This document shows, piece by piece, positions 1 through 64,000 of a DNA stretch of 64,000 nucleotides. The notes beneath the pieces are model-generated. The model was not told the origin of the DNA. It worked only from the letters and a program-made list of their open reading frames with translations, and did not search any database. This DNA is from Escherichia coli (lineage in GTDB: Bacteria > Pseudomonadota > Gammaproteobacteria > Enterobacterales > Enterobacteriaceae). The stretch is from NCBI GenBank assembly GCA_025544715.1, contig GCA_025544715.1_4109.2; one strand, given 5' to 3'. Numbering within the stretch: the stretch's first letter is position 1; each line of letters starts with the position of its first letter. The position numbers were made by a program, and so were the translations under genes.

Positions 1-51
1 GTACTATATATATGTACAGAAGTATTTAATACTATAGAGGTATTTTGACTG

Positions 52-378
52 TTACATCTTATTCGTGAACTTGAATTTGATAATATCAATCCAAATTTTA
101 ACATTTCCTGCAAATAGTGCTTTGATTAGCCACATAATTGCAACAAAGTTCTCAACCAAATCCAAAGTTTTAACTACTGCACCGAGTGGGAAGATAAAAC
201 TCAAAACCCATACAATTACTGAAACCACAACAACTGTATAGAAAATACGTACAATTGGTGAATCAAGCATAAACAACTCAGAGAACTCTTTTTTATCATT
301 ATCATCAGTAATAAAGCATTCGTAAACCAGAAGCCAAATCAGAATTAAAGACGGAATTGAAATTAGTACTGATAGCAT
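52..378 (-). CDS. hypothetical membrane protein (108 aa)
   Basis: ORF track; several hydrophobic segments; tiles with neighbours. Confidence 0.45.
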   Translation of the reverse strand: MLSVLISIPSLILIWLLVYECFITDDNDKKEFSELFMLDSPIVRIFYTVVVVSVIVWVLSFIFPLGAVVKTLDLVENFVAIMWLIKALFAGNVKIWIDIIKFKFTNKM

Positions 379-438
379 ATTTTTTACCTCAAGTTTAAGT
401 GTTAAGTTTCAGACTACAGGAACCATTATACAGCACTA

Positions 439-678
439 CTAATGGTTGTCAACTGGTTTTTCTTCAATAAGCATAAGATAACTGATTACGAAGAGTAATA
501 CAGACACAATATCAATAACAGTAAAGCTCACGGGAATGATAATAGAAACCAGTACTAATGCCACGTTTAGCAAGAATACAGTAGTGATATCTACAATCTG
601 TCGTTTAGTGGCTAATGCCACTAGTGTAGGATAAAACATAAACAATAGTGCAACAACAAAACTTAGTACTAGATACAT
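439..678 (-). CDS. hypothetical membrane protein (79 aa)
   Basis: ORF track; hydrophobic throughout. Confidence 0.4.
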   Translation of the reverse strand: MYLVLSFVVALLFMFYPTLVALATKRQIVDITTVFLLNVALVLVSIIIPVSFTVIDIVSVLLFVISYLMLIEEKPVDNH

Positions 679-1349
679 TTCTTTTTCACCTTAATAAAAT
701 TATAACACAAAACCACATCAACATCTGGTTCATCATACAAGTACTCAAAACGTTCTTTACTTCGTTTAGTACCAATATAATCACCATTCTTATGCCAACG
801 CCATCCACCATCCTTTGGTTGTTCAGACTTCAGTACTGGGTGATAGCACAGGACAATTTCTTCTGGACCTTCAATTAGGTTCTTGTACTTCTTCATAATC
901 TGTTCAAGCGTATCTGCTACACCATAAGATGTATACATAAGATAAGACTCAGGACGTGGACGTCCACTTGGTAGAATATCATCAGTACTATTAAAGATAG
1001 CACGGAAGTCTTCAGATGTGTATAGACTTCCATCTTTATGGATCATTGGGTATTCATCCACTACATCGTAATCAGTGAAGTGTTCAATTGCATGTTCAGG
1101 TCGATAACCTGCAAGGATACCTGCATGTTTAGTCTGGACAATAGTCATAACAGATGTATTGTTGTTTACAGTTGGATCATGAATTTCAGCCCAGAACGGA
1201 TGATTTGGGTCAAAAGTTGCATTTACCAATGTACACTCACCAATGTAATCAAACATAGTTTCCTTGAAGTTTAAAGAAACCCCACGTAATGCCCAGTCAG
1301 GTGAAGTGATGAAATTAAGATTAACTAACATAAGTATCCTCAGATGCAA
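669..1349 (-). CDS. hypothetical protein (226 aa)
   Basis: ORF track; no motif recognised. Confidence 0.55.
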   Translation of the reverse strand: MHLRILMLVNLNFITSPDWALRGVSLNFKETMFDYIGECTLVNATFDPNHPFWAEIHDPTVNNNTSVMTIVQTKHAGILAGYRPEHAIEHFTDYDVVDEYPMIHKDGSLYTSEDFRAIFNSTDDILPSGRPRPESYLMYTSYGVADTLEQIMKKYKNLIEGPEEIVLCYHPVLKSEQPKDGGWRWHKNGDYIGTKRSKERFEYLYDEPDVDVVLCYNFIKVKKKCI

Positions 1350-1362
1350 TTTTTTGATGTGG

Positions 1363-1578
1363 TTATTGTATCAAAGATGTATCGATTTGTACAACATTTA
1401 TTGTAACTATTTCGTACATATAGTCAGGTGCATTGAACTCAGCATACCACTCAATGATCTCACAGGCAGCATCAACTTGGTTGTTCGCATTAACACGTCT
1501 TGCATAGGTACTAGACATTTTATATCTACCATTTACATACACGTTATATACACCATGACACCACCACATCTTAGTCAT
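1363..1578 (-). CDS. hypothetical protein (71 aa)
   Basis: ORF track; tiles with neighbours. Confidence 0.35.
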   Translation of the reverse strand: MTKMWWCHGVYNVYVNGRYKMSSTYARRVNANNQVDAACEIIEWYAEFNAPDYMYEIVTINVVQIDTSLIQ

Positions 1579-1789
1579 TTATACTAGGCCATACTTTGTA
1601 TTGTAAGTTCTGGTATTGAAATTTACCAATTTCATTTTTCTTACGGAATGATTCATCTACTTGAATTTCCGCATCGTACTGACCATCAGCCTGTACAACG
1701 TACTTAAATTCTTCTACGTGTGAAAAACGTTGACCTTCACCTTCTGGTTTATAGACTTGTACTAAACCTTCAACTAGATATAAATTCAT
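1571..1789 (-). CDS. hypothetical protein (72 aa)
   Basis: ORF track. Confidence 0.35.
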   Translation of the reverse strand: MNLYLVEGLVQVYKPEGEGQRFSHVEEFKYVVQADGQYDAEIQVDESFRKKNEIGKFQYQNLQYKVWPSIND

Positions 1790-1792
1790 TTA

Positions 1793-2014
1793 TCATTCCT
1801 CATCACTTTCAGTTAGCATAATGCTATGTACAGTTTCCACATAGCGGTGTGTTTTGGGTGTGTTATACTTTGTAATTTCATCAAACAATTTAAACAGTGC
1901 ATCTACTTCACTAAGAGCACGAATGAATACATCCATCTTGGTGACTACTCTGGAAAACCCGCGTATGTTATTAAATTCAGAGACGTGTTCATACACAACA
2001 TAGTATCTATTCAT
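1793..2014 (-). CDS. hypothetical protein (73 aa)
   Basis: ORF track; 4-nt overlap with next gene. Confidence 0.35.
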   Translation of the reverse strand: MNRYYVVYEHVSEFNNIRGFSRVVTKMDVFIRALSEVDALFKLFDEITKYNTPKTHRYVETVHSIMLTESDEE

Positions 2015-2529
2015 ATATTAAAAAGTTCCATGAATTCATTGAATAAAGAAGTTCTAATGCACATAACAAATTCAAAATCAACATCTATGGTGTCAAGTAG
2101 TTTGAACAACTTTGGTACTAATGGATCATTCACCTCAAAGTTATGAATCAAACTTTGTTGAAACACATTTTCTTCAGTACTATAATCAATAACAAAATAT
2201 TCAGCAATACCAGGTGGTGTGTAAACATCATATAAAATATGGCGGTGATGATTTGTTTTAGAACTAGGGGAATATATAAGTTCTATTTCATAAGATTTAT
2301 CAGCACTGCGTGCGTAACAAATAATATCAGTACTCGTTATTTCTGAACCATCACTTCTCTCTGAAAAACAAACATCAGCATAGCGTTTTCCAGAGAGATT
2401 CAAAAGGTCATGAGTTGTTTTACCATAACAGAAATCAGTTTCAATGCGTATCACATCTTGATATTCAATTGGTCTTGTATCGCGGCGTTCACGATTAAAC
2501 ACTAATTTCAACAACTCATTAATATCCAT
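2011..2529 (-). CDS. EE-x-FFQ-x-S motif paralogue family protein (172 aa)
   Basis: contains STEENVFQQSLIHNFEV, matching the family motif. Confidence 0.6.
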   Translation of the reverse strand: MDINELLKLVFNRERRDTRPIEYQDVIRIETDFCYGKTTHDLLNLSGKRYADVCFSERSDGSEITSTDIICYARSADKSYEIELIYSPSSKTNHHRHILYDVYTPPGIAEYFVIDYSTEENVFQQSLIHNFEVNDPLVPKLFKLLDTIDVDFEFVMCIRTSLFNEFMELFNI

Positions 2530-2729
2530 TACTTAGTCTCAATAACCTTTAGATTTACAAAGTCACCTTTAACCTTCATACATTTGTATTCAGTGCGAGA
2601 TTCATCACCAGCATCACGAGGCCAATGAGTTGCAGAGTAACACTGATCAGGTGTTTTATATACACCTTCACCAACGGTGCGAGTGATTTCACCATTAGTT
2701 AGTACTACTGCAAGATATAAAGTAAACAT
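2529..2729 (-). CDS. hypothetical protein (66 aa)
   Basis: ORF track. Confidence 0.3.
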   Translation of the reverse strand: MFTLYLAVVLTNGEITRTVGEGVYKTPDQCYSATHWPRDAGDESRTEYKCMKVKGDFVNLKVIETK

Positions 2730-2880
2730 ATTAGTCCTTACAATAATTTATTAATAATAATAGCACCCAAACCAAGTACTGCAATAATTGCAGATACCCA
2801 CATTATCCCGTTCACTGCACCTGTGAGTTCTTTATCAAACTCTCGGCACTTCTTGCGGTAATCTTCCCACTCTTTGTTAT

Positions 2881-3096
2881 TCACACTGCCACTCCTAATA
2901 GGTCGGTAGCTTTCTTGAGTACTACATCAATCGTTTCCAGTACTGCACCTTTGTGTTCGATTGATACAATATTATTATAAGTATCAAGATCCAAGTACTC
3001 CATATATTCAGTTTTGAATACACGAACATCAGTACTAGTGATTTTAATATCACAACCTTTATCCCAAATAACCTGCATCATTTCATTGGTAGTCAT
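2881..3096 (-). CDS. hypothetical protein (71 aa)
   Basis: ORF track. Confidence 0.35.
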   Translation of the reverse strand: MTTNEMMQVIWDKGCDIKITSTDVRVFKTEYMEYLDLDTYNNIVSIEHKGAVLETIDVVLKKATDLLGVAV

Positions 3097-3371
3097 TATT
3101 CAACCTTATCATAAACAAGTTTGTGTGTGCTTAGTACTTTGTTGTGATGTCCAGGGCATTCATATACATACAATCGCTCCTGACGTTTTTCCCAACCACC
3201 ACAGATACGACCTGATTGTGTACATATTTCATACTCGTTAATAAAAGACTTGCCTGTGAATGTACAATCCTGACGAACTAAGTCTTTTGCACTAAACCTG
3301 CCGTCATCATTACATGCTGTAAGAAACATTGTACAGAATACAACAAACACAGTCAATAGTTTTTTAATCAT
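3096..3371 (-). CDS. putative lipoprotein (91 aa)
   Basis: N-terminal signal peptide ending in lipobox-like LTAC. Confidence 0.5.
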   Translation of the reverse strand: MIKKLLTVFVVFCTMFLTACNDDGRFSAKDLVRQDCTFTGKSFINEYEICTQSGRICGGWEKRQERLYVYECPGHHNKVLSTHKLVYDKVE

Positions 3372-3736
3372 TTAAGATCTCCCCAACGGCAACCCTTCAT
3401 ATGATTCAAATTCACCTCAACTATTTCATGTGTGTCAGTGCACAATATCGACAGTTTTTTTGTAAAATCACCTGGTGAACTTTCATATTTCACACAATAG
3501 CCCTCGATACGGAGAACCGAATGGGTCCATGATTCCCACTCAATCCAAATTTCATTTGGGTGATATACAATATCTTCGTTTAGCTTGTGATATTCATCTA
3601 GTGGAAGCTGTGTAGTGATATCAACATATTTTACATTTCGAATGAGTTTTTCAAGCTGATATTTTGCATTAGCAAGATATTCTTCATCATTCAAACGTTC
3701 TAAGATATTTGCTGCACGAGTAGTATCAATACTCAT
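3368..3736 (-). CDS. hypothetical protein (122 aa)
   Basis: ORF track; 4-nt overlap coupling. Confidence 0.45.
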   Translation of the reverse strand: MSIDTTRAANILERLNDEEYLANAKYQLEKLIRNVKYVDITTQLPLDEYHKLNEDIVYHPNEIWIEWESWTHSVLRIEGYCVKYESSPGDFTKKLSILCTDTHEIVEVNLNHMKGCRWGDLK

Positions 3737-3738
3737 TG

Positions 3739-3984
3739 TTATTCTCCATGAACCACTGATGTATGCATACGAATTTTCCCACTCGTATGCGACGAAGAAG
3801 TGTTTGCATTAGGACAGTACACAGTGTATAAAGTCGCACCAGCACCATCTTGTTGCATACGATAAATCTTACACCCTGCTTCTTTTAATTCAGCAGGTAG
3901 AACAAAATCACTTGTACGTTCTTTGGTAGAAGCATCACATGCAGTGAGAAGGAAAGCGACGAGTACTGCTACGATATATTTCAT
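3739..3984 (-). CDS. putative lipoprotein (81 aa)
   Basis: signal peptide MKYIVAVLVAFLLTAC with lipobox-like LTAC. Confidence 0.5.
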   Translation of the reverse strand: MKYIVAVLVAFLLTACDASTKERTSDFVLPAELKEAGCKIYRMQQDGAGATLYTVYCPNANTSSSHTSGKIRMHTSVVHGE

Positions 3985-4292
3985 TAACGAACCTCCACTT
4001 CTTGAGAAAGAGCATGAGTCAGTGCATTTGAATTCGAACCATTCATTTCACGCTGACATACAAACATAATGGCATCTTGTACTGAACCTGCGATTTCATA
4101 CTCACGACCTTCTGGATCAGTTACCAGATGTTCAACGATACAACCACCACGCAGTACTGATGCACCAGTACTTACACTAATTCTGTAACCTAAGAAATCA
4201 AACTGCATACATGCGTCAGTAGGTTTCATCCAATAACCGCTGTTTTGATTCAAATCGATGATTACAAAACCTTGAGTGTTAGTTTGAAACAT
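3984..4292 (-). CDS. hypothetical protein (102 aa)
   Basis: ORF track; GAGGAA-like RBS upstream. Confidence 0.45.
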   Translation of the reverse strand: MFQTNTQGFVIIDLNQNSGYWMKPTDACMQFDFLGYRISVSTGASVLRGGCIVEHLVTDPEGREYEIAGSVQDAIMFVCQREMNGSNSNALTHALSQEVEVR

Positions 4293-4310
4293 AGTTAATT
4301 CCTCATTTAA

Positions 4311-4378
4311 TTTAAAAGGGCGGGAACGCAGTGACGAGTACGATTATGCTGTCTTTCCTTTCACTGCATTCCCTTTTA
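4311..4378 (-). terminator. long imperfect hairpin followed by UUUU; terminator or 5-prime leader structure
   Basis: inverted repeat aaaagggcgggaacgcagtga / tcactgcattccctttt with ~25-nt loop. Confidence 0.35.
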
Positions 4379-4386
4379 TATAAAAC

Positions 4387-4415
4387 ATAATACTGCTATT
4401 ATTCAGTACTGTCAA
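4387..4415 (-). promoter_or_regulatory. sigma70-like promoter (TTGACA-17-TATTAT)
   Basis: read on minus strand; upstream of ORF 3984-4292. Confidence 0.45.
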
Positions 4416-4705
4416 TCGATATAAGTACCTTTTTTAACATCACAGACTTCTTCCATCCAATGTGGATTTTCGTTTTTATCAGTGAAGATTTGTTCTGCTT
4501 CTTCTTTTGTTTCAGCTAGGACAATACGATCCCCTTCATCCAAATCACGGATACGATACACTTTCAGTTCTTGTTTCTTCTCAAGGATATTACACAGTTC
4601 ACGTGCTTTTTCTTCATCGCACTTCCCTTCATTAGCATAAAACCAAATTGCTTTTTTAATAAGGTCACGTTCTTCTTTAGAAAAAGACATAATATTTCCT
4701 ATCAT
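4412..4705 (-). CDS. hypothetical protein (97 aa)
   Basis: ORF track. Confidence 0.45.
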   Translation of the reverse strand: MIGNIMSFSKEERDLIKKAIWFYANEGKCDEEKARELCNILEKKQELKVYRIRDLDEGDRIVLAETKEEAEQIFTDKNENPHWMEEVCDVKKGTYID

Positions 4706-4744
4706 TTGTTAAAGTGGATTTCGTTTGATATAAACATTATACAG

Positions 4745-4772
4745 TACTGATATCTTATGTCAAGTATTAATC
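4745..4772 (-). promoter_or_regulatory. sigma70-like promoter (TTGACA-16-TATAAT)
   Basis: minus-strand reading; CAGTACTG in spacer. Confidence 0.5.
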
Positions 4773-4859
4773 ACCACAAATCATCAGATACCCAAACCAA
4801 CCAACGCAGATGACTAAACTGACAATACCAACGATAGCCTCTAACATCATTTTGTATCC

Positions 4860-5078
4860 TTAATTGATAATTTGATATTCACGATGACCATAGAAGCCAG
4901 CTTCAAGGATGCGATTACCATCAACATCTTCCAAGTCCCAACCACGGGATGTTTCGGCAATAATAGTCATGATGTGTCCTTTGGTAAAGGTTCCACTCAT
5001 AGTGGATACATCTTCAAGTAATTGAACTTTCTTTCCAACATTGGAATTCGGTTTAAACATTTTATGGCCCTTATTCAT
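4860..5078 (-). CDS. hypothetical protein (72 aa)
   Basis: ORF track. Confidence 0.35.
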   Translation of the reverse strand: MNKGHKMFKPNSNVGKKVQLLEDVSTMSGTFTKGHIMTIIAETSRGWDLEDVDGNRILEAGFYGHREYQIIN

Positions 5079-5253
5079 TGATCACATCAAGTACTTTATC
5101 CAGCTTTTTACCAATGCTTTCCTTTGGTTTCTCACCATTCTGGAATACATTAGAACTGCAATACTCAGGACGCGTATTAGGAAACTTCTCGTTCATCCAG
5201 GAGTGACCGTAAACACCCAGCATGATGCCAACGATAAGAATGATAATTTGCAT
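5071..5253 (-). CDS. hypothetical small membrane protein (60 aa)
   Basis: ORF track; hydrophobic N-terminus. Confidence 0.3.
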   Translation of the reverse strand: MQIIILIVGIMLGVYGHSWMNEKFPNTRPEYCSSNVFQNGEKPKESIGKKLDKVLDVINE

Positions 5254-5268
5254 GATAATTTCCTCTGA

Positions 5269-6057
5269 TTAAATGTTAGTAGTATAGTACTTGATTTCGT
5301 TTTGAATTGCAAGTTCTATTTGTTTATTGAAAAGAATTCCAAACTCTTTGATTGATTCACAATCGAATTCAATAGAAAAAGTATACTCTGGTACACGTAC
5401 ATTGTCAATACCCAAATACTCTTTTATGTAAATTTTAATGAGTTCACATAGTGCAGTACTAAGACATTGAATTTCAAAATGTTTTGCACCTTTGTCAAAA
5501 TACTTGAATGCATCAATATCACCTACAATAAAACTATTCTTTAATGTAGTGAATAGGTTCTCAGGAAACACGGTAATAGGTGACATTGATTTAAGAATGT
5601 ATGTATCTTTTGCATTCTTAATGTACTCAATGAAGCAGTAGTTAACGTCAGGCTCGATTGAACGATCCGCGTTATGATACCAGTGTTTAAACTCACTGTA
5701 TTCAGCAAACTTATGCTGGCGTAATGCGTTACAATCTTCACACAGTGCAGTCATGTTCTCTTTATCATTACCGCCCTGAAGACAGTCCAGTACGTTATGG
5801 TCTAACGTCATGCGTACAAGACGTTTCCCTTTAAGTACATAAGGTCTGAATTTATAACGTTCTTTAGTACTGTGCTTGTGTAAAGTGAATACTACATTGG
5901 ATTCACCACAACAATCACATTTAAAGCCATCACGTGACATTACATGAATAAGTTTGCGTGTGTTCGGTCCAAACTCAGATTTAGTAATTTTATCCACAAT
6001 TTCTGATGGTTGGTAATATTTTGAATTCCGTTGAATCAGTTCATCGATAGTGCTCAT
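5269..6057 (-). CDS. HNH endonuclease domain protein (262 aa)
   Basis: Cys-x2-Cys pair plus DHNVLDCLQGGNDKENMTALCEDCN, an HNH-type motif. Confidence 0.55.
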   Translation of the reverse strand: MSTIDELIQRNSKYYQPSEIVDKITKSEFGPNTRKLIHVMSRDGFKCDCCGESNVVFTLHKHSTKERYKFRPYVLKGKRLVRMTLDHNVLDCLQGGNDKENMTALCEDCNALRQHKFAEYSEFKHWYHNADRSIEPDVNYCFIEYIKNAKDTYILKSMSPITVFPENLFTTLKNSFIVGDIDAFKYFDKGAKHFEIQCLSTALCELIKIYIKEYLGIDNVRVPEYTFSIEFDCESIKEFGILFNKQIELAIQNEIKYYTTNI

Positions 6058-6288
6058 TTACATTATTCCTTCTATGCAACAACCAAGAATTACTTTTTTA
6101 ACTTCAACAACTCGTACCAAATAGAATCCATTTGAAAAGTTAAAACTATACATTTGTACTAAGGCATCTGCTTCAGATTTCGCACGTATACATGATAGAT
6201 AAATTTCACGTATATCACCATCTAACGATACTTGTTTCTCTGCATCGATGACAATAGAACGAATCTCAAAACGAACACCATAACTCAT
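6058..6288 (-). CDS. hypothetical protein (76 aa)
   Basis: ORF track. Confidence 0.35.
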   Translation of the reverse strand: MSYGVRFEIRSIVIDAEKQVSLDGDIREIYLSCIRAKSEADALVQMYSFNFSNGFYLVRVVEVKKVILGCCIEGIM

Positions 6289-6494
6289 TGAGTTTGTCCT
6301 ACAATAAGCTTTGTGTTAGTATTGCTATTGTAACACCACATACTTTCTTTACTAACTGTCATAAGTGACATGTGGTTTACTTGATCATAAGTACTGTCAC
6401 GTACAGAAAAACATTGGTTCATTGAGTTCATTGGGGTTATTTGTACACCGGAATTAACAGAGAAAGCGACTACTAAAAAGATTACTGAATTCAT
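6285..6494 (-). CDS. hypothetical protein (69 aa)
   Basis: ORF track; AAGGAA RBS and promoter upstream. Confidence 0.35.
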   Translation of the reverse strand: MNSVIFLVVAFSVNSGVQITPMNSMNQCFSVRDSTYDQVNHMSLMTVSKESMWCYNSNTNTKLIVGQTQ

Positions 6495-6558
6495 TGGATA
6501 TTCCTTAATGGTTAATCATCCATCTCTTCGAGATGTCTGTTCGCTTCTAATACTACGT

Positions 6559-6587
6559 ATTCTACGCGAATGATTAATAAATGTCAA
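6559..6587 (-). promoter_or_regulatory. sigma70-like promoter (TTGACA-17-TAGAAT)
   Basis: minus-strand reading; leader contains hairpin CATCTCgaaGAGATG. Confidence 0.45.
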
Positions 6588-7110
6588 GGACTTTTAATAT
6601 TGACGGGATTTGAGGAAGGGATTTTTCTTCCCCCCCACAAGGAGGGAAATTTGACGCTGATGGTATCAGAGCTATTGCATTGAAGATTACTCATAACGAG
6701 TGCGAAAGCGGGTCATCCTGTTTCTCTCTACTTCAGTTTCATATGACGGTCTACACTTTTAAACATAGTGTATCTTCATTAAGTATCTATGCAATCAAAT
6801 ACTTAATGTGAGTACTCAAATTCTGGACGCAACTTTCCTGTACAAAATTTGATAACTCTCCCTTAGATAATTCGTAAGGTGTTATCCTTATATGTCTATC
6901 AAGGAACCACCAGCTATCCTAACGTGGTTCTTTATACAGCCGCATTGCCGTGAGGGGTTCAAACTATGCCCACATCTAACGGGTTTCTTTTGCTGTTCGC
7001 ACTGTCGGACTGCTCAACTGCCCTCTACGTTTTCGAGTGGATCAGGTACATGAATATCATGCCAACAGAATTGTACAAGATAATTATATCACAAACTTTT
7101 ACTTCATCCC

Positions 7111-7145
7111 ATAAAAAAAGGTTGGCATAAGCCAACCCTTTTTCT
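7111..7145 (-). terminator. intrinsic terminator
   Basis: GGTTGGC-ataa-GCCAACC hairpin followed by U7 on minus strand, directly after the sigma gene stop. Confidence 0.6.
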
Positions 7146-8111
7146 TTAGAAATCTTCGTATTCGTACCCTTTTGCAAGTACTAGCTTCTTAAGCTTTTGC
7201 ATAGCTTCACTGTACTTTCGATGTATTGATGAACGGGATTTAACATATTTTCCATTATCATCAACAAAACCATTATCAGCAATCTCACGAAGCGTTTCAG
7301 GTTCATATTCACCTAGACCATGAACACGCTGGATAATCTCACGTTCTTTAGTACTCAATTCGTTAGTCAGTTCATTGATAGCATAACGTAAAGGTGCACG
7401 AATACTATCAACATTGAGGTTAAAATCAGAAGCAGGTGAATGAATAATGTCACCTAGTGTACCATCTGTAACACCGTCTAATGGTGCATCCAGTGAAGTG
7501 TATTCGCTTTGAAATAACAAACAATTATTAACATGCTGAATCTCAATCCCAGTACCCTCTGAGATTATTTCAGGAGTTGGGCGAACACCATGTTTACGCA
7601 TATATTCTTGGCAGAATCTTTTTACTTTGATCTTATGAACACTCATATAACGTGGGAAGTGTACCATATAGTTAGCGTCAGAACTTTCGTTATAAACTGT
7701 CATGTAAATACTAGAAGAAGCATAGGTAATGAACTTCACATTCTTATTAAGATCAAAGGTTTTTAGTGCTCTCATGAACCCCTCAACACCATATGAAATC
7801 TTATCTTCAAATGGGATATAACAAGTACATTTACTTGCTACATCAATAATAAGTCCATAATTGTAACGAACTAACAGTTCAGTGTTTTTCTTTACATTGA
7901 TACCAGCTTGAATATCACGAATTAGATCTTCATTGGTAACATTTTGTGGTCGCTTAAGTGTAATATTATATTTGAAACTGCTTTGTACTTTACCTTCATT
8001 TTCATCTTTATCTTCAACGAAATCTAAGGCTTCTAGTGTGTTGACTTCTTCATTAGCAAAACATTCATCCAGAACTTCTTCGGCAATTGTATTTAAATCA
8101 AGCTTTTTCAC
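7146..8111 (-). CDS. RNA polymerase sigma factor, sigma-70 family (321 aa)
   Basis: region 2-like GFMRALKTFDLNKNVKFITYASSSI and region 4-like LSTKEREIIQRVHGLGEYEPETLREIAD. Confidence 0.6.
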   Translation of the reverse strand: MKKLDLNTIAEEVLDECFANEEVNTLEALDFVEDKDENEGKVQSSFKYNITLKRPQNVTNEDLIRDIQAGINVKKNTELLVRYNYGLIIDVASKCTCYIPFEDKISYGVEGFMRALKTFDLNKNVKFITYASSSIYMTVYNESSDANYMVHFPRYMSVHKIKVKRFCQEYMRKHGVRPTPEIISEGTGIEIQHVNNCLLFQSEYTSLDAPLDGVTDGTLGDIIHSPASDFNLNVDSIRAPLRYAINELTNELSTKEREIIQRVHGLGEYEPETLREIADNGFVDDNGKYVKSRSSIHRKYSEAMQKLKKLVLAKGYEYEDF

Positions 8112-8132
8112 TTACATCTCCTAATGACGAAA

Positions 8133-8630
8133 TCAAAATCGATATACATTAATATTATCATCTGTGAAGCAATCATGGTTATGCACATCCATGAAAGTAC
8201 TAAACACTTTATCATATAAAGTTGTATGTTCTTCATGAATAGCAGCATCTACCATGTATTCTCCACCACTTCCCATAAAGAAAGTGTAGTCTTCATGTAG
8301 ATATTCAAGTTTTTTAATAAACTTTCCTTTAGTTAAAATCATATGAATAACATAATCTTTAGAAAGAAGCACACAATGGCAACTTAACTTTCTGTCAGGT
8401 ATAACTGGTACTTTATTAATTAACCAATCCAGTACTTTATCAATTTCACTTACTGACCCACTAGCACTGAATAAACGGTCATGTACATATAAAGTTTTTT
8501 GATTAACAACTCCATATTGATATTTTGGTCTTAGTGGGAAAAAACCAAATAAGTTTCTTGGTATAGTTGACGTAACTCTAGAATCGGTAATCAATAAATT
8601 TAATCGTTTATCAATATAAACAGTTGTCAT
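8133..8630 (-). CDS. HslV-like / proteasome-type Ntn-hydrolase peptidase homologue (165 aa)
   Basis: N-terminal MTTV (Thr after Met) and FFMGSGGEYMVDAAIH resembling HslV IAIGSGGPYA region, by recall. Confidence 0.45.
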   Translation of the reverse strand: MTTVYIDKRLNLLITDSRVTSTIPRNLFGFFPLRPKYQYGVVNQKTLYVHDRLFSASGSVSEIDKVLDWLINKVPVIPDRKLSCHCVLLSKDYVIHMILTKGKFIKKLEYLHEDYTFFMGSGGEYMVDAAIHEEHTTLYDKVFSTFMDVHNHDCFTDDNINVYRF

Positions 8631-8631
8631 A

Positions 8632-9051
8632 TTAAACCTTATCTAAGAATTTATCGTATATATAAAATTCTTTATCGGTGAATACAGTAAATCTAGGATC
8701 GAATCTTTGCATTGTGTTCGTATACAATGAACTTTTTAAATAAAAATACAAAGCAACAAATTCTGATATATGCATATTCTTTTTATTGTTACATAAATTC
8801 TTTAGCATTTTGATGCTATCAAATTCTTCTTTATCAAATCTGTACTGGTAAAAATTGTATCTATTGGATCGGCACTCATAGATACGAAGTGCCATTATAT
8901 CAATACATTCTTTAGATTTACAGTACTTATTCAATACGTCATAATCACCCGTACATAATGCTACAAAGATTTTATGTGCAAGCGTAGCTTTGCCCTCAAT
9001 CGTATAATAGCCAAAAAATTTAATGATTAAGTACTGAATGAATGTAATCAT
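8632..9051 (-). CDS. hypothetical protein (139 aa)
   Basis: ORF track. Confidence 0.45.
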   Translation of the reverse strand: MITFIQYLIIKFFGYYTIEGKATLAHKIFVALCTGDYDVLNKYCKSKECIDIMALRIYECRSNRYNFYQYRFDKEEFDSIKMLKNLCNNKKNMHISEFVALYFYLKSSLYTNTMQRFDPRFTVFTDKEFYIYDKFLDKV

Positions 9052-9056
9052 TTGAT

Positions 9057-9317
9057 TTAGAATTTCTCCGAAATTACTAGAGTGTCATCATAATCTTCTG
9101 CAATCTCATGAAGAACTTTTAAGTTACTTTCACCAGAAACGCTTTGTACTTCGTTCAAAAGATAGTTTAGATCAACTTTAGTTACTTTTTCTGAATCAAA
9201 TACACAGAAAGTCAATTCGGCGTTTGGACAGATCTTCTTCAGATTATCAGCAACAACTTGTTTGAAGTTGAAAGATGGGGAAGCAACCAGGTTAACTGCA
9301 ACGAGAATAGATTTCAT
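9057..9317 (-). CDS. hypothetical protein (86 aa)
   Basis: ORF track. Confidence 0.4.
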   Translation of the reverse strand: MKSILVAVNLVASPSFNFKQVVADNLKKICPNAELTFCVFDSEKVTKVDLNYLLNEVQSVSGESNLKVLHEIAEDYDDTLVISEKF

Positions 9318-9356
9318 AATGTTTTCCTTTTTAGCTGATAATTAAATTAGGAGCAC

Positions 9357-9385
9357 ATTGTACTCCATATTATTTGTTATGTCAA
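9357..9385 (-). promoter_or_regulatory. sigma70-like promoter (TTGACA-17-TACAAT)
   Basis: minus-strand reading, upstream of 9057-9317. Confidence 0.45.
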
Positions 9386-9391
9386 ATACTT

Positions 9392-9643
9392 TTAGATACC
9401 AAGTGCAGTAGATAACTCTTTACGTTTGTTATATGAATCAGATTCAATCTTACTTTTCTTGTTGAAAAGGGATTCGATATCCTTATAGATTGCTTCGATA
9501 GATTTAGTTACTACCCATTCTGATTCTTGAAGCATACCTTGGAGTCGTGCGTACTCAACTTTGATAGTACTGCGAAGTTCTTCACAAACTTCTTCATTCT
9601 TAATTAGTGCAGCACTAAGTTCTTTGACCTTATCGATGTTCAT
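9392..9643 (-). CDS. hypothetical protein (83 aa)
   Basis: ORF track. Confidence 0.4.
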   Translation of the reverse strand: MNIDKVKELSAALIKNEEVCEELRSTIKVEYARLQGMLQESEWVVTKSIEAIYKDIESLFNKKSKIESDSYNKRKELSTALGI

Positions 9644-9677
9644 AAGTTCCTTACTCTAATTTGTTTTTAACAAAATA

Positions 9678-9706
9678 ATTATATATAACATACTAAATTA
9701 TGTCAA
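9678..9706 (-). promoter_or_regulatory. sigma70-like promoter (TTGACA-17-TATAAT)
   Basis: consensus hexamers on minus strand. Confidence 0.55.
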
Positions 9707-10128
9707 GTATTTTTAGTACCTTCTTCTGCCATTTTTGTGATATACCAATTAAGTACTGATTTGTGTACCATAAAAAATGTGAATGCAAATATAACAATAG
9801 CTGCTGATGTAACACTATTAGATAATGACCCAAGTTGGATGTTAGTACCTAAAATAACAATAAATGGATACAACACAATCAATCTACTGTAAGGTTCGTC
9901 TCCAGTATCACGGAGAAATCCAAGCCTTTCATGATCAGTATCCATAGTGACAATTGGACAGAACATAAGTGCAGACATAAGAGCAATACCAATTTGTGCT
10001 ACATTGGAAATTGTAAACCACAAAGGATTTAAACCATATGAAATATTATTTTCTGTACAGTAGTAACCAAACGAATTGAATGCACAAACTAAAAATACAA
10101 AAATACAAATCTTATTATAACCTCTCAT
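9703..10128 (-). CDS. hypothetical membrane protein (141 aa)
   Basis: multiple hydrophobic helices. Confidence 0.45.
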   Translation of the reverse strand: MRGYNKICIFVFLVCAFNSFGYYCTENNISYGLNPLWFTISNVAQIGIALMSALMFCPIVTMDTDHERLGFLRDTGDEPYSRLIVLYPFIVILGTNIQLGSLSNSVTSAAIVIFAFTFFMVHKSVLNWYITKMAEEGTKNT

Positions 10129-10547
10129 TTGTTTAGCTCCGTTAATTTTCGTTTAACTTCTAGATCATGAAATTCATCGGCATATGAGTTTTGAACAGTT
10201 CTGATGTATTCCAACATAACAAACATAGTTCCACATACCCATAGATATGTATAGTAATCAAATACAAATGCATATAACATACACGGTACTAAAATGAAAG
10301 TGTAAACAAAACTATATCGTGTAGTTCCAAATACTTTCAGATATAACAAACGTCGATAATCACGGGCAAATGTATTGATGCACACTGAAAATGTAATTAA
10401 TGTATACCATGAAATACCCTGAATTAAACCTGAAACATTTACAAGTTTATGTTCATCGGAAAACCCCAGTGCATTTAGCACTGGAGCCATAACCCAACCA
10501 ATAATACTAATAAGAAAAAGATATTTTGCATTACTTAGTGTGAACAT
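10125..10547 (-). CDS. hypothetical membrane protein (140 aa)
   Basis: multiple hydrophobic helices; 4-nt overlap with downstream gene. Confidence 0.45.
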   Translation of the reverse strand: MFTLSNAKYLFLISIIGWVMAPVLNALGFSDEHKLVNVSGLIQGISWYTLITFSVCINTFARDYRRLLYLKVFGTTRYSFVYTFILVPCMLYAFVFDYYTYLWVCGTMFVMLEYIRTVQNSYADEFHDLEVKRKLTELNK

Positions 10548-10548
10548 A

Positions 10549-11007
10549 TTACTTTAGTCCCCATGCTTTTTTGATTGCATCAACAGAGTTTTGGTCCACT
10601 ACTTCCTTTTTTTCTGATGTAGTTTGAAGTTTATTAATTACATATTCCTTTGCATCTTTTTCTATCATAAATTTACCATCAACCAACACACCAAAAACTT
10701 TAGAATTTCGGGCTGGATATGGATTAATTTCATCAAGAGTACGGACTTTCTTATCAACTATAATGGCTTTGATGTAACCAGTTTCAAGTACTGTTGTAAT
10801 CACAGTCATTTCAATTGCAACTGGTGAATCCTCCCAATATGCAATCCATTTAGTAAAGCTACGATCAGGTGAATCCTTTGTGCATTTTAATTTAATTGCA
10901 CTATTAAAAATGTATTGTTTAAAATTGTCATCGACAACTTCACTAATACTCAAATAACCTTCACGATCTTCTGTGTTACGTTTGAAATTTGTAGCTAATA
11001 CATCCAT
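10549..11007 (-). CDS. hypothetical protein (152 aa)
   Basis: ORF track. Confidence 0.5.
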   Translation of the reverse strand: MDVLATNFKRNTEDREGYLSISEVVDDNFKQYIFNSAIKLKCTKDSPDRSFTKWIAYWEDSPVAIEMTVITTVLETGYIKAIIVDKKVRTLDEINPYPARNSKVFGVLVDGKFMIEKDAKEYVINKLQTTSEKKEVVDQNSVDAIKKAWGLK

Positions 11008-11048
11008 TTTCCATCCCCCTTGGGTTACTTGGTGTGTTAATTATAATA

Positions 11049-11525
11049 CTAAGAATCTTTGTTGTCAAACTTTTCCCTCAAGTATTTTTCTATTAATCTA
11101 ATTTGTGTTGGTGGTAAGATAAAATAATCGTACATAGATTTACTACCATGTATCGAACAACCTACACTAATACTATAATCATATGGATATAAGTATATTG
11201 GGTCTTGTATATCAGGTATGAAAACTATTCTTGATATATTACCATTTCCTATTCTTACTTGGACGTTATCATTATTATTAATATAATTTCTTATACAGTA
11301 CTCAATTATACCATTTACTTTAGAATCATAACCATAATTTTTATATTCAGGAAAAATGAAATAGCGTTCATGGTATAGATATGAGCATAGTAATGCTGGG
11401 AAAAAATTCCAAAAACCTTCATGCTTTGCAATTGTTTGTGCATATTTAAAATGATTAGCATTACTAAAAATATTATACAGTACAAAATACACAAATGGAC
11501 TTACCAACAACACTATTGTTAACAT
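11049..11525 (-). CDS. hypothetical protein (158 aa)
   Basis: ORF track; hydrophobic N-terminus. Confidence 0.5.
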   Translation of the reverse strand: MLTIVLLVSPFVYFVLYNIFSNANHFKYAQTIAKHEGFWNFFPALLCSYLYHERYFIFPEYKNYGYDSKVNGIIEYCIRNYINNNDNVQVRIGNGNISRIVFIPDIQDPIYLYPYDYSISVGCSIHGSKSMYDYFILPPTQIRLIEKYLREKFDNKDS

Positions 11526-11986
11526 CAGAAGCCTCTGTATTTTTCATACACTTCAACGCATTCCATGATTTTGTCGTCGTCCATCATATCATAGCCTTGT
11601 AGAAATTCTTCTTTATCAACCTTCCCTGCCATCATATCTGTGTCAGAAATTCTGGAGTCATAGAAGGAATACATATCTTTATAGTACTGGTTTTTGTGTT
11701 GCTCAATTTTTACTTTAGCATATCCAGCACAAAATGAAGGAGATTTAACAACTTCCCATTTATGCTTCTTGATGGGTTTATCATTAGCATGTTTTTCCCT
11801 GTATGTCTGACGATAACGTTCACGCATTTCAGGCATGTATTCTTCAGCAGTACGTTTAGGGGGAGTTTTACCAGTCCCAATAGTTTTAATAGTTTGACGT
11901 TGTTCTTCTGCGTGTACTGGGGAAATGAAACATGATGTACCAAACAGTACTGCTACGATAACCATAAAATTCTTAAACATAATCAA
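11525..11986 (-). CDS. hypothetical secreted protein (153 aa)
   Basis: signal peptide-like MIMFKNFMVIVAVLFGTSCFISPVHA. Confidence 0.5.
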   Translation of the reverse strand: MIMFKNFMVIVAVLFGTSCFISPVHAEEQRQTIKTIGTGKTPPKRTAEEYMPEMRERYRQTYREKHANDKPIKKHKWEVVKSPSFCAGYAKVKIEQHKNQYYKDMYSFYDSRISDTDMMAGKVDKEEFLQGYDMMDDDKIMECVEVYEKYRGF

Positions 11987-12210
11987 ACCTCTTTTACAAT
12001 AATATCGATTGATACTGGAATTGCAATTTCACTATTACATGAATATACATCAGCACAGTACTCAATATCTAGTACTTTATAATATTTCTCAAAACCACAA
12101 ATGGTAAGATTCAACGTTGACCCAACTGCTGGGAGTACAGGAAATGATAAGAACGCAATTTTAGAATGAAACTCTTCATTGATATCTTGATATACAGTTG
12201 CATTAATCAC
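11983..12210 (-). CDS. hypothetical protein (75 aa)
   Basis: ORF track; ATGA overlaps both sides. Confidence 0.4.
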   Translation of the reverse strand: MINATVYQDINEEFHSKIAFLSFPVLPAVGSTLNLTICGFEKYYKVLDIEYCADVYSCNSEIAIPVSIDIIVKEV

Positions 12211-12791
12211 AATGGTAACTCCTGTAGTGGTTTCATAATACCGAGTACTGGGTGATTTTCAATCATTGGTCGCCCTGGTACACCAGTTAGGATAACTGGG
12301 ATAGAACTAATATCTTTTACATAGTTGAATCCCTCAAACGTGAACTCTTGTTTTTTCTCATTATACAATACCCATAGTATTACGTCAGCTTTTTTCTGGA
12401 TATTTTTTAACTGTCGAGTACTAACACATGGTCCAAAGTCAGTCCATGATTTATACTTGATACCTTTTACTTCAATACGAAGGTTGTTTACCTTAATATC
12501 ACATTCACCGTCACGTGCTTCATTTTGGAATGCTGGATCGATATTAAGTTTAATACCAGTATTGTTCTCAATTTCATTAAAAAGTACTAAAGATGCGTGC
12601 TCACATACCATACCAACAAAATGACTATGTGCATGATTAAAACCATATGGCGATTTACTGGCTGGAGCCAAAAGTTTATATCGTTCTGATTTTTCAATCG
12701 CTTTTGCCATAAAAGAATCAGCTTCATCTTTATATAACTTAACAGTCATTTTTCCATTTTTCAGTACTAATCTATTATCAATAACATTCAT
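12207..12791 (-). CDS. hypothetical protein (194 aa)
   Basis: ORF track; weak PD-(D/E)xK-like pattern GECD...IEVKG, not sufficient to call. Confidence 0.5.
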   Translation of the reverse strand: MNVIDNRLVLKNGKMTVKLYKDEADSFMAKAIEKSERYKLLAPASKSPYGFNHAHSHFVGMVCEHASLVLFNEIENNTGIKLNIDPAFQNEARDGECDIKVNNLRIEVKGIKYKSWTDFGPCVSTRQLKNIQKKADVILWVLYNEKKQEFTFEGFNYVKDISSIPVILTGVPGRPMIENHPVLGIMKPLQELPL

Positions 12792-12818
12792 AAAAACACC
12801 TCATTATTCATTCACTAC

Positions 12819-12847
12819 ATGATAACACCAAATCATACACCAGTCAA
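12819..12847 (-). promoter_or_regulatory. sigma70-like promoter (TTGACT-17-TATCAT)
   Basis: divergent intergenic region, minus strand. Confidence 0.35.
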
Positions 12848-12856
12848 GCTCATTTT

Positions 12857-12885
12857 TTGGATATGCATAATAAATACGTTATAAT
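12857..12885 (+). promoter_or_regulatory. sigma70-like promoter (TTGGAT-17-TATAAT) for plus-strand gene
   Basis: plus strand; followed by GGAGGG RBS and ATG at 12908. Confidence 0.45.
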
Positions 12886-12907
12886 AATTATACCAATGGA
12901 GGGATAA

Positions 12908-14062
12908 ATGTCAAGGTCAATTGCTGCGGCTGGACGCTATAAGTTTGGTGAATGTGGTTATGTTGTTGATGGTGCAATCCTCAACGATGGAACTAGACTA
13001 AAAAATATTAGAATCTATCGCCAAAGAAGCCATAGATTATATGATTTAGTTGATCCCAGAACTAATATAATATATCGTAAAGTACAAATAACAACTAAAG
13101 ATAATAAAGGTTATCTATTAAATTACAATAAAACTAATGACCAACTATTAAGTGAAATTAATAAAAATTGTTTCTTTGTTCGTGGATATTCCGAAGAGCC
13201 ACAAGAAACTGATACTGGATTTGTATATAAATTCATGCTACATAAAACAATTTTAGGTAGTTCACAAACCTTGTATCATATGTATACACCTGAATGTGGT
13301 ATTATAGATCGTGATATAGATAATATTCTCATTTCACCAGTATTTGTTGGTAATGACTCAATTAGTGGTAAATTATTCAATACTGGTTCAGAAATTGATA
13401 CTAATGGTATGGTAATAACAATCGTATTACCAGACGGAACAGAATACTTTACTACCCAATTTGTTAATGATGCATTTACAATTCCAGTTGATGTTATCAC
13501 ACAATCAGGGAAAGGTACTGCTACACTCACTTCTCCATATTATAACACTAAAGTGGTGGAATTTGATGTACTTGAAAGTGGAGAAGATATTGATTTTGTT
13601 ACATCAGTTCTTCTATCCCAATTTGAACCTGTTTCGGAAGGTGTATTTTCTGCGGTTGTTCCATTTGATGTTCATGATCGTGGACAGTACTTAGCACTTC
13701 AAGCATACAGTGGTGACTTATATCAAGTTGGTGTAGATCTTTCTGTAGACGCAGAAGGTAATATTACTGTTTATCAAACTGATAATTTACCTGTTTCTTT
13801 GAGTATAATCGGAAAAACACTGCATACTACTCCTTTCCATAAAGAATATACTTTAAGTGAGTGGGTTCTCGGTGAAGACTCTATGTACTCTATCTCAGTT
13901 CCTGTAACTGAACATGGTAAAGCACTACCACAAGTTCAATTATATTCTTCAGACAATCACGTAGTTCATAGCGAAATACAAGTTGATGAAGATGATAATG
14001 TGATTTTAAAAGTAGTAGAACCACTAGACTGTTCAGTCGTAATAGTTGGTTACAACGCATAA
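12908..14062 (+). CDS. hypothetical protein (384 aa); only clear plus-strand gene
   Basis: long ORF with strong RBS, own promoter and downstream terminator. Confidence 0.6.
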   Translation: MSRSIAAAGRYKFGECGYVVDGAILNDGTRLKNIRIYRQRSHRLYDLVDPRTNIIYRKVQITTKDNKGYLLNYNKTNDQLLSEINKNCFFVRGYSEEPQETDTGFVYKFMLHKTILGSSQTLYHMYTPECGIIDRDIDNILISPVFVGNDSISGKLFNTGSEIDTNGMVITIVLPDGTEYFTTQFVNDAFTIPVDVITQSGKGTATLTSPYYNTKVVEFDVLESGEDIDFVTSVLLSQFEPVSEGVFSAVVPFDVHDRGQYLALQAYSGDLYQVGVDLSVDAEGNITVYQTDNLPVSLSIIGKTLHTTPFHKEYTLSEWVLGEDSMYSISVPVTEHGKALPQVQLYSSDNHVVHSEIQVDEDDNVILKVVEPLDCSVVIVGYNA

Positions 14063-14068
14063 TAAAAA

Positions 14069-14097
14069 AGCCACTACAATGTAGTGGCTTTAATTTT
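14069..14097. terminator. bidirectional intrinsic terminator
   Basis: AGCCACTAC-aat-GTAGTGGCT hairpin flanked by A-run and T-run between convergent genes. Confidence 0.6.
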
Positions 14098-14103
14098 ATC
14101 TAA

Positions 14104-14916
14104 TTATTTGAAATTATCACGTAGAACTTCTTCAAGTGTTTTATCTGGATTGTTAATAGCTACATTATAAATCAATTCTTTAAATGCAGTTAGTGCTTGC
14201 TCAGTTGCTTCTGGACTAAAGTTTTCACTAATGCTTTTAAACATACTTTGTGCACGTTCTGTTTGGATACAACTAGTTACAAACTTGTCAATTTCATTAC
14301 GAAGCTGCTTAGTTGTCATGTCACCAATGAGCATCTCACTAATTTCTTTTGGTTCATCTGCACTTGTTCGGACATTCGTAAAGCCAAACACATCATCACC
14401 TGAACCAAAGCTACGTTTTTCTTTTTTGGTTTCTTTTACTGGTTCTTCTTCAACTTCTTGTTCGTATTCTTTAGTAAAGAGATGGGATAGTACATCATCA
14501 AGATTTTTAACCATACCATCAATACGAGATTCAGCATTCTTGGATACATGTTTGAATGCTTGCTCTAGTGCTTTTTCTTGAATCTGGTCACGAACATTAT
14601 TAACTACATTACGAAGTTTTTCATTACAGTTGTCTAAAATTTCTAATACTTCACCAGTTTTGATTTTTTCCAAAAGTACATCTAAATCAGATTTTACATT
14701 TTGTTTTTGACTTACTTCACCATTAAGAATTGAATTCAATTCTTTAGCACCTTCAACTGCTTCTTCATGTGTTTTAAATTCAACTGGTACATCAACACCA
14801 TCCAGTACAATATTAAGCACTTTACCATCAACGTAGGCGTAGGAGTAAGATGCTTTTTTGAAAGAAATAGTTTTGAAGAAAATGTTGCTCATATTGATAT
14901 ACTCCTTAGTGCCCAC
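14104..14916 (-). CDS. hypothetical protein (270 aa)
   Basis: ORF track; acidic, helical-looking. Confidence 0.55.
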   Translation of the reverse strand: MGTKEYINMSNIFFKTISFKKASYSYAYVDGKVLNIVLDGVDVPVEFKTHEEAVEGAKELNSILNGEVSQKQNVKSDLDVLLEKIKTGEVLEILDNCNEKLRNVVNNVRDQIQEKALEQAFKHVSKNAESRIDGMVKNLDDVLSHLFTKEYEQEVEEEPVKETKKEKRSFGSGDDVFGFTNVRTSADEPKEISEMLIGDMTTKQLRNEIDKFVTSCIQTERAQSMFKSISENFSPEATEQALTAFKELIYNVAINNPDKTLEEVLRDNFK

Positions 14917-15247
14917 TAGCTGGGAAGGTTTTAAACATATAGTGACATTGTACTAAATCATCGAACTTCAATCCGAAATCTTTAGTACCCATCAGTGTGT
15001 GGTAAAAATAATGCGAAATTGTATTAGTTTCAGCGTCTTTAACATAGATACCAAATTCGGTACAGCAAAACTGAACAACTTCATTATAACTTTCTAACTT
15101 GGAAATTACAAGTACTTGATCATAAGAATTTTTATCAAATCCAATGATGTACATTTCCTCTGTTTCTGGGTGTACAATCATCCCACCGCGAGAAATAATT
15201 TTCTCGAAGTTACTGCTCAAGTACTGAATTGTTGAACTTAAGTTCAT
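14906..15247 (-). CDS. hypothetical protein (113 aa)
   Basis: ORF track. Confidence 0.45.
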   Translation of the reverse strand: MNLSSTIQYLSSNFEKIISRGGMIVHPETEEMYIIGFDKNSYDQVLVISKLESYNEVVQFCCTEFGIYVKDAETNTISHYFYHTLMGTKDFGLKFDDLVQCHYMFKTFPASGH

Positions 15248-15457
15248 TTACAACTCCTTACGTATTACTCGTCCGGTAAGATGTTCATCTGTACAGAACT
15301 TCATTATAAATGCTTTTAGATGGAAGTCTTCTAAAATTCTATATGCTTGCTTTTTCATAACGACTTCCTTCTTCTCCACATCAACAATTATATCATGTTT
15401 CTCGTGAAGTTCCTGGATCATTTGATATGAATTCAAACTTAGTACGCTCATAACCAC
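15248..15457 (-). CDS. hypothetical protein (69 aa)
   Basis: ORF track. Confidence 0.35.
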   Translation of the reverse strand: MVMSVLSLNSYQMIQELHEKHDIIVDVEKKEVVMKKQAYRILEDFHLKAFIMKFCTDEHLTGRVIRKEL

Positions 15458-15767
15458 CTATGTCCTCCATCTCCCACAAAATTTGAACTGCCACTTCTAA
15501 TTCGTGGTGAATTTGAAAATAACCATTACTTGCAGTGTAGATGTAGCCATTTTTAGTAATTGCATAACCCCACTTTTTACTTTGAGAATGCATCTCACGT
15601 TTCAACCCATAAGGGGAAGGTGGCTTCTTGACTGGTTCTGGTTCTCGGTTTTCGTTGTAAATCTCTTGTTCGATTCGCAACGCTTTATGATATGAGTATA
15701 CATGAATCAGGCGACAAAGTACAATAGTAATGCAACAAATAATTGTAAATGTGATCAAGCTCATCAA
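15393..15767 (-). CDS. hypothetical protein with N-terminal TM segment (124 aa)
   Basis: ORF track; true start may be a downstream Met because of overlap. Confidence 0.4.
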   Translation of the reverse strand: MMSLITFTIICCITIVLCRLIHVYSYHKALRIEQEIYNENREPEPVKKPPSPYGLKREMHSQSKKWGYAITKNGYIYTASNGYFQIHHELEVAVQILWEMEDIGGYERTKFEFISNDPGTSRET

Positions 15768-16183
15768 TTTGCCCTCTGCCTAGATACATATTCATTAATT
15801 GCATCTTCCAAATCATACCCTGACATTTTTACATTATCAATAGAAACATGATATTTTTTCAGCACTTTTTGTCCAGCAGTGTTCTCCCATATCGACCCAT
15901 CAGGTTCAATATGAACTTTATGGTTCAGGATGAAATCGAACATTTCTTCTTTTGATAAGTTTGCTTTACGGGTTTCAATGTGATTAGTATTAAGTAATTC
16001 ACGAGTATGTTTAATGCCATATTCAGTGTGCTCACCAACACTACGATGCAAAACTTTTAACTGCTCGGCAGCAGTTTCTTCATCATAAACATGAATAGTT
16101 TCAGTACTATATAAAATATCCTGAATATTACCAGTACTTACTTCTGTCCAAGTGTCTTTGAAATGAATTTTGATTGTTTTCAT
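15764..16183 (-). CDS. hypothetical protein (139 aa)
   Basis: ORF track. Confidence 0.45.
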   Translation of the reverse strand: MKTIKIHFKDTWTEVSTGNIQDILYSTETIHVYDEETAAEQLKVLHRSVGEHTEYGIKHTRELLNTNHIETRKANLSKEEMFDFILNHKVHIEPDGSIWENTAGQKVLKKYHVSIDNVKMSGYDLEDAINEYVSRQRAN

Positions 16184-16194
16184 AGAAGCTCGTA

Positions 16195-16641
16195 TTAGTT
16201 ATATGCTGTGAATAGATCAATGTTTTTATCATCTACACTGATTAATTTGCCAGTTGAACTAACAAACACAATATTTCCACCTGGCGTTAGTTGAACACGC
16301 TGGTTTACTGAATATTGCCCATTAAGGTTGTAATCAGCCCATTCGACTACATAACGTTGAATAACACCGTTAGTATCATAAAGATAAACGTGTGTCACGT
16401 CACGCATTTTCAAACGTTCCAACAATGTAGAGTTATCCATGAAATCAGATGGTGTATTGCTGCGTAAAGCAATACCAAACTCACCGATACCAGTACTAAT
16501 TGTCAGTCCGTTTGAAAAACGGCTACAAAGAGTCTTCTCATCAGCAATATGCATCCATAAAACATTCTTTACATCAATATCAACAAATTCACAGTTTTCA
16601 AAAACCAAACCTACTTTGGAAACTTTACCATTAAATTGCAT
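16195..16641 (-). CDS. hypothetical protein (148 aa)
   Basis: ORF track. Confidence 0.45.
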   Translation of the reverse strand: MQFNGKVSKVGLVFENCEFVDIDVKNVLWMHIADEKTLCSRFSNGLTISTGIGEFGIALRSNTPSDFMDNSTLLERLKMRDVTHVYLYDTNGVIQRYVVEWADYNLNGQYSVNQRVQLTPGGNIVFVSSTGKLISVDDKNIDLFTAYN

Positions 16642-17086
16642 TAGTAACTCCTATTTTTTTATATTTTAAAATTAAATCACTCACGGCTTTCATTAGATTA
16701 TATGGAATAGCTAACTCTTTAACAGTACTATCCATAAAATGTTCTTCTTCGGTATCATAAAATGTTGAACTATAGTGTTCACAATCATTTATACTATCAT
16801 AAAAAGAAGACGTAAGTTTATCGACAATGACAGTGATTTGTTTACCAGTTTTGGTATATCCTACCTGAACGGTTAATCCAATATCCTCAGCCTCTACACG
16901 AATTATAAACGAATTATTAGTATAGTTCAGCCAACAATCTTCACCAAAGTATACAACACTGTGTTTCTTCTGAAATGAAGTAGCGGTGTTAAGAACACCA
17001 ATAGCAACATCAACTGTTTTTTCATTTAAAATATTAGACATTTGTGTTCCTGCTTCGTATGTTTCGTGAAATCTCAAAAATACCAT
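16631..17086 (-). CDS. EE-x-FFQ-x-S motif paralogue family protein
   Basis: C-terminal DTEEEHFMDSTVKEL. Confidence 0.55.
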   Translation of the reverse strand: MVFLRFHETYEAGTQMSNILNEKTVDVAIGVLNTATSFQKKHSVVYFGEDCWLNYTNNSFIIRVEAEDIGLTVQVGYTKTGKQITVIVDKLTSSFYDSINDCEHYSSTFYDTEEEHFMDSTVKELAIPYNLMKAVSDLILKYKKIGVTNAI

Positions 17087-17462
17087 TCAACTGTTCAACA
17101 GTTAAACCCTGTAAATCATAAACAGTTGATAGTTGAAAGAAAAGTTCTGAATCTATAGTATCATGTTCAATTGGAAGATTCAAGAGGTCTTTGTTAATAA
17201 AATAATCATATGTTCGAATTGTCAAAGAATCACCAAAGATATCAATGTAAAATTTCGGAACATTATGTAACGAAACATCTATTAATATGTTTTCAGCCTC
17301 TCTACAAGAAATTTTAGAATTATTTTTATAAGATTGGAATGAAAAATTATAAGGTTCATCGACCGATGTGTATGATGAGGTATCACCTTCGGAAAATATT
17401 ACACCACATTCAATAAGATGTGTTAACGACTTAGGTGGAATTTTTAACATTTCACTTCCCAT
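17034..17462 (-). CDS. EE-x-FFQ-x-S motif paralogue family protein
   Basis: C-terminal DSELFFQLSTVYDL; start probably a downstream Met. Confidence 0.55.
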   Translation of the reverse strand: MGSEMLKIPPKSLTHLIECGVIFSEGDTSSYTSVDEPYNFSFQSYKNNSKISCREAENILIDVSLHNVPKFYIDIFGDSLTIRTYDYFINKDLLNLPIEHDTIDSELFFQLSTVYDLQGLTVEQLNGIFEISRNIRSRNTNV

Positions 17463-17880
17463 CCTTACTCATATTACTACGAATCACCCCACTAAGAAAA
17501 CATATTTTCCTTAATGTATCATAACTGATATTTGTAAGATCATGTACAAAATTCAACTGCAAGTACATTTCTTCAGTTAATTGATTAAATGTATCATCAA
17601 CACAAATGTTAGTATGTTCCGTTATGTCTATTTCTATATTATTTTCCCAAATATCAATGCTAACAGCATAGTCTGATGTATGCCTGGATTGAACTGAAAT
17701 AAAAATATTATTACTGTTGTATAATGTCTCGGTGTACCCATTCAAAAATGATCCAACGACAACATCAAAAATGCCATCTCTAATTGGGTTTTTTGTTTCA
17801 AACGTATCACTACAAACTTGACGGTATACAATGTCAACATACTTATCAATTAAAGTAAACAAATAACTCATTACATTCAC
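17452..17880 (-). CDS. EE-x-FFQ-x-S motif paralogue family protein (divergent)
   Basis: C-terminal LTEEMYLQLNFVHDL. Confidence 0.5.
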   Translation of the reverse strand: MNVMSYLFTLIDKYVDIVYRQVCSDTFETKNPIRDGIFDVVVGSFLNGYTETLYNSNNIFISVQSRHTSDYAVSIDIWENNIEIDITEHTNICVDDTFNQLTEEMYLQLNFVHDLTNISYDTLRKICFLSGVIRSNMSKDGK

Positions 17881-17887
17881 CTATATA

Positions 17888-17918
17888 AGAAAAAAGGCCG
17901 ATTCATTGAATCAGCCTT
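17888..17918 (-). terminator. hairpin plus U6; terminator overlapping promoter start region
   Basis: AAGGCTGATTCA / TGAATCGGCCTT inverted repeat followed by UUUUUU on minus strand. Confidence 0.4.
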
Positions 17919-17920
17919 AA

Positions 17921-17949
17921 GTATAACATGTAAGAAGTTAAAATGTCAA
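17921..17949 (-). promoter_or_regulatory. sigma70-like promoter (TTGACA-17-TTATAC)
   Basis: minus-strand reading. Confidence 0.4.
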
Positions 17950-18035
17950 CTTCTAAATTACAGCATCCAAGAGGAATAAAAAGATACTGTTAGAGGGTAA
18001 CGAATATAATGAATTTGAGGGTAATATCATTATAC

Positions 18036-18091
18036 GTAAAAAGTGATAGCTTCTATACATAAGGAGGAATCAGTACTGACTAGAAGCTATC
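18036..18091 (-). terminator. stem-loop (11-bp stem, 25-nt loop) plus ACUUUUUA
   Basis: GATAGCTTCTA ... TAGAAGCTATC inverted repeat just downstream of ORF 18105-18389. Confidence 0.4.
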
Positions 18092-18104
18092 GGGTTAAAC
18101 GATT

Positions 18105-18389
18105 TCAGTACTGAGTGTTTAGTTTAGGATGAGTATTTCCATCTTCGATTTGTTTTAGAATCGAGTCACGAATTTCTACTGCCCCTTGATAACTATATTT
18201 ATCTTTTGGGATCACCCATGTATATTCACCATCAGTGGTTTTAAAATCAATACATGGATTATCCCTGTATTCAGATGCAATGATTGAAATAACATGTAAT
18301 GAATTCAATGAATGATTTGTATAAGGATAATTGTTATTGTCTCTGAACGTGAATGTTTTTAGTTCATCAGGTGCAACAATGAATTCCAT
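18105..18389 (-). CDS. hypothetical protein (94 aa)
   Basis: ORF track. Confidence 0.4.
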   Translation of the reverse strand: MEFIVAPDELKTFTFRDNNNYPYTNHSLNSLHVISIIASEYRDNPCIDFKTTDGEYTWVIPKDKYSYQGAVEIRDSILKQIEDGNTHPKLNTQY

Positions 18390-18580
18390 TATTCATCCTC
18401 GTACTTCTTGAATGGTGGAACATCTACCTTGAAGTCTTTGCACATCTTAGTTGTACGAACTTCAGTATTGTTGTGATAATTTTTCTTAAATTCATAAGAA
18501 ACATAATTACGAATACCAGGTGTATGAATAATAGCAAGAACCAATGTACGACCAAACAAGCATAATAAATTCCAGAACAT
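18389..18580 (-). CDS. hypothetical protein (63 aa)
   Basis: ORF track. Confidence 0.3.
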   Translation of the reverse strand: MFWNLLCLFGRTLVLAIIHTPGIRNYVSYEFKKNYHNNTEVRTTKMCKDFKVDVPPFKKYEDE

Positions 18581-18589
18581 ATGAATCTC

Positions 18590-18955
18590 CTAATTGTGGG
18601 TTTTAACTAAACGTGAGACAGCTAGTATAGCATTAACCTCATCCAATGTCAACCCACCAATGTCATTAATCATTGAGTACTGAAATAGTGATTCTTCAGT
18701 GTAATGGTAATCATGAGAAGCAATAAAGATTGCTGGTTTAGATGCATCCAAAATTATCTTTGTCATTGTACTATATATATCAAATTGATACAATAGATTT
18801 TCACTTGTATATGCTATGTAGATATTATTTGAATAGGCTGGATGTACCATTGTAAAACCATCATAACATAATATTTTTATGTTCGGATCGTCAAAATTGC
18901 CTGTATAAAGGTTATTACAAACATCTTGCATTATACGTACTATTAGACTAGTCAT
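18590..18955 (-). CDS. EE-x-FFQ-x-S motif paralogue family protein
   Basis: C-terminal YTEESLFQYSMINDIGGLTLDEVNAIL. Confidence 0.55.
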   Translation of the reverse strand: MTSLIVRIMQDVCNNLYTGNFDDPNIKILCYDGFTMVHPAYSNNIYIAYTSENLLYQFDIYSTMTKIILDASKPAIFIASHDYHYTEESLFQYSMINDIGGLTLDEVNAILAVSRLVKTHN

Positions 18956-19379
18956 TTAATGGATTTAGTACCTCTTCTGGAATCAACTTTTGAACTTTAA
19001 GTATAGCTTTAATGTCATCAAATGTCAATCCACGTAGGTCGTTTAGGAGGCAGTACTGGAAGAATTTTTCTTCAGTATTTATATCGTCAATATTCATTTG
19101 GATTGATTCGTTATCATCATCATAATCATAATCTTCATTATCACAATAATAACTTCTGAATATAACTCGTTCAAAATACACATCAAATGAATAAAAATGA
19201 TTATCGATTTCATATCCAAGAAAAATATTAAAACATGTATTTAAATCTGTTGTTTCATTTAAATTTGTGTCAAAACAAAAAACTCGCACTTCACCAATAT
19301 CATCTATATATTCATCTTTGAGTGACCATGTGTTGTTTTTTAATACATAGTTCACAAGTTCAACGATGTTGTATTTCAT
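18948..19379 (-). CDS. EE-x-FFQ-x-S motif paralogue family protein
   Basis: C-terminal NTEEKFFQYCLLNDLRGLTFDDIKAIL. Confidence 0.55.
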   Translation of the reverse strand: MKYNIVELVNYVLKNNTWSLKDEYIDDIGEVRVFCFDTNLNETTDLNTCFNIFLGYEIDNHFYSFDVYFERVIFRSYYCDNEDYDYDDDNESIQMNIDDINTEEKFFQYCLLNDLRGLTFDDIKAILKVQKLIPEEVLNPLND

Positions 19380-19391
19380 AGTGTACCTTTA

Positions 19392-19441
<50 letters not shown>

Positions 19442-19498
19442 TAATTGAGAAGTAAGATAACCAACAAGTCTCCATACTCTTTCGCATTGAGGGGAGGC

Positions 19499-19631
<133 letters not shown>

Positions 19632-19691
19632 ATTGGCCTCTTTATGTTAAAAACCCCAGTTTTCTTCTTGAACCATATTACACCTCATTCA

Positions 19692-19772
<81 letters not shown>

Positions 19773-19791
19773 GCATACTCGAAGTACCTCT

Positions 19792-19940
<149 letters not shown>

Positions 19941-19941
19941 G

Positions 19942-20415
<474 letters not shown>

Positions 20416-20427
20416 TTAAATACTCTC

Positions 20428-21107
<680 letters not shown>

Positions 21108-21113
21108 AACTTA

Positions 21114-21653
21114 TTAACGTTCATCATCATGAATCTCACGATGACAATTAGCACAAACCATAATACATTTATCTAGTTCTATTTTGATTTTTTCAAAAGA
21201 ACGAGTTGAACCTTCTTGACTAATTGAAAAATCTTTCTGTGAAGGGTCAATATGGTGAAATTCTAATGCCGCAATGCATTTATTATAACCACACTTTTCG
21301 CAGCAACCACCTTTGTATTCAACAGCTAATATTTTTAATTTTCTACGTCTATCCGAAACACGTTGACTGTCACATTTTGAGCATTTCCATTTACCTTGTG
21401 AATTTAAATCATAATTCTTATTGTGTATTTCACAAAATCTCATTTCATTCGTTGACTTTGGTCGTTTAACACCATGTGATTCAATAATGTTATTGATTCT
21501 TGATCTATTACACTTATATTCTTTGGCTAAACCGTAAATTGGCATACCATTTAAATACTTCTGAATTATTTCATTCTCTGGTAATTTAGAACTTTTCGCC
21601 TTTATTGCTTCGGCTATTTTGTTGCGTGTTTCTTCTGATTGTTTTCGTCCCAT
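21114..21653 (-). CDS. HNH homing endonuclease (179 aa)
   Basis: N-terminal GRKQSEETRNKIAEA (NUMOD-like) and C-terminal LEFHHIDPSQKD...CANCHREIH; adjacent to tRNA cluster. Confidence 0.6.
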   Translation of the reverse strand: MGRKQSEETRNKIAEAIKAKSSKLPENEIIQKYLNGMPIYGLAKEYKCNRSRINNIIESHGVKRPKSTNEMRFCEIHNKNYDLNSQGKWKCSKCDSQRVSDRRRKLKILAVEYKGGCCEKCGYNKCIAALEFHHIDPSQKDFSISQEGSTRSFEKIKIELDKCIMVCANCHREIHDDER

Positions 21654-21718
21654 GAACCTTAGACCTCATAATATCCATTATGATATTATTTATTGTTCCA
21701 AGGTTCATAGTTAATTTG

Positions 21719-21802
21719 CTGGTAGTACTGGAGTCGAACCAGTCTTGTCATTTCTGACACGGATTAACAGTCCGTTGCATAAGGCCGATATGCTAACTAC
21801 CA
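21719..21802 (-). tRNA. tRNA, anticodon GUU as read (Asn), but with a long class-II variable arm; identity uncertain
   Basis: hand fold: 7-bp acceptor, D-arm GCAT/ATGC, anticodon stem ACGGA/TCCGT with loop CTGTTAA, 15-nt variable arm, T-arm ACTGG-TTCGACT-CCAGT. Confidence 0.5.
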
Positions 21803-21814
21803 TTTGTTTTAAAT

Positions 21815-21894
<80 letters not shown>

Positions 21895-21897
21895 GTA

Positions 21898-22391
<494 letters not shown>

Positions 22392-22753
22392 ATCACCAAC
22401 TTTAATTAAAAAAATGGATGGTGACGCGTTTAAACGCCGCTGTTAATTCAGCTTTATAACCACCCGTTTTAACTTACCTTTCGGCTACCTTGACGTGGGG
22501 CGTACAGGCTACTAAAAGCAACTTCTGTAAACATATTTCCACGCCTTACCATTTTAAATAAAAGTCCATCCGGTTTTCCAGTTTGGTGAAGGACTGTCAC
22601 CTCTAGTTTCAACCTGCTAGTCAAGTAATAATTGCCTATCGTCCAATTATCAAACCCGTCTAGGTTAACATTCACCACTTCCTAGAGTACCAGAGATCTT
22701 GTTCTGGATAGCATCGACGTAACTTACACCATATACGTCTGATTGTGGAATTC
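22392..22753 (-). ncRNA. candidate promoter-driven structured RNA or long leader (~360 nt)
   Basis: ORF-free, visibly GC-richer stretch immediately downstream of a consensus promoter. Confidence 0.25.
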
Positions 22754-22778
22754 ATTATATCAGTACTGAACTATTTAG

Positions 22779-22782
<4 letters not shown>
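22754..22782 (-). promoter_or_regulatory. sigma70-consensus promoter (TTGACT-17-TATAAT), cassette copy 2
   Basis: near-identical to the cassette at 21995-22023. Confidence 0.55.
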
Positions 22783-23191
<409 letters not shown>

Positions 23192-23204
23192 GCTTTTTTT
23201 TTAA

Positions 23205-23365
<161 letters not shown>

Positions 23366-23369
<4 letters not shown>

Positions 23370-23526
23370 ATTCGTACCAGTAGTTCAATTAAGTACATTT
23401 CATATGCTGGATCGTTGATAAGTTTATCATACAGATGTGGCTCTGAAATGAATTCCCAATGATACTCTAACCACTTACCAAAACCTGCATATCTAAAATT
23501 AATGTCATTCATCCATTCTTCATGTG

Positions 23527-23530
<4 letters not shown>
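23366..23530 (-). CDS. MTHEEW small-protein family member (54 aa)
   Basis: hand translation MTHEEWMNDINFRYAGFGKWLEYHWEFISEPHLYDKLINDPAYEMYLIELLVRI. Confidence 0.45.
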
Positions 23531-23790
<260 letters not shown>

Positions 23791-23794
23791 TATT

Positions 23795-23910
<116 letters not shown>

Positions 23911-23927
23911 ATGTGATGTCCCATTAT

Positions 23928-24146
23928 TTATGCAAGTGCTTTAGATACACCGACACCAATAATTCCAGTGATAGCGATATGGATATTGACAAGTTGATTA
24001 CTATCATATGGGTTTGTTTCTGTAATAACCAATGTTGTATCATTGACTAAAACCACAGTGCCTTTTACACGATACCCATGTAGTAGTACTTGAACCTCAT
24101 CTTCAGGTTTTAATGATTGAATAACTTCAAATAAAGTTGTTTCCAT
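23928..24146 (-). CDS. hypothetical protein (72 aa)
   Basis: ORF track. Confidence 0.35.
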   Translation of the reverse strand: METTLFEVIQSLKPEDEVQVLLHGYRVKGTVVLVNDTTLVITETNPYDSNQLVNIHIAITGIIGVGVSKALA

Positions 24147-24162
24147 TTTTTATATTCCTTGT

Positions 24163-24345
24163 TTAGTTTTGATTATTTGATTTTCTAAATGCCAGTTCGC
24201 ATATAAACCAAGGTTTTCTGGTATCCAAAACATATGACCTGAAAAGATTTTCATCTCTTAAGATATCATAATGTACCTGACGAATGCCATTTCCAAAGCA
24301 ATCATGTTCTTTATGCTGTTTGGACATCCATTCTTCGTGTGTCAT
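24163..24345 (-). CDS. MTHEEW small-protein family member (60 aa)
   Basis: track ORF 24163-24363 trimmed to the internal MTHEEWMSKQHKEHDCFGNGIR start. Confidence 0.4.
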   Translation of the reverse strand: MTHEEWMSKQHKEHDCFGNGIRQVHYDILRDENLFRSYVLDTRKPWFICELAFRKSNNQN

Positions 24346-24346
24346 T

Positions 24347-24682
<336 letters not shown>

Positions 24683-24687
24683 TCTTA

Positions 24688-24864
24688 CTATTTTTTGTCT
24701 CTAATTGCAAGCTCATAGATGAACCAGTGGTTGCTATCCCCATCCAATACAAATGATTTGAAAAGTTGTTTATCTTTTAACACATCATAATGACCTTGGC
24801 GTATACCAAAACCAAAAGGATTATGTTTGAATTTTAGTTCATCTAACCATTCTTCATGTGTCAT
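24688..24864 (-). CDS. MTHEEW small-protein family member (58 aa)
   Basis: hand translation MTHEEWLDELKFKHNPFGFGIRQGHYDVLKDKQLFKSFVLDGDSNHWFIYELAIRDKK. Confidence 0.4.
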   Translation of the reverse strand: MTHEEWLDELKFKHNPFGFGIRQGHYDVLKDKQLFKSFVLDGDSNHWFIYELAIRDKK

Positions 24865-25035
24865 CTCTTAATATCCATAACGGCTATACTAAAATATGTA
24901 CTAAAATCATCACAGTGAATGATATTGTTATAGTACGATTCGGGATCATTTAACAATAAAAACAACTCCAACTTAAAAAAGTATACATCACCTGCATTTA
25001 TATTGTAATGCATTTGATACCACTCGTCAAATGTT

Positions 25036-25440
25036 TTAGGCTGCACTGTATTTACCTTTATAAAAATCCATAATTTTAGATAACAGTACTGCAATAGTAT
25101 AATCTAAATCTGGATAAAGTAAATTGTACTGAAATTCTTCCTCTACACTGTAGTTAGTGGTGCAGTACTGGTAGTCTTTATAACCTATTGAAAAATAATT
25201 CGGATACAATGTACAACGAAAACGATATGCTTCATCTGTCATATAATCATTGTATTCAACACAGAAGTATAGTGATTTGGCATTTAATTCAATAAGCTCA
25301 ACGAAACCATCTGGTAATGAATGGTTATAAATGACTGAATCTTCATTAAACCATTCATAGTATTTTTCCAAAAAATCACTAATGGACACATCCAGACTTT
25401 GTATAGGTGGAGTTATGATAATTTGAACTTCGTTATTCAT
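25036..25440 (-). CDS. EE-x-FFQ-x-S motif paralogue family protein (divergent)
   Basis: C-terminal SVEEEFQYNLLYPDLDY. Confidence 0.5.
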   Translation of the reverse strand: MNNEVQIIITPPIQSLDVSISDFLEKYYEWFNEDSVIYNHSLPDGFVELIELNAKSLYFCVEYNDYMTDEAYRFRCTLYPNYFSIGYKDYQYCTTNYSVEEEFQYNLLYPDLDYTIAVLLSKIMDFYKGKYSAA

Positions 25441-25985
25441 TTCGACCCCTTACTATATTTCACGTATGGGCTATCATACAGATCATAACTTTTTTGTGCA
25501 CGTTCTTTTCGGCGTTCATACATGATTCTATCATACTCTTTAGCTTTCTGATTTGCTTCATTATACAATTTTAAAATTAGCAAAAATGCATCAAGATCGG
25601 GATAGTTTGCTGGATTGATAGTACTCAGCATAAATCGTTCTTCTTCAGTTCTAGCTAAGTCAAATTCATACTTAATAGTTTTATACCCACTCCATTTATA
25701 TATATGCGTTACTTTATTAGTAAGTACATTATATTCAACGAAGTCAGTACTACCATCAAGTACACGAGTAATCTTAATAGATGTACCAATGACAATCTGT
25801 ACAGAACTCATTTCTGAAGTTTTAAAGTAATAAATGTTATTACGGCGAAGATTAACTTCTCGATCTCCAATGCGAACATGCTTAATAACTTCCATTAATG
25901 GTTCTGGTACACCACGAATTGGCATGTTAATGCTCCTTTTTAATTCTATACATTTTAACAGCACTGGTTTCCCAAAAGTCACCAT
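25437..25985 (-). CDS. EE-x-FFQ-x-S motif paralogue family protein (182 aa)
   Basis: ARTEEERFMLSTINPANYPDLDAFLLIL with longer basic tail. Confidence 0.5.
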   Translation of the reverse strand: MVTFGKPVLLKCIELKRSINMPIRGVPEPLMEVIKHVRIGDREVNLRRNNIYYFKTSEMSSVQIVIGTSIKITRVLDGSTDFVEYNVLTNKVTHIYKWSGYKTIKYEFDLARTEEERFMLSTINPANYPDLDAFLLILKLYNEANQKAKEYDRIMYERRKERAQKSYDLYDSPYVKYSKGSK

Positions 25986-26163
25986 CTAAGTTGCTGAATT
26001 TATATATAGTTTCGAGATTTTCACCATCAAACGAAAACAACACAACATCTTCTTGTACAGTGCCGTTATGTAACATGATATCATAAACTTCATTTCTTAC
26101 AAATAATTCTTTGGCCTTAGAAATATCAAAATCAATAAATTTCATATATCCTCCTATTATCAT
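25927..26163 (-). CDS. hypothetical protein (78 aa)
   Basis: ORF track; overlaps upstream gene end. Confidence 0.3.
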   Translation of the reverse strand: MIIGGYMKFIDFDISKAKELFVRNEVYDIMLHNGTVQEDVVLFSFDGENLETIYKFSNLDGDFWETSAVKMYRIKKEH

Positions 26164-26193
26164 TATTTGTATTATATCAGAGTTTCATTGCAC

Positions 26194-26586
26194 TTACCAG
26201 CATGTTTTCATAACTTCTGTGATGTAAATCATTTTATCTTTTAGTGTGTAAGGGATGCAAATTTCACTAGGGCTTAACGTTGTGTTCTTTTGAAACTCAT
26301 CTTCTTCGGAATCAGCCAGGTAAAATGGGTGCGTCACAAAGTTATCATCAACAGGACGATTATGTGGTTTCATTAATGCATCATGATTTACAAAATAATA
26401 TGCATCAATATCAGGACGGAAATATAAACAATCAACCTTTAAGCACGGGTGTAACCATAAGGACAAAGAATATGTTATTTGGTTACCAATTTGTCTTGGG
26501 CCTGATGCAATTGTATTGATGTTATTTTTATCTTGTACCATTTCATAAATGAAATCTATCATTTCGTGTAGTTCTGATTCAGTCAT
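26194..26586 (-). CDS. EE-x-FFQ-x-S motif paralogue family protein
   Basis: C-terminal ADSEEDEFQKNTTLSPSEI. Confidence 0.5.
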   Translation of the reverse strand: MTESELHEMIDFIYEMVQDKNNINTIASGPRQIGNQITYSLSLWLHPCLKVDCLYFRPDIDAYYFVNHDALMKPHNRPVDDNFVTHPFYLADSEEDEFQKNTTLSPSEICIPYTLKDKMIYITEVMKTCW

Positions 26587-26594
26587 TTTATTTC

Positions 26595-26628
26595 CTTAAA
26601 AAAATACCCAGTACTTGACTGGGTATTT
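26595..26628 (-). terminator. intrinsic terminator
   Basis: 10-bp stem AAATACCCAG / CTGGGTATTT followed by U7 on minus strand. Confidence 0.55.
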
Positions 26629-26640
26629 ACAAAGTAACGT

Positions 26641-26790
26641 TTAATCAGATTTCTTTTCGTAATCTGTAAAAACAGTCAGGATTGTTGCACATAGTGAATC
26701 AACTACTGATGCACGTGTGTTATCAAGGTCTTTAGCTAGTGCTTGAATCTCTTGAAGTTTTACTACTAAGTCGATTTTTTGATTACTCAT
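26641..26790 (-). CDS. possible small ORF (49 aa)
   Basis: hand translation MSNQKIDLVVKLQEIQALAKDLDNTRASVVDS...; below track cutoff. Confidence 0.3.
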   Translation of the reverse strand: MSNQKIDLVVKLQEIQALAKDLDNTRASVVDSLCATILTVFTDYEKKSD

Positions 26791-26812
26791 TACTTCTCCT
26801 ATTGGATGTTTT

Positions 26813-27103
26813 TTAGATATTAATTTTTATACCACTAAGGTCTAGAACTTTTTTATTAGATACTGTTTCTGATTCTAATTTAGTTTCTTTTACCTCAGTG
26901 TTAATATTTACGTCATCTTTGAGAATATCAGGGATAATACCATGTTGAATATCATCGTACATAGAAACAACGGTTTCGGCACAAGATAACATTTCACGAA
27001 CTTTGTACTGATAACCCTGTGGTAACTCATTGATGATTTCCATAATATCTAGTAATTTAGTTTGGACATCAATAAGAATTTTTCTTGATTTTTCTGGTTC
27101 CAT
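26813..27103 (-). CDS. hypothetical protein (96 aa)
   Basis: ORF track. Confidence 0.4.
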   Translation of the reverse strand: MEPEKSRKILIDVQTKLLDIMEIINELPQGYQYKVREMLSCAETVVSMYDDIQHGIIPDILKDDVNINTEVKETKLESETVSNKKVLDLSGIKINI

Positions 27104-27609
27104 TACTCCAACTCCACAACATTACTTTTTTTGGATTTAATCACTGATGGTGGCTCATTAACGCTTGTTTGACCACGAAGTGATTTTTCCAACGCAATGA
27201 TGCGTTTTAAAGTTTTTATTGATGGTCGCTTCTTCGTCAACTCAGCTTTTGCTTCTGAATAATATTTTCTTACATATCCATAGGCATAATATTTTGAACC
27301 AATGAAAATTTCAGCAACTACTGGATTTGAGTATTGTGTATCAATCCCATTCTGTTCTGTCTCTACAGTGTAAAATGAAATATTTGTATCACATGCTGAA
27401 ATTTTAGCCACCAAAAGATTTGCATCGAACTTATCTAAAATTAGAGAAATTGTTTTTTCGGCATCAGCACTATATGGCATAGCAGACATTAAAAGTTGGA
27501 ATGTCTTAAAGTACTTACTTCCACTAATCATGGTATTGAAAATCAATCCAATGGTGATTAATGCAAGTGTACCAATACACACAAACAAAAACCAATATTC
27601 AACACTCAT
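27103..27609 (-). CDS. hypothetical protein with N-terminal TM helix (168 aa)
   Basis: ORF track; hydrophobic N-terminus. Confidence 0.45.
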   Translation of the reverse strand: MSVEYWFLFVCIGTLALITIGLIFNTMISGSKYFKTFQLLMSAMPYSADAEKTISLILDKFDANLLVAKISACDTNISFYTVETEQNGIDTQYSNPVVAEIFIGSKYYAYGYVRKYYSEAKAELTKKRPSIKTLKRIIALEKSLRGQTSVNEPPSVIKSKKSNVVELE

Positions 27610-27674
27610 TTATAAATCCTCTTACTTTATATGATTAAAATGCCCCATCAAAAATGATGAGGCGGTAAGATAAA

Positions 27675-27884
27675 TTACTTACGATTTGCTTTACGCAGTT
27701 CAGATAGTTCTTCTTGAAGACTTTTCTTCCATGCAATCAAGTGAGCAAAACGGATTGGCCTTGCACCAGTACCGTGGAATACTGCTAGAGCTTCTTCTGC
27801 TTGATGAATCTGGAATTGAATGTAGTTCACAGTGCGGTCGAAGTCGGTGATATCTAGTACTTGTGCGTTAGTTTCTTTAGCCAT
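27675..27884 (-). CDS. hypothetical protein (69 aa)
   Basis: ORF track. Confidence 0.35.
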   Translation of the reverse strand: MAKETNAQVLDITDFDRTVNYIQFQIHQAEEALAVFHGTGARPIRFAHLIAWKKSLQEELSELRKANRK

Positions 27885-27999
27885 TTTAATACCCTTTTAT
27901 TTCTTTTTTATGAAAAACCCTCATCATTGAGGAATGGTTTGCATTTTAATATCTGCCGATAACAAACATTATATCACAATATCTGTTCTTGTCCAATTT

Positions 28000-28359
28000 T
28001 TAATTATTAGAAAGAACAATTTTTGAAACTGGTAAATCTGTATTATTTACACGTTGTTCATTATATCCATTCTGTACAAGAATGTCAATAACTTTAGACT
28101 TATCAATTGTAAATGATTCTAACATATCATATCGGTAATAACCAATAGTCTGACTGAACTCATATTTTCCTGGCTGTTGACGACAACACGTATTTGTTTC
28201 AGCCATAATCTTATTGATTAGGTAATATGTTTCAGTACTATCAATATTTGGAATATAGATCTTATCATCAAAATGAATTACTTCATGTTTATTCATAGAG
28301 TGATTCAATCTCCGCTTTAAGAATGGAAATGATCTCTTTCTGAAGGCCAGTAATTTCAC
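28000..28359 (-). CDS. hypothetical protein (119 aa)
   Basis: ORF track. Confidence 0.4.
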   Translation of the reverse strand: MKLLAFRKRSFPFLKRRLNHSMNKHEVIHFDDKIYIPNIDSTETYYLINKIMAETNTCCRQQPGKYEFSQTIGYYRYDMLESFTIDKSKVIDILVQNGYNEQRVNNTDLPVSKIVLSNN

Positions 28360-28558
28360 TGTTCAAAGATGATAGTCGCTTCGATAATGCCATGAATTGC
28401 TTTGCATCTTCTTTAGAACGGTCATTTCGTACTTTATCAGAACTCCAGTTAGCATATGATTGCTCATCTTTCCTGTTAAGGATATCCCAGTCTAAACGTA
28501 CTAGTTTACGTTCTTTCTTCAGTTCGCTTAAGCGAGATTTCATTTCTTCTTTAGTCAT
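28289..28558 (-). CDS. hypothetical protein (89 aa)
   Basis: ORF track; start may be a downstream Met. Confidence 0.4.
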   Translation of the reverse strand: MTKEEMKSRLSELKKERKLVRLDWDILNRKDEQSYANWSSDKVRNDRSKEDAKQFMALSKRLSSLNSEITGLQKEIISILKAEIESLYE

Positions 28559-28848
28559 TAGATTGTTCCTTTCATGAAGTCTGGAATAACGATTACGATA
28601 GGAGGATTATACTCTACATAACCATTTTTTGTCAATAGACTTTTAATATCTGAAATCACATTATCATGCTGTTCAATATCTTTATCACAAAAGATTTCCA
28701 ATTCTTTCTGAAACGGTTTTTTAACCGAGATGTTTTGAGTCAGTGTTTGGATTCTCTGTAACATATCAATTGGATCTGGACTGAACTCATTACCAACATA
28801 AAGAGTACCAGATGCATCTTTTTCTAGCAAGACTTCTAAAATTTTCAT
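28558..28848 (-). CDS. hypothetical protein (96 aa)
   Basis: ORF track. Confidence 0.4.
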   Translation of the reverse strand: MKILEVLLEKDASGTLYVGNEFSPDPIDMLQRIQTLTQNISVKKPFQKELEIFCDKDIEQHDNVISDIKSLLTKNGYVEYNPPIVIVIPDFMKGTI

Positions 28849-29681
28849 TTCTTATCCTTCAATTTACTAAAGTTTTCTCGTGTAAATCCAGGAACTGGAA
28901 AATATACATCACAGTCAACATCAGGATTAATAATTACCATGTCATTACATATTATATCACGAATTTTACTACCGTCCACGATTTTTTGCATTAAATCATT
29001 CCATTTTTTACGAGAAATGACGAATGTACTAATTATACATAAATCATGTCCACGTTTTGAAATATATCCTAATACTTCATTATCGTAAACAACACGTATA
29101 GTAACTTTTCCAATTGTTACCCCTCTTACTGGATTAATACTAGTATCTTCAAAAATTAATTCTAATTTAAGTTTACCATTTGAAATAAGTGATGAAGTAT
29201 ATTTAGAAACCATTTTATCAATTTCTTGAGTCAAATCATCTCTACCTAGATATTCAAATACCGAATAAGTTAATTCGTCTGCACATAACTGTTGGATAGT
29301 TGGAAGCTGGGCAACCATATCTAAAGATACAGGTTCGATATATATTCTTTCAATATCAGACGATTGTACAAATAGACAACCATCAGGTGTCGTATCTCTA
29401 ACAATTTCGGCATAATATGTATAAAGATAAAAAACATTAGACTCTGATGAGTCAGTTTCTACCCAAATCTCAGATTGTTTCATTTCATCTTTATGAAGAA
29501 TTCGTTGAGTAAATCCTATGTAAAAACCAAGATATAAATCATCATCAGTTTCAAACGGATTAAACATCAAATACGGATATTTGTCAAGGTACTCATTGAA
29601 CTTACGCTGCACATCTCTATCACAATCCATGATATACTTTCGGAATTCAGAAATGATTATTTTTTCTAATGACATAATCAA
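28845..29681 (-). CDS. hypothetical protein (278 aa)
   Basis: ORF track. Confidence 0.5.
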   Translation of the reverse strand: MIMSLEKIIISEFRKYIMDCDRDVQRKFNEYLDKYPYLMFNPFETDDDLYLGFYIGFTQRILHKDEMKQSEIWVETDSSESNVFYLYTYYAEIVRDTTPDGCLFVQSSDIERIYIEPVSLDMVAQLPTIQQLCADELTYSVFEYLGRDDLTQEIDKMVSKYTSSLISNGKLKLELIFEDTSINPVRGVTIGKVTIRVVYDNEVLGYISKRGHDLCIISTFVISRKKWNDLMQKIVDGSKIRDIICNDMVIINPDVDCDVYFPVPGFTRENFSKLKDKK

Positions 29682-29875
29682 TCCTCAAGATGCATGTAGT
29701 ACATAAACATCGCCAACCATATAAAAAAGCCGAAACAACGAAGTAAAATATCAATTGTTGGATCTGTCCCACCATTAACTTGGTAAACAATTACTGGGAT
29801 TAAAGCAATAGTAAGAGACACAGCACATAAGATGAATGCAACAAACACCTCAAATATAAACTTAATTGTTTCCAT
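29678..29875 (-). CDS. hypothetical small membrane protein (65 aa)
   Basis: two hydrophobic segments. Confidence 0.35.
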   Translation of the reverse strand: METIKFIFEVFVAFILCAVSLTIALIPVIVYQVNGGTDPTIDILLRCFGFFIWLAMFMYYMHLED

Positions 29876-30434
29876 TATTATCCTTCAGTGTGTAGTGTAG
29901 TACATCTAAAAAGTTATACATTGATTCATTACGCATAACCTTGATTGTTAAATTACGACAACCCAACATACGTTTGAGGCGACGCTTCACCGCAGTTAAA
30001 TCATGTGTACTATTCGTATACAGACCATTAACCTGACCTGGAACAGTTGGCACATGAAGAATGTAATCATAATTCATTAGTAAGCGTTGATTATATTTCT
30101 TTAATGCTTGCTTGTATTCTGAAATATTTTCAAAGAATGTACAATAACGGTCGTAACGATTCATTTTATTCAAAATTGAAATACGAAAAGCGTTACCACT
30201 ATTCCAATCATCTTCAGTTGGGTTTGGGTTGATATGTGCCATGTTAGCTGTACTGTACCCACCACTTGTGAAAACTTCAGAATATCCATTCTCAAAAACA
30301 TACAATGTTGCTTTGTGGCCTCGGAATTCTTTACGGTACTTTGACAGTACTTGAATGTGATTACGCTTGGACTTGTACATCTCGTAACCTTCATAATCTG
30401 AACTGAATTCACAAATTTTATCAACACCAGCCAT
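29862..30434 (-). CDS. hypothetical protein (190 aa)
   Basis: ORF track. Confidence 0.5.
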   Translation of the reverse strand: MAGVDKICEFSSDYEGYEMYKSKRNHIQVLSKYRKEFRGHKATLYVFENGYSEVFTSGGYSTANMAHINPNPTEDDWNSGNAFRISILNKMNRYDRYCTFFENISEYKQALKKYNQRLLMNYDYILHVPTVPGQVNGLYTNSTHDLTAVKRRLKRMLGCRNLTIKVMRNESMYNFLDVLHYTLKDNNGNN

Positions 30435-30491
30435 TTCGTATATCCTCGTTTAATTAATATAGGAGTATTATATATACTCCATTTTCATTTG

Positions 30492-30635
30492 TCAAGCTTT
30501 ATAATACGGAAGACTTTTTACTAAAGATTCAGACGTATTATTTTTTACCCATGTACTACCGTTGTCATTAGATACGTATCCAGTACCATTAATAAATTTA
30601 CGCATAATACCAGTAAAAATGTTAGTGTATACCAT
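30492..30635 (-). CDS. possible small ORF (47 aa)
   Basis: hand translation MVYTNIFTGIMRKF...; start overlaps upstream stop. Confidence 0.25.
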   Translation of the reverse strand: MVYTNIFTGIMRKFINGTGYVSNDNGSTWVKNNTSESLVKSLPYYKA

Positions 30636-30805
30636 TATTCAGAATCCTTCGGTTTAGAATGCAAACCATACTTTTCATCATAACGATCATAGGTAGTGCC
30701 ATTAGTACTGGCTTTGATGCTTTCGGTTCGATTGATTTTTTCAATCTTAACACCACGATAACCAATCTCTTCTTTAAATTGTTCCCATGATTCACGTAGA
30801 CTCAT
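30635..30805 (-). CDS. possible small ORF (~56 aa)
   Basis: hand translation MSLRESWEQFKEEIGYRGVKIEK...; GGGGA-type RBS upstream. Confidence 0.3.
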   Translation of the reverse strand: MSLRESWEQFKEEIGYRGVKIEKINRTESIKASTNGTTYDRYDEKYGLHSKPKDSE

Positions 30806-30822
30806 TTTTAGTCCCCTTTTGT

Positions 30823-30966
30823 TATTTCATACACTCACGTAGGTCAATCTTTTCTACTGACCCACCGAGTACTAGATAGTAAAAATTGGAATCTTTGTTA
30901 GCCATATTCAAAAGATCTGCTTTCTGTTGAAGCGTAAAGCGTGAAGTACTGTTACGTACTGGCATA
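30823..30966 (-). CDS. possible small ORF (47 aa)
   Basis: hand translation MPVRNSTSRFTLQQKADLLNMANK... Confidence 0.25.
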
Positions 30967-30967
30967 G

Positions 30968-31411
30968 TTACTCCTTAAAGTAGATATCACGAATTTGCTT
31001 AATCATCTCTAACTCTTGAAGTCCTATCATACCAAAGTTTTCTTGTACTGTCAACTGTTGGAAGTACATTTCCTCTAAATTATTATAAGGAATATCCACT
31101 AATGATAAAGGAACACTTTCACCACGGTATAGCAGATCTTCAACGAAAAGTTTTAAAATCATGATAGAAAATGAATCTTTTTGGATATGAAATTTGTAAA
31201 ATGTTTGGTTAGTACTGAACATTGTATTTGATGGATTGAAACCCATTTCAACAAATACTGTATCTTTATCATTATGTTTGAAATATGTACATCTTGAATT
31301 CGCAAGAACTTTAGATTTTGGGAAATAAAAATCACCCATCAACTTCTGTCGTTTCCAATCCTCGTATACAACTGGATGCTTAACCTTCTTCAATTGGTGC
31401 AGTACTGTCAT
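30968..31411 (-). CDS. EE-x-FFQ-x-S motif paralogue family protein
   Basis: C-terminal NNLEEMYFQQLTVQENFGMIGLQELEMI. Confidence 0.55.
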   Translation of the reverse strand: MTVLHQLKKVKHPVVYEDWKRQKLMGDFYFPKSKVLANSRCTYFKHNDKDTVFVEMGFNPSNTMFSTNQTFYKFHIQKDSFSIMILKLFVEDLLYRGESVPLSLVDIPYNNLEEMYFQQLTVQENFGMIGLQELEMIKQIRDIYFKE

Positions 31412-31791
31412 AGTTTTTTCCAGTCCAATGAATCGAAATCGATTTGCTCAGGATTATCAACAGCGACAACTCGTGCATTATGAAGAGTTTCAAAGTAGCC
31501 GTTCCACGGTGTTCGTAATGGAACTGTCACATCGCCAACTTTAACCAAGAATGAATATTCTGGTGATATTGGGTCAAACCACTCTTTTTGTTTAGCATTT
31601 TCAACGATAGTTTCGTGTTCTTTAGTATAGCAATTATCTTGCTTCATATAAAACACCCAATGCTCTTTTAGGCACTGTAAAGCAGCAACTGCTTCCTCTT
31701 TAGAAGACCATTGAATATCAATTGTATCAAGAACGTCATAACAATTTTCAGTGTCCCCTGTAGTGTAATGTACTTCAATGCTGTATTTCAT
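31408..31791 (-). CDS. hypothetical protein (127 aa)
   Basis: ORF track; lacks the family motif. Confidence 0.45.
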   Translation of the reverse strand: MKYSIEVHYTTGDTENCYDVLDTIDIQWSSKEEAVAALQCLKEHWVFYMKQDNCYTKEHETIVENAKQKEWFDPISPEYSFLVKVGDVTVPLRTPWNGYFETLHNARVVAVDNPEQIDFDSLDWKKL

Positions 31792-32246
31792 TAATCATCG
31801 CCTTTTAGTAATTTACAAATTTCAATCATATGATAATAACATGTATTCCAAAATTGTCCATTAGTACTTCCAACATCATGCACTGTACTTTGCTGGAACA
31901 CATATTCATCGTTGAACATCATTTTAATATCATCAATGTAAAATTCTGGTTTTGAATCATTATTGTATTCAATACTCGTTTCACCATCTGGATCAAGTGA
32001 AATTGATGATATGTCGTGAATTCCTCTCGGATTTGTTGGATAAATTCTCAACGTAAGAGGATAGAAGTCTGGATCGGTTTCATAAGTATATTCGATTATG
32101 TAATAACCATCACCAGTAATTGATTGATATTTAAATGTAGTTTCAATTGAATTTGAGATGTTAAATCCCAGTTTCTTTATCTCATGTAGATGTGATAATA
32201 TTTTATGTAAAGATCCTAAAACATGAATCAAATTATCAATTTTCAT
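31791..32246 (-). CDS. EE-x-FFQ-x-S motif paralogue family protein
   Basis: C-terminal FNDEYVFQQSTVHDVGS. Confidence 0.55.
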   Translation of the reverse strand: MKIDNLIHVLGSLHKILSHLHEIKKLGFNISNSIETTFKYQSITGDGYYIIEYTYETDPDFYPLTLRIYPTNPRGIHDISSISLDPDGETSIEYNNDSKPEFYIDDIKMMFNDEYVFQQSTVHDVGSTNGQFWNTCYYHMIEICKLLKGDD

Positions 32247-32785
32247 TTACGATCCTTTGAAAAGTTCAGTTTAAAAGTTTTACCAAATTCCATTGTAGCT
32301 TTACCCAGATTGTTAATATTTTCTTTCAACATTTCTTGCATCTTCCTAATACTTTCAATCCAGGTTTCTTCTTCGATACGAAGAATTGGTCGCAATCGTT
32401 CCTGAATATCGTTAAAACGTGTATTGAGTTCAACCAATGATTCATATGTGAAATCTTTCATATCGATAATAGTACTTCTTTGAAAGAATTCTTCTTCAGA
32501 CAAATTACTTAAAATGATTTTATCACGACCAATAGATAATGTCAATTCATCATCTTTATTTTTTTTAATTACAATACTAACAGGTGTTTTTAATGTAATG
32601 CAAATATCATGATTATTAAATGTTTCAGTTTGGTTTGACATTCTGAATTGAAGTTTCCCAGATAAAGCATGTACTGGTGATGGTTGCTTTTTACCAGTAA
32701 TAACATCTTCCCATGAATCGAGAATATTATTAATAATTTTAACATAAGGAATTGGCATATATGCACCTATGAAAAATCCACGCAA
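32243..32785 (-). CDS. EE-x-FFQ-x-S motif paralogue family protein (180 aa)
   Basis: LSEEEFFQRSTIIDMKDF with extended C-terminal tail. Confidence 0.55.
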   Translation of the reverse strand: MRGFFIGAYMPIPYVKIINNILDSWEDVITGKKQPSPVHALSGKLQFRMSNQTETFNNHDICITLKTPVSIVIKKNKDDELTLSIGRDKIILSNLSEEEFFQRSTIIDMKDFTYESLVELNTRFNDIQERLRPILRIEEETWIESIRKMQEMLKENINNLGKATMEFGKTFKLNFSKDRK

Positions 32786-32800
32786 TGCGTGGATTTGTAA

Positions 32801-33331
32801 TTATTCAAGTATAGTAATTTCAATTAAACGAATTTCGATAAACTCGTTTTCAGTTTCCCATGACGTGCCAAATTTCTTTTCAAGTTCAGATTTCACATCA
32901 CTTTTAAATTTTCCCATAGTATTAGGAATAATTTGTTTGGTTAATTTGTCGTAACCACAATAAAACATAGGTTTCTCCCTTCGAGATATTAGCTGAACAA
33001 AATCTTTTGGATATGCAGGTATGTTATGCATCACTTCATGAATACACTCAGTACTTGAATCTTGTACTTTGTAGATTACATTAAGTTTACCTCTGAAATT
33101 TGCGGTCATATCAACAATAGTTCCTTTACCCGATTTAAGTAAAGTTCCATTCTTTGAATGAGAGCAATAAAATACCTCATCACCAATATTAGGATAATAC
33201 AAATTAAATTCTAATTCAGATTTTACAGCCAGCCGTTTGAAACTTTCTGTACGTTTTATATAAGTTTGGTATTTGTTTATGTTCAAAAGAATATCTCTCT
33301 TAGTAAATGTGATATAACTGGCATAGTCCAT
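32801..33331 (-). CDS. hypothetical protein (176 aa)
   Basis: ORF track. Confidence 0.45.
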   Translation of the reverse strand: MDYASYITFTKRDILLNINKYQTYIKRTESFKRLAVKSELEFNLYYPNIGDEVFYCSHSKNGTLLKSGKGTIVDMTANFRGKLNVIYKVQDSSTECIHEVMHNIPAYPKDFVQLISRREKPMFYCGYDKLTKQIIPNTMGKFKSDVKSELEKKFGTSWETENEFIEIRLIEITILE

Positions 33332-34143
33332 CCATTCCCAAGCATTTTGTATGCTTGTGTCTTACTAGACACTTTAAAGAAATCTTCAGGAACACCCTGT
33401 AATTTACAACATTCTACTACACTTAAGTGTCTATAGTCAATATTTCTTTTGCCATTCTCTAATAGATATTGACGATTAATCACTGGATCACGAAACACCA
33501 ATTGTCGTCTGGATTTATTAAAGTACTGGTTACAATCACCACCTTTAAAATAGTTAGCATCTATACAGTACGAAGCGGTTCTGTCAGTGTACCAACCATC
33601 TTCAATAATATCTTGAAGTTTAGGTGCATTGGATAATGCAGGTGGTATAAAAAGCTTATCAGTACTGTACCAGTAATATCTCTGCCTGAAGTGAGGCGTA
33701 TAATGCTGGGAGTTTATCAGTACTGGCGTGATTCCTAAAATACTATTAATGTATTCTTTGAAATCTTCCTTCATTTTGACATTTTCAAACAGAAATTTCA
33801 AGTTAGGATTGAGACTTTTGATATGATCAAAAATTTCAACCATTACTAAAAATAACTGCCCACGTATATCATTTAAACCACCCTGTTTACCTGCAACTGA
33901 CCAGGCTTGGCATGGGAAACCACCCATTAATAAATCTATTTTGTCCCACTCAATATCCCATTCTCTCCACTTAGTTACATCACCCAATTGGATAATATCA
34001 GGAAAGTTAGATTGAGATTCAGCTATTGCGTACTTATCAATTTCGGATGAATAATATTTTTCAACTGGGATACCAGCATCTTGCAATGCCATATATCCCA
34101 CACTCATTCCATTAAAAAGAGAAAGTACTCGGATAGGTTTCAT
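33283..34143 (-). CDS. DNA (cytosine-5)-methyltransferase (286 aa)
   Basis: C5-MTase motifs: LSLFNGMSVG (motif I-like), GGFPCQAWS (PCQ), ENV, HFRQRYYW, MLGNGWTMPV (motif X-like). Confidence 0.75.
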   Translation of the reverse strand: MKPIRVLSLFNGMSVGYMALQDAGIPVEKYYSSEIDKYAIAESQSNFPDIIQLGDVTKWREWDIEWDKIDLLMGGFPCQAWSVAGKQGGLNDIRGQLFLVMVEIFDHIKSLNPNLKFLFENVKMKEDFKEYINSILGITPVLINSQHYTPHFRQRYYWYSTDKLFIPPALSNAPKLQDIIEDGWYTDRTASYCIDANYFKGGDCNQYFNKSRRQLVFRDPVINRQYLLENGKRNIDYRHLSVVECCKLQGVPEDFFKVSSKTQAYKMLGNGWTMPVISHLLREIFF

Positions 34144-34195
34144 ATAAAATCCTTTTTATATTGTTAAGGTACTATAATATATTATAGCATCTTAT

Positions 34196-34486
34196 TTAGA
34201 AATCTTCCAAACTTTTTTCATCACACCATCGTGATGTACAGATGATTGCAGATGCCAGAATTGAAGAACTTGCACGTCCTCCACCGAGTAAGTACTGGCT
34301 AATTACGCCAATCATATTGAACACTTTATCATACTCGGTTAGTTGTTCAAAACCTTTCTTCCAATGCTGATATTCTTCTTCTGTGATATTAAACTCACCA
34401 TCAAGTTCCTTTAAAATCTTTTTAAGCACAGCACTATGTTCACTCATCATCATCTCCATATCGTTCGTCATAAAAATCATCATCAC
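34196..34486 (-). CDS. hypothetical protein (96 aa)
   Basis: ORF track. Confidence 0.4.
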   Translation of the reverse strand: MMMIFMTNDMEMMMSEHSAVLKKILKELDGEFNITEEEYQHWKKGFEQLTEYDKVFNMIGVISQYLLGGGRASSSILASAIICTSRWCDEKSLEDF

Positions 34487-34525
34487 GATCTAATGGTTCT
34501 TTTGGCTTTTCAGACATATATTTCC

Positions 34526-34786
34526 TCACATGGTAAATGTATTATCACCATCCATATCTTCATCAGTTGCTTCAGCTAATGTCTTGATTGTAAGTAATCC
34601 ACGCTTCACGTACAACATGAAGACCTTTTCATAATTACCAAACATAATCTCAGGTGACATGTAATTCTCTGTTACAATGACGATTGGACGGCCCTGTGAA
34701 AGCATACGAAACATAGTACGATATTTGTCAAATGTGCGAAATTCATCCATGTTCATCATGTGGCGTTTACGAACTACTTTAGTCAT
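34526..34786 (-). CDS. hypothetical protein (86 aa)
   Basis: ORF track. Confidence 0.4.
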   Translation of the reverse strand: MTKVVRKRHMMNMDEFRTFDKYRTMFRMLSQGRPIVIVTENYMSPEIMFGNYEKVFMLYVKRGLLTIKTLAEATDEDMDGDNTFTM

Positions 34787-34800
34787 CTTATTACCTTTAG

Positions 34801-35241
34801 TTAATTGAACTCTACTTCTGGATAATGATTATAGAACATCTCACGAACTGCGTCAAGATGTTCTTTAAATTTCTCAATGTCATCGAGTGTTAATATAGTG
34901 TCACATATAGTACTTAACTGAAAGAGTGATTCTTCAGTACTGTTTAACTCCAAATCAAATGTAGATGACGATTCATCTGAGATAATATTACCACATATTT
35001 CAAATGTGTCAATATGAACATCATTCAGTTTATTACCAATATAATCATTATATATGAACACAAAAATGTATGATGATTTTTTAGTATAGGTTTTAACATC
35101 ATATGTTATGTAACATTTAAAGTCAAATGTATCATATTCCAATGATACAATTCCAACATCACGATATTCGTTTGTTTCACTTGTTAAATCCGGTATAGAT
35201 GTAATACCTAATAAATCAAAAAACTTTATTGGATTTAGCAT
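34801..35241 (-). CDS. EE-x-FFQ-x-S motif paralogue family protein
   Basis: C-terminal STEESLFQLSTICDTILTLDDIEKF. Confidence 0.55.
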   Translation of the reverse strand: MLNPIKFFDLLGITSIPDLTSETNEYRDVGIVSLEYDTFDFKCYITYDVKTYTKKSSYIFVFIYNDYIGNKLNDVHIDTFEICGNIISDESSSTFDLELNSTEESLFQLSTICDTILTLDDIEKFKEHLDAVREMFYNHYPEVEFN

Positions 35242-35687
35242 TTGATTACCTTTGGATTTTGTTCGATTATGTCAAATAATGACAAAACCATTTCATTTAT
35301 TTTTTCAAAACTTAAGACTATATAACTTAAATCTTTATAATCATAATTAAAATTTTGAATAAGTGATTCCTGGAAATATCCTTCTTCTGTTATGCATGTA
35401 CTTGCATTATATATAGTTGTACAAGTCACATCAGTATAAGTTGAAATAATTTCAATAATGTCAGATATAGTATTGTATATTAACATAACTGTTGTTGTTC
35501 TGATAAGTGGGTTGTAAAAGGATAACTCAGTACGGTCATAGGTCTTTTCAATATGAACTATACATGAATGTGAATAAGAACTACTAATATGTATATACTC
35601 TTTAGGTGATACTACACTTTTGGTATCGAAATTACAAGATAATGCAATTTCAAAATGTTTTTTTATTTCGTCAACATTCATCCTCAC
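35235..35687 (-). CDS. EE-x-FFQ-x-S motif paralogue family protein
   Basis: C-terminal ITEEGYFQESLIQNF. Confidence 0.55.
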   Translation of the reverse strand: MRMNVDEIKKHFEIALSCNFDTKSVVSPKEYIHISSSYSHSCIVHIEKTYDRTELSFYNPLIRTTTVMLIYNTISDIIEIISTYTDVTCTTIYNASTCITEEGYFQESLIQNFNYDYKDLSYIVLSFEKINEMVLSLFDIIEQNPKVIKC

Positions 35688-36055
35688 TCACCATTAATTT
35701 TTATATTTGTATAGTCTAATGCTTTTTTAACAATATCGATTTCTGTAATTCCTATTACATTTTTCTCAATCACTGACAATTGGAATAGTTCCTCTTCGGA
35801 AATATCAATACTGTGGATTCTTGTACAATAATCGTTGAAGTCATATACATATCGTATTGTATAGTCGTTTATAGAAACTGATACAATTGCAATCCCATCA
35901 TGGATATAAGTTAGTTCATTTGAGTATCTATTAAAAATTAACCTATCTGGTGAACCTAATGGTAGTTGAAATGTATTTCTAGTATCTTGAACAATAACAA
36001 AATCATCATCTATATTTTTACTCAGAACACCCAAAATATCATATATAGTAGTCAT
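35684..36055 (-). CDS. EE-x-FFQ-x-S motif paralogue family protein
   Basis: C-terminal ISEEELFQLSVIEKNVIGITEIDIV. Confidence 0.55.
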   Translation of the reverse strand: MTTIYDILGVLSKNIDDDFVIVQDTRNTFQLPLGSPDRLIFNRYSNELTYIHDGIAIVSVSINDYTIRYVYDFNDYCTRIHSIDISEEELFQLSVIEKNVIGITEIDIVKKALDYTNIKINGE

Positions 36056-36056
36056 G

Positions 36057-36461
36057 TTATTCTTTACCTTCAGCAGTTCTGATAATTTTCATAACTTCTC
36101 TGGATAGTGCATATACTTTTTTATAGTGCTCATACGTTACTGAACCAACATTATTAATAGTACTTTCCATGAAGAAAGTTTCTTCTGTATACAGTTCATT
36201 TGACAATGCAACCAGTTCTTGGTGAAATTTTGAGTCCTTCCAATAACGAAATTCAAAAACAAATTGTCCGTCATGTCCGACTCTACAACATTCAGAACGA
36301 TCACTGTCTACACAGCTAATAACAATATCACTTTCTGAATCATACCAGATATTTCCCATATTTGTTTCAATAACAGCATAATCAATTTTTGTAGAATTGG
36401 GAATTAAACCTTTTTTCACCAGCACTAAACTGGTATTGTCAATATCTAGTAAACTTACCAT
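36057..36461 (-). CDS. EE-x-FFQ-x-S motif paralogue family protein
   Basis: C-terminal YTEETFFMESTINNVGSVTYEHY. Confidence 0.55.
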   Translation of the reverse strand: MVSLLDIDNTSLVLVKKGLIPNSTKIDYAVIETNMGNIWYDSESDIVISCVDSDRSECCRVGHDGQFVFEFRYWKDSKFHQELVALSNELYTEETFFMESTINNVGSVTYEHYKKVYALSREVMKIIRTAEGKE

Positions 36462-36462
36462 A

Positions 36463-36873
36463 TCAATTCCTCATTACTAAAGTGTTTTTAATCTCTAACA
36501 ATTTACTATAAATCTTCTTGAATTGTAATATATCTTCAAAAGTAATACCACCAAGATCATCAACTAATGAACGTTGGAATAAAGATTCACTTGTTTGTAA
36601 TGTATCTAAATCGGTGATTTTTAATAAAGAACTTGGATTAAGTGTTTCGACTAGTAGTATGTTTTTGTATGGTACATATGTAATCTTGATGTTCTTTTTA
36701 TAATTAATCTTATAAAATCGCATAATTGACGATTCATCACTTAGTTGGATAATTGGGTCGTCTTGTTCATTAGACCACCATACAGTACTAGTCATATGAT
36801 TGACGTGGTGGTTCAATTCTGATATGTTCAAATCTAAAAAATATTTTATTTCATTGTGTAAATCTAAACTCAT
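36463..36873 (-). CDS. EE-x-FFQ-x-S motif paralogue family protein
   Basis: C-terminal QTSESLFQRSLVDDLGGITFEDILQF. Confidence 0.55.
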   Translation of the reverse strand: MSLDLHNEIKYFLDLNISELNHHVNHMTSTVWWSNEQDDPIIQLSDESSIMRFYKINYKKNIKITYVPYKNILLVETLNPSSLLKITDLDTLQTSESLFQRSLVDDLGGITFEDILQFKKIYSKLLEIKNTLVMRN

Positions 36874-36928
36874 AAATTTATCCTCAATGCAGCATCATCA
36901 TGTATTGTAGGATAAACCCACAATAATG

Positions 36929-37393
36929 TCAAGATGTAAAATAATTATACCAGTAATATAGTTCTTTTAATTCTTCAGTACTGAATAATACTTCTTCTAT
37001 TGTAGATTGTTGAAAGTGATATTCATCATTAAGATACATAGAAATATTACTATATACTTTCCTATTGTATTGACATAAAAAAGAAGTTTTTTTATTAATG
37101 TATTCAGTAAATGTTAATTTATCTAACTCAATATCGAAAGATAATCTAATAATATTAATATTATCATTTACATACATTAGTTTCTTTGAAAAATGATCAA
37201 TTGTAATATATTCTTTGTGAGAGAACTGAAATATATTATTAAATTTTTTACCATTTGTGCTTCTAAATTTTTCAAGGTAATAAGAAAGTGGTTTAATTAT
37301 TGAAGTTCCAATATTATTTTTCATATATACTCGAATTTTAGATAATAAAAATGCCCCGAAGATCGGGGCAGTACTAAAATGATTTTGTACCAA
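36929..37393 (-). CDS. EE-x-FFQ-x-S motif paralogue family protein
   Basis: C-terminal LNDEYHFQQSTIEEVLFSTEELKEL. Confidence 0.55.
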   Translation of the reverse strand: MVQNHFSTAPIFGAFLLSKIRVYMKNNIGTSIIKPLSYYLEKFRSTNGKKFNNIFQFSHKEYITIDHFSKKLMYVNDNINIIRLSFDIELDKLTFTEYINKKTSFLCQYNRKVYSNISMYLNDEYHFQQSTIEEVLFSTEELKELYYWYNYFTS

Positions 37394-37486
37394 AAGGGGA
37401 ATAAGAACAAAATGAAAATATAATAACGCATCATTATTATGTAAAGGGAGGAAAGTAACATGATATGTTAACCATTTCTGGTATAT

Positions 37487-38038
37487 TTATTTATCATTTA
37501 ATTCTTTAAGTTGGGTTTGTATATCTTTAGTTATATTGCGAATTTTCTTAAAGCAATAAACACTATCATCCAATTCGATTTTAAGTTCATGTGTAAATGC
37601 ATACAGAAGTTCAGCAAATACTAAATCTTGTCGCATCCAGTTTCCATCTTTATATAAAGTCATTACACAATATGGGCATTCACTATTAGAAGTTTGCTTT
37701 CCAATAAAAACACTTTGAATTGATTCATGCTTAAAGCCAATAAAACTTTCATTTATTTTTTTAATTTCAGTACTGATATCGAATTTAGCACTGGTGTTGA
37801 TTGCAAAAATTTTATTCCCACTTTCATCAGTATTGATATTGAGTTCAATATCACTACCTAGTTTACGTACTGCTAGAGTATAAAGAAGTAATTCATACAT
37901 GTCGTAACTTGTTACATTACCATTTGGTGCAATTACATCAACACTAACACCGTGCATTTTTACTTCTGTATTAAATCCATCTTTATCAGAAAGAAAATCA
38001 GTGATTTGCTTTGTAAGGATTTTAATTTGGTCTATCAT
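37487..38038 (-). CDS. hypothetical protein (183 aa)
   Basis: ORF track. Confidence 0.45.
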   Translation of the reverse strand: MIDQIKILTKQITDFLSDKDGFNTEVKMHGVSVDVIAPNGNVTSYDMYELLLYTLAVRKLGSDIELNINTDESGNKIFAINTSAKFDISTEIKKINESFIGFKHESIQSVFIGKQTSNSECPYCVMTLYKDGNWMRQDLVFAELLYAFTHELKIELDDSVYCFKKIRNITKDIQTQLKELNDK

Positions 38039-38091
38039 ATTTCATTTCCTTATGTGATAAAAGCCTCCATTATGGAGGCTTTTGTATTTAC

Positions 38092-38520
38092 TTAGAGAGA
38101 TTCTTCGTATTCAGCAACAATCCCAACCATTTCATTAATGAACTTGATGTGAGAATGTGTCACTGTACGGAAGTCGTAAACAAGTGACTGTTGGAAAAAT
38201 ACATCTTCATCAAGAGAACCATCAAAGTTCAAATCAATGTTTTCATCGTCATTGCTTGGTGCAACTTTAATATTCAGAAGATTTTCATCAACTGCAAGTT
38301 TTACAACACAACCCAGTGCAATGGCAAGAACATATGCTGGTTTCTTAGCTTTTTCATTACGGAATGGTGCACGTAGAGCACAAAAAGTACTGCTAATCTC
38401 ATCATTTGGTTCTTTGTATTTAACATTGACCATTAGTTCTTCGATTTTGACGCTCTCAATAACACGACCAGTTTCTGGAGCGAAGAAAGAATGTTCACGG
38501 ATAGTTTGTTCGATATTCAT
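38092..38520 (-). CDS. EE-x-FFQ-x-S motif paralogue family protein
   Basis: C-terminal SLDEDVFFQQSLVYDFRTVTHSHIKFI. Confidence 0.55.
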   Translation of the reverse strand: MNIEQTIREHSFFAPETGRVIESVKIEELMVNVKYKEPNDEISSTFCALRAPFRNEKAKKPAYVLAIALGCVVKLAVDENLLNIKVAPSNDDENIDLNFDGSLDEDVFFQQSLVYDFRTVTHSHIKFINEMVGIVAEYEESL

Positions 38521-38523
38521 ATA

Positions 38524-38718
38524 TTATTCCTTATTTAGATTGCTAAAAATACGAAGATTGCGGTTTGCTTTAAACTGTTTCAAATCACCAAATCTATCAT
38601 CAACGATGAAAGTTGCTGATTTCTTTGACTGACATATTGTACAAATCAACATACCTTGTATTGTATACTCAGTTGAGCAATTTGTACAGTACTTTTTTTC
38701 ATAAAGTTCAGTACTCAT
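38524..38718 (-). CDS. small zinc-ribbon-like protein (64 aa)
   Basis: CTNC ... CTIC cysteine pairs. Confidence 0.35.
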   Translation of the reverse strand: MSTELYEKKYCTNCSTEYTIQGMLICTICQSKKSATFIVDDRFGDLKQFKANRNLRIFSNLNKE

Positions 38719-39050
38719 AAAACCTTCACATCAGTACGTTTTTCTCTTTGTTCTTTTTTAACCTCATCAGTTCTAGTATCTTCTAATTGTAACACAACTT
38801 CTTTTAGAATGTCAACATCAATTGTTGCTTCTACATATTGATAGTCGTTTACACCAAAAACATACTTTACTGCAACCCATACACGGTTATACCATTTTAA
38901 AAAAGGATTTAAACGCATACTTATCAGACATTGACCAAGTTTATCATCTCCATATTCCTCTGTCAAGTCAAATTGTGCAATGTGAACGCAATGCTCCATT
39001 TTATCGCCACAAGAACAACGTAAAATATACTCTTTACTATCTTCACTCAT
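38715..39050 (-). CDS. hypothetical Cys-containing protein (111 aa)
   Basis: ORF track; CSCGDKMEHCVH. Confidence 0.4.
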   Translation of the reverse strand: MSEDSKEYILRCSCGDKMEHCVHIAQFDLTEEYGDDKLGQCLISMRLNPFLKWYNRVWVAVKYVFGVNDYQYVEATIDVDILKEVVLQLEDTRTDEVKKEQREKRTDVKVL

Positions 39051-39469
39051 ACTGGATAAGCCTTTAAAAATTGTTTAAGAACTCCAAACTTAGATGAATC
39101 GTAATCGTATTGATAGTTAAGCTCTCGCTTATCATTCATACGATACACCATATGAAAATTTGGATAACCAATTCTAACAGGTTTTTTAGGATTAGCAAGT
39201 AAAATTGCCCATTCTTTTACAGGAAATACGTTTTCAGACAGCATTTTGATATTTGTTTCAAAATACTTCATGGCTTGCTTTCCGTGCTTGTAATCTTCTT
39301 CACTAATCTCTTGACAATCAATTCTATGTGTTTCGGTATCTAACACCCATTGTTGATCTTCGGTATATAAATCAATTACATCATCAATAGTATAACTATC
39401 AGGTAAATCATAAAATACCCAATGAGATAAACCAGAACTTACACCAATTCGAATTTTAAAGAACTTCAT
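39047..39469 (-). CDS. hypothetical protein (140 aa)
   Basis: ORF track; ATGA overlaps. Confidence 0.45.
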   Translation of the reverse strand: MKFFKIRIGVSSGLSHWVFYDLPDSYTIDDVIDLYTEDQQWVLDTETHRIDCQEISEEDYKHGKQAMKYFETNIKMLSENVFPVKEWAILLANPKKPVRIGYPNFHMVYRMNDKRELNYQYDYDSSKFGVLKQFLKAYPV

Positions 39470-39627
39470 TCTTTATCACCTTTTACATAATTATAACACA
39501 CGACACAGTGAATTACAAGAAGAATTATTTCCACAATATTAAGAGACAATACATGACTCTGCGGTGTGAAAAGTGCCGATAACAACATTATAGCAGGTAT
39601 TGTGAATATTTTCCAAGTTTTTTTCAT
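39466..39627 (-). CDS. small membrane protein (about 53 aa)
   Basis: track ORF 39466-39771 trimmed to internal Met MKKTWKIFTIPAIMLLSALF to avoid overlap with 39629-39859. Confidence 0.3.
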   Translation of the reverse strand: MKKTWKIFTIPAIMLLSALFTPQSHVLSLNIVEIILLVIHCVVCYNYVKGDKE

Positions 39628-39628
39628 T

Positions 39629-39859
39629 TTATTCCTTTGTATATGCGTATGGTAAAAATAAAACCTCTGCATTAGGAATGCATTGTGCCAATCCTTCAAC
39701 AATAGATTTGTTTTTATTACATTGCCAAACTTTAGTAATTTTATGTCTAAATACTTTTTTATCAACGACAATCCAGTACATGTCCATTTTAACAGTACTG
39801 TTATCAGATGGTGTTAGTAAAGTATCGATGTCATATGTATCAAAGATTTTGTCGTTCAT
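39629..39859 (-). CDS. hypothetical protein (76 aa)
   Basis: ORF track. Confidence 0.35.
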   Translation of the reverse strand: MNDKIFDTYDIDTLLTPSDNSTVKMDMYWIVVDKKVFRHKITKVWQCNKNKSIVEGLAQCIPNAEVLFLPYAYTKE

Positions 39860-40118
39860 ATAATCTCCTAATAAAGTATTCTCGATTCTCTCTTATATAC
39901 CCAGATACACAGTTAGTTGTGGCTTGGTTAGTGAATGAAATCTCACTATTGGACACACCATTTGAATCACACAAAGGACATATTCCCATGTACATGGGGG
40001 TCGGGTAGGTGTCCAATTTGTATTTTTCATTACACACCATGTACTGCTGTGGTAATACATCTAATATTATTTCATATTCTTCATCAAACACCTTGACACA
40101 TACCCAACATTTATTCAT
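39840..40118 (-). CDS. hypothetical Cys-rich protein (92 aa)
   Basis: CWVC ... CPLCD pairs suggest zinc binding. Confidence 0.4.
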   Translation of the reverse strand: MNKCWVCVKVFDEEYEIILDVLPQQYMVCNEKYKLDTYPTPMYMGICPLCDSNGVSNSEISFTNQATTNCVSGYIRENREYFIRRLYERQNL

Positions 40119-40602
40119 TATTGTTTTCCTTTAACACCGTTCTTATGTCTTCGAATGTTTTAACAAACCAATCATGTTCGTCGGATACATCTACAACTTT
40201 ACCACCATATACATAGTAATGGTAAAAAGGCAATTTGCTTTTTCTTAATCTTTCGGCTAACTCTGGATTTTGAATTATCTTAGCACAAATAGCATCTTGG
40301 ATTATTGAGATACAATCATCTGTCATTTCAATTCGATCATGCATATATTTGTTAGCGGCGGCCTTTGCTGCTGCCCCATATACTTTTCTAAGGTCATCAT
40401 GTTTTTGACCAGTTAAAAACCAAAAGTAAAATGTTTCAACTGATGGGAACCATCCATATGGTTCAAGTTTGAAGCTGTGCGAAGAAAAGTTAGATAGATC
40501 TCTACCTAACTTCGTTCTGGCTTTACTATAAATGTTAATATGTCGGTATCCATCATCAGTAGGGTCAATGAAGTTAAATGACTCTTCTGGGAATTCAAAC
40601 AT
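40111..40602 (-). CDS. possible YbiA/NADAR-like domain protein (163 aa)
   Basis: HINIYSKARTKLGRDLSNF...PSVETFYF resembles YbiA INFYS...FSNF region, by recall. Confidence 0.35.
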   Translation of the reverse strand: MFEFPEESFNFIDPTDDGYRHINIYSKARTKLGRDLSNFSSHSFKLEPYGWFPSVETFYFWFLTGQKHDDLRKVYGAAAKAAANKYMHDRIEMTDDCISIIQDAICAKIIQNPELAERLRKSKLPFYHYYVYGGKVVDVSDEHDWFVKTFEDIRTVLKENNNE

Positions 40603-40604
40603 AA

Positions 40605-40958
40605 TTATTCTTCTTCTCCTGAAGGAGTTCCACGTAGTTTATCAAAATCAACCCAAATACCATGCTGGTTTTTAAATCGACATTTCTCATAGTACCAACT
40701 ATAGTCTGTTTCAACACCTTGTGAAATAGAACGTACACTACAATCATACATATTATATAAATGTTCCCTGACAATATATGTATTAATCAGTACAACGAAT
40801 AATACAATAATACCACAGATTTTAGGATGATCCATAATCAAGTCAAGTACTGATCTAGTTTCAGAACTATCAATCTTACTTCTACAAATAGCAACAATTT
40901 TAAGAACAGCGAATGATACCAGTAACGAAATTACAATAACACTTAAATAAATTAGCAT
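40605..40958 (-). CDS. hypothetical membrane protein (117 aa)
   Basis: N-terminal TM helices. Confidence 0.4.
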   Translation of the reverse strand: MLIYLSVIVISLLVSFAVLKIVAICRSKIDSSETRSVLDLIMDHPKICGIIVLFVVLINTYIVREHLYNMYDCSVRSISQGVETDYSWYYEKCRFKNQHGIWVDFDKLRGTPSGEEE

Positions 40959-40961
40959 AAA

Positions 40962-41543
40962 TTACACTCCTACACCAAAACGTAAAATAATATTATTAAC
41001 AAACACTAAATCAAAAGGTGACTTTGGTTCAGATACTGAGTACTGAAATGATTCTGCTGCGAAATTTTCTCTATTATACCATGTTTCAGAATTTATTAGC
41101 ATTTTTTTATCACCAATCGTCACTGAATGTAATGGAACATTTGAAGAAGAATTTATTGAATATGCATTAAGATTTCCGTTTTCATCTAATGTTATACTAA
41201 GATAATATTTTTTCTCAATATCAGGAATAAGTGCTTTTGTATACGAATAGATTGAATCAACCCATTCATCATGTACATTTTCTGCACCAACCAGGTGTCC
41301 GAATGACAAATTACGTTTAACTGGCTTTGTTCCAGGACGAGTTAGAATGAATTGTTTTGTTAAGTAAAAATTATTATGTTTTACTTCAATATTAACATTT
41401 TTAAAATTCACCACTTTATCATATACATTTCGAAAAACTGTTATATCCCAAGTACTAATTTCATCCATAATACTTATCACCAGTTCTTCTAGTTCTTGTA
41501 TAAATGGCAAATCATCTTGATGAAATCTAGTCATGGTTTTCAT
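40962..41543 (-). CDS. hypothetical protein (193 aa)
   Basis: ORF track; weak motif-like AAESFQYSVSE. Confidence 0.45.
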   Translation of the reverse strand: MKTMTRFHQDDLPFIQELEELVISIMDEISTWDITVFRNVYDKVVNFKNVNIEVKHNNFYLTKQFILTRPGTKPVKRNLSFGHLVGAENVHDEWVDSIYSYTKALIPDIEKKYYLSITLDENGNLNAYSINSSSNVPLHSVTIGDKKMLINSETWYNRENFAAESFQYSVSEPKSPFDLVFVNNIILRFGVGV

Positions 41544-42114
41544 ATACCTTTTTAAAATTCATAATTTCAAGAATACTGTATTCTTTATCACCAATCAAAT
41601 CTTCAGTGAATGCTGTGGGGTCGGAATCGCTATACAACTTACCATTGATGATAACACAACCATTACTAAGATACAATGCACTCATGATCTGTTGTCCTTC
41701 TTTCACATTTTGTGATGGACTTGGATTTGTAGTAACAAATCCATTAGATACTACAAATCCATTTCCTGCTAATGATGATGTTAGTTCTGACCATTCTACT
41801 GATATTAAGTCACGATAGTCCTTAGATACTTTTATATTCACAATACAAGCAACTCGTTTAATAGGTGGAGTGCTAATCGTGTACATTTGTGGTGTTTGAA
41901 CAGCAGTTCCTGAATTTTGAGTCGATTTGGTAATTACTGGTTCTACACTGGGAACTGTTGTTCTTAGTGATATAATACGTCCAGTTTCATCCAATTTAAG
42001 GACTAAACGATGAGTTTCATCCTCAGAGTAATAGGGAAACAATCCACCTGAATTCATATTTTGAAGCATTTTAATTAATTCATAAGTATTTTTTAAAAAC
42101 ATAGTACACCCCAT
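41527..42114 (-). CDS. hypothetical protein (195 aa)
   Basis: ORF track. Confidence 0.45.
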   Translation of the reverse strand: MGCTMFLKNTYELIKMLQNMNSGGLFPYYSEDETHRLVLKLDETGRIISLRTTVPSVEPVITKSTQNSGTAVQTPQMYTISTPPIKRVACIVNIKVSKDYRDLISVEWSELTSSLAGNGFVVSNGFVTTNPSPSQNVKEGQQIMSALYLSNGCVIINGKLYSDSDPTAFTEDLIGDKEYSILEIMNFKKVYENHD

Positions 42115-42149
42115 AGAAAAGGGGAGTACAAAGTACTCCCAACATTTAA

Positions 42150-42704
42150 TTATAGTTTAATTGATTCTTGAATACCAGTATCCATTGCTTTCTTGGTACG
42201 TGTATCAGATACTACTGTACAAAGGTGTTCAATATTTTCACTTGGAAACGTATTCGAATCAAGAATTTTGGAATTCCAGAAGCCTTTGCGGAACTTAGCA
42301 TAATCAGTACACTGGTCAATTTTCATTTTCTGAAGATTGTTGAACTTTGTACGTCCTGTTTCAATTGTCACCATCAATTCCTGATAAATTTTAGGATCAA
42401 GATTTGGAACCTGTTGTTGAATCTGTGACATTACAAACTTCTGGTCAACACCTTCACGCCCTTTAAAGTATGATTCAATCGTTTCTTTCAACGCATCTTT
42501 ATACTTATCGGCTACTTGAACCTTATCTTGAATAGTAAGAGTATAATTGCTAAGTTGACTTTCTGATGCATCATAATACTTTTTAATGTTTCCTTCAAAC
42601 TCAACTGCACGATCATGTGCACCAACATACATACTAATAGAACCAAACACCATTAGTACGATAACTACCAAAATACCAATTAACGCAAGGAGTTTACCAT
42701 TCAT
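42150..42704 (-). CDS. membrane-anchored protein, possibly LemA-like (184 aa)
   Basis: single N-terminal TM helix then helical region; architecture recalls LemA. Confidence 0.3.
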   Translation of the reverse strand: MNGKLLALIGILVVIVLMVFGSISMYVGAHDRAVEFEGNIKKYYDASESQLSNYTLTIQDKVQVADKYKDALKETIESYFKGREGVDQKFVMSQIQQQVPNLDPKIYQELMVTIETGRTKFNNLQKMKIDQCTDYAKFRKGFWNSKILDSNTFPSENIEHLCTVVSDTRTKKAMDTGIQESIKL

Positions 42705-43795
42705 AAATCGTTATCCCTCATATAAAGGCCAATAAAAATAGACAGAATCAACAACACAATGGAAGCACCGATAAGAACATCTTTTCTAGGTTCCATTTTA
42801 ACTGACAAGTACTCAAACTCTTTATTAGAGAGTCTCTCAAAATGTTTGTCAATATTATGTACTTCTTTAACTAGTAAGTCAAGAGTTAATTTTTCATTTA
42901 ATGCATCAATACGCATCTTTGCATGTAACTCTTCATTCTTCATTCCTTGTGCAAATGATGTACTGTAAAATTTGACAACGTTACCATCATTGTCAATACC
43001 AAAGAACATAATAACATCATTCTTCTTACCACCACGCCACGATGCAAGGGTAGCATCAACAAAATCAACATCTTTGTAATCATAAACTAGTACTTGGATG
43101 TTTACCTGCTTACGTGCACCCATCGTTTTTAGCTCATTACGAAGGTATTCATCGTAACCATCAACGTTGTAATTTGTAGTGTTAATTACGTGATGTGTTT
43201 TGTAATAATCAACTACACTTGGGTATTCTGGAATAGTACTAAGATACTTTTCATCATACATGTTGTGTAGTTCTTCAGGACTAAACAATGAGTTCTTATC
43301 AGCAAATAGATAGTTGATATATGAACTCTCTGCTGCGGCATAGTCACCAATAATAACTTGCTGCCAACGTGGTGGTGTCATTGTACCTTGACGGTTCACA
43401 CGTTCAATCTCAAACTCACCTACTGTACTTTTCACATACCAATCAACTTCATATGAGTAATCAAAAACCTTATATGATTCACACTCACGATGTGATTTAC
43501 CTTTACTATCATATCGCGTATGGCACTTCTCATGCCATGTATAGTGCTTACATGAACTAGATTGTGTGCAATATTCTTTGTGGCTGTATTTTGAAGTTAC
43601 TTGACCATTCAGAATCTCAACATCATAAAGCTGGCTATAGTTGATTGCGTATGAAATACCAAGAACAAGAGCCGCACCAACTAGACAACAACCAATATGA
43701 ATCAATAGTTCTTTAGTACTGATATGCTTATCGTACATGTATTTCATAACGAATACAACGATAAGAGCAGGTATTAACAGAATAATGAAATTCAT
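42701..43795 (-). CDS. hypothetical membrane protein with Cys-rich central domain (364 aa)
   Basis: TM segments at both ends; central CTQSSSCKHYTWHEKCH. Confidence 0.5.
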   Translation of the reverse strand: MNFIILLIPALIVVFVMKYMYDKHISTKELLIHIGCCLVGAALVLGISYAINYSQLYDVEILNGQVTSKYSHKEYCTQSSSCKHYTWHEKCHTRYDSKGKSHRECESYKVFDYSYEVDWYVKSTVGEFEIERVNRQGTMTPPRWQQVIIGDYAAAESSYINYLFADKNSLFSPEELHNMYDEKYLSTIPEYPSVVDYYKTHHVINTTNYNVDGYDEYLRNELKTMGARKQVNIQVLVYDYKDVDFVDATLASWRGGKKNDVIMFFGIDNDGNVVKFYSTSFAQGMKNEELHAKMRIDALNEKLTLDLLVKEVHNIDKHFERLSNKEFEYLSVKMEPRKDVLIGASIVLLILSIFIGLYMRDNDL

Positions 43796-43798
43796 GTA

Positions 43799-44560
43799 TT
43801 AATCCATTTTAAGCTTGTTTAGACAGAATGAAATCTGGATTGCTTCACGTGCTGCATCAAACAGTGGGTGATGTAACTCCAACCCATTAATCCCACACGT
43901 ATTTGCATATGTGATAAATTTATCCAACTGTACCGAAACGATTTCATCCATTTCAATACGAGCTTCTTCATTCAATAAACGTTTCAATGTGCGTGCATTT
44001 TCAGGTGCATCATACTTCCACAACTCACCAGCGTTCATTAGTTTTAAATGGTTTGCTTGTAAAATACTACAATCGAAGTTACATCCGTTGCCCCAGACTG
44101 AATGAGGAACTTCTTCACCATAATCATTGTAACGTAATTCTTTCCAGAAATCAACAATACTACTGTATGCAAAAAATCGTCGTGATTGACCATTCGGTCC
44201 ATACAGTTCAGGTGCTTTGAGTTTCATAGTACTGGAAACTTCACTATATGCATTAGGATATTCTTTCTGGCAGGTATTCATCCAAAAATCCATTGCACCT
44301 GCGTCTGATTTTAAACCAGCAGCAACTTGATCCTGGTATGGTAATTTAATATATAAGAACTGACGAATGTCATTTTCAGGTTTACTTGGAACTACTACTG
44401 CTGCGTAATTTGGGATAATAATATCATAACCTGAAAGTTCAGGTGTTCCAAGAGCTTCAATATCAACACTAATATGACGACGTTTCATAAGTTCGTTCCT
44501 TATCTGTACATTAAAAAGAGTGCGTTTCAATAATATTATTATATTAAAAAACGCACTCAT
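43799..44560 (-). CDS. 3-prime-to-5-prime exonuclease, DEDDh family (DexA-like) (253 aa)
   Basis: ISVDIEALGT (DxE motif) and LHHPLFDAAREA (H-x4-D motif). Confidence 0.5.
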   Translation of the reverse strand: MSAFFNIIILLKRTLFNVQIRNELMKRRHISVDIEALGTPELSGYDIIIPNYAAVVVPSKPENDIRQFLYIKLPYQDQVAAGLKSDAGAMDFWMNTCQKEYPNAYSEVSSTMKLKAPELYGPNGQSRRFFAYSSIVDFWKELRYNDYGEEVPHSVWGNGCNFDCSILQANHLKLMNAGELWKYDAPENARTLKRLLNEEARIEMDEIVSVQLDKFITYANTCGINGLELHHPLFDAAREAIQISFCLNKLKMD

Positions 44561-44570
44561 ATGTCAACTA

Positions 44571-45707
44571 TTACTTGTTAGCTTTTTCGGCAATTTCACG
44601 AAGAGTGTCTTCCAGTTCATAGGAAAGTTGTGCAATTTCCTGTTTAGCACGTTCACGTTCCAATTTACCTTTTTTCTCTTCCTCAATAACTGCTTCAATA
44701 CTGTCAATCATCGTTTTATGTACATTACGCAAGGTTTTAATATCCACAATACCACGGTTGTTTGCCTTTGCTGCATCCAACATATTTGCTGCAACCATTT
44801 TAGAGTTAGTTTCCAAAAGACGGTTTGTCTCGTTGTCAATAAGATTACCCAGTTCATTATCCTTACGTTGACGCTCGGAAATCAACTGTTCAGCCAATTG
44901 AGACTTCCATGCTGGAATAACAACGGATTTTAAATCTTCAAACTTAGAAACAGTGTTCAAGTTTACTTTTTTCATACTCATCAAGCGTGGACCACTTAGT
45001 TCGCACATCATGATAAGACGACGAATCTTATCTTCTTGTTTAGAAAGTGCTTCACAAATCATCTTTTGCTCTTGAATAGCAAAAGAGTCTACATTTTTGT
45101 CTGCTTGCATTTCTACTAGTAATGCATCTTGTGTTTTAGTTACTTCTTCTAAACCAACTAATGTATCACGTAATTCAAACAAATATTCTTTGTTTTCATT
45201 ATATGCTTTATCAAGCCATTCACATTCTCCGTGCTGGCGATTAATACCAGTTTGAAGAGTTTTCATAATTTCATCAATTTGCTCTTTACTGTTTTTGTAC
45301 TGATCACCGACTTTCTGTTGAGCATTAACAAAGAATTTCTTAATACGACCAACAATTGATTTATCTTCTTGAAGACTGTCAATATCAACTGCACGAGTCA
45401 ACGTAAGAATTGTGGTGATTGATTTACCAAACTCGGTATTGTCATCTGTTACATTAACTTTAGACATAATTTCATCAGCCAGACGCCCAACAGCAGCACC
45501 AGCAGTTGTACCAACAGTATTGATGTTTTGAACTGTTAGAGACATAGTATTTCCCTTAACATCTTTCAGTACTGGTAGTGATTTTGTAGTTTGGTTAAAA
45601 ATATCACTTGCATCAATTGTATGACCTTTAGTCGCAGTTTTAGTAGTACGTTTTGCTGATTTAGCTGCGGTGGATGCTTTTTTAGGATTGATTTCTTTCT
45701 CGGACAT
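44571..45707 (-). CDS. coiled-coil protein, possibly TelA-like (378 aa)
   Basis: size and charged helical composition recall TelA family; unverified. Confidence 0.45.
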   Translation of the reverse strand: MSEKEINPKKASTAAKSAKRTTKTATKGHTIDASDIFNQTTKSLPVLKDVKGNTMSLTVQNINTVGTTAGAAVGRLADEIMSKVNVTDDNTEFGKSITTILTLTRAVDIDSLQEDKSIVGRIKKFFVNAQQKVGDQYKNSKEQIDEIMKTLQTGINRQHGECEWLDKAYNENKEYLFELRDTLVGLEEVTKTQDALLVEMQADKNVDSFAIQEQKMICEALSKQEDKIRRLIMMCELSGPRLMSMKKVNLNTVSKFEDLKSVVIPAWKSQLAEQLISERQRKDNELGNLIDNETNRLLETNSKMVAANMLDAAKANNRGIVDIKTLRNVHKTMIDSIEAVIEEEKKGKLERERAKQEIAQLSYELEDTLREIAEKANK

Positions 45708-45755
45708 TTAGTATTCCTCGTTTAATTTAATATGATGTGCTGCTCTGTGATAAAC

Positions 45756-45784
45756 ATTATACGGGCAGCACGTATGATAGTCAA
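45756..45784 (-). promoter_or_regulatory. sigma70-consensus promoter (TTGACT-17-TATAAT)
   Basis: minus-strand reading upstream of 44571-45707. Confidence 0.55.
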
Positions 45785-45795
45785 GTATTTTTTTT

Positions 45796-46923
45796 TTACT
45801 CTTTGTTACCATATGCCAGATTACGAATAATCTCTACAGTACTCTCATCTACGGCTTTACCTGTCTGTGATTGTAAACGATTGATAATCAAAGGAATAGT
45901 AATAGTTTGAATATCTACCATACGATTCATATCAACTTGATATTGCTTACTTGTTGCAATAATGCTCGTTTCAGTCATGGATGTGGTGATTCCCATTTTC
46001 ATAATACGTTCTAATGTTAATTCATATTCAAACGCATCATCCACACAACGTAGTGCGTATTCACATCCCAACTTCCCATATTCAAGTTCATTTTTGATTT
46101 CATGAACTTCGTTTCTAAGTTCTGAAAACATCGTACTAAGACCACTAAACTTATTAGTATCATACTTAACTGCTTCATTTAGTGCTTTCATCACTTTTGG
46201 CAAATCTGATGGTTGCACTTTGATATCGGTTTTACCAAACAATTTCTGCGTAAAGGTCGGCTTCAATGGGAACAACGTTTCCAACGCAACAGTAAGGTTA
46301 TTCATAAGCATTCTAATATAATCACTATGCTGTTGTAATGCTGAGTTAAGATCCAATTGACGTTCTGAAATTTGTTGAATCTTAGTTCCAATTTCTTGTG
46401 CACAAACTGGTAAGTTTACAAACCAGTCTAGTACTTTTACTGAATTCTTTTCAATAGTACTAGGGAATTCAACCCATCTTTCAATGTCATCAATTCTGCT
46501 ATCGTCTGGGTTGATAGGTTTTTTCTTAAGAACAATAGGTGCAGGTACATCTGGTGATGTTTGTACCAAGTCTAAACGTGGTTTAGCACGACCTTCTTTC
46601 CATTCACGATATTCACGCTCTAATGGCGGTACTGGCATGTTAGGATCAATTCTAATATTACTAAAATGAATTTTATCCTTCATTAAATCAAGAACTTTCA
46701 GACGTTTATTATCAAAATAGATTTCATCCAATGACAGAGTTTTTACATCAAATAACGGATTACCCAATGAGTCATAGGTGCGGCGAACAATTACATTATA
46801 AATGTATTTTTTGTTTGATGAACGGTCATATTGTTTCAATAAAGAGTTCAGTACATAATTATAGTTAAATTCTTGAATCTCAACTTCTTTGCCATTTTCA
46901 ATGAAAAAATATTTACCTTTCAT
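45796..46923 (-). CDS. hypothetical protein (375 aa)
   Basis: ORF track. Confidence 0.55.
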   Translation of the reverse strand: MKGKYFFIENGKEVEIQEFNYNYVLNSLLKQYDRSSNKKYIYNVIVRRTYDSLGNPLFDVKTLSLDEIYFDNKRLKVLDLMKDKIHFSNIRIDPNMPVPPLEREYREWKEGRAKPRLDLVQTSPDVPAPIVLKKKPINPDDSRIDDIERWVEFPSTIEKNSVKVLDWFVNLPVCAQEIGTKIQQISERQLDLNSALQQHSDYIRMLMNNLTVALETLFPLKPTFTQKLFGKTDIKVQPSDLPKVMKALNEAVKYDTNKFSGLSTMFSELRNEVHEIKNELEYGKLGCEYALRCVDDAFEYELTLERIMKMGITTSMTETSIIATSKQYQVDMNRMVDIQTITIPLIINRLQSQTGKAVDESTVEIIRNLAYGNKE

Positions 46924-47019
46924 TATAAAACCTCATAATCAATTAAAATTTACGCGATGGTGATATTGTACATACTTCGACTACACATGTCAACACCTGA
47001 AAAGAAAAAAGGACGCACC

Positions 47020-47838
47020 TTAGTGCATCCTTTTGTTACTTTTATCCTTGTACCATACAAATGTCTTGACAGGTGGATATTTTTCATTCTTTGGTGGTTC
47101 AGGCATGTCGTATACAGTTGCATTTCTAAACTTAAGAATGTATGTGTCCATCAAACGGATTATACAATAGTTTAAACATTTTTGTGCTCTTTCTTTCCAA
47201 AAATGTTTATATGGTTCTGGACAACCAAGATAATCAAGTTTATACATACTCATTGCAACTTGCATAAATCTTTGGGCCGAGAATTTACGCTTGTCGATTT
47301 TACTTGCCCTATGTTGATCACAGGTCCAGCTTGATACTCCAGGTAAATGACAAAACAAATCAAAACTAACCATACTATCAAAGTATTTGTTATGACCATG
47401 TAACTCACCATAAAATACTGCTTCAGATACTGTATCATATAATGAGAAATTTGAATGTATATGCTCATTATCAAAAATACTTTTTAAATCTTTATAAGTT
47501 TCTGGAACTGGTGGTTCAGGTAATACTTCACCAAATACTTCAACACACCATATCTTCCATAAACCTTTTGTAAATTTATTTTCTAAATCTCTATCACTAT
47601 CTATATAAAAAGTTTTTTCATTTATGAAAACTTTTCTTGCCATGTATGCTTTAAAAATTGCATCTGGATCAATGTCTTCACGATTTACATCATCCCAGCC
47701 TTTACCAATTCTTGAAATTTCAAATCTACGCATATACATGCGACATGCTAAATCTTTAGTAAGGCTGCGACGATACTTTTCATCCTGATGTAATTTGGTT
47801 GTTTCATGAAGAGATTTAAGCATATTTAAAATTCTCAT
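47020..47838 (-). CDS. hypothetical protein (272 aa)
   Basis: ORF track. Confidence 0.5.
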   Translation of the reverse strand: MRILNMLKSLHETTKLHQDEKYRRSLTKDLACRMYMRRFEISRIGKGWDDVNREDIDPDAIFKAYMARKVFINEKTFYIDSDRDLENKFTKGLWKIWCVEVFGEVLPEPPVPETYKDLKSIFDNEHIHSNFSLYDTVSEAVFYGELHGHNKYFDSMVSFDLFCHLPGVSSWTCDQHRASKIDKRKFSAQRFMQVAMSMYKLDYLGCPEPYKHFWKERAQKCLNYCIIRLMDTYILKFRNATVYDMPEPPKNEKYPPVKTFVWYKDKSNKRMH

Positions 47839-48515
47839 CGCAACACCAAATACTTCCCGTTTCTTCCAATTACATATTGATCACCACTTCGTAGTACTGT
47901 ATAGCTTTCCCCTAGTATGGAACTAAGACGCGAAGTGTCTAATTGTGTATCATTCTTTAATAACTTTTTCACATATGTTTCTGAAACAAAACCGCTTCCA
48001 GTACTGTAGTGTAATTTACCATATGCTGTTTTTAATGTCAACATGTTTCCTTCTTTGATTACTGAAACACCAGCATAATCAAGGAACTCACTAATTGAAC
48101 TAGGAATGCCCAAATCAATTCTCTGCTGTATTTCTTCAAAATCAACATCGATTGGGTCATTAACACCATATAGTTGTATTTTCCAACCTGGGTCTGGACA
48201 AATATTTTCAATAGTTTTAATTAAACGTAAAAGTTTTTCAGGGAATTCGGCATTTCGTTCCATTTCCACATAAACTTGATATCGACCATCTAAATTTGGT
48301 GTTTCTGCTGCTTCTGTATCAACTACATCAATAGGTGATTTTTCAATAAAAGAAGATAAATCATATGCTGCATCAAAATTGTTAAGAACCTGAAACATAA
48401 TAACAATATTACTATCTTCAATTTTAGGAGTATATTCATCAACACTAATTATAGGATGAATCAAATCTTTGAGAACTTGCGGACGTAAGCCTTGTTCATT
48501 TAATTTCTTTTTCAT
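47835..48515 (-). CDS. hypothetical protein (226 aa)
   Basis: ORF track; size and position compatible with a divergent sliding clamp, sequence not recognisable. Confidence 0.5.
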   Translation of the reverse strand: MKKKLNEQGLRPQVLKDLIHPIISVDEYTPKIEDSNIVIMFQVLNNFDAAYDLSSFIEKSPIDVVDTEAAETPNLDGRYQVYVEMERNAEFPEKLLRLIKTIENICPDPGWKIQLYGVNDPIDVDFEEIQQRIDLGIPSSISEFLDYAGVSVIKEGNMLTLKTAYGKLHYSTGSGFVSETYVKKLLKNDTQLDTSRLSSILGESYTVLRSGDQYVIGRNGKYLVLR

Positions 48516-49078
48516 TACATTCCACCTTCTTGTGTCTCATCCGTTACTTCCACATCCAAATCTACATCATCACCAGTTACAGGTTCTTCAAAATTTTCTG
48601 GTGAATTCATTGGATTACTATTGAATTCTGCTGCCATTAGTTTATATTCATCAAAACTTTCTGGATTAATTAAGTTTCGTGGAATCTGCACTCTAACCAA
48701 TAGTACTGGGATTCTTTCATTTTTTGGTATACGTACCGACCCTGATTGTGTAGCAACACTTTTCATATCAGCTTGTCGATTAGGATCTTTGATAGGAGTT
48801 ATTTCATAATCAGCTTTAACATACACTTTAGTACCATGCTTCTCCAAAATAGAGAATGCTGTAGGATCAGGGAAATTTTCACGATAGTATTTGAATGTTA
48901 CAGTACACCAATACTTACTTACAATTGGTCCCTCTACCAACTCACCCTCAATAATTCCTTTATACGCATACAAATCATTATCATCGAAATATTTTTCTAC
49001 AGCAAGAAGTATATCTAACATACCACTGTTATCATACAACTGCTGAATAGCATTATCTGTATAATCTAAATCGTCCAT
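48515..49078 (-). CDS. hypothetical acidic protein (187 aa)
   Basis: ORF track; position downstream of clamp loader. Confidence 0.5.
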   Translation of the reverse strand: MDDLDYTDNAIQQLYDNSGMLDILLAVEKYFDDNDLYAYKGIIEGELVEGPIVSKYWCTVTFKYYRENFPDPTAFSILEKHGTKVYVKADYEITPIKDPNRQADMKSVATQSGSVRIPKNERIPVLLVRVQIPRNLINPESFDEYKLMAAEFNSNPMNSPENFEEPVTGDDVDLDVEVTDETQEGGM

Positions 49079-49176
49079 ATTTTATATTATCCTTAAAAAC
49101 TAGCACATATAATACTATTTACTACTTTTAAAAAACAACAAAAGGGGTTTGAATCAAACCCCCCAATTTAAAAGTT

Positions 49177-49821
49177 TTATTTGTAATATTTACCTAGTAC
49201 TGAATAAATTTTCAATCTAAGATCTGTCCAATTCTCAATGTATTCAAAATTACCAGTGTTCTTATACATTGAATTATGAGAACATCCCATCATAACTGAC
49301 GGAATACCAAGTCCCATTGCAGTTTCAATATTATTGATATAATCATCAATCATAAGTTTTACATCATATCTAGACTGTAAATCCTCTAGTGCTTGTTTCT
49401 TTGATTCGTTCATTTCGATAATAATAATCTCATCAAAACAGTTTTCACCAAATTCACGCATTAGGTTTACATTACGTAAAACTTCTCCATAACCTTTTTT
49501 GCCACATTTTGTTAGTACTACAAATTTTTCTTTATGAAAACGATCACGTAGCTCTTGTACAATATCAACTGTATTAGGTTCGACTGGTTTTAACAACCCA
49601 AACAAATATGATTGTTGGTTGAATTGTTCAAGAATTTTTTTAACTTCTTGTTGGGGGACACCCAACCAATCGGATAAATCATATTCTAATGGGTATGGTG
49701 TTGATGGTGTGATATTATAAGTTTGTTTTACGAACTCAGAAAGCATACCCATATGGTCCAATAGAACTTCATCACAATCAAAAACTATACAACGTGGTTT
49801 CATTACATGTTCCCCGAACAA
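49177..49821 (-). CDS. HAD-superfamily hydrolase, possible nucleotidase (214 aa)
   Basis: motif I CIVFDCDEVL and C-terminal LMIDDY. Confidence 0.45.
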   Translation of the reverse strand: MFGEHVMKPRCIVFDCDEVLLDHMGMLSEFVKQTYNITPSTPYPLEYDLSDWLGVPQQEVKKILEQFNQQSYLFGLLKPVEPNTVDIVQELRDRFHKEKFVVLTKCGKKGYGEVLRNVNLMREFGENCFDEIIIIEMNESKKQALEDLQSRYDVKLMIDDYINNIETAMGLGIPSVMMGCSHNSMYKNTGNFEYIENWTDLRLKIYSVLGKYYK

Positions 49822-50792
49822 ATTAGGTCAATCTCGCACAGAAGTGCACTGAGATTCATTTCACGGTCAGATACAGTTGCTTGTTTTACAACAGCATCAC
49901 GAATCTTAACCTTGATTTTCATAAGAGTAATTTCATCAGTACTGAACATTTCAGCATTACGATACAGATAAGAAAAGAATGCATCCATCTCATCATCAGG
50001 GATATTTTGTACAATTTGTTCACGCATTTGGCGAATGTTTCCTGCCTTTAATGCTTCAACAATTGCAGTACGATACCCTGCTGAATTTTCAATACTATCT
50101 TCAAGTTTTACTAGCTTACCATCAACAACTGAACTTTGCAATACGTTTAGTGTTTTACGGAAATCAGGATAGGAAGCATTGATATACTTTTGAACTTGTT
50201 CAACACTATCATCACTACTCAAATCAACACCTTCTGCTAGAAGAATATTATAAATTCGAGTCATGAATTGTTCCATATCATGCTTTTCAATTGTAATAAC
50301 TTGAACACGAGAAATGATAGGTTTTTGAATTTTATGTGGTTCGTTACTTGTTAAAATAAAGCGAGCGTTTTCATGGTAGTCTTCCATTACACGTTTCAAA
50401 CTACCTTGTGCTTTATGGTTCATCTGCTCCATTTCTTCAAGAACAAAGATACGATACCTACCAAAACATGATAACTTTGCTGCGGCATCGATTTTATCAC
50501 GAACTGCATCAATACCCTCATCTGACATGTTAAGTGTAGTTACATCACTTGGGTCAAGGTGTCCATTCTGTACCAATCCATTAATGAGAACTTTGATCGC
50601 AGATGTTTTACCAGTTCCTGCTGGGCCAAAAAACCCAATATGTGGAATGTCACCAGTTTTAATCCATTCTTCCATTTTCTGGCGTAGTGCATCATTTTTT
50701 GATACATAATCTTCCATTGATTGTGGGCGATATTTTTCAGTCCATAGTGTGGTCATTTTTATTTCCTTATGTGTACGTGTTATAGAATCCAA
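49803..50792 (-). CDS. clamp loader ATPase subunit, T4 gp44-like (329 aa)
   Basis: LWTEKYRP, Walker A GPAGTGKTS, Walker B-like IFVLEEME, ISRVQVI. Confidence 0.8.
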   Translation of the reverse strand: MDSITRTHKEIKMTTLWTEKYRPQSMEDYVSKNDALRQKMEEWIKTGDIPHIGFFGPAGTGKTSAIKVLINGLVQNGHLDPSDVTTLNMSDEGIDAVRDKIDAAAKLSCFGRYRIFVLEEMEQMNHKAQGSLKRVMEDYHENARFILTSNEPHKIQKPIISRVQVITIEKHDMEQFMTRIYNILLAEGVDLSSDDSVEQVQKYINASYPDFRKTLNVLQSSVVDGKLVKLEDSIENSAGYRTAIVEALKAGNIRQMREQIVQNIPDDEMDAFFSYLYRNAEMFSTDEITLMKIKVKIRDAVVKQATVSDREMNLSALLCEIDLICSGNM

Positions 50793-51052
50793 TCGGCTGA
50801 ATTATATAATAAAGCCGTGAAAAGTTCTTCTGTCATTTCCAATTGATTTAATAAAAAATTAAAAGAATTTGCCTTATTTTTAATCCCAGTACTTTCAGCT
50901 TGGGCCGATGCAACTAATAAAACTTTAAACATATCATGTGAAACTTCATATACATATTTTGTATTTTTTCTATCTTCAAACATGAATCTTCCGTTTTTTG
51001 ATACTAATGTTACATCTTTGAAACTAAATTTTCCATCATCCGTTATCATCAA
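50780..51052 (-). CDS. hypothetical protein (90 aa)
   Basis: ORF track. Confidence 0.35.
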   Translation of the reverse strand: MMITDDGKFSFKDVTLVSKNGRFMFEDRKNTKYVYEVSHDMFKVLLVASAQAESTGIKNKANSFNFLLNQLEMTEELFTALLYNSADWIL

Positions 51053-51105
51053 AATGTGTCCAAATAAAAAGCCCAGATATTAATCCGAGCTTTAATTATA
51101 TTTTA

Positions 51106-51432
51106 TCAACGTCCAAAGGTTAGCATTTTAGTGCGTGGGTCTTCATCAGATACTAAACTAACAGCGGCAGGGTAATCAACTAGGTTTAGTTCAATACCAT
51201 CAACCTCAATCGTTCTTGACCAACGACCATGATCAATTAAAATCCATTGACCTTCTTTAATATCAGTAATGTCTTCGCCTACTGAATATACTTTAGCCCA
51301 GCGAGAACGAATACCTCTAATTTTACCGTCATCGTTTGTTAAAACGATTCCACCTGCTGTTTTGCGTTCACCATGTTCCAGTTCAGTGACTAGTACTTTA
51401 CCTTTACATGCAGTCATTACTTTATTAGACAT
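51106..51432 (-). CDS. co-chaperonin GroES-like (Cpn10; functional analogue of T4 gp31) (108 aa)
   Basis: GKVLVTELEHGERKTAGGIVLT matches GroES mobile-loop region. Confidence 0.6.
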   Translation of the reverse strand: MSNKVMTACKGKVLVTELEHGERKTAGGIVLTNDDGKIRGIRSRWAKVYSVGEDITDIKEGQWILIDHGRWSRTIEVDGIELNLVDYPAAVSLVSDEDPRTKMLTFGR

Positions 51433-51440
51433 TTAATACA

Positions 51441-51785
51441 TTACTCCTGATCTTTAGTTTTTGCTCGACGTGGGGCTTTCTTCTCTTCAGAAACCTCAGC
51501 TTCTTGTGATTCGGGCTTAACTTCAAAACTTTCATCATCCCATACTTCCTCAGAACTATGTTCAGTACTATGAAGTTGGTGTTCAGGGATATAATCAGGA
51601 ATTTGCATTTCTCTTTCTTTTTCTTGTATCAACTCTTCACGAGTTTTGATAATTGTTCCACCTGAACCAATTTTATCACCACGTGCGTTTAGATTAGCAT
51701 TACCCAATGCTACCTGATGTTGATTTTGGTACTTGAGCATATCCATGTCAATTGTTGTACCACGATAAGTTGTATGTTTAGACAT
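51441..51785 (-). CDS. hypothetical protein (114 aa)
   Basis: ORF track. Confidence 0.4.
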   Translation of the reverse strand: MSKHTTYRGTTIDMDMLKYQNQHQVALGNANLNARGDKIGSGGTIIKTREELIQEKEREMQIPDYIPEHQLHSTEHSSEEVWDDESFEVKPESQEAEVSEEKKAPRRAKTKDQE

Positions 51786-51848
51786 ATCAAAATCCTTTTA
51801 TTGTATGTGTGATATAAGCCTACAATAAACATTATATCACATGTTTTG

Positions 51849-52391
51849 CTACCATTTCAAAAATTCATTAACATCGAGTTCGTATTTCAATGAATCTACC
51901 ATGTGTAGACCAATCAAAAACAAACAGTATGATGCAACCGAGCTTCCACGCCCTAGACCCCAAAAGATCTCATTTTCTTCCATATAATCAACAAGCCATA
52001 TCATACATCTTAATAGCTTTGTCATATTATAATATTCATATAAATCTAGTTCATACTCAACACGCTTTCGTGCTTCATCTGATGTACATTTTTGTAAGAA
52101 AAAGTCACGTAGATTTATATTGTCGTATACTGGATCATAACGCCAAAGTTCATGATTTTTATCATGCTCGATAGTATAATCCAGCATACGTTGTTCTAAG
52201 CCAAATTTTTTACAGTTATCATTGAATTTCAACCTTTCAGGTTCATCAATTTCCTGCAATTGTAAGTACTGGATATCCGCACCGCAATTGATTGCATAAA
52301 CTACTGCGTTAAGATTACATTTTACATCACCATTGGGACTTATAAATCTGTTTCCTTGTACTTTCATTTTTCTTTTTCTGGGCCTCTTCAT
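51849..52391 (-). CDS. hypothetical protein (180 aa)
   Basis: ORF track. Confidence 0.45.
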   Translation of the reverse strand: MKRPRKRKMKVQGNRFISPNGDVKCNLNAVVYAINCGADIQYLQLQEIDEPERLKFNDNCKKFGLEQRMLDYTIEHDKNHELWRYDPVYDNINLRDFFLQKCTSDEARKRVEYELDLYEYYNMTKLLRCMIWLVDYMEENEIFWGLGRGSSVASYCLFLIGLHMVDSLKYELDVNEFLKW

Positions 52392-52638
52392 TGTCAGTTA
52401 GATAAGAATCCATGTCGAAGATACATGAGTCTTCTTCATCATAAACAGATTTTTCTTTTTGTCCTTGACGAAGTTCTAGTTCAGCATAACATTGATTTAA
52501 CACAGTTTGCATATTACCAATAATCATATCACTCATACCAGCGGCACGGGCTGAAGTTATACGCATTGACTGTTCATTAATTTTCAACTGTAGTTCTTTC
52601 TCCGTCATCCCAGACGGGTCAAAAAACGGATTAAACAT
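52327..52638 (-). CDS. hypothetical protein (103 aa)
   Basis: ORF track; overlaps downstream ORF, start uncertain. Confidence 0.35.
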   Translation of the reverse strand: MFNPFFDPSGMTEKELQLKINEQSMRITSARAAGMSDMIIGNMQTVLNQCYAELELRQGQKEKSVYDEEDSCIFDMDSYLTDNEEAQKKKNESTRKQIYKSQW

Positions 52639-52639
52639 A

Positions 52640-55060
52640 TTAACCTCCTATGTTATTGTTTTGCAATGTAATCACAAATGTATCTGGTACATAATTTACT
52701 GATTCATGTGAAAAGTACCCGAATTCGACAGATGTGATTTCAAACTCTAGACCTACCATTGTACCATGTTCATTATTCTGAAGTAAAGTGTTGAAAAATG
52801 CTTCACCTTTACCTGGCTGACAAAATGCGACTGGGATAATAGGCATGAATTTTTTCTGTATACCATCTTCAATGTATGGGTGATTCATAAATCTTGGAAC
52901 GGTATCAAGCATTTCATCGCTGATACTTGGTATAGCATCAACGTATAGACCACGATTTTGTAAATCAGTTGGATCTTTTACCAAGTTTGTTGTGTCTTCA
53001 CCAATAGCTTGAAAGATATTTTGACGTAGACCAAACAGTTCACCAAGCTGACCATTATCTATTTGAGTATACATACGAGGATTTTTGGATACAGATACTA
53101 AAGAACCTTCAGGTAAAACTTCTCTATATAATAAATCATATTGCAAATTGCCTTGATTGTCAAGTGCTGATATCAATTTATAATTACCCATTACCATTTT
53201 AAATTTTCCATTTGGTATAGTAGAGCCATTTGGATTAATGATACTATTTCGTAATACTTTTTTGATATCCGAAAGATTAGTATATGGGTACGTTTGACTT
53301 AGAAAGTTTTCTTTCAATAACATCCTAGGAACTTTCTGAAGACCATACCTATTATCAGATTGACGGAAAAAAAGTTGATTAGTAAATGATGAAGTACTGA
53401 TACATTTAAACCACTCTCGCTCAAATGCAACAGACGGTAGTACATGTGCACTCAAATAATTCTGACCGAACCCTCTTACAATCTTAAGGTTAAATATTTT
53501 CCTTGCTTCGCCACCTTCAGTACTAAATGCTTTAACATAAAACGATAGTTTAATGTCATCGTTTTCACTAAAGTCAATACTTTTGGCATATGCAGTTCCA
53601 ACAAGATATCCGTCAGGTGTCAAATCTATTCCATACTTCCTAATATCATCACCACCATCTAAAACATACGAAACCTGATTTGAACTATCAGTTTCTATTC
53701 TAGGATAGGTACTGTCTCCAAAATATTCACCAACATGTATAGTTCCTAAATCACTATCAGTAACAAAGTTTATATTATTACCTTCTTCAGCGTTAATCAA
53801 AACCCTGAACATTTTCTGCATACCAATGATATTATCACCAAGAGTAGAGTCATAATATCCCAAATCAATCCAATCACTACTATCATAAACTGGTTTAATT
53901 GACCCATTGTCGTACTCACCACTAATCACATAGGGATATACAACGTTATCTTTTAATTGATATAAATGATTCGGTAGTGGTTTGTCTGCTATAGAATATA
54001 TAGTGTCAATATCTTCAGGACAAACCCACATTTGATATGCCTTATATCTTTGATTGATAGCAAACCTTTCGCTTTCTTCTGTGTATGTACTTAATATATC
54101 AACAATTTCAACTTTGAAATATGCATCACACGCATCTGAATCATATAAAAATGTTTGTAGTAATTGTCCATTAGGGTTAAAAACCATACCTGAATCAATT
54201 AAATTACCATTTCTATTTTGAATATTAACTTTTACTTCTTTGTTTATGCCAGAAATAGGCCATGTTGGTTGTGCTGGTTTAAATACGGCATAATCATTAG
54301 TAATATGTTTATCTGGAACTTCAGATATATCCATGTCAATCAAACGATATGCAGGAAAGAATACACGAGGGGTAATATCGGTAGTCATGTCAGTACCGAG
54401 TATAAAAGGTCTTCTTCTCCCAAACCCTTGAACAAACAATGTACTGTTCGAACCATACTCAACATCACCAATACAATAAAGTTTTTTGTCATCACCAATC
54501 TCAACTCCAGGTGTAACCCAAACTTCCTGACTATCATATGTTATTGAAGTATCTGTTAATCCTAAAACTCCACTTGGTGAAATATTCCCAAAATACATAA
54601 CATTTACTGCTTGTAAATAAAAATTTATATTTTCAGTATTATTATATGTTCCGTCATTTTTACAATGAATTTTTATAAAATAAACATCTTCAGTATTAGT
54701 ACTTGAGGATAAGTTAAATTCTGTTTTGCTAATCTTACACTTATGCTTACCATTTACTAGTTTATTTCCAGTTGTTCCATCTGAAATAGGAATAAAACTA
54801 TTTTCGTCATTACCAACATAAAAAGTATAATGTGGTTCTGGATCAAATACAGCACCTGAACTATCCAAGCATTGTATATTAAGAATCATCTCTAAGTATT
54901 CATCTTCGTTTAATACATAGCTATCATCCGTTGTGCTTTCTTTATTGATACTCAAACGCACAAGAATGTCTTGTCCTTCTTGTATATATCGAGCATCGGC
55001 TTTTATATCCCAACGTGGGGTAAAAGTTGTCATTATAATTCTCCATAGCCAAGCTGCCAT
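52640..55060 (-). CDS. large hypothetical protein, possibly structural (806 aa)
   Basis: long uninterrupted ORF rich in N, G, T, Y, D. Confidence 0.6.
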   Translation of the reverse strand: MAAWLWRIIMTTFTPRWDIKADARYIQEGQDILVRLSINKESTTDDSYVLNEDEYLEMILNIQCLDSSGAVFDPEPHYTFYVGNDENSFIPISDGTTGNKLVNGKHKCKISKTEFNLSSSTNTEDVYFIKIHCKNDGTYNNTENINFYLQAVNVMYFGNISPSGVLGLTDTSITYDSQEVWVTPGVEIGDDKKLYCIGDVEYGSNSTLFVQGFGRRRPFILGTDMTTDITPRVFFPAYRLIDMDISEVPDKHITNDYAVFKPAQPTWPISGINKEVKVNIQNRNGNLIDSGMVFNPNGQLLQTFLYDSDACDAYFKVEIVDILSTYTEESERFAINQRYKAYQMWVCPEDIDTIYSIADKPLPNHLYQLKDNVVYPYVISGEYDNGSIKPVYDSSDWIDLGYYDSTLGDNIIGMQKMFRVLINAEEGNNINFVTDSDLGTIHVGEYFGDSTYPRIETDSSNQVSYVLDGGDDIRKYGIDLTPDGYLVGTAYAKSIDFSENDDIKLSFYVKAFSTEGGEARKIFNLKIVRGFGQNYLSAHVLPSVAFEREWFKCISTSSFTNQLFFRQSDNRYGLQKVPRMLLKENFLSQTYPYTNLSDIKKVLRNSIINPNGSTIPNGKFKMVMGNYKLISALDNQGNLQYDLLYREVLPEGSLVSVSKNPRMYTQIDNGQLGELFGLRQNIFQAIGEDTTNLVKDPTDLQNRGLYVDAIPSISDEMLDTVPRFMNHPYIEDGIQKKFMPIIPVAFCQPGKGEAFFNTLLQNNEHGTMVGLEFEITSVEFGYFSHESVNYVPDTFVITLQNNNIGG

Positions 55061-55121
55061 TATCTATAGATTATTTATATAAAGGACAAGGAAGACCCAG
55101 TAAGGTCTTCCATAAAATATA

Positions 55122-56534
55122 TCAATTGTCTGATTTAGGAGTAAAATCAATCTTTCTTAGTTCTTTAAGTTCAGATTTATAAATGTCCCAAATTAGGTCA
55201 TGATTAGATAATAGTTCATTATACTTATCCATCAAATCAAGATTATCTTGAATATCTTGTAGTACTGATTGATAATTATCTTGTGTCCAGCGATATGATG
55301 GGAAGTTTACAATGCTTTGAATATTCTCGTCAGTTGCTTCAATTTCTGCATTTAATGATTTAACAAATTCCACCATTTCTGCACGGTTTGCAAACCCTTT
55401 CACCTTAGCAATCATATCATTATCAAAGCATTCCTTGATTAGAATTTTGTATCGAACCTCAGCGGCACAATCATCAAGTTTCTTTTCATAACGCTTGATG
55501 TAATACTTGAAACGAAAATCAACGAAGTCTTTAATCAAATCCATTGTTGTATCGTAAACTTTTACTTTACCATTTTCACCAAGAACCGTTAAATGTTGAG
55601 TCATTTTTTTGTTAATACCAAAATACTCAATAACATCCATTTCTGACCATTTAGCTGATGTACCACGAGGAAGTTTAATGGTGATATCAATTATATCAGT
55701 ACTGTCATTGTCATAGTCACGAATCTCACCATCATCACTCATTTTAATGAGTTTTTCGATGAATTTCTCAATACTATAATTAGGTGGTAAACCTGTCACC
55801 TTAACCGTACTTGCATCGATTACTTCAGCTTTACCATAAAACTCATACTTATTTTCATCCAGTTTTGTTACTACATCACTTGCCCCACATGATACATAAT
55901 ATGGTGTCATTTCTTTTAGTGGTTTTTTATCAATAGCACGAATACAATTATCAATAATATCTTCAATTTTATGTGGTAGAATTGTACTCTTATACCCTAC
56001 TGACATACTATCATTACCAAATAATGACAGTGGGATAATAGGTAAAAAGTGAACAGGTTCAAATGTGGTCCCGTCATAGTTCTCTTTCATTGGGATAATG
56101 TCAGCATCACGTAAAACGAGCATTTCAGTACTCTTATTCTTTTTAACATAAGTGTAACGAGCAGATGCTGGGGTACTGTTTACTTGTGTACCAAAACCAC
56201 CACGTTTTCCAATAAGAGGATAGTTGTTGGCTACTGGAGATGCTAGATTCTGAAGTGTTCCAGATGCTGACGTGTCCCCATGAAGATAGATACCATCACT
56301 AATCATTTTTCCAGCACATGATACTGTTTTAATTTCCCCACTAATTTTAGATAATGTGAAGATTGCTTTACGTTGTGAACTCTTTAGACCATCAATTCCA
56401 GGAATAGCACGGTCTAGTGTATACATCGAATATTCTAGTGATGTTGTATTCACATAATCAGAACTGTTATAATCTAGTAGAGTTAGTGTTTGGTTATCGA
56501 TATTATGATTTTCTGTTTTTTTACTTTTAGCCAT
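55122..56534 (-). CDS. DNA topoisomerase II medium subunit, T4 gp52-like (470 aa)
   Basis: YTLDRAIPGIDGLKSSQRK ... NYPLIGKRGGFGTQ matches recalled gp52/GyrA-type N-terminal region. Confidence 0.8.
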   Translation of the reverse strand: MAKSKKTENHNIDNQTLTLLDYNSSDYVNTTSLEYSMYTLDRAIPGIDGLKSSQRKAIFTLSKISGEIKTVSCAGKMISDGIYLHGDTSASGTLQNLASPVANNYPLIGKRGGFGTQVNSTPASARYTYVKKNKSTEMLVLRDADIIPMKENYDGTTFEPVHFLPIIPLSLFGNDSMSVGYKSTILPHKIEDIIDNCIRAIDKKPLKEMTPYYVSCGASDVVTKLDENKYEFYGKAEVIDASTVKVTGLPPNYSIEKFIEKLIKMSDDGEIRDYDNDSTDIIDITIKLPRGTSAKWSEMDVIEYFGINKKMTQHLTVLGENGKVKVYDTTMDLIKDFVDFRFKYYIKRYEKKLDDCAAEVRYKILIKECFDNDMIAKVKGFANRAEMVEFVKSLNAEIEATDENIQSIVNFPSYRWTQDNYQSVLQDIQDNLDLMDKYNELLSNHDLIWDIYKSELKELRKIDFTPKSDN

Positions 56535-56584
56535 TCCATTGTCTCTTGGTAAAAGGGGAACACCATGTTCCCCATTAGTCTATA

Positions 56585-58549
56585 TTATTCCATCCAGTTC
56601 TTACGATCATCTGCACGTTTCTTGTTGAAAATCAAATCAAGAGTTTCACCAAGACGTCCATCATCGGTGATCGCTACTGCAACACTGTTAGTGAATGCAT
56701 CACGGAAGTTTGCTTTTTCTAACGTACCCAATCCTTTAGCACGGGTTGCTTTCCAGCCTTTCCAATCATCTGGGTTATATTCATGCACATTATGACCATA
56801 GTAGTATTTTGATTCTTTACCTTTCTCAAGAATGATAAATGGTGTTTTGAATACATACACAAATGGATTTTCTGGGTCTTGAAACAATTCAGGCCAGAAT
56901 TTAAATAAGAAGTTACACACTAGAGCACCAATGTTCTTCCCATCTTCATCTTCATCAGCACAGATGTAAAGCTTACCATAGTTTAGTTCTGAACGTTCTG
57001 CTTTAACACCTGGAACTAAGTTGATACTAGCCATTATATCATGCAACGCCATTGAATCCATTAATTCTTTGGTTTTCTCAGTACCACTGACGTTCATAAT
57101 TTTCCCACGCAATGGTAGAATACCATGAATACTTGGTATACGAGCACTAGCCATGTTGGAAATTGCAGAGTCACCTTCTGCAATCAATAGAATACACTGT
57201 GAACGGTCTGTTCCAGTACTATCCAATAGTTTTGCAACTTTACCTTTCAGTAGTTTCTTTGCTAGACGGCGGTCTTCTTCTGCATCTTTCTTATTTGTAC
57301 GGGCAGCACAACGTTCAAAGATTTCATCAACCCATTCCTTGTTCTTCTTAACTAATTCATCAAACCATTCGGTATTCATAGCTTGTTGAATAGGACGGAT
57401 TACGTTTTCATTAGTTAGTTTAGATTTAATCTGTGAGTTGAATGAAGGTGCTTTCATAGTTGTGACATTATAAATCAACAAACCTTCTTCAATATCAGAA
57501 CGATTAGGTTTCATCCTACGTTTCTTAGATTCTTTCTCTAGTGCAGTTCCTACACCGAGTGAGAAGAATTTCTTGAATGTATCAAGATGTGTACCACCAT
57601 CAAATGCAGGAGCATTGTTAACCAACCCATGCATATGGAAATTTGTGTTCATGCCAGCTACTGCATTAGGAACAATATAAAAAGTACTGTTAAAATTGAA
57701 TGAATCATCTTTAACATTCAACTGCATTAATTTAGATGCATTGAAGAGTGCTTTTTCAGTGTTCCCTTTAATAGCAATACGTTTCCCGTTCAGAAAGATT
57801 TTATAAGTTGGGTTAGCTGCTGCCATTTCTTTAAGAATACTATAAAGTAATTCGGTTGGTAGTTTTCTGTTTGGAAAAACTTCTTTACTCAAAGTAAAAC
57901 GAATTGTTGTTCCAGTTTTATCGGTTTGTACCTTTCTAATAGTAGGTTCATGTACATGAAGCTCAGGGAACATAATAGTTCCTTCCTCAAACTTCTGATT
58001 GAACTTATAAAACCCATCATAACCATCATTACTACTTTGTGTTTTATACGGACGACCTTGGCGATGAATTTCCAACTCTGCCTTAGAACTGACAATCATT
58101 GCAACAGAACCACCTAAACCATTCTGACCAATCGTTTCATCACGTTTTGAATCGTCAAAGTTACGGCCTGTTTTTGTTTCAGTCATTACCATAGTACACA
58201 AGTTTTTCTGATACTCTGGAACATAATCAATTGGAATACCACGTCCATTGTCACTAATTTCAAATGATAGTTCTTCTTCATTGAAATCAACTTTCAAAAC
58301 AGGTTCTTTGGTTCCAGCTTTTTTAAATTCATCTAAGCTGTTATCAATAATTTCACGTGTAGCAGTAAGAATTGCAGGAACCCATTCTACGTTCTTAACC
58401 TCATATCCTGATTCGCCAAAAATCAGTACTTGACTTTCATGTACTGAACGAGAACCAAGGTACATCTCGGTACGTAAACGAGCATGTTGATAATCATTTA
58501 GTCGTTGAACATCATGTTCCTGTAGAACAGCACTTTCTTTTTTAGCCAT
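56585..58549 (-). CDS. DNA topoisomerase II large (ATPase) subunit, continuous gp39/gp60-like (654 aa)
   Basis: GHKL ATPase motifs EIIDNSLDEF and DNGRGIP, Toprim ILLIAEGDSA; single uninterrupted ORF. Confidence 0.85.
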   Translation of the reverse strand: MAKKESAVLQEHDVQRLNDYQHARLRTEMYLGSRSVHESQVLIFGESGYEVKNVEWVPAILTATREIIDNSLDEFKKAGTKEPVLKVDFNEEELSFEISDNGRGIPIDYVPEYQKNLCTMVMTETKTGRNFDDSKRDETIGQNGLGGSVAMIVSSKAELEIHRQGRPYKTQSSNDGYDGFYKFNQKFEEGTIMFPELHVHEPTIRKVQTDKTGTTIRFTLSKEVFPNRKLPTELLYSILKEMAAANPTYKIFLNGKRIAIKGNTEKALFNASKLMQLNVKDDSFNFNSTFYIVPNAVAGMNTNFHMHGLVNNAPAFDGGTHLDTFKKFFSLGVGTALEKESKKRRMKPNRSDIEEGLLIYNVTTMKAPSFNSQIKSKLTNENVIRPIQQAMNTEWFDELVKKNKEWVDEIFERCAARTNKKDAEEDRRLAKKLLKGKVAKLLDSTGTDRSQCILLIAEGDSAISNMASARIPSIHGILPLRGKIMNVSGTEKTKELMDSMALHDIMASINLVPGVKAERSELNYGKLYICADEDEDGKNIGALVCNFLFKFWPELFQDPENPFVYVFKTPFIILEKGKESKYYYGHNVHEYNPDDWKGWKATRAKGLGTLEKANFRDAFTNSVAVAITDDGRLGETLDLIFNKKRADDRKNWME

Positions 58550-58648
58550 TTGAATTCCTTATCATGTCTCTTTGTCATAAAACATTGTATCACCAATGTT
58601 TTGTTTGTCTCAAAAAAAAATATCGGAACGATTTGTCCCGATATATTA

Positions 58649-59439
58649 TTATTTTACTAACATAAGTTGAAGTTCAGCACTCGGACTTGATTCATCATCA
58701 CTCCAGTACTTATGAACTTTATCTGGACTCGCCTTAGCAAGAACTTCACCACCACCAACAATATAAACTTGGTGTGAACCAATTAAACGGGTCCAGAATT
58801 TAATTGCATCATCAGTATGAAGACTATCACTAAGCACTTTAATACCATGTGATACCATATCCATAAAGATATTATAAATTATACCTTTAGTGCCTGTTTT
58901 AGAGGCAGTAGCAGCAATCTCGAAGACGTTTTGAACTCCAAGTACTGCATCATTAGATAAATGCCCACTGACGATAGCAAGCTGTTTACCAGCCTTATCG
59001 TAAGCAATAAAACCAGTACCATTTTTATTCATATACACATCATAATCTTTGTGTTCAGCGAACTTAACCATATTGTGTTTACCAGTCATTTCAGCAGTTT
59101 TATCAACAAACTCATCTCTATTTTGACCTTGAAAACTATCGAAACGTTGTGGCATTTCATTCAATTTATCTTTATCGTCTTCACATGAATCCATTATATC
59201 ACAAGTTCGGTCTTCAGTATCAGCTAATTCTGCATCTTGAACAATATCAACTAAACTACGCATACTTGCTTCTTTTACTTTATTAGGAAGTTTAGAACTT
59301 TTTTTAAGATTACCTTCCTTTTCATCAGCGGCATTCCACTCTTTCGCTGCACTTTGGGAAATTCCAGCTTTTTTTGCAAATTCTGGATTATGTGCTGCTG
59401 CGGCAAAGAATTTGGCTTGACTTTTACTTTTACTTGGCA

Positions 59440-59440
<1 letters not shown>
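58649..59440 (-). CDS. hypothetical protein (263 aa)
   Basis: ORF track. Confidence 0.5.
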
Positions 59441-61583
<2,143 letters not shown>

Positions 61584-61617
61584 ATATATCTAATCTTGGA
61601 GTTTTTAAGTCTATATT

Positions 61618-62680
<1,063 letters not shown>

Positions 62681-62749
62681 GTAATAAAAGCTCCAATATG
62701 ATTTTAATGTTTTGTTCGATAGTAATTATAGGATAGAACATTAGTTCTG

Positions 62750-62944
62750 TCAAGCACTATCATTGTGTTTTTTAATTGCTTCACAGATTGCTTGAACTTG
62801 AACAAGATAAGTTTTTGCAAATTCTGCTTGGGTTCGCACACGTGGATTTGGTGCGTCTTTGATCATAAGTTCTAGGTCATAAACTACCTTATCAAAAACT
62901 CCCTTGTCTTCAATAATACGATCATAAAATGTTTTGTCAGTCAT
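62750..62944 (-). CDS. hypothetical protein (64 aa)
   Basis: ORF track. Confidence 0.35.
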   Translation of the reverse strand: MTDKTFYDRIIEDKGVFDKVVYDLELMIKDAPNPRVRTQAEFAKTYLVQVQAICEAIKKHNDSA

Positions 62945-62967
62945 GTCAAGAACTCCATGTTATAAAA

Positions 62968-63558
62968 TTATAATTTAACGTAAGATACTACTGATGCATC
63001 AGTAACTGAAGGAACATTAAGATACACGTTCTCATATTCAATAAAATCAACAGTACTTGTAGTAAGTGCGTTCTTGATTCTCTGAATGGTTTTTTGTACA
63101 GTTATTTCTTCATTTACGATAGCATTAGTACCGTCACCTTTCAATGAATCATTGATTAGTTTTTGAATTATTTCAGCAGCTTTTGCAGTTTTCATATCTT
63201 CAGTAGTTAGTGCAGCTTGGTCAGCAACACTCAAAGTACTAAGAAAAGGTTGATAACTAATATATCCAACGGTGATTGTTGCACCAGTTGGAATCGTTTT
63301 TGCAGTTCCTGGTGTAGCAAATTCAACATTGCTATAAACTGGTACTGAATAAGTTGAAAGCAAACGAGAAAGTTGTAGGTAACGCAAAAGTGCAATTGAC
63401 TTATCAATAGTTTGCTGGTCAGTCGGTGCGGTTGTTGGGGAAGATGAATCATAATCACCATACATATAATATGGGATATTATCTAGGTTCGTCCCTGCAA
63501 CTTCAATTTTAAATACTTGTAGTAGATTGTTCATTGTATATTCTTCTCCATAATACAA
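62968..63558 (-). CDS. hypothetical protein (196 aa)
   Basis: ORF track; Thr/Ser-rich. Confidence 0.45.
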   Translation of the reverse strand: MYYGEEYTMNNLLQVFKIEVAGTNLDNIPYYMYGDYDSSSPTTAPTDQQTIDKSIALLRYLQLSRLLSTYSVPVYSNVEFATPGTAKTIPTGATITVGYISYQPFLSTLSVADQAALTTEDMKTAKAAEIIQKLINDSLKGDGTNAIVNEEITVQKTIQRIKNALTTSTVDFIEYENVYLNVPSVTDASVVSYVKL

Positions 63559-63617
63559 AACACTTTTGATTATTTATTATTAAAAATCAAAAATATTTAC
63601 GTATAACATTTAGTCTT

Positions 63618-64000
63618 TTAGAATCGTGCATTTTGCCTCAACATAACACTATAGCGTGGGCGTGTCATGGCAGTGTATAAAATTCTACACTTAGTATCAT
63701 TTGTACCAATACGTTCAATAAAATCAGTATCAAACCAAATGTTATCAAAAGTACTTCCTTGTGATTTATGAACAGTGGTTGCATAAGGATAATTGATGAT
63801 ATGTAATTTGTTCTTAATTACATAGTAATCCTGCCACATATATGGTTTCTTTGTCAATGGATTTATTTCTTTTTTCTCAATATCCTTAACAAGTTTATCA
63901 AGTTTTTCGTCCATTGCAATTCTTGTTTCTGGTCCTACACCTAAAATATAACTACCATTAGGTAAACGGAATTGCCAACAATCTATTCCCATGAAACTTT
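63618..64000 (-). CDS. Dda/RecD-like DNA helicase, C-terminal part (gene continues beyond window)
   Basis: ATTVHKSQGSTFDNIW and LYTAMTRPRYSV are typical SF1 helicase C-terminal motifs. Confidence 0.55.
   Translation of the reverse strand, partial: SFMGIDCWQFRLPNGSYILGVGPETRIAMDEKLDKLVKDIEKKEINPLTKKPYMWQDYYVIKNKLHIINYPYATTVHKSQGSTFDNIWFDTDFIERIGTNDTKCRILYTAMTRPRYSVMLRQNARF

What the first reader, a model, noticed from the sequence alone, without database searches (positions are those of the whole stretch)
5269..6057. Free-standing HNH endonucleases, one at the edge of the tRNA cluster
Two HNH proteins (5269-6057 and 21114-21653) are present; the second carries a NUMOD-like N-terminus and sits directly beside the tRNA genes, a common homing-endonuclease insertion site in T4-like phages. 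This supports the view of the tRNA region as a mobile-element hot spot.
Basis: partly seen in the sequence, partly recalled or inferred. Interest (0 to 1): 0.35.

Follow-up and report, generated by a model that had tools for sequence, protein, structure and literature searches.

The report
Two HNH homing endonucleases; one tRNA-Asn-linked
Both genes are real, intact HNH nucleases of an E. coli jumbo phage: one is an old resident of the lineage, and the other is a patchily distributed selfish gene from a large phage family that nearly always sits next to a tRNA-Asn gene, which is ordinary in kind but unusually specific about which tRNA it sits beside.

Summary
Both ORFs exist exactly as reported, on the minus strand. 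The window comes from an Asteriusvirus (121Q/PBECO4-like) jumbo coliphage, not a T4-like phage.

**HNH#1 (5269-6057)**
- It is an HNN-variant His-Me nuclease with all catalytic and zinc residues conserved.
- It is syntenic and has diverged at the same rate as its neighbours down to 59% identity. Its nuclease domain is under strong purifying selection (dN/dS 0.05).
- It is cleanly absent in ECO103 4-12-1 and truncated in phage A4. I read it as an old, near-fixed free-standing endonuclease.

**HNH#2 (21114-21653)**
- Its architecture is NUMOD3, HTH, Zn-ribbon, HNH.
- It is absent from nearly all close relatives. G17 has a different tRNA-Asn/tRNA-Met pair at that site and no HNH.
- It is shared only with WPEC5 (94%) and with Klebsiella Alcyoneusviruses (65-76%), always about 65 bp downstream of tRNA-Asn.
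- In 71 non-redundant IMG/VR loci of the family, 36 have tRNA-Asn as the immediate neighbour (odds ratio 16, p=5e-17), with nucleotide-precise geometry.
- A stable hairpin sequesters its SD and AUG, as in T4 homing endonuclease genes.

The closest known system is T4 SegB (GIY-YIG), whose preferred cleavage site is a tRNA-Asn gene. No cleavage or homing was tested.

The parts
5269..6057 (-). HNH#1: 262-aa HNN-variant His-Me finger nuclease (N-terminal about 130 aa) plus a helical C-terminal domain with no known relative
   Evidence: ORF. phrog_35175, E=1e-187. Invariant C47, C50, D86, H87, N101, C106, C109, N110. AF2 model pLDDT 89; best PDB fold hits are HNH nucleases (Gme 4h9d, McrA, Cas9 HNH), none significant. 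dN/dS 0.05 for aa 1-150 and 0.42 for aa 151-262 against WPEC5.
6058..6288 (-). 76-aa ORF (121Q gp169-like, phrog_28392) whose stop codon abuts the ATG of HNH#1; absent together with HNH#1 in ECO103 4-12-1
   Evidence: sequence ...GGAATAATGTAAATGAGC; for the joint absence. Not present next to the HNH#1 orthologue in the more distant contig L092, so it is not an obligate partner.
5278..6315 (.). 1038-bp presence/absence segment relative to phage ECO103 4-12-1, which has 86 bp here and intact flanking ORFs
   Evidence: blastn breakpoints; junction sequences and translated flanking ORFs.
21114..21653 (-). HNH#2: 179-aa free-standing HNH endonuclease with NUMOD3 motif (2-18), helical HTH-like module (about 26-60), CHCC zinc ribbon (74-94) and HNH beta-beta-alpha-Me domain (118-175)
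   Evidence: AF2 model pLDDT 88. Alignment to the McrA and LtrA HNH motifs.
21650..21710 (-). RNA hairpin between tRNA-Asn and HNH#2 that pairs the Shine-Dalgarno sequence (AAGG) and the AUG of HNH#2
   Evidence: MFE -26.4 kcal/mol, z=-7.5 against shuffles. Retained in WPEC5, Muenster and RCIP0023, with one fully compensatory pair and one one-sided change.
21718..21802 (-). tRNA-Asn(GTT), 85 nt, with a 13-15-nt extra variable arm; the conserved upstream partner of HNH#2
   Evidence: ARAGORN. Rfam tRNA 47.5 bits. Same arrangement in WPEC5, Muenster, RCIP0023 and Aeromonas phage 4_4572.
21816..21894 (-). tRNA-Met(CAT), part of the segment with no nucleotide similarity to the G17 allele
21899..21988 (-). 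tRNA-Ser(GCT), first gene of the operon; 98% identical to the tRNA-Ser of Klebsiella phage Muenster
21995..22023 (-). sigma-70-type promoter TTGACT-17-TATAAT upstream of the tRNA operon, conserved in G17, JP4 and WPEC5
   Evidence: Read from the sequence and the alignment. Function is inferred.
21108..21909 (.). Segment (HNH#2 + tRNA-Asn + tRNA-Met) with no detectable nucleotide similarity to HNH-less relative G17, but 78.5% identical to Klebsiella phage Muenster over 21120-21812
   Evidence: blastn segment map.

Best explanation
Both genes are free-standing HNH-family homing-type endonucleases of an Asteriusvirus jumbo coliphage, at different stages of the homing-endonuclease life cycle. HNH#2 (21114-21653) is a recently acquired, patchily distributed member of a very large phage family with the architecture NUMOD3, HTH, Zn-ribbon, HNH. 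The home of this family is the immediate flank of tRNA-Asn genes. The inferred mechanism is as follows. During co-infection the enzyme recognises DNA in or next to the tRNA-Asn gene of a genome that lacks it and nicks or cuts there. Repair from the endonuclease-carrying genome then copies in a cassette of hairpin plus HNH, which begins about 10-18 bp after the tRNA 3' end. Repair often carries the neighbouring tRNA genes along as well (co-conversion), which would explain why the whole tRNA-Asn/tRNA-Met module differs from G17 and resembles Klebsiella jumbo phages. Translation from tRNA-operon read-through transcripts is held down by a hairpin that buries the SD and AUG. HNH#1 (5269-6057) is an older endonuclease of a family confined to Rak2-like jumbo phages. 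It sits in an early operon downstream of the phage sigma factor, is translationally coupled to the preceding ORF, is kept functional by selection, and is occasionally deleted. What is shown: gene integrity, distribution, insertion geometry, tRNA-Asn specificity, the predicted hairpin, and selection. What is inferred: cleavage, target site, homing, and regulation.
For: Identity of the phage.

HNH#2:
- Motif intact.
- Among 434 phage records with homologues, only WPEC5 exceeds 90% identity, and the next closest are Klebsiella Alcyoneusviruses at 65-76%.
- G17 has gp134-like, then 20 bp, then tRNA-Asn, with no HNH.
- Window 21108-21909 has no match in G17 but is 78.5% identical to Muenster.
- JP4 (no HNH) and RCIP0023 (HNH) share the same tRNA-Asn allele, and their homology ends about 17 nt 3' of the tRNA, exactly where the hairpin and HNH begin.
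- Family-wide, 65 of 71 non-redundant IMG/VR loci have tRNAs within 1.5 kb, and 36 of 71 have tRNA-Asn as the immediate neighbour. tRNA-Asn makes up 37 of 90 adjacent tRNAs against 13 of 309 non-adjacent ones (odds ratio 15.9, p=5e-17).
- The association holds after clustering at 70% identity (24 of 57 clusters) and in nearest-relative comparison (29 of 36).
- Geometry is nucleotide-precise. In the downstream class the ORF stops in the U8-A9-G10 (TAG) of tRNA-Asn. In the upstream class the ORF starts 40-66 bp after the tRNA.
- In a sample drawn by tRNA pattern rather than by HNH, 16 of 76 long-arm and 7 of 27 canonical tRNA-Asn genes have a family HNH within 300 bp.
- Hairpin. The same regulatory theme is known for I-TevI-III, segB and mobE (PMC2988022).
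- Precedent for the mechanism: T4 SegB cuts the T2L tRNA-Asn gene and replaces about 1.25 kb of tRNA genes (PMC2330249).

HNH#1:
- Motif invariant.
- Present at 95-99% identity in 21 records and about 78% in 9 more, at the same place.
- A 59%-identical orthologue is syntenic in contig L092, where neighbours are 54-82% identical.
- dN/dS 0.05 in the nuclease domain.
- Clean absence in ECO103 4-12-1, and an N-terminal deletion in A4.
- Homologues in Yersinia, Erwinia, Cronobacter and Pectobacterium jumbo phages sit at non-syntenic sites, sometimes two per genome.
Against: - No cleavage, target site or biased inheritance has been measured for either protein.
- For the window, the HNH-less and HNH-carrying alleles differ across the whole tRNA-Asn/tRNA-Met module, so the exact insertion point cannot be read from window against G17. 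It rests on the JP4/RCIP0023 pair.
- The mosaic tRNA region could have arisen by ordinary recombination.
- 24 of 71 family loci sit beside other tRNAs (tRNA-Arg is the second most common) and 11 of 71 have no adjacent tRNA, so the tRNA-Asn link is not absolute.
- IMG/VR loci are not phylogenetically independent.
- The central Asn of the HNH motif is Lys162 in HNH#2. LtrA has Lys at the same position.
- The long residence of HNH#1, its translational coupling and its strong purifying selection fit a domesticated gene as well as they fit a selfish one.
- Hairpin covariation rests on four related sequences, with only one fully compensatory pair.
Confidence: 0.65

Rival explanations
1. HNH#1 is a domesticated phage gene, not a selfish mobile element. 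It would be a nuclease the phage uses for its own benefit, such as excluding co-infecting relatives, degrading host or competitor DNA, or processing DNA.
For: It is syntenic and has diverged in step with its neighbours down to 59% identity. dN/dS is 0.05 in the nuclease domain. It is present in nearly all Asteriusviruses. Its ATG abuts the upstream stop codon within an operon.
Against: It is dispensable: cleanly absent in ECO103 4-12-1/EC22.5-2 and truncated in A4. Paralogues lie at scattered, non-syntenic sites in related genera, which is typical of homing endonuclease genes. It is not next to terminase or any recognisable partner. Marker exclusion by homing endonucleases is itself a homing phenotype, so the two readings overlap.
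Confidence: 0.3
2. The position of HNH#2 beside tRNA genes is passive. On this view tRNA clusters are dispensable, recombination-prone regions where any insertion survives, the endonuclease has no tRNA-related target, and the module arrived by ordinary recombination with a Klebsiella jumbo phage.
For: The region is mosaic well beyond the HNH gene. For example, window 22398-22751 also resembles Muenster and is absent from G17. Several unrelated HNH genes occupy the region in relatives. The T4 tRNA region is described as non-essential (PMC2330249).
Against: Passive tolerance does not predict isotype specificity (tRNA-Asn 37/90 adjacent against 13/309 background, p=5e-17). It also does not predict nucleotide-precise junctions repeated in loci with different neighbouring tRNAs, or the same tRNA-Asn-to-HNH order at 48-76% protein identity across Escherichia, Klebsiella and Aeromonas phages.
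Confidence: 0.12
3. HNH#2 and tRNA-Asn form a functional module selected at the phage level, for example a nuclease acting on tRNA or on tRNA-targeting host defences, or an endonuclease that promotes amplification of an anti-defence tRNA as reported for SegB. On this view it is not a purely selfish homing cassette.
For: Linkage is conserved over deep divergence. The partner tRNA-Asn in the window is an unusual long-arm form. SegB-driven amplification of tRNA-Tyr counters the Septu defence (PMC13096335).
Against: NUMOD3, HTH and Zn-ribbon modules are the DNA-binding modules of homing endonucleases. The gene is missing from almost all close relatives, which keep a tRNA-Asn. Most long-arm tRNA-Asn genes (60 of 76) have no HNH nearby. 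No tRNA amplification is seen in the window.
Confidence: 0.1

Closest known systems
Phage T4 SegB (free-standing GIY-YIG homing endonuclease in the tRNA gene cluster)
   Same: It is a free-standing endonuclease gene inside a phage tRNA cluster. Its preferred cleavage site lies in a tRNA-Asn gene (of T2L). Homing replaces neighbouring tRNA genes by co-conversion, and a hairpin sequesters the RBS (PMC2330249; PMC2988022). SegB homologues are widely co-located with tRNAs (PMC13096335).
   Different: The catalytic fold is different: GIY-YIG against HNH, and no GIY-YIG motif occurs in the window ORFs. SegB homologues were reported to show no preference for a tRNA isotype, whereas the HNH#2 family is strongly biased to tRNA-Asn. 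The target of HNH#2 has not been mapped.
Phage T5 F-TflI / F-TflII / F-TflIV (HNH endonucleases encoded in the T5 tRNA gene region)
   Same: These are HNH-family endonuclease ORFs located in a phage tRNA gene cluster (cited in PMC2330249). Klebsiella phage Muenster carries a TflIV-like HNH a few kb from its HNH#2 homologue.
   Different: No direct sequence comparison with HNH#2 was made here. The primary T5 paper is not in the library, so their sites and isotype relations could not be checked.
NUMOD3-containing HNH homing endonucleases (T4 Mob proteins and Aeh1 MobE; I-HmuI from my own knowledge)
   Same: They combine an HNH nuclease with short NUMOD-type DNA-binding motifs, are free-standing in intergenic regions, and MobE is regulated by a hairpin (PMC2988022).
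   Different: In the Mob proteins the HNH domain is N-terminal and the DNA-binding region C-terminal. HNH#2 has the reverse order and an extra CHCC zinc ribbon. HNH#1 has the Mob-like order, but its C-terminal domain matches nothing known.
Free-standing HNH genes reported in Rak2-like jumbo phages (CBB_420, CBB_528, CBB_535)
   Same: The phage group and gene class are the same. CBB_420 is described as lying at the end of a tRNA gene (PMC5259590). HNH#1 homologues are found in CBB, GAP32 and Yersinia and Erwinia jumbo phages.
   Different: That paper lists them without target, family-wide or isotype analysis. The correspondence of individual CBB genes to HNH#1 or HNH#2 was not established here.

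Membership tests
HNH / His-Me finger endonuclease superfamily | Catalytic His (general base) at the end of the first beta-strand of a beta-beta-alpha-metal fold | tested here: met
   HNH#1 has D86-H87 invariant in 25 sequences. HNH#2 has H133-H134 invariant in 23 sequences and aligned to the HH of McrA and LtrA. AF2 models place strand-strand-helix at these positions.
HNH / His-Me finger endonuclease superfamily | Metal-binding His/Asn in the alpha-helix, and paired CxxC zinc ligands flanking the motif | tested here: met
   HNH#1 has C47/C50 and C106/C109 followed by N110 (the HNN variant). HNH#2 has C118/C121 and C167/C170 followed by H171 and H175. The middle 'N' is N101 in HNH#1 but K162 in HNH#2; LtrA has Lys at the same position.
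HNH / His-Me finger endonuclease superfamily | Significant match to the curated Pfam HNH model (PF01844) | tested here: inconclusive
   Both single sequences score 15.7 bits, below the 21.4-bit cut-off. 13 of 23 HNH#2-family members match at E<=0.01, best 7e-6. PHROG HNH families match strongly. Foldseek top hits are HNH domains but not significant.
Free-standing homing endonuclease gene | Presence/absence polymorphism at one locus among closely related genomes | tested here: met
   HNH#2 is absent at the site in G17, JP4, 121Q and most Asteriusviruses, and present in WPEC5. HNH#1 is absent in ECO103 4-12-1/EC22.5-2, partly deleted in A4, and present in about 30 others.
Free-standing homing endonuclease gene | Lies between conserved genes, not inside an intron or intein | tested here: met
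   HNH#2 lies between tRNA-Asn and the gp134-like ORF. HNH#1 lies between gp169-like and the 60-aa ORF 5071-5253. No intron or other Rfam structure beyond tRNAs was found in 18500-25500.
Free-standing homing endonuclease gene | Site-specific cleavage of the allele that lacks the gene | not testable with these tools
   This needs purified protein and substrate DNA. The candidate substrates are the G17/121Q tRNA operon and the ECO103 4-12-1 empty site.
Free-standing homing endonuclease gene | Super-Mendelian inheritance with co-conversion of flanks in mixed infection | not testable with these tools
   Only indirect evidence exists: the flanking tRNA-Asn and tRNA-Met are replaced together with HNH#2 and resemble the Klebsiella-phage donor type.
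NUMOD3 DNA-binding motif (PF07460) | Match to the NUMOD3 profile | tested here: inconclusive
   The window protein scores E=0.0024 and 18.2 bits, below the 20.4-bit cut-off, at residues 2-18. 9 of 23 family members match at E<=0.01, best 5.8e-5. The motif GRKQSEETRNKI aligns with the conserved family block.
SegB-type GIY-YIG tRNA-cluster homing endonucleases | GIY-YIG catalytic domain | tested here: not met
   Neither protein matches a GIY-YIG family in Pfam or PHROGs, and no GIY-YIG motif occurs in any window ORF. HNH#2 may work like SegB but is not a member.
Terminase-associated (cos-site) phage HNH endonucleases | Gene adjacent to terminase genes or the cos site | tested here: not met
   The neighbours are small early ORFs and a sigma factor for HNH#1, and tRNA genes for HNH#2. 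The class is defined as in PMC3592412 (abstract).

The most novel reading that the evidence does not exclude
One large HNH family (NUMOD3, HTH, Zn-ribbon, HNH and its short forms) is a specialist of tRNA-Asn genes across very diverse phages, from enterobacterial jumbo phages to Aeromonas, Bacteroides and Prevotella megaphage contigs. It inserts with nucleotide precision at either end of the tRNA-Asn gene and thereby drives horizontal exchange of tRNA-Asn alleles and neighbouring tRNAs. These alleles include a widespread, apparently undescribed class of phage tRNA-Asn with a long variable arm. I found no published report of an isotype-specific link between an endonuclease family and a tRNA. The 2026 SegB study explicitly found no isotype preference.
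Probability: 0.5. Interest if true: 0.55.

Novelty: new member of a known kind. Interest (0 to 1): 0.38.

Why it matters
Free-standing homing endonucleases shape phage genomes and, as recently shown for SegB, can mobilise or amplify tRNA genes that counter tRNA-targeting bacterial defences. The two genes themselves are ordinary and are already annotated as 'HNH endonuclease' in relatives. What the comparison adds is a testable, family-wide rule: this HNH lineage lives next to tRNA-Asn, with fixed geometry. That rule predicts where the enzyme cuts. It also offers natural pairs of genomes with and without the gene for crosses (WPEC5 or this phage against G17 or 121Q; RCIP0023 against JP4). Finally, it suggests a route by which tRNA-Asn variants spread between Escherichia and Klebsiella jumbo phages.

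Tried and rejected
1. **Long-arm tRNA-Asn as an immunity allele.** I considered that the 85-nt long-variable-arm tRNA-Asn is an immunity allele carried by the HNH#2 cassette, with the insertion splitting the target site. I rejected this as a general rule for two reasons.
   - Most long-arm tRNA-Asn genes found by pattern in IMG/VR have no family HNH nearby (60 of 76), and canonical ones have one about as often (7 of 27).
   - RCIP0023 (with HNH) and JP4 (without) share the same canonical tRNA-Asn allele.
2. **HNH#1 as a fusion of an invading HNH with a resident small gene.** This was suggested by the 87-aa ORF in phage A4 that matches only its C-terminus. I rejected it because the C-terminal domain is part of the whole approximately 300-aa family. 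A4 is better read as an internal deletion.
3. **The gp169-like ORF as an obligate partner of HNH#1.** I rejected this because it is absent next to the syntenic 59%-identical orthologue in L092.
4. **PDB searches.** Sequence searches gave nothing significant for either protein. Foldseek against the PDB gave only sub-threshold HNH and HTH hits. The C-terminal domain of HNH#1 remains unassigned.
5. **MAFFT alignment across the insertion.** The alignment of the four loci was unreliable and was replaced by blastn segment maps.
6. **NCBIfam.** It gave no meaningful family.
7. **Literature searches.** Searches for an HNH/tRNA-Asn link or for long-arm phage tRNA-Asn found nothing on target.
Full report
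**1. Observation**

Both ORFs are present exactly where reported, on the minus strand: 5269-6057 (262 aa) and 21114-21653 (179 aa). Six tRNA genes lie at 21718-24660, also on the minus strand. tRNA-Asn(GTT) at 21718-21802 ends 64 bp upstream of the HNH#2 start codon.

PHROG profiles annotated 'HNH endonuclease' match both proteins strongly: phrog_35175 at E=1e-187 for the first, and phrog_2255 at E=3e-33 for the second. Pfam HNH is sub-threshold on the single sequences. A profile and motif scan of all 357 window ORFs of at least 50 aa finds no third HNH and no GIY-YIG or LAGLIDADG motif.

**2. What phage this is**

The window is 95-97% identical at the DNA level to Escherichia phages SHEFM2K, phAPEC6, 121Q, G17 and PBECO4. 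Those of them that carry a taxonomy line (G17, 121Q, A4) are classified in Asteriusvirus. It is therefore a 121Q/Rak2-like jumbo myovirus of about 350 kb, not a T4-like phage.

**3. HNH#1 (5269-6057)**

*Motif and fold.* An alignment with 24 relatives, found in the 1.84-billion-protein library and the 5.8-billion-protein collection, shows C47, C50, T84, D86, H87, L90, G95, N101, C106, C109, N110, R113 and F123 invariant. This is a Cys4-zinc HNH motif of the HNN variant (DH...N...CxxCN). The AF2 model is confident (pLDDT 89). Its best PDB fold matches are HNH nucleases (Gme nicking endonuclease 4h9d, McrA, ScoMcrA, Cas9 HNH), though none is significant. The helical C-terminal half matches nothing.

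*Distribution.* tblastn finds the gene in 56 phage records:
- 21 records at 95% identity or more, at the same place.
- 9 records at about 78% (the WPEC5/BF17 clade).
- Homologues at 28-44% in Yersinia, Erwinia, Serratia, Cronobacter, Pectobacterium, Salmonella and Xanthomonas jumbo phages. In Yersinia phage fHe-Yen9-04, the one checked, the homologue sits in a different context, and several of these records hold two copies.

*Vertical inheritance.* A 59%-identical orthologue on a metagenomic contig is syntenic, with the sigma factor upstream and the same small ORFs downstream. Its neighbours are 54-82% identical, so the gene has diverged in step with its surroundings.

*Selection.* Against WPEC5, dN/dS is 0.28 overall, 0.05 for residues 1-150 (97% identical) and 0.42 for residues 151-262 (54% identical). 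The nuclease domain is thus strongly conserved while the presumed DNA-binding domain evolves fast.

*Expression context.* The ATG directly follows the stop codon of the preceding 76-aa ORF (...ATGTAAATG...). A TTGACA-17-TAGAAT promoter-like site lies at 6559-6587 upstream of the operon, although the number of promoter-like sites in the region is no higher than in shuffled sequence.

*Losses.* The gene is not universal:
- ECO103 4-12-1 lacks window 5278-6315 (HNH#1 plus the 76-aa ORF). It has 86 bp there instead, and both flanking ORFs are intact. EC22.5-2, a record of the same length, also gave no tblastn hit for HNH#1.
- Phage A4 keeps only an 87-aa ORF homologous to the C-terminal region of HNH#1 (tblastn match to residues 181-258).

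*Reading.* This is an old free-standing endonuclease at or near fixation, kept functional and occasionally lost. Whether it still homes or has been domesticated cannot be decided from sequence.

**4. HNH#2 (21114-21653)**

*Motif and fold.* The family alignment (23 sequences) shows these residues invariant:
- C74, H77, C91, C94, forming a CHCC zinc ribbon.
- C118, C121, H133, H134, D161, K162, C167, C170, H171, H175.

The motif aligns with the HNH motifs of McrA and the LtrA endonuclease domain. The N-terminus GRKQSEETRNKI is a NUMOD3-type motif. It is sub-threshold alone, but 9 of 23 members match. It is followed by a helical HTH-like module, supported by hits to HTH_23, HTH_7 and CENP-B_N in family members. 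The AF2 model has pLDDT 88. Most relatives have an additional N-terminal treble-clef finger that this clade lacks. The family is very large: 3637 clusters at E<=1e-5.

*Distribution among relatives.* In GenBank phages only WPEC5 has a close copy (94%). The next closest are Klebsiella Alcyoneusvirus Muenster (76%), phiKp_21 (75%), RCIP0023 (65%) and KP13-7 (64%).

- G17 has the gp134-like ORF, then 20 bp, then a 73-nt tRNA-Asn, tRNA-Met and tRNA-Ser(ACT), with no HNH.
- Segment mapping shows 97-98% identity up to window 21107. There is no detectable similarity across 21108-21909 (HNH#2, tRNA-Asn, tRNA-Met). Identity is 79% across 21910-22393, there is no match across 22394-22716, and 95% identity resumes from 22717.
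- The unmatched segment is 78.5% identical to Muenster (21120-21812), and the tRNA-Ser is 98% identical to Muenster's.
- The difference from G17 is therefore replacement of a whole tRNA module plus HNH, not a bare insertion.

*A cleaner pair with and without the gene.* RCIP0023 (HNH present) and JP4 (HNH absent) share the same tRNA-Asn allele. Their homology runs through the tRNA and stops about 17 nt past its 3' end, exactly where the hairpin and HNH ORF start in RCIP0023.

*Other HNH genes in the region.* Relatives carry other HNH genes elsewhere in the same region: a phrog_59-type gene between two tRNA-Ser genes in JP4, and a phrog_1271-type gene 64 bp after tRNA-Thr in WPEC5. This supports the 'hot spot' view.

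**5. Family-wide link to tRNA-Asn**

The order tRNA-Asn followed by HNH recurs in WPEC5, Muenster, RCIP0023 and Aeromonas phage 4_4572. I fetched 80 IMG/VR loci encoding family members, 71 of them non-duplicate, and ran ARAGORN on them.

| Measure | Result |
|---|---|
| Loci with a tRNA within 1.5 kb | 65 of 71 |
| Loci with a tRNA within 200 bp | 60 of 71 |
| Loci with tRNA-Asn(GTT) as immediate neighbour | 36 of 71 (17 upstream, 18 downstream, 1 both) |
| tRNA-Asn among adjacent tRNAs | 37 of 90 |
| tRNA-Asn among non-adjacent tRNAs in the same loci | 13 of 309 |
| Fisher test | odds ratio 15.9, p=5e-17 |
| Clusters at 70% protein identity next to tRNA-Asn | 24 of 57 |
| Asn-associated members whose nearest non-duplicate relative is also Asn-associated | 29 of 36 |

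tRNA-Arg is the second most common neighbour (9 adjacent tRNAs), in a loosely separate subgroup.

The geometry is precise:
- In the downstream class, mostly short proteins of 100-130 aa, the ORF runs into the tRNA and stops at its U8-A9-G10 (TAG). This gives an overlap of exactly 10 nt in nine non-duplicate loci that have several different upstream tRNAs.
- In the upstream class, mostly proteins of 160-265 aa that carry N-terminal DNA-binding modules, which includes the window, the ORF starts 40-66 bp after the tRNA.

In a second sample, drawn by a tRNA-Asn sequence pattern rather than by the protein, 16 of 76 long-arm and 7 of 27 canonical tRNA-Asn genes have a family HNH within 300 bp.

Caveats: the loci are not phylogenetically independent, and the association is strong but not absolute.

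**6. Regulation**

The 64-bp spacer folds into a hairpin (window 21650-21710, minus strand; -26.4 kcal/mol; z=-7.5). Its 3' arm contains the AAGG Shine-Dalgarno sequence and the AUG of HNH#2. The hairpin is kept in WPEC5, Muenster and RCIP0023, with one fully compensatory pair and one one-sided change. Four related sequences are too few for firm covariation.

A TTGACT-17-TATAAT promoter upstream of tRNA-Ser (21995-22023) is conserved in relatives. The likely arrangement is read-through transcription from the tRNA operon with translation held down by the hairpin. This is the arrangement described for I-TevI, I-TevII, I-TevIII, segB and mobE (PMC2988022). It is inferred here, not shown.

**7. 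Mechanism proposed**

HNH#2 most likely behaves as a homing endonuclease whose target lies in or beside tRNA-Asn genes. Cleavage of an HNH-less co-infecting genome would be followed by recombinational repair that copies in the hairpin-plus-HNH cassette and, through co-conversion, adjacent tRNA genes.

The experimentally established parallel is T4 SegB. [quoted passage not shown] A 2026 study showed that SegB homologues are widely co-located with tRNAs and found no favoured isotype. It also showed that SegB can amplify tRNA-Tyr to escape the Septu defence (PMC13096335). HNH#2 is not a member of that family, because it lacks the GIY-YIG domain, but it plausibly works in the same way. The difference is that its family is isotype-specific.

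**8. Comparison with what is known, and novelty**

Free-standing HNH genes in Rak2-like phages, including one at the end of a tRNA gene, have been noted before (PMC5259590). HNH endonucleases in the T5 tRNA region are also known (cited). Orthologues of both window genes are already annotated 'HNH endonuclease' in GenBank. The finding as written is therefore a new member of a known kind.

The part I did not find in the searchable literature is the family-wide, nucleotide-precise association of one HNH lineage with tRNA-Asn.

**9. Rejected ideas**

The 85-nt tRNA-Asn with a long variable arm first looked like an immunity allele carried by the cassette. However, such tRNAs are common in phage contigs without any HNH nearby, and RCIP0023 and JP4 share a canonical allele. 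I treat the long-arm tRNA as a separate observation.

**10. Verdict**

- The phage is a jumbo phage, not T4-like.
- HNH#1 is a long-resident gene rather than a visibly mobile one.
- The HNH#2 family is linked specifically to tRNA-Asn.

No activity was tested, so cleavage, target and homing remain inferences.

Noticed in passing
window 21718-21802 (-): The tRNA-Asn(GTT) is 85 nt long and has a 13-15-nt extra variable arm, like a class II tRNA, while keeping a GUU anticodon and a G discriminator base. I found no paper describing this class. Which synthetase charges it is unknown.
   Followed up: partly
window 19395-19441: This is a remnant of the tRNA-Thr(TGT) gene present in G17, JP4 and WPEC5. 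It is identical to G17 on both sides of a clean 27-nt internal deletion that removes the anticodon arm. Neither ARAGORN nor Rfam calls a tRNA here.
   Followed up: partly
window 23205-23691 (-): Three tandem 54-aa ORFs, each starting MTHEEW and overlapping by 4 nt, lie between two tRNA groups. Copies 2 and 3 are 69% identical, and copy 1 is only about 18% identical to them. JP4 appears to have two such ORFs (147 and 165 bp), so copy number may vary between relatives.
   Followed up: no
L003 (JP4) 3359-3883 and L001 (WPEC5) 914-1309: Relatives carry other, unrelated HNH genes in the same tRNA region. JP4 has a phrog_59-type gene between tRNA-Ser(ACT) and tRNA-Ser(GCT). WPEC5 has a phrog_1271-type gene 64 bp downstream of tRNA-Thr, the same spacing as HNH#2 after tRNA-Asn. 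Different HNH lineages may each have their own tRNA partner.
   Followed up: partly
window 7146-8111 (-): A phage-encoded sigma-70-family sigma factor (321 aa) lies about 1 kb upstream of HNH#1. It is only 60% identical between the two Escherichia clades (dS 1.45), which is much more diverged than the small ORFs downstream of HNH#1.
   Followed up: no
window 22394-22716 (ORF 22469-22678, -): This is a second indel relative to G17. The segment is absent from G17 but present in WPEC5 and JP4. Window 22398-22751 is 81% identical to a region of Klebsiella phages Muenster and RCIP0023 that lies more than 1.5 kb from their HNH gene. Exchange with Klebsiella jumbo phages therefore extends beyond the HNH cassette.
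   Followed up: no
L002 (G17) 3127-3218 versus window 21899-21988: At the equivalent position, G17 and JP4 have a tRNA-Ser with the unusual anticodon ACT (A34), whereas the window and WPEC5 have GCT. JP4 carries both types, separated by its HNH gene.
   Followed up: no
L001 (WPEC5), about 3894-4047: WPEC5 has an insertion of about 150 bp between tRNA-Ser and tRNA-Met that the window lacks. It contains a small annotated ORF overlapping the tRNA-Ser.
   Followed up: no

What the first reader, a model, noticed from the sequence alone, without database searches (positions are those of the whole stretch)
6588..7110. 520-bp ORF-free, GC-richer segment between the sigma-factor terminator and the next promoter
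There is no credible ORF on either strand, and the composition is visibly less AT-rich, including a C7 run and GGAGGG. In this otherwise gene-dense genome a gap this large is conspicuous; it may be a structured RNA, a decayed gene or a regulatory region.
Basis: seen in the sequence. Interest (0 to 1): 0.5.

Follow-up and report, generated by a model that had tools for sequence, protein, structure and literature searches.

The report
New large structured phage RNA gene
The "empty" 520-bp gap after the sigma-factor gene is a gene for a roughly 480-nucleotide, intricately folded non-coding RNA of a family absent from Rfam and from the papers searched, kept in 3-5 diverged copies in every RaK2-like jumbo phage checked and also found in a few bacterial mobile islands; what it does is unknown.

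Summary
Window 6588-7110 has no credible ORF, is GC-richer than its flanks, and lies between the sigma-gene terminator (7113-7147) and the next promoter (6559-6587).

It is not a decayed gene. It encodes a ~480-nt non-coding RNA on the MINUS strand, about 7076 to 6598. Transcription starts at an extended -10 promoter (TGATATAAT, 7091-7083), the same type that drives a phage tRNA cluster in this window.

The window matches phage PBECO4, which has four copies 65-75% identical to each other, all in one orientation. Related genera have 3-5 copies. Copies also occur in more distant T4-like metagenomic phages and at the edges of integrated elements in Serratia and E. coli.

In 32 non-redundant copies, 87 base pairs in 15 helices, including two pseudoknots, are 90% paired, and 65 pairs show compensatory changes (0 of 500 shuffles reach this).

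No Rfam family matches, ARAGORN finds no tRNA or tmRNA here, and no paper I found describes it.

My best reading is a stable, trans-acting folded RNA of a new class, comparable in kind to ROOL and GOLLD. Its mechanism is inferred, not shown. An unexplained pair of direct-repeat boxes varies in concert within each RNA.

The parts
7113..7147 (.). Bidirectional intrinsic terminator hairpin that ends the sigma-factor gene. It is the upstream boundary of the RNA gene.
   Evidence: stem 7120-7137, 7 pairs, T-run; terminator-like partial matches only. Sequence.
7106..7111 (-). -35-like element TGGGAT. The family consensus is TG(G/A)(A/G)AC(A/G).
   Evidence: Alignment A3 columns 57-63 and coordinate map. 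In some copies it reads TGAAACG, the divergent RpoD-like -35 described for phages CBB and GAP32 (PMC5259590).
7083..7091 (-). Extended -10 promoter TGATATAAT. The start of transcription is inferred at about 7076.
   Evidence: TATA.T is invariant in all 32 copies. Promoter scans find the homologous sites in L021 and L007. The same promoter type precedes the tRNA-Ser/Arg cluster at 23895-23923.
6598..7076 (-). The non-coding RNA gene, about 480 nt. The ends are inferred: the 5' end from the promoter, the 3' end from where conservation stops after box X2.
   Evidence: nhmmer family hits; alignment A3; structure statistics; strand tests.
7002..7068 (-). P1: the 5' leader CUGUUGG (7068-7062) pairs with CCGACAG (7008-7002). 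It encloses hairpin P1a (7061-7049) and hairpin P2 (7039-7021).
   Evidence: helix 1 has 7 of 8 pairs with double changes, helix 2 has 5 of 5, and helix 3 has 3 of 5. Map.
6936..6996 (-). P3 (6996-6992 with 6940-6936) and P3a (6982-6979 with 6951-6948), with conserved internal loops AGAAGAAACCCGUUAG and CACGGCAAUGCGGC.
   Evidence: helix 4 is 100% paired with 4 of 5 pairs covarying. Helix 5 is 100% paired and nearly invariant.
6904..6930 (-). P4 hairpin.
   Evidence: helix 6 has 6 of 6 pairs with double changes and is 95% paired.
6858..6900 (-). Conserved junction GAUAGACAUAUA, hairpin P5 (6890-6887 with 6878-6875), and the invariant AAGGGAG (6864-6858).
   Evidence: (helix 7).
6809..6857 (-). 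Variable insertion site (P6). In this copy it carries the recurrent ~30-nt module GUACA..GUUGCGUCCA.AAUUU.
   Evidence: The module is present or absent at two different sites in different copies.
6776..6808 (-). P7 hairpin. Its loop (AUUGCAU, 6795-6789) forms pseudoknot PK1 with AUGCAAU at 6680-6674.
   Evidence: PK1 is helix 9: 99.6% paired, 6 of 7 pairs with double changes. P7 is more stable on this strand in 32 of 32 copies.
6674..6774 (-). Core double-pseudoknot domain. It contains P8 (6774-6769 with 6755-6749), PK2 (GUCAU 6747-6743 with AUGAC 6716-6712), P9 (6735-6731 with 6685-6681), P10 (6701-6698 with 6692-6689), the invariant UAGAGAGAAAC (6730-6720) and CCCGCUUUCG (6712-6703).
   Evidence: helices 10-13 are 94-100% paired, each with 3-4 pairs showing double changes. 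This domain is also conserved in the distant 'type 2' relatives.
6650..6659 (-). Box X1 (CAGCGUCAAA).
   Evidence: its 6-7 nt core is always the same as that of X2 within a given RNA.
6624..6647 (-). P12 hairpin. As RNA it reads UCCCUCC-UUGU-GGGGGGGA.
   Evidence: helix 15, with U-G/C-G alternation that only pairs on this strand. Map.
6599..6608 (-). Box X2 (UCCCGUCAAU), the last conserved block of the RNA.
6559..6587 (-). Sigma-70-type promoter (TTGACA-17-TAGAAT) of the next gene (ORF 6285..6494). It lies in the gap but is not part of the RNA family.
   Evidence: 11 of 12 matches. It is not conserved in the other three paralogues.

Best explanation
The gap holds a free-standing gene for a ~480-nt non-coding RNA on the window's minus strand, the same direction as the sigma-factor gene.

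Shown or strongly supported:
- The RNA belongs to a conserved family of RNAs about 450-560 nt long.
- It has its own promoter just upstream, an extended -10 element (TGnTATAAT) with a TGGGAT/TGGAAC-type -35. A promoter of the same type drives a phage tRNA cluster in this window.
- It folds into at least 15 helices with two pseudoknots.
- The 3' half is the most conserved core. It comprises P7 to P10 with PK1 and PK2, then box X1, hairpin P12 and box X2.
- RaK2-like jumbo phage genomes keep 3-5 diverged paralogues, all in one orientation within each genome examined (PBECO4 whole genome; 2-4 sampled copies in eight others).
- Single copies sit at the edges of integrated mobile elements in a few Enterobacteriaceae.

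Inferred:
- Host RNA polymerase makes it as an abundant, stable RNA, in the way it makes tRNAs.
- It acts in trans as a folded particle: a scaffold or decoy for a conserved partner, a ribozyme, or a self-assembling RNA. It does not act as a cis-regulatory leader.
- The two co-varying X boxes are recognition sites for one duplicated or dimeric partner.
For: Family and copy number:
- blastn finds the segment in 71 jumbo-phage records, with 3-5 places each.
- nhmmer on the whole PBECO4 genome finds exactly 4 copies, all in one orientation.
- Pattern scans and nhmmer find further copies in IMG/VR, metagenomes and 3 bacterial genomes.

Structure:
- 87 pairs are 90.0% paired, against 72.4% in shuffles.
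- 65 pairs carry double changes, against 47.3 +/- 2.7 in shuffles; 0 of 500 shuffles reach the observed value.
- The covariation score is 0.476, against 0.171 in shuffles and 0.07-0.15 when the 3' partners are slid.
- PK1 is 99.6% paired, PK2 100% and P9 99.4%.

Strand:
- The P7 hairpin is more stable on the minus strand in 32 of 32 copies: -12.3 against -6.1 kcal/mol, p=8e-7.
- At helix positions flanked by Watson-Crick pairs there are 42 G-U against 2 A-C.
- One copy has a GAAA tetraloop on this strand, and the conserved junctions are purine-rich on this strand.
- The promoter is conserved upstream on this strand.
- A terminator-like hairpin with a U6 run lies on this strand in most copies.

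Promoter type: it is shared with the tRNA-Ser/Arg cluster.

Not coding.

Not cis-regulatory: PBECO4 copy B is convergent with its neighbours, and the flanking genes differ at all four loci.

Not a known RNA family.
Against: - There are no expression data for this RNA in any phage. The 5' and 3' ends are inferred only.
- The window copy has no intrinsic terminator before the next gene, so it could be read through or processed.
- In most other copies a terminator-like hairpin with U6 (P11) lies upstream of the conserved P12 and X2, which is awkward if P11 terminates efficiently.
- The single-sequence fold is not exceptional (z = -1.56).
- Whole-molecule folding energy does not separate the strands. 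RNAalifold on the opposite strand also gives a good-looking fold, because most helices are Watson-Crick.
- No partner protein is conserved next to the gene, so the trans-acting mechanism has no direct support.
Confidence: 0.65

Rival explanations
1. Replication-origin or primer RNA. Each copy marks one of several origins of the 350-kb genome. The transcript would form an R-loop and prime leading-strand synthesis, as at T4 oriF/oriG or with ColE1 RNA II. Mobile islands carrying a copy would be replicated by an infecting jumbo phage.
For: - Copies are dispersed along PBECO4 at about 38, 94, 195 and 305 kb, all in one orientation.
- Copies are co-oriented in every other genome sampled (strand columns).
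- Each copy has its own promoter.
- The RNA has a G6-7 run after a hairpin with a U-run.
- The X boxes are direct repeats kept identical within an element, as iterons are.
- Single copies occur in small integrative islands.
Against: - Known origin transcripts do not need a 15-helix, double-pseudoknot fold with invariant purine-rich junctions.
- Covariation shows selection on RNA pairing along the whole molecule.
- No AT-rich unwinding element or initiator gene is conserved beside it.
- X-box variants differ between paralogues within one genome (L016 against L021), which does not fit a single initiator protein.
Confidence: 0.12
2. Conflict RNA. The RNA acts as a decoy, inhibitor or antidote in phage-host or phage-satellite conflict. 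Examples would be sequestering a host nuclease or defence sensor, or, in the bacterial islands, interfering with an infecting jumbo phage. This is a special case of the trans-acting reading.
For: - In bacteria it lies at the integrase or repressor end of integrated elements. This is the usual place for accessory and defence cargo.
- In E. coli LR-29-1 it sits in a small island beside ffs that also carries DuOB, DUF4326 and DUF488 genes.
- It is rare and patchy in bacteria: 2 of 5426 E. coli genomes.
- It shares a promoter type with phage tRNAs, which are themselves thought to counter tRNA-targeting defences (the last point is from general knowledge).
Against: - No defence gene is consistently adjacent.
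- The RNA is conserved across a whole viral clade and in syntenic positions: copy B lies after the portal and baseplate-hub genes even in distant relatives, and copy C lies next to dam in RaK2. This looks more like a core function than fast-evolving conflict cargo.
Confidence: 0.12
3. The functional RNA is on the plus strand, antisense to the flanking genes. This was my own first reading.
For: - RNAalifold on the plus strand gives 77 pairs with many G-U.
- Alifold energy is slightly better on the plus strand: -160.8 against -154.5.
- Two conserved complementary stretches (A2 columns 135-138 with 625-628, and GAUAG with CUAUC) tolerate A/G changes only on the plus strand.
Against: - Those two helices have no double compensatory change, and the RaK2 homologue does not keep them.
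- P7 is weaker on the plus strand in 32 of 32 copies.
- Helix positions flanked by Watson-Crick pairs would show 42 A-C mismatches against 2 G-U.
- No conserved plus-strand promoter or terminator exists.
- The conserved loops would be pyrimidine-rich.
Confidence: 0.07
4. Cis-regulatory leader or antisense regulator of a neighbouring gene, such as the sigma factor or the small ORFs downstream.
For: - In the window copy there is no terminator between the RNA and the next ORF.
- The copy lies next to the sigma-factor gene.
Against: - The four PBECO4 paralogues have unrelated neighbours, and one is convergent with them.
- The bacterial copies have yet other neighbours.
- The next gene has its own promoter.
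Confidence: 0.03
5. Decayed protein-coding gene, or a DNA-level repeat (a MITE-like element or recombination site) with no RNA function.
For: - Some automated annotations place small hypothetical proteins over the region.
- The multi-copy nature could suggest a mobile repeat.
Against: - No ORF is conserved and no protein family is hit.
- Paired-column covariation, including two pseudoknots, cannot be explained by DNA repeats or coding constraint.
- Paralogues are 65-75% identical yet their orthologues are kept across genera. This means old duplications under purifying selection.
Confidence: 0.01

Closest known systems
ROOL, GOLLD and OLE 'ornate' large bacterial/phage RNAs (Rfam; cryo-EM study PMC12286853)
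   Same: - Size class of several hundred nucleotides.
- Many helices and pseudoknots, with conserved unpaired purines.
- No ORF and unknown biochemical function.
- Per my own knowledge of the literature (not checked here), ROOL and GOLLD are typically found in phages and prophages, often near tRNA genes. This RNA is phage- and prophage-borne and shares a promoter type with phage tRNA genes.
   Different: - No sequence or structure match to any of them in Rfam scans at E<=10.
- Different hosts: enterobacterial jumbo phages.
- 3-5 diverged paralogues per genome rather than a single copy.
- Oligomerisation was not tested.
RNase P RNA and tmRNA (stable pseudoknotted RNAs made from tRNA-like promoters; tmRNA genes are known in some large phages)
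   Same: - 350-500-nt stable-RNA size.
- Two or more pseudoknots.
- A promoter of the kind used for tRNA genes.
- Short motif resemblances to E. coli M1 RNA recalled from memory, such as ACAGAGCAACCCGC. These are a lead only.
   Different: - No Rfam RNase P or tmRNA match and no ARAGORN tmRNA call.
- No GGAAAGUCC (CR-I) motif.
- The 5' and 3' ends do not form an acceptor stem.
- No tag reading frame.
RNA-seq-defined lncRNAs of jumbo phage PA5oct (PMC7318152, Table 1)
   Same: - A related jumbo phage expresses four ORF-less transcripts of 236-619 nt. Two of them make up 1-5% of phage reads across the three time points.
- This shows that abundant long non-coding RNAs occur in this group of phages.
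- ncRNA004 ends in a C-run/G-run hairpin like P12.
   Different: nhmmer with the family profiles finds no significant similarity (best E=0.19). Homology is therefore not established.
ColE1 RNA II and T4 oriF/oriG origin transcripts
   Same: - A promoter-driven RNA several hundred nucleotides long whose fold matters (RNA II).
- Several dispersed loci per genome (T4 origins).
- A G-rich segment in the RNA.
   Different: - No homology.
- The fold is far more elaborate and more conserved.
- No evidence of initiation at these loci.
Anonymous candidate structured RNAs from large viral screens (for example the 10,006 candidates from IMG/VR, PMC10690425)
   Same: That screen covered IMG/VR, which contains these phages, so fragments of this RNA may be among its unnamed candidates.
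   Different: The text of that paper does not mention jumbo phages, this locus or its features. I could not check its supplementary models.

Membership tests
Any Rfam 15 family (including ROOL, GOLLD, OLE, RNase P, tmRNA, group I/II introns, 6S) | A match to the family covariance model at or near the gathering score | tested here: not met
   cmscan at E<=10 on window 6000-7700 gives only terminator-like partial hits of 13-22 bits. cmscan at E<=1 gives no hit on the element in 8 divergent phage copies or in 6 bacterial or type-2 copies.
tRNA / tmRNA | ARAGORN-detectable cloverleaf, or a tRNA-like domain with a tag ORF | tested here: not met
   ARAGORN on the whole window finds six tRNAs at 21.7-24.7 kb and nothing in 6500-7150.
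Protein-coding gene or pseudogene | A conserved reading frame, or recognisable frameshifted protein homology | tested here: not met
   ORFs are at most 54 aa. There is no PHROG hit at E<0.05. Conservation follows base-paired columns.
Cis-regulatory leader or riboswitch | A constant position upstream of, and co-oriented with, one regulated gene family | tested here: not met
   Neighbours differ at all four PBECO4 loci, and copy B is convergent with its neighbours. Bacterial copies have other neighbours.
Structured non-coding RNA (generic criterion) | Compensatory base-pair changes well above controls in independent homologues | tested here: met
   65 of 87 pairs have double changes; covariation is 0.476 against 0.171 in shuffles (0 of 500) and at most 0.149 when partners are slid.
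Independent transcription unit on the minus strand | A conserved promoter upstream and strand-specific pairing (G-U, not A-C) | tested here: met
   The promoter is conserved in 32 of 32 copies. P7 is stronger on this strand in 32 of 32. G-U outnumbers A-C 42 to 2 at positions flanked by Watson-Crick pairs. Actual transcription was not tested.
Replication origin (T4 / ColE1 type) | Initiation of DNA synthesis at the locus; an R-loop or primer 3' end; an unwinding element | not testable with these tools
   Only circumstantial features are available: dispersed co-oriented copies and direct-repeat boxes.
Ornate self-assembling RNAs (ROOL/GOLLD-like behaviour) | Homo- or hetero-oligomeric assembly | not testable with these tools
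   No tool for RNA 3D or quaternary structure was available. This is an analogy only.

The most novel reading that the evidence does not exclude
This is a new class of large 'ornate' RNA of jumbo T4-like phages, with a double-pseudoknot catalytic or assembly core. Its 3-5 diverged paralogues per genome work together or on different targets. For example, they could form a hetero-oligomeric RNA particle, or act as a ribozyme or RNP in tRNA, translation or genome metabolism. The same RNA would be borrowed by bacterial mobile islands in conflicts with these phages. The co-varying X1/X2 boxes would be programmable recognition elements.
Probability: 0.35. Interest if true: 0.9.

Novelty: categorically new. 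Interest (0 to 1): 0.8.

Why it matters
- Large, highly structured RNAs with conserved tertiary-looking cores are rare. Historically they have turned out to be ribozymes, RNP scaffolds or, recently, self-assembling RNA cages.
- This one sits in cultivable E. coli phages (121Q, PBECO4, phAPEC6, Sharanji and others). That makes genetics, RNA-seq, probing and cryo-EM immediately feasible, unlike for most orphan RNA classes found only in metagenomes.
- Several features point to an important and still unknown step of jumbo-phage biology: multi-copy retention across genera, synteny reaching to distant relatives, a tRNA-type promoter, and appearance in bacterial mobile islands.
- On the practical side, many deposited genomes either leave these four loci blank or annotate spurious hypothetical proteins over them.

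Tried and rejected
1. Plus strand as the RNA strand. This was my first reading, from RNAalifold. I rejected it after the P7, P9 and P1 G-U analysis, the promoter evidence and the loop composition.
2. Hammerhead-like CUGANGA...GAAA motifs on the plus strand. The helix arrangement does not fit and Rfam gives no hit.
3. RNase P, tmRNA, and group I or II intron. Some motif and topology resemblances came to mind, but there is no covariance-model or ARAGORN support.
4. Helices 'H1' and 'H2' of the plus-strand model (A2 columns 135-138 with 625-628, and 144-148 with 442-446). I dropped them because they have no double changes and are not kept in RaK2.
5. An intramolecular partner for the X boxes. No consistent complementary site was found. 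Complementarity to 16S rRNA segments, recalled from memory, I judged to be coincidence and did not pursue.
6. Homology with the PA5oct lncRNAs. Not significant.
7. mafft-qinsi structural alignment. It could not run because MXSCARNA is missing.
8. Single-sequence folding z-score and whole-molecule strand energy comparison. Both were uninformative.
9. Plasmid collection. No match.
10. Literature searches for a description of this RNA. Nothing was found in the jumbo-phage genome papers or RNA-discovery papers searched.

Full report
OBSERVATION. The window matches an Asteriusvirus jumbo coliphage; region 6588-7112 is 100% identical to PBECO4. Genes around the finding run on the minus strand. The RpoD-like sigma factor (7146..8111) ends at a bidirectional hairpin terminator at 7113-7147. 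The next ORF (6285..6494) has a near-consensus promoter, TTGACA-17-TAGAAT, at 6587..6559. Between these signals there is no ORF longer than 54 aa on either strand, and none hits PHROGs. GC content is 0.385-0.445 against about 0.30-0.36 in the flanks. The C7 run and GGAGGG are present.

IT IS A MULTI-COPY CONSERVED ELEMENT. blastn finds the segment in 71 phage records, all ~350-kb RaK2-like jumbo phages. These infect Escherichia, Salmonella, Klebsiella, Erwinia, Serratia, Yersinia, Cronobacter and Pectobacterium, plus one 'Xanthomonas' phage. Each genome has 3-5 places, and most records leave the region unannotated.

I fetched the whole PBECO4 genome. nhmmer finds exactly four copies, all in the same orientation:
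- A is the window copy.
- B lies at 304.9 kb, between baseplate genes and endonuclease VII. Its neighbours are on the other strand.
- C lies at 93.7 kb.
- D lies at 38.0 kb.

The copies are 65-75% identical to each other. Invariant blocks are separated by variable hairpin insertions.

Pattern scans followed by nhmmer added copies from several sources:
- 121Q, GAP32, CBB, Serratia phage BF and Yersinia phage fHe-Yen9-04;
- a divergent full-length RaK2 copy in the syntenic gap next to dam;
- many metagenomic jumbo contigs.

In every genome sampled, all copies share one orientation (strand columns).

STRUCTURE. A first alignment of 19 copies already gave 36 pairs with compensatory changes. The final alignment, A3, has 32 non-redundant copies in RNA orientation. 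On it I tested a model of 87 pairs in 15 helices, including two pseudoknots:
- 90.0% of cells are paired, against 72.4 +/- 0.5% in shuffles.
- 65 pairs have changes on both sides, against 47.3 +/- 2.7. The covariation score is 0.476 against 0.171. For each of these three measures, 0 of 500 shuffles reach the observed value.
- Sliding the 3' partners by 1-3 columns drops pairing to 37-45% and covariation to 0.07-0.15.

The architecture, 5' to 3', is as follows.
- A leader strand pairs with an internal strand (P1). P1 encloses hairpins P1a and P2.
- A P3/P3a arm carries conserved internal loops.
- Hairpins P4 and P5 follow, then the invariant AAGGGAG and a variable insertion site (P6).
- The core comes next. 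Hairpin P7 has a loop that pairs with a downstream strand (PK1: 99.6% paired, 6 of 7 pairs covary). P8 follows. A second pseudoknot (PK2, 100% paired) is interleaved with P9 (99.4% paired) and P10.
- The invariant purine-rich strand UAGAGAGAAAC and the block CCCGCUUUCG lie inside this knot.
Window coordinates of every element are and in the parts list.

WHICH STRAND. I first took the plus strand, because RNAalifold showed many G-U pairs there. That signal came mainly from two helices with no double compensatory change, and RaK2 does not keep them. Strand-neutral counts were ambiguous. Five lines of evidence then fixed the minus strand.
1. Hairpin P7 is more stable on the minus strand in 32 of 32 copies. 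The means are -12.3 and -6.1 kcal/mol, Wilcoxon p=8e-7.
2. On the final model, helix positions flanked by Watson-Crick pairs show 42 G-U against 2 A-C.
3. A promoter is conserved immediately upstream on this strand in all copies. It reads TG(G/A)(A/G)AC(A/G)-N16-17-TGnTATAAT. In one subgroup the -35 is TGAAACG, the 'divergent RpoD-like promoter' reported for CBB and GAP32 (PMC5259590).
4. Most copies carry a terminator-like hairpin with U6 on this strand.
5. The conserved unpaired blocks are purine-rich on this strand. One copy has a GAAA tetraloop on this strand, and three of the four PBECO4 copies are then co-directional with their neighbours.

In the window, the -35 is TGGGAT (7111-7106) and the extended -10 is TGATATAAT (7091-7083). 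This puts the start near 7076. Conservation ends after X2 at about 6598.

The same promoter type (TGGGACA-N17-TGTGATATAAT) lies directly upstream of the tRNA-Ser/Arg genes at 23895-23923. That fits a stable-RNA style of expression.

WIDER DISTRIBUTION. The family is not confined to lytic jumbo phages.
- Full-length copies occur in the Serratia fonticola chromosome. The order there is serine recombinase, two ParB-like genes, the RNA, then rof and tilS.
- In Serratia sp. 2723 the RNA lies directly after a large serine recombinase, next to dapE and arsC.
- In an Enterobacteriaceae MAG it lies between the thiM operon with its TPP riboswitch and a CI-like repressor.
In all three cases it sits at the edge of an integrated element.
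- Two of 5426 complete E. coli genomes carry a copy. It lies in an unannotated 1.4-kb gap of a small island beside ffs, together with an IS3-interrupted integrase and DuOB, DUF4326 and DUF488 genes.
- No plasmid has it.
- A divergent 'type 2' group from metagenomes keeps the 3' double-pseudoknot domain, P12 and both X boxes, but has a different 5' domain.
- One type-2 copy follows a T4-like portal gene and a baseplate-hub gene, the same synteny as PBECO4 copy B. The RNA is therefore old in this viral lineage, and the 3' domain is its core.

WHAT IT IS NOT.
- Rfam 15 scans at permissive thresholds give no match in the window copy, in eight divergent phage copies, or in six bacterial and type-2 copies.
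- ARAGORN finds no tRNA or tmRNA here.
- It is not coding.
- It is not a cis-leader, because the neighbours are unrelated and one copy is convergent with its neighbours.
- Genome papers on phAPEC6, CBB and Sharanji, the jumbo-phage comparative survey, and RNA-discovery papers do not mention it.
- PA5oct, a related jumbo phage, has four RNA-seq-defined lncRNAs of 236-619 nt, two of them abundant (PMC7318152). My profiles find no significant homology to them. This shows only that such phages express long non-coding RNAs.

MECHANISM (inference). The elaborate conserved fold, the purine-rich invariant junctions and the independent tRNA-type promoter all point one way. So do the retention of several old paralogues and the lack of a fixed neighbouring gene. 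Together they indicate a stable RNA that acts in trans as a folded particle: an RNP scaffold or decoy, a ribozyme, or a self-assembling RNA like ROOL and GOLLD. I put about 0.65 on this general reading. I cannot choose among its sub-mechanisms.

The rivals I rate as follows:
- origin or primer RNA, 0.12. Dispersed co-oriented copies, iteron-like boxes and a G-run favour it. The whole-molecule RNA covariation argues against it.
- a conflict RNA shared between phages and islands, 0.12;
- plus-strand RNA, 0.07;
- cis-regulator, 0.03;
- pseudogene or DNA repeat, 0.01.

UNEXPLAINED. Boxes X1 and X2 are direct repeats about 50-90 nt apart, and they change in concert within each RNA. The observed pairs are CGUCAA/CGUCAA, CGUCAG/CGUCAG, CGACAA/CGACAA (Serratia sp. 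2723), CUUCAAG twice (RaK2) and ACGAAG twice (type 2). The variants differ even between paralogues of one genome. No intramolecular complement exists. This suggests one reader that contacts both boxes, but I could not identify it. It is also unclear how the conserved P12 and X2 can lie downstream of the terminator-like P11.

VERDICT. The finding is real, and it is considerably more interesting than a gap. It is a member of a previously undescribed, widely conserved, multi-copy family of large pseudoknotted RNAs in experimentally tractable coliphages.

Noticed in passing
window 23895-23923 (minus-strand promoter) upstream of tRNA-Ser 23884..23795 and tRNA-Arg 23790..23714: The tRNA-Ser/Arg cluster is driven by TGGGACA-N17-TGTGATATAAT, the same unusual -35 with extended -10 as the RNA family. 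The tRNA cluster at 21988 uses a canonical TTGACT-N17-TGaTATAAT instead.
   Followed up: partly
A3 columns ~700-707 and ~790-797; window 6650-6659 and 6599-6608: Two direct-repeat boxes (X1, X2) in the 3' part of the RNA always carry the same 6-7-nt core within one RNA, but the core differs between lineages and even between paralogues of one genome. No complementary partner was found inside the RNA.
   Followed up: partly
window 6809-6857; also L002, L008, L026, L040 and others (A3 columns ~465-500 and ~630-662): A ~30-nt module (consensus GUACAAUAUAGAUCCGUCCAAAAUUU, usually the 3' arm and loop of a hairpin) is present or absent at two different insertion sites of the RNA in different copies. 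It looks like a portable structural or binding unit.
   Followed up: no
L003 (PBECO4 copy C) and L028, L029, L031, L032, L072: between the -10 element and the RNA body: In these copies a strong GC hairpin followed by U6-7 lies immediately after the -10 box. The transcript would begin inside or just before a terminator-like hairpin. Possible roles are an overlapping terminator for upstream genes, an attenuator, or a 5' protective hairpin.
   Followed up: no
L041 4775-5038 and 5227-5490 (Serratia fonticola chromosome): Two tandem rof (Rho-inhibitor, PF07073) ORFs lie between the RNA-bearing integrated element and tilS. This may be a duplication created at the integration site.
   Followed up: no
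L079 (E. coli LR-29-1, NZ_AP027515.1 about 3473-3484 kb): A ~10-kb island beside ffs carries the RNA in an unannotated 1.4-kb gap. The island also has an IS3-interrupted tyrosine integrase, a small serine recombinase, and DuOB, DUF488 and DUF4326 genes. Its make-up resembles a defence island.
   Followed up: partly
PBECO4 NC_027364.1 151710-153706 (L005 1710-3706) and 343864-346145 (L007 41465-43746): Two further ~2-kb stretches have no annotated CDS in the PBECO4 record. They do not contain the RNA family and were not examined.
   Followed up: no
L081 1150-1240 (PA5oct ncRNA004, 3' end): The RNA-seq-defined lncRNA004 of PA5oct ends in a C-run/G-run hairpin (UUCCUUCCC-AAAC-GGGGAGGAA) that resembles P12. 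Overall homology is not significant (E=0.19).
   Followed up: partly
window 5269-6057 (minus strand): The 262-aa ORF three genes downstream of the RNA has a CxxC...CxxC cysteine pattern suggestive of a zinc-finger or HNH-like protein. It was not analysed.
   Followed up: no
RNA-orientation flank 30-60 nt beyond X2 in many non-Asteriusvirus copies (for example L026, L008, L014, L019): A semi-conserved motif, UGAAUUGAG followed by GUACAAACGAAGUG (plus-strand CACTTCGTTTGTAC...CTCAATTCA), lies just 3' of the RNA. It could be a processing site, a terminator substitute, or the next gene's promoter.
   Followed up: no

What the first reader, a model, noticed from the sequence alone, without database searches (positions are those of the whole stretch)
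7146..8111. Phage-encoded sigma-70-family sigma factor with regions 2 and 4
The 321-aa ORF has a region 2-like segment and a clear region 4 helix-turn-helix, unlike the short T4 gp55 late sigma. It is followed by a strong terminator. A full sigma-70-family factor suggests the phage redirects host RNA polymerase to its own promoter class.
Basis: partly seen in the sequence, partly recalled or inferred. Interest (0 to 1): 0.6.

Follow-up and report, generated by a model that had tools for sequence, protein, structure and literature searches.

The report
Jumbo-phage sigma factor, already annotated
The ORF is a real phage-encoded sigma-70-family factor that public records of 121Q-like jumbo coliphages already annotate, and sequence comparisons suggest it steers the host RNA polymerase to a phage-specific "middle" promoter class that also switches on the phage's second, late sigma factor.

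Summary
Window 7146-8111 (minus strand) encodes a 321-aa sigma-70-family protein followed by a strong terminator.

The window is 99% identical to Asteriusvirus jumbo phages (121Q, PBECO4, G17, phAPEC6). There the same gene is already annotated as an RNA polymerase sigma factor, but I found no experiments on it.

It belongs to a distinct family found only in RaK2-like jumbo phages (71 records). Every member lacks the W433/W434 pair and carries an 8-residue beta-hairpin inserted in the region 4.2 helix-turn-helix. It is therefore not an RpoD, RpoS or FliA orthologue.

The gene sits in an early region dense with perfect host-type promoters.

Genome-wide I found a second promoter class, GGGACA-N16-TGnTATAAT: 12 strict copies against about 1 expected, all on the coding strand. 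These promoters precede the ssb gene, tRNAs, nucleotide-metabolism genes and the gp55-like late sigma gene.

The -35-like box differs between phage clades and changes together with the recognition helix of this sigma. PA5oct-like phages lack this sigma and have a host-type TTGACT box in front of their late sigma gene.

Best model (about 0.6): host sigma-70, then this sigma, then the gp55-like sigma. All of this is inferred from sequence.

Interest is modest.

The parts
7146..8111 (-). Coding sequence of the 321-aa sigma-70-family factor. Orthologue of 121Q gp167, G17_00146 and phAPEC6 gp066c.
   Evidence: ORF. Profile matches. 99% identity to annotated phage genes.
8118..8121 (-). Ribosome-binding site GGAG, 6 nt upstream of the GTG start codon.
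   Evidence: Read directly from the sequence.
7674..7952 (-). sigma2 domain (aa 54-146), covering regions 1.2-like, 2.1-2.4. D103, G108, G111, F127 and Y130 are kept.
   Evidence: Alignment to E. coli sigma-70 residues 372-578. pLDDT about 90.
7710..7715 (-). Codons for S133-S134, at the position of the W433-W434 pair of sigma-70.
   Evidence: The position is S, T or A (or another small residue) in every phage-family member and WW in the cellular hits.
7515..7652 (-). sigma3 domain (aa 154-199).
   Evidence: Pfam PF04539 at 2e-9, above its cut-off. pLDDT about 85.
7392..7514 (-). Region 3.2 linker or 'finger' (aa 200-240), with the conserved motif SLDAPL...TLGD.
   Evidence: Alignments.
7170..7391 (-). 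sigma4 domain (aa 241-314).
   Evidence: Partial Pfam PF04545 match. pLDDT about 90.
7251..7274 (-). 8-residue insertion NGFVDDNG (aa 280-287) between the two helices of the region 4.2 helix-turn-helix. Predicted to form a beta-hairpin.
   Evidence: Alignments. The model shows strands at 282-283 and 289-290 with pLDDT 87-90.
7212..7238 (-). Recognition helix S292-Y300 (SRSSIHRKY). R293 = R584, S294 = E585, S295 = R586, H297 = R588, R298 = Q589.
   Evidence: My extension of the alignment. Covariation with the promoter box.
7113..7145 (-). Intrinsic terminator. It works in both directions because the GC stem is flanked by an A run and a T run.
   Evidence: Annotated in G17.
9357..9385 (-). Host-type promoter TTGACA-17-TACAAT (11 of 12). 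It heads the likely operon orf86-orf139-orf165-sigma.
9678..9706 (-). Perfect host-type promoter TTGACA-17-TATAAT, further upstream on the same strand.
8133..9317 (-). Three upstream ORFs in the same transcription unit: 9057-9317 (86 aa), 8632-9051 (139 aa) and 8133-8630 (165 aa, weak HslV-like match).
   Evidence: No terminator lies between them and the sigma gene.
23895..23922 (-). Candidate target promoter of the second class: GGGACA-N16-TGaTATAAT. It ends 10 nt before tRNA-Ser(tga) and tRNA-Arg.
7083..7110 (-). Weaker promoter of the same class: GGGATG-N16-TGaTATAAT, immediately after the sigma terminator. RaK2 has a TGAACA-type promoter at the same place.

Best explanation
The gene encodes a true sigma-70-family initiation factor. 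It is made early, transcribed by host sigma-70 holoenzyme from consensus TTGACA-17-TATAAT promoters, as the last gene of a four-gene operon that ends at the terminator.

The protein then binds host core RNA polymerase. The inferred contacts are through sigma2 region 2.2, the 3.2 finger and sigma4.

It directs the polymerase to a phage-specific 'middle' promoter class, GGGACA-N16/17-TATAAT with an extended -10 (TGn). Its modified region 4.2 reads the GGGACA box. That region has the recognition helix SRSSIHRKY preceded by a beta-hairpin insertion.

These promoters drive the ssb gene, tRNAs, nucleotide and recombination genes, and the gene for the gp55-like late sigma. The late sigma in turn reads TATAAATA late promoters. 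The phage would therefore run a three-tier sigma cascade.

Shown here:
- the protein's identity and anatomy;
- the early-type promoters upstream of the gene;
- the existence, strand bias and gene context of the second promoter class;
- the covariation between box and helix across clades.

Inferred, not shown:
- binding to host core polymerase;
- timing of expression;
- that this protein, rather than another factor, reads the box.
For: Identity.

Family: 71 full-length homologues, one per RaK2-like jumbo phage. There are 19 clusters at 50% identity scoring 133-590 bits, grading into cellular sigmas that start at 123 bits.

Family hallmarks, present in all members:
- no W433/W434 pair;
- an 8-residue insertion in the helix-turn-helix;
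- the 3.2 finger, Y130, D103 and P153 are conserved.

Early context:
- Sigma-70-like promoters in the window show a 37:1 strand asymmetry.
- There are 10 perfect TTGACA-N16-18-TATAAT sites against 0.31 expected.
- Host-type promoters lie 0.5-2.1 kb upstream of the sigma gene in 9 of 11 clades.

Second promoter class:
- GGGACA-N15-17-TAnAAT occurs 12 times, all on the coding strand. Thirty simulated genomes gave a mean of 1.0 and a maximum of 4.
- TGn accompanies 11 of 12 GGGACA promoters but only 4 of 34 TTGAC[AT] promoters (Fisher p = 1e-6).
- The promoters sit upstream of ssb (two in tandem), the gp55-like sigma, tRNAs, and the td, nudix and glutaredoxin operons (with annotation).

Covariation. 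The same promoter positions are conserved upstream of the late sigma and ssb genes in all clades, but the box is clade-specific.

| Box | Recognition helix |
|---|---|
| GGGACA | SR(S/T)S(I/L)HR |
| G(G/A)AAC(G/A) | SK(A/P)TLSRR |
| TGAACA | VRGTLHY |

Independent support:
- The spacing to the -10 element is the canonical 16-17 nt expected for sigma4.
- Positions R584, E585, R586, R588 and Q589 are the ones known to set -35 specificity (PMC2613000, PMC12262734).
- PA5oct-like phages have the gp55-like sigma but not this sigma. Their late sigma gene follows a host-type TTGACT-N17-TAAAAT promoter.
- The CBB paper independently reports a divergent promoter class (TGAAACG) in front of DNA-synthesis genes and its gp55-like sigma (PMC5259590).
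Against: - There is no transcription-start, time-course or biochemical data for any member.
- The second promoter class has a perfect extended -10. E. coli sigma-70 holoenzyme can use such promoters without a -35 element, so the phage sigma may not be needed.
- The aromatic residues W433/W434 are missing, and so are Q437, T440 and R441. W433/W434 contribute to open-complex formation (PMC2613000). Promoter melting by this protein is therefore unproven.
- The covariation rests on only three or four independent clade-level changes. There is one exception: JNE01 has GGAACA with an S-S-H-R helix.
- A MotA-like activator reading the box was not excluded. I did not scan the roughly 600 phage ORFs for AsiA or MotA homologues.
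Confidence: 0.6

Rival explanations
1. Host sigma-70 holoenzyme reads the GGGACA promoters through their extended -10. Another phage-encoded factor, such as a MotA-type activator with or without an AsiA-type co-factor, binds the box. The sigma in the window would then have other, unidentified targets.
For: All promoters of this class carry TGnTATAAT. T4 middle promoters have the same kind of -10 (established knowledge). [quoted passage not shown]
Against: - The box sits at the canonical 16-17 nt spacing for sigma4, not at the -30 position of a MotA box.
- The box changes between clades together with the DNA-facing residues of this sigma's helix.
- No AsiA or MotA gene is annotated in phAPEC6.
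- No other orphan promoter class that this sigma could serve was found.
Confidence: 0.2
2. The protein is a replacement housekeeping sigma. It takes over all TATAAT-type phage promoters (TTGACA, AGTACTTGCA and GGGACA types) once host sigma-70 is inactivated or outcompeted.
For: All three promoter types share a consensus -10. GGGACA differs from TTGACA only at -35 and -34. R584, which contacts -31, is kept as R293.
Against: Four of the five specificity positions of the recognition helix are changed (PMC12262734). TGn is strongly partitioned between GGGACA and TTGAC promoters (p = 1e-6), which argues for two recognition modes.
Confidence: 0.1
3. The protein is a sigma-like decoy. It occupies host core polymerase to shut off host transcription and does not initiate at specific promoters.
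For: It has lost W433/W434, Q437, T440 and R441. Its HTH carries an insertion. The Pfam r2 and r4 matches fall just below their cut-offs.
Against: The 3.2 finger, Y130 and the recognition-helix positions are under conservation across 19 clusters at 50% identity. The helix co-varies with a DNA box. A decoy would not need these features.
Confidence: 0.08

Closest known systems
E. coli sigma-70 / sigma-S (group 1-2 sigma factors)
   Same: It has the same domain order: sigma2, sigma3, the 3.2 finger, then sigma4. These are the best sequence and fold matches. D403, G408, F419, F427, Y430, P453 and R584 are conserved.
   Different: - No region 1.1 or non-conserved region, and no detectable Pfam region 1.2.
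- W433/W434 become S/S, Q437 becomes M, T440 becomes Y, R441 becomes N, H455 becomes Y and E458 becomes V.
- 8-residue hairpin insertion in the region 4.2 helix-turn-helix.
- E585, R586, R588 and Q589 become S, S, H and R.
- Scores are far below the equivalog cut-offs: 88 bits against 354 for RpoD_Cterm and 71 against 379 for RpoS.
Orthologues in RaK2-like jumbo phages (CBB_513, GAP32, RaK2, K64-1, 7t3, XaC1)
   Same: Same family (PHROG 351), same hallmarks and same early genomic context. CBB and GAP32 have a reported divergent promoter class in front of DNA-synthesis genes and the gp55-like sigma (PMC5259590).
   Different: They are 32-44% identical. The recognition helix and the promoter box differ by clade: GGGACA here, G(G/A)AACG in the CBB group, TGAACA in RaK2.
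Bacillus phage SPO1 gp28 and gp33/34 cascade; coliphage phiEco32 gp36 (the latter from memory)
   Same: Phage-encoded sigma-70-family proteins replace the host sigma on host core polymerase to switch from early to middle and late transcription. For SPO1, see the abstract of PMC13401047.
   Different: As I recall, those are small two-domain sigmas without a sigma3 domain. No sequence similarity was detected: they are not among the tblastn hits at E <= 1e-5. Here the late tier is a T4 gp55-type sigma.
T4 gp55 late sigma (with gp33 and gp45)
   Same: Both are phage sigmas that work with host core polymerase. The phage carries its own gp55-like gene (phAPEC6 gp237c; PHROG 234 at 8e-18) and TATAAATA-type late promoters.
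   Different: No sequence relationship to the window protein (E = 0.035). gp55 has only a sigma2-like part and reads a single -10-type element.
T4 MotA/AsiA sigma appropriation at middle promoters
   Same: Middle genes (ssb, nucleotide metabolism, tRNAs) are served by promoters with an extended -10 plus a non-host upstream box.
   Different: T4 remodels host sigma-70. Here a separate sigma gene exists, and the box is at the canonical -35 distance.

Membership tests
sigma-70 family (TIGR02937 / Pfam sigma70 domains) | Score above the curated superfamily cut-off | tested here: met
   TIGR02937 scores 44.8 bits against a 42.9 cut-off.
sigma-70 family (TIGR02937 / Pfam sigma70 domains) | sigma2 domain (PF04542) | tested here: inconclusive
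   23.0 bits against a gathering score of 24.0, E = 7e-5, covering aa 80-140. Several family members do pass: PF04542 is precomputed for P0002, P0003 and P0007-9. The fold is confirmed.
sigma-70 family (TIGR02937 / Pfam sigma70 domains) | sigma3 domain (PF04539) | tested here: met
   37.9 bits against 25.3.
sigma-70 family (TIGR02937 / Pfam sigma70 domains) | sigma4 helix-turn-helix (PF04545) | tested here: inconclusive
   23.8 bits against 24.1. Only profile positions 4-28 of 50 align, because of the 8-residue insertion. No phage-family member has a precomputed PF04545 hit. The model shows a helical sigma4 with pLDDT about 90.
sigma-70 family (TIGR02937 / Pfam sigma70 domains) | Three-dimensional similarity to solved sigma factors | tested here: met
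   In Foldseek against the PDB, all top 50 hits are sigma-S, sigma-A or sigma-70 chains, with E from 1e-11 to 3e-9 and probability 1.0.
sigma-70 family (TIGR02937 / Pfam sigma70 domains) | Binds core RNA polymerase and confers promoter-specific initiation | not testable with these tools
   Needs biochemistry. The only indirect support is conservation of region 2.2 (D103, G108, G111, M113, A115) and the 3.2 finger.
Primary-like sigma (RpoD/RpoS, groups 1-2), as named in some GenBank records | Score above the equivalog cut-off | tested here: not met
   RpoD_Cterm 88.4 against 354. RpoS 70.7 against 378.7. FliA/WhiG 56.3 against 189.6.
Primary-like sigma (RpoD/RpoS, groups 1-2), as named in some GenBank records | Conserved W433/W434 pair and the -12 readers Q437 and T440 in regions 2.3-2.4 | tested here: not met
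   The residues are S133, S134, M137 and Y140. The pair is absent in all family members.
Primary-like sigma (RpoD/RpoS, groups 1-2), as named in some GenBank records | Region 1.2 (PF00140) | tested here: not met
   No PF00140 hit even at E <= 10. Most of the cellular hits carry it.
Primary-like sigma (RpoD/RpoS, groups 1-2), as named in some GenBank records | Canonical -35 readers R584, E585, R588, Q589 | tested here: not met
   Only R584 is kept (R293). The others are S294, H297 and R298.
RaK2-like jumbo-phage sigma family (PHROG 351 subgroup) | Strong full-length profile match, plus the two hallmarks (no WW pair, insertion in the HTH) | tested here: met
   PHROG 351 at 8e-61. Profile search gives 133-590 bits for the 19 family clusters, grading into cellular sigmas from 123 bits. 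Hallmarks are present in all members.
T4 gp55-type late sigma | Sequence similarity to gp55-type proteins | tested here: not met
   BLASTP against the phage's own gp55-like protein gives E = 0.035. No gp55-type PHROG appears among its hits.

The most novel reading that the evidence does not exclude
The RaK2-like jumbo phages carry a structurally distinct sigma-70 subgroup. It has no tryptophan pair for -12/-11 fork formation, and a beta-hairpin is inserted into the region 4.2 helix-turn-helix.

This sigma reads a clade-specific -35 box (GGGACA, GAAACG or TGAACA) together with an obligatory extended -10. It forms the middle tier of a three-sigma cascade: host sigma-70, then the phage RpoD-like sigma, then the phage gp55-like sigma.

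The natural box/helix pairs would give a ready-made set of orthogonal sigma-promoter pairs that work on E. coli core polymerase.
Probability: 0.5. Interest if true: 0.5.

Novelty: already known. Interest (0 to 1): 0.3.

Why it matters
As a gene call it adds nothing. Identical genes are labelled as sigma factors in more than 20 GenBank records and in several genome papers.

What is not in that literature, as far as my searches reach:
- the family-wide loss of the W433/W434 pair;
- the hairpin insertion in the helix-turn-helix;
- the GGGACA-N16-TGnTATAAT promoter class of 121Q-like phages;
- the fact that the box changes with the sigma's recognition helix across clades.

If confirmed, this would explain how a 350-kb phage with no polymerase of its own times its middle genes and switches on its late sigma. 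It would also offer natural orthogonal sigma-promoter pairs for E. coli polymerase. Finally, it shows that the GenBank names 'RpoD', 'RpoS' and 'FliA' given to this gene are over-specific.

Tried and rejected
- I searched the window for the CBB-type box TGAAACG-N10-22-TATAAT and found 0 hits. The box turned out to be clade-specific.
- The search for related loci with the broad alignment A3 failed for lack of a conserved stretch. I repeated it with the narrower alignment A4.
- The first word-based homologue search found only 14 proteins. The profile searches were needed to see the whole family.
- The PA5oct transcriptome paper says nothing about an RpoD-like sigma. That phage in fact lacks one.
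- The phAPEC6 structural paper gives no expression or virion data for this gene.
- The fEgEco12 paper states that the sigma is absent from Ecwhy_1. This is not borne out: tblastn finds a full-length copy there (H92).
- For the 520-nt ORF-free stretch after the terminator, I found no meaningful Rfam match and a fold z-score of only -1.6.
- I considered whether the AAAGTACTTGCA-N17-TATAAT promoters could be this sigma's targets. I rejected that as the less likely reading. They have near-consensus host elements with A-rich upstream tracts, and they lie in a block of tiny ORFs typical of immediate-early genes.
Full report
**What is at the coordinates**

The ORF 7146..8111 lies on the minus strand and encodes 321 aa. 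It starts with GTG, preceded by GGAG six nt upstream.

It matches the following profiles:
- Pfam Sigma70_r3 above its cut-off (37.9 bits);
- Sigma70_r2 within one bit of the cut-off (23.0 against 24.0);
- Sigma70_r4 within one bit of the cut-off (23.8 against 24.1);
- NCBIfam sigma-70 superfamily model TIGR02937 above its cut-off (44.8 against 42.9);
- PHROG 351 'RNA polymerase sigma factor' at 8e-61.

phmmer against PDB sequences aligns residues 73-279 with E. coli sigma-70 residues 372-578.

An AlphaFold model built on a 50-sequence alignment has confident sigma2, sigma3 and sigma4 domains with pLDDT 85-93. All of its top 50 Foldseek hits in the PDB are sigma-S, sigma-A or sigma-70 chains (E about 1e-11).

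The stop codon is followed by a GC stem and a U7 tract. Folding energy is -21.3 kcal/mol, z = -5.0.

**Where the window comes from, and what is already known**

The window is 99% identical to Asteriusvirus jumbo coliphages: 121Q, PBECO4, G17, phAPEC6 and Sharanji.

In those records the same gene is annotated as 'RNA polymerase sigma factor'. The gene names are 121Q gp167, G17_00146 and phAPEC6 gp066c.

Genome papers mention it as a predicted factor that probably works with host polymerase:
- Sharanji, PMC11895373;
- phAPEC6, PMC7247149;
- fEgEco12, PMC13070987;
- CBB, PMC5259590.

Iyer et al. list an RpoD-like sigma and a minimal sigma as hallmarks of 'group 2' jumbo phages (PMC7824862). I found no experimental work on it. 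The gene call itself is therefore already known.

**Anatomy, and how it departs from cellular sigmas**

I mapped the alignment onto E. coli numbering.

| Status | Residues |
|---|---|
| Kept | D403 (D103), G408, G411, F419, F427, Y430 (Y130), P453, R584 (R293) |
| Changed | Q406S, E407Y, Y425V, W433S, W434S, R436Y, Q437M, T440Y, R441N, H455Y, E458V, E585S, R586S, R588H, Q589R |

The 3.2 finger motif SLDAPL...TLGD is conserved.

Between the two helices of the region 4.2 helix-turn-helix lies an 8-residue insertion, NGFVDDNG (aa 280-287). The model folds it as a beta-hairpin with pLDDT 87-90.

The first 45 or so residues are acidic and predicted to be disordered, apart from one short helix.

A profile search of 1.84 billion representative proteins finds 19 clusters at 50% identity that belong to this family, scoring 133-590 bits. 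They grade into cellular sigmas, which start at 123 bits.

Every family member lacks the tryptophan pair and has the insertion. The cellular hits in the same alignments have WW (all, nearly all), and none has the insertion.

tblastn finds one full-length copy in each of 71 phage records, all RaK2-like jumbo phages of Enterobacterales and Xanthomonas.

The scores are far below the curated cut-offs for RpoD, RpoS and FliA. The GenBank names 'rpoD', 'rpoS' and 'FliA' used in some records are therefore not justified.

**Genomic context**

The window is almost entirely minus-strand genes.
- Perfect TTGACA-N16-18-TATAAT sites occur 10 times, all on the minus strand, against 0.31 expected.
- Near-consensus sites show a 37:1 strand asymmetry.

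The sigma gene is the last of four ORFs downstream of TTGACA-17-TACAAT at 9385-9357. A perfect promoter lies further up at 9706-9678. No terminator intervenes.

Host-type promoters lie 0.5-2.1 kb upstream of the orthologous gene in 9 of 11 other clades. This makes it an early gene transcribed by host holoenzyme. That is an inference from sequence, as there is no expression data.

The neighbouring ORFs have no informative domains. The exceptions are a weak HslV-like match for orf165 and an HNH endonuclease further downstream.

**A second promoter class**

I assembled the colinear phAPEC6 genome and looked for enriched words in 233 upstream regions. Three signals came out.
- Host-type -35 and -10 elements.
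- T4-late-like (A/T/C)TAAATA in front of structural genes.
- A new pairing: GGGACA at the -35 position with TGnTATAAT.

For the new pairing:
- Strict GGGACA-N15-17-TAnAAT occurs 12 times, all on the coding strand. Thirty first-order Markov genomes gave a mean of 1.0 and a maximum of 4.
- TGn accompanies 11 of 12 GGGACA promoters but 4 of 34 TTGAC[AT] promoters (Fisher p = 1.1e-6).
- Among the 83 TGnTATAAT sites on the coding strand (21 on the other strand), the commonest -35 hexamers are GGGACA, GAGACA and TGGACG. TTGACA occurs twice.

These promoters precede the following genes (with annotation):
- ssb (two promoters in tandem);
- the gp55-like late sigma and the recombination nucleases that follow it;
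- operons containing thymidylate synthase, nudix hydrolase, glutaredoxin and PhoH;
- in the window, tRNA-Ser and tRNA-Arg, from the promoter at 23922-23895.

A weaker copy, GGGATG-N16-TGaTATAAT, sits right after the sigma terminator at 7110-7083. RaK2 has a promoter of its own type at the same place.

The late sigma is a gp55-type protein (PHROG 234 at 8e-18). It is unrelated in sequence to the window protein.

**Who reads the box?**

I fetched the late-sigma, ssb and RpoD-like sigma loci from many RaK2-like genomes.

The promoters upstream of the late sigma and ssb genes are conserved in position in all clades, with the same 16-17 nt spacing and TGnTATAAT. The box, however, is clade-specific and tracks the sigma's recognition helix.

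| Clade | Box | Recognition helix |
|---|---|---|
| 121Q, BF17 | GGGACA | (S/A)RSS(I/L)HRKY |
| 7t3, fENko-Kae01 and two metagenomic relatives | GGGACA | SRTSLHRCY |
| RaK2, KP13-7 | TGAACA (TGAATA before the late sigma) | VRGTLHYKF |
| CBB, GAP32, BF, fHe-Yen9-04 and relatives | G(G/A)AAC(G/A) | SKATLSRRY |
| Xanthomonas phages (XbC2 box; XaC1 helix) | GGAACG | SKPTLSRRY |

The 7t3-group sigma is only 37% identical to the window protein overall. In region 2 it looks closer to the CBB type. Yet it shares the R..S.H pattern together with the GGGACA box.

The varying positions correspond to R584, E585, R586, R588 and Q589. Genetics, structures and a redesign study identify these as the determinants of -35 specificity (PMC2613000, PMC12262734).

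As far as I know, the enterobacterial hosts share essentially the same sigma-70 region 4.2. I did not check this here. If so, a clade-specific box needs a phage-encoded reader.

There is also a natural control. PA5oct-like Pseudomonas phages carry the gp55-like sigma (11 records) but not this sigma. Their late sigma gene follows a host-type TTGACT-N17-TAAAAT promoter.

The CBB paper had already noted a divergent promoter class with -35 TGAAACG in front of DNA-synthesis genes and its gp55-like sigma. It did not link that class to the sigma's sequence.

**Model and its limits**

The best explanation is a three-tier cascade (confidence about 0.6).
1. Host sigma-70 transcribes the early genes, including this sigma.
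2. This sigma reads GGGACA-N16-TGnTATAAT middle promoters, including that of the late sigma gene.
3. The gp55-like sigma reads TATAAATA late promoters.

The identity and anatomy of the protein, the promoter classes and the covariation are shown by the analyses above. Core binding, timing and direct reading of the box are inferred.

The caveats are:
- extended -10 promoters can work with sigma-70 alone;
- the tryptophan pair that contributes to open-complex formation (PMC2613000) is missing;
- the covariation rests on few independent changes, with one exception (JNE01 has GGAACA);
- a MotA-like reader of the box is not excluded.

Rival readings are given separately with their tests.

**Verdict**

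However, the gene is already annotated and belongs to a known kind of system: phage sigma factors that redirect host polymerase. Interest is modest (0.3).

The added value here is the description of the family's unusual features and a concrete, testable assignment of promoters.

The most striking thing I saw lies outside the finding. The palindrome AGTACT is over-represented seven- to ten-fold across these genomes.

Noticed in passing
Whole window (144 copies). Also phAPEC6 loci L002-L009 and 11 other RaK2-like clades (L010-L054).: The palindrome AGTACT is strongly over-represented. phAPEC6 has 918 copies against about 120 expected from base composition, while 23 other palindromic hexamers of the same composition occur 42-223 times. 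The flanks are biased towards CAGTACTG. Inside ORFs it occurs in all three reading frames (388/237/160), so the selection acts on the DNA rather than on a peptide. The excess is 7- to 10-fold in every RaK2-like clade sampled. The palindrome also sits at fixed places in promoters (AAAGTACTTGCA, and AGTACTG directly before TATAAT) and in terminator stems. I found no paper describing it, and its function is unknown.
   Followed up: partly
L007 (phAPEC6 325-343 kb, minus strand). Outside the window.: There are about 19 near-identical promoter cassettes of the form AAAAAGTACTTGCA-N17-(G)TATAAT-gttttACAT. Each is followed by a GC-rich 5' hairpin (GAGGGGGAAAtGGTTCTCCC) and a tiny ORF. They look like an immediate-early gene block.
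   Followed up: partly
Window 6600-7080, minus strand.: A stretch of about 520 nt without an ORF lies between the sigma terminator and the next host-type promoter (6587). It is headed by the GGGATG-N16-TGaTATAAT promoter. There is no meaningful Rfam match, and the fold z-score is only -1.6. It may be a non-coding transcript.
   Followed up: partly
Window 21718-24660, minus strand.: A cluster of six tRNA genes: Asn, Met, Ser(gct), Arg(tct), Ser(tga) and Gly. tRNA-Ser(tga) starts 10 nt after the -10 element of a GGGACA-type promoter.
   Followed up: partly
L002 (phAPEC6 18682, 20863, 21788 and 32216, minus strand).: Terminator-promoter cassettes of the form aaaGGGTTGACTTCGGTCAGCCCtttttgcTATAAT. 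The terminator hairpin contains a TTGACT -35 element, and its T-run leads into a TGnTATAAT -10 element.
   Followed up: no
Window 8133-8630, minus strand.: The ORF immediately upstream of the sigma gene (165 aa) has a weak match to an HslV-family peptidase PHROG (4.9e-6) and no Pfam hit. One GenBank record names it HslV.
   Followed up: no
Window 5269-6057, minus strand.: An HNH endonuclease (PHROG 35175 at 1e-187) lies downstream of the sigma operon, among small ORFs of unknown function.
   Followed up: no
L004 8458-8588 (phAPEC6 155958-156088) and L010-L027.: The short intergenic region in front of the gp55-like sigma gene holds two divergent promoters in all clades. One is the clade-specific middle promoter for the sigma gene. 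On the other strand is a TATAAATAC late-type motif facing the baseplate and structural genes.
   Followed up: partly
Public records and literature.: The fEgEco12 paper lists the sigma factor as absent from phage Ecwhy_1, but tblastn finds a full-length copy there (MH791411.1, 1665-2630). GenBank names for this gene vary between rpoD, rpoS, FliA and hypothetical protein, and none of the specific names passes the NCBIfam cut-offs.
   Followed up: yes
L077 (PA5oct).: PA5oct-like Pseudomonas jumbo phages share the gp55-like sigma (40% identity). So do a Vibrio phage, Atu_ph07 and SCTP-2 (32-50%). None of these appears among the hits for the RpoD-like sigma. In PA5oct the late sigma gene follows a host-type promoter, TTGACT-N17-TAAAAT.
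   Followed up: partly
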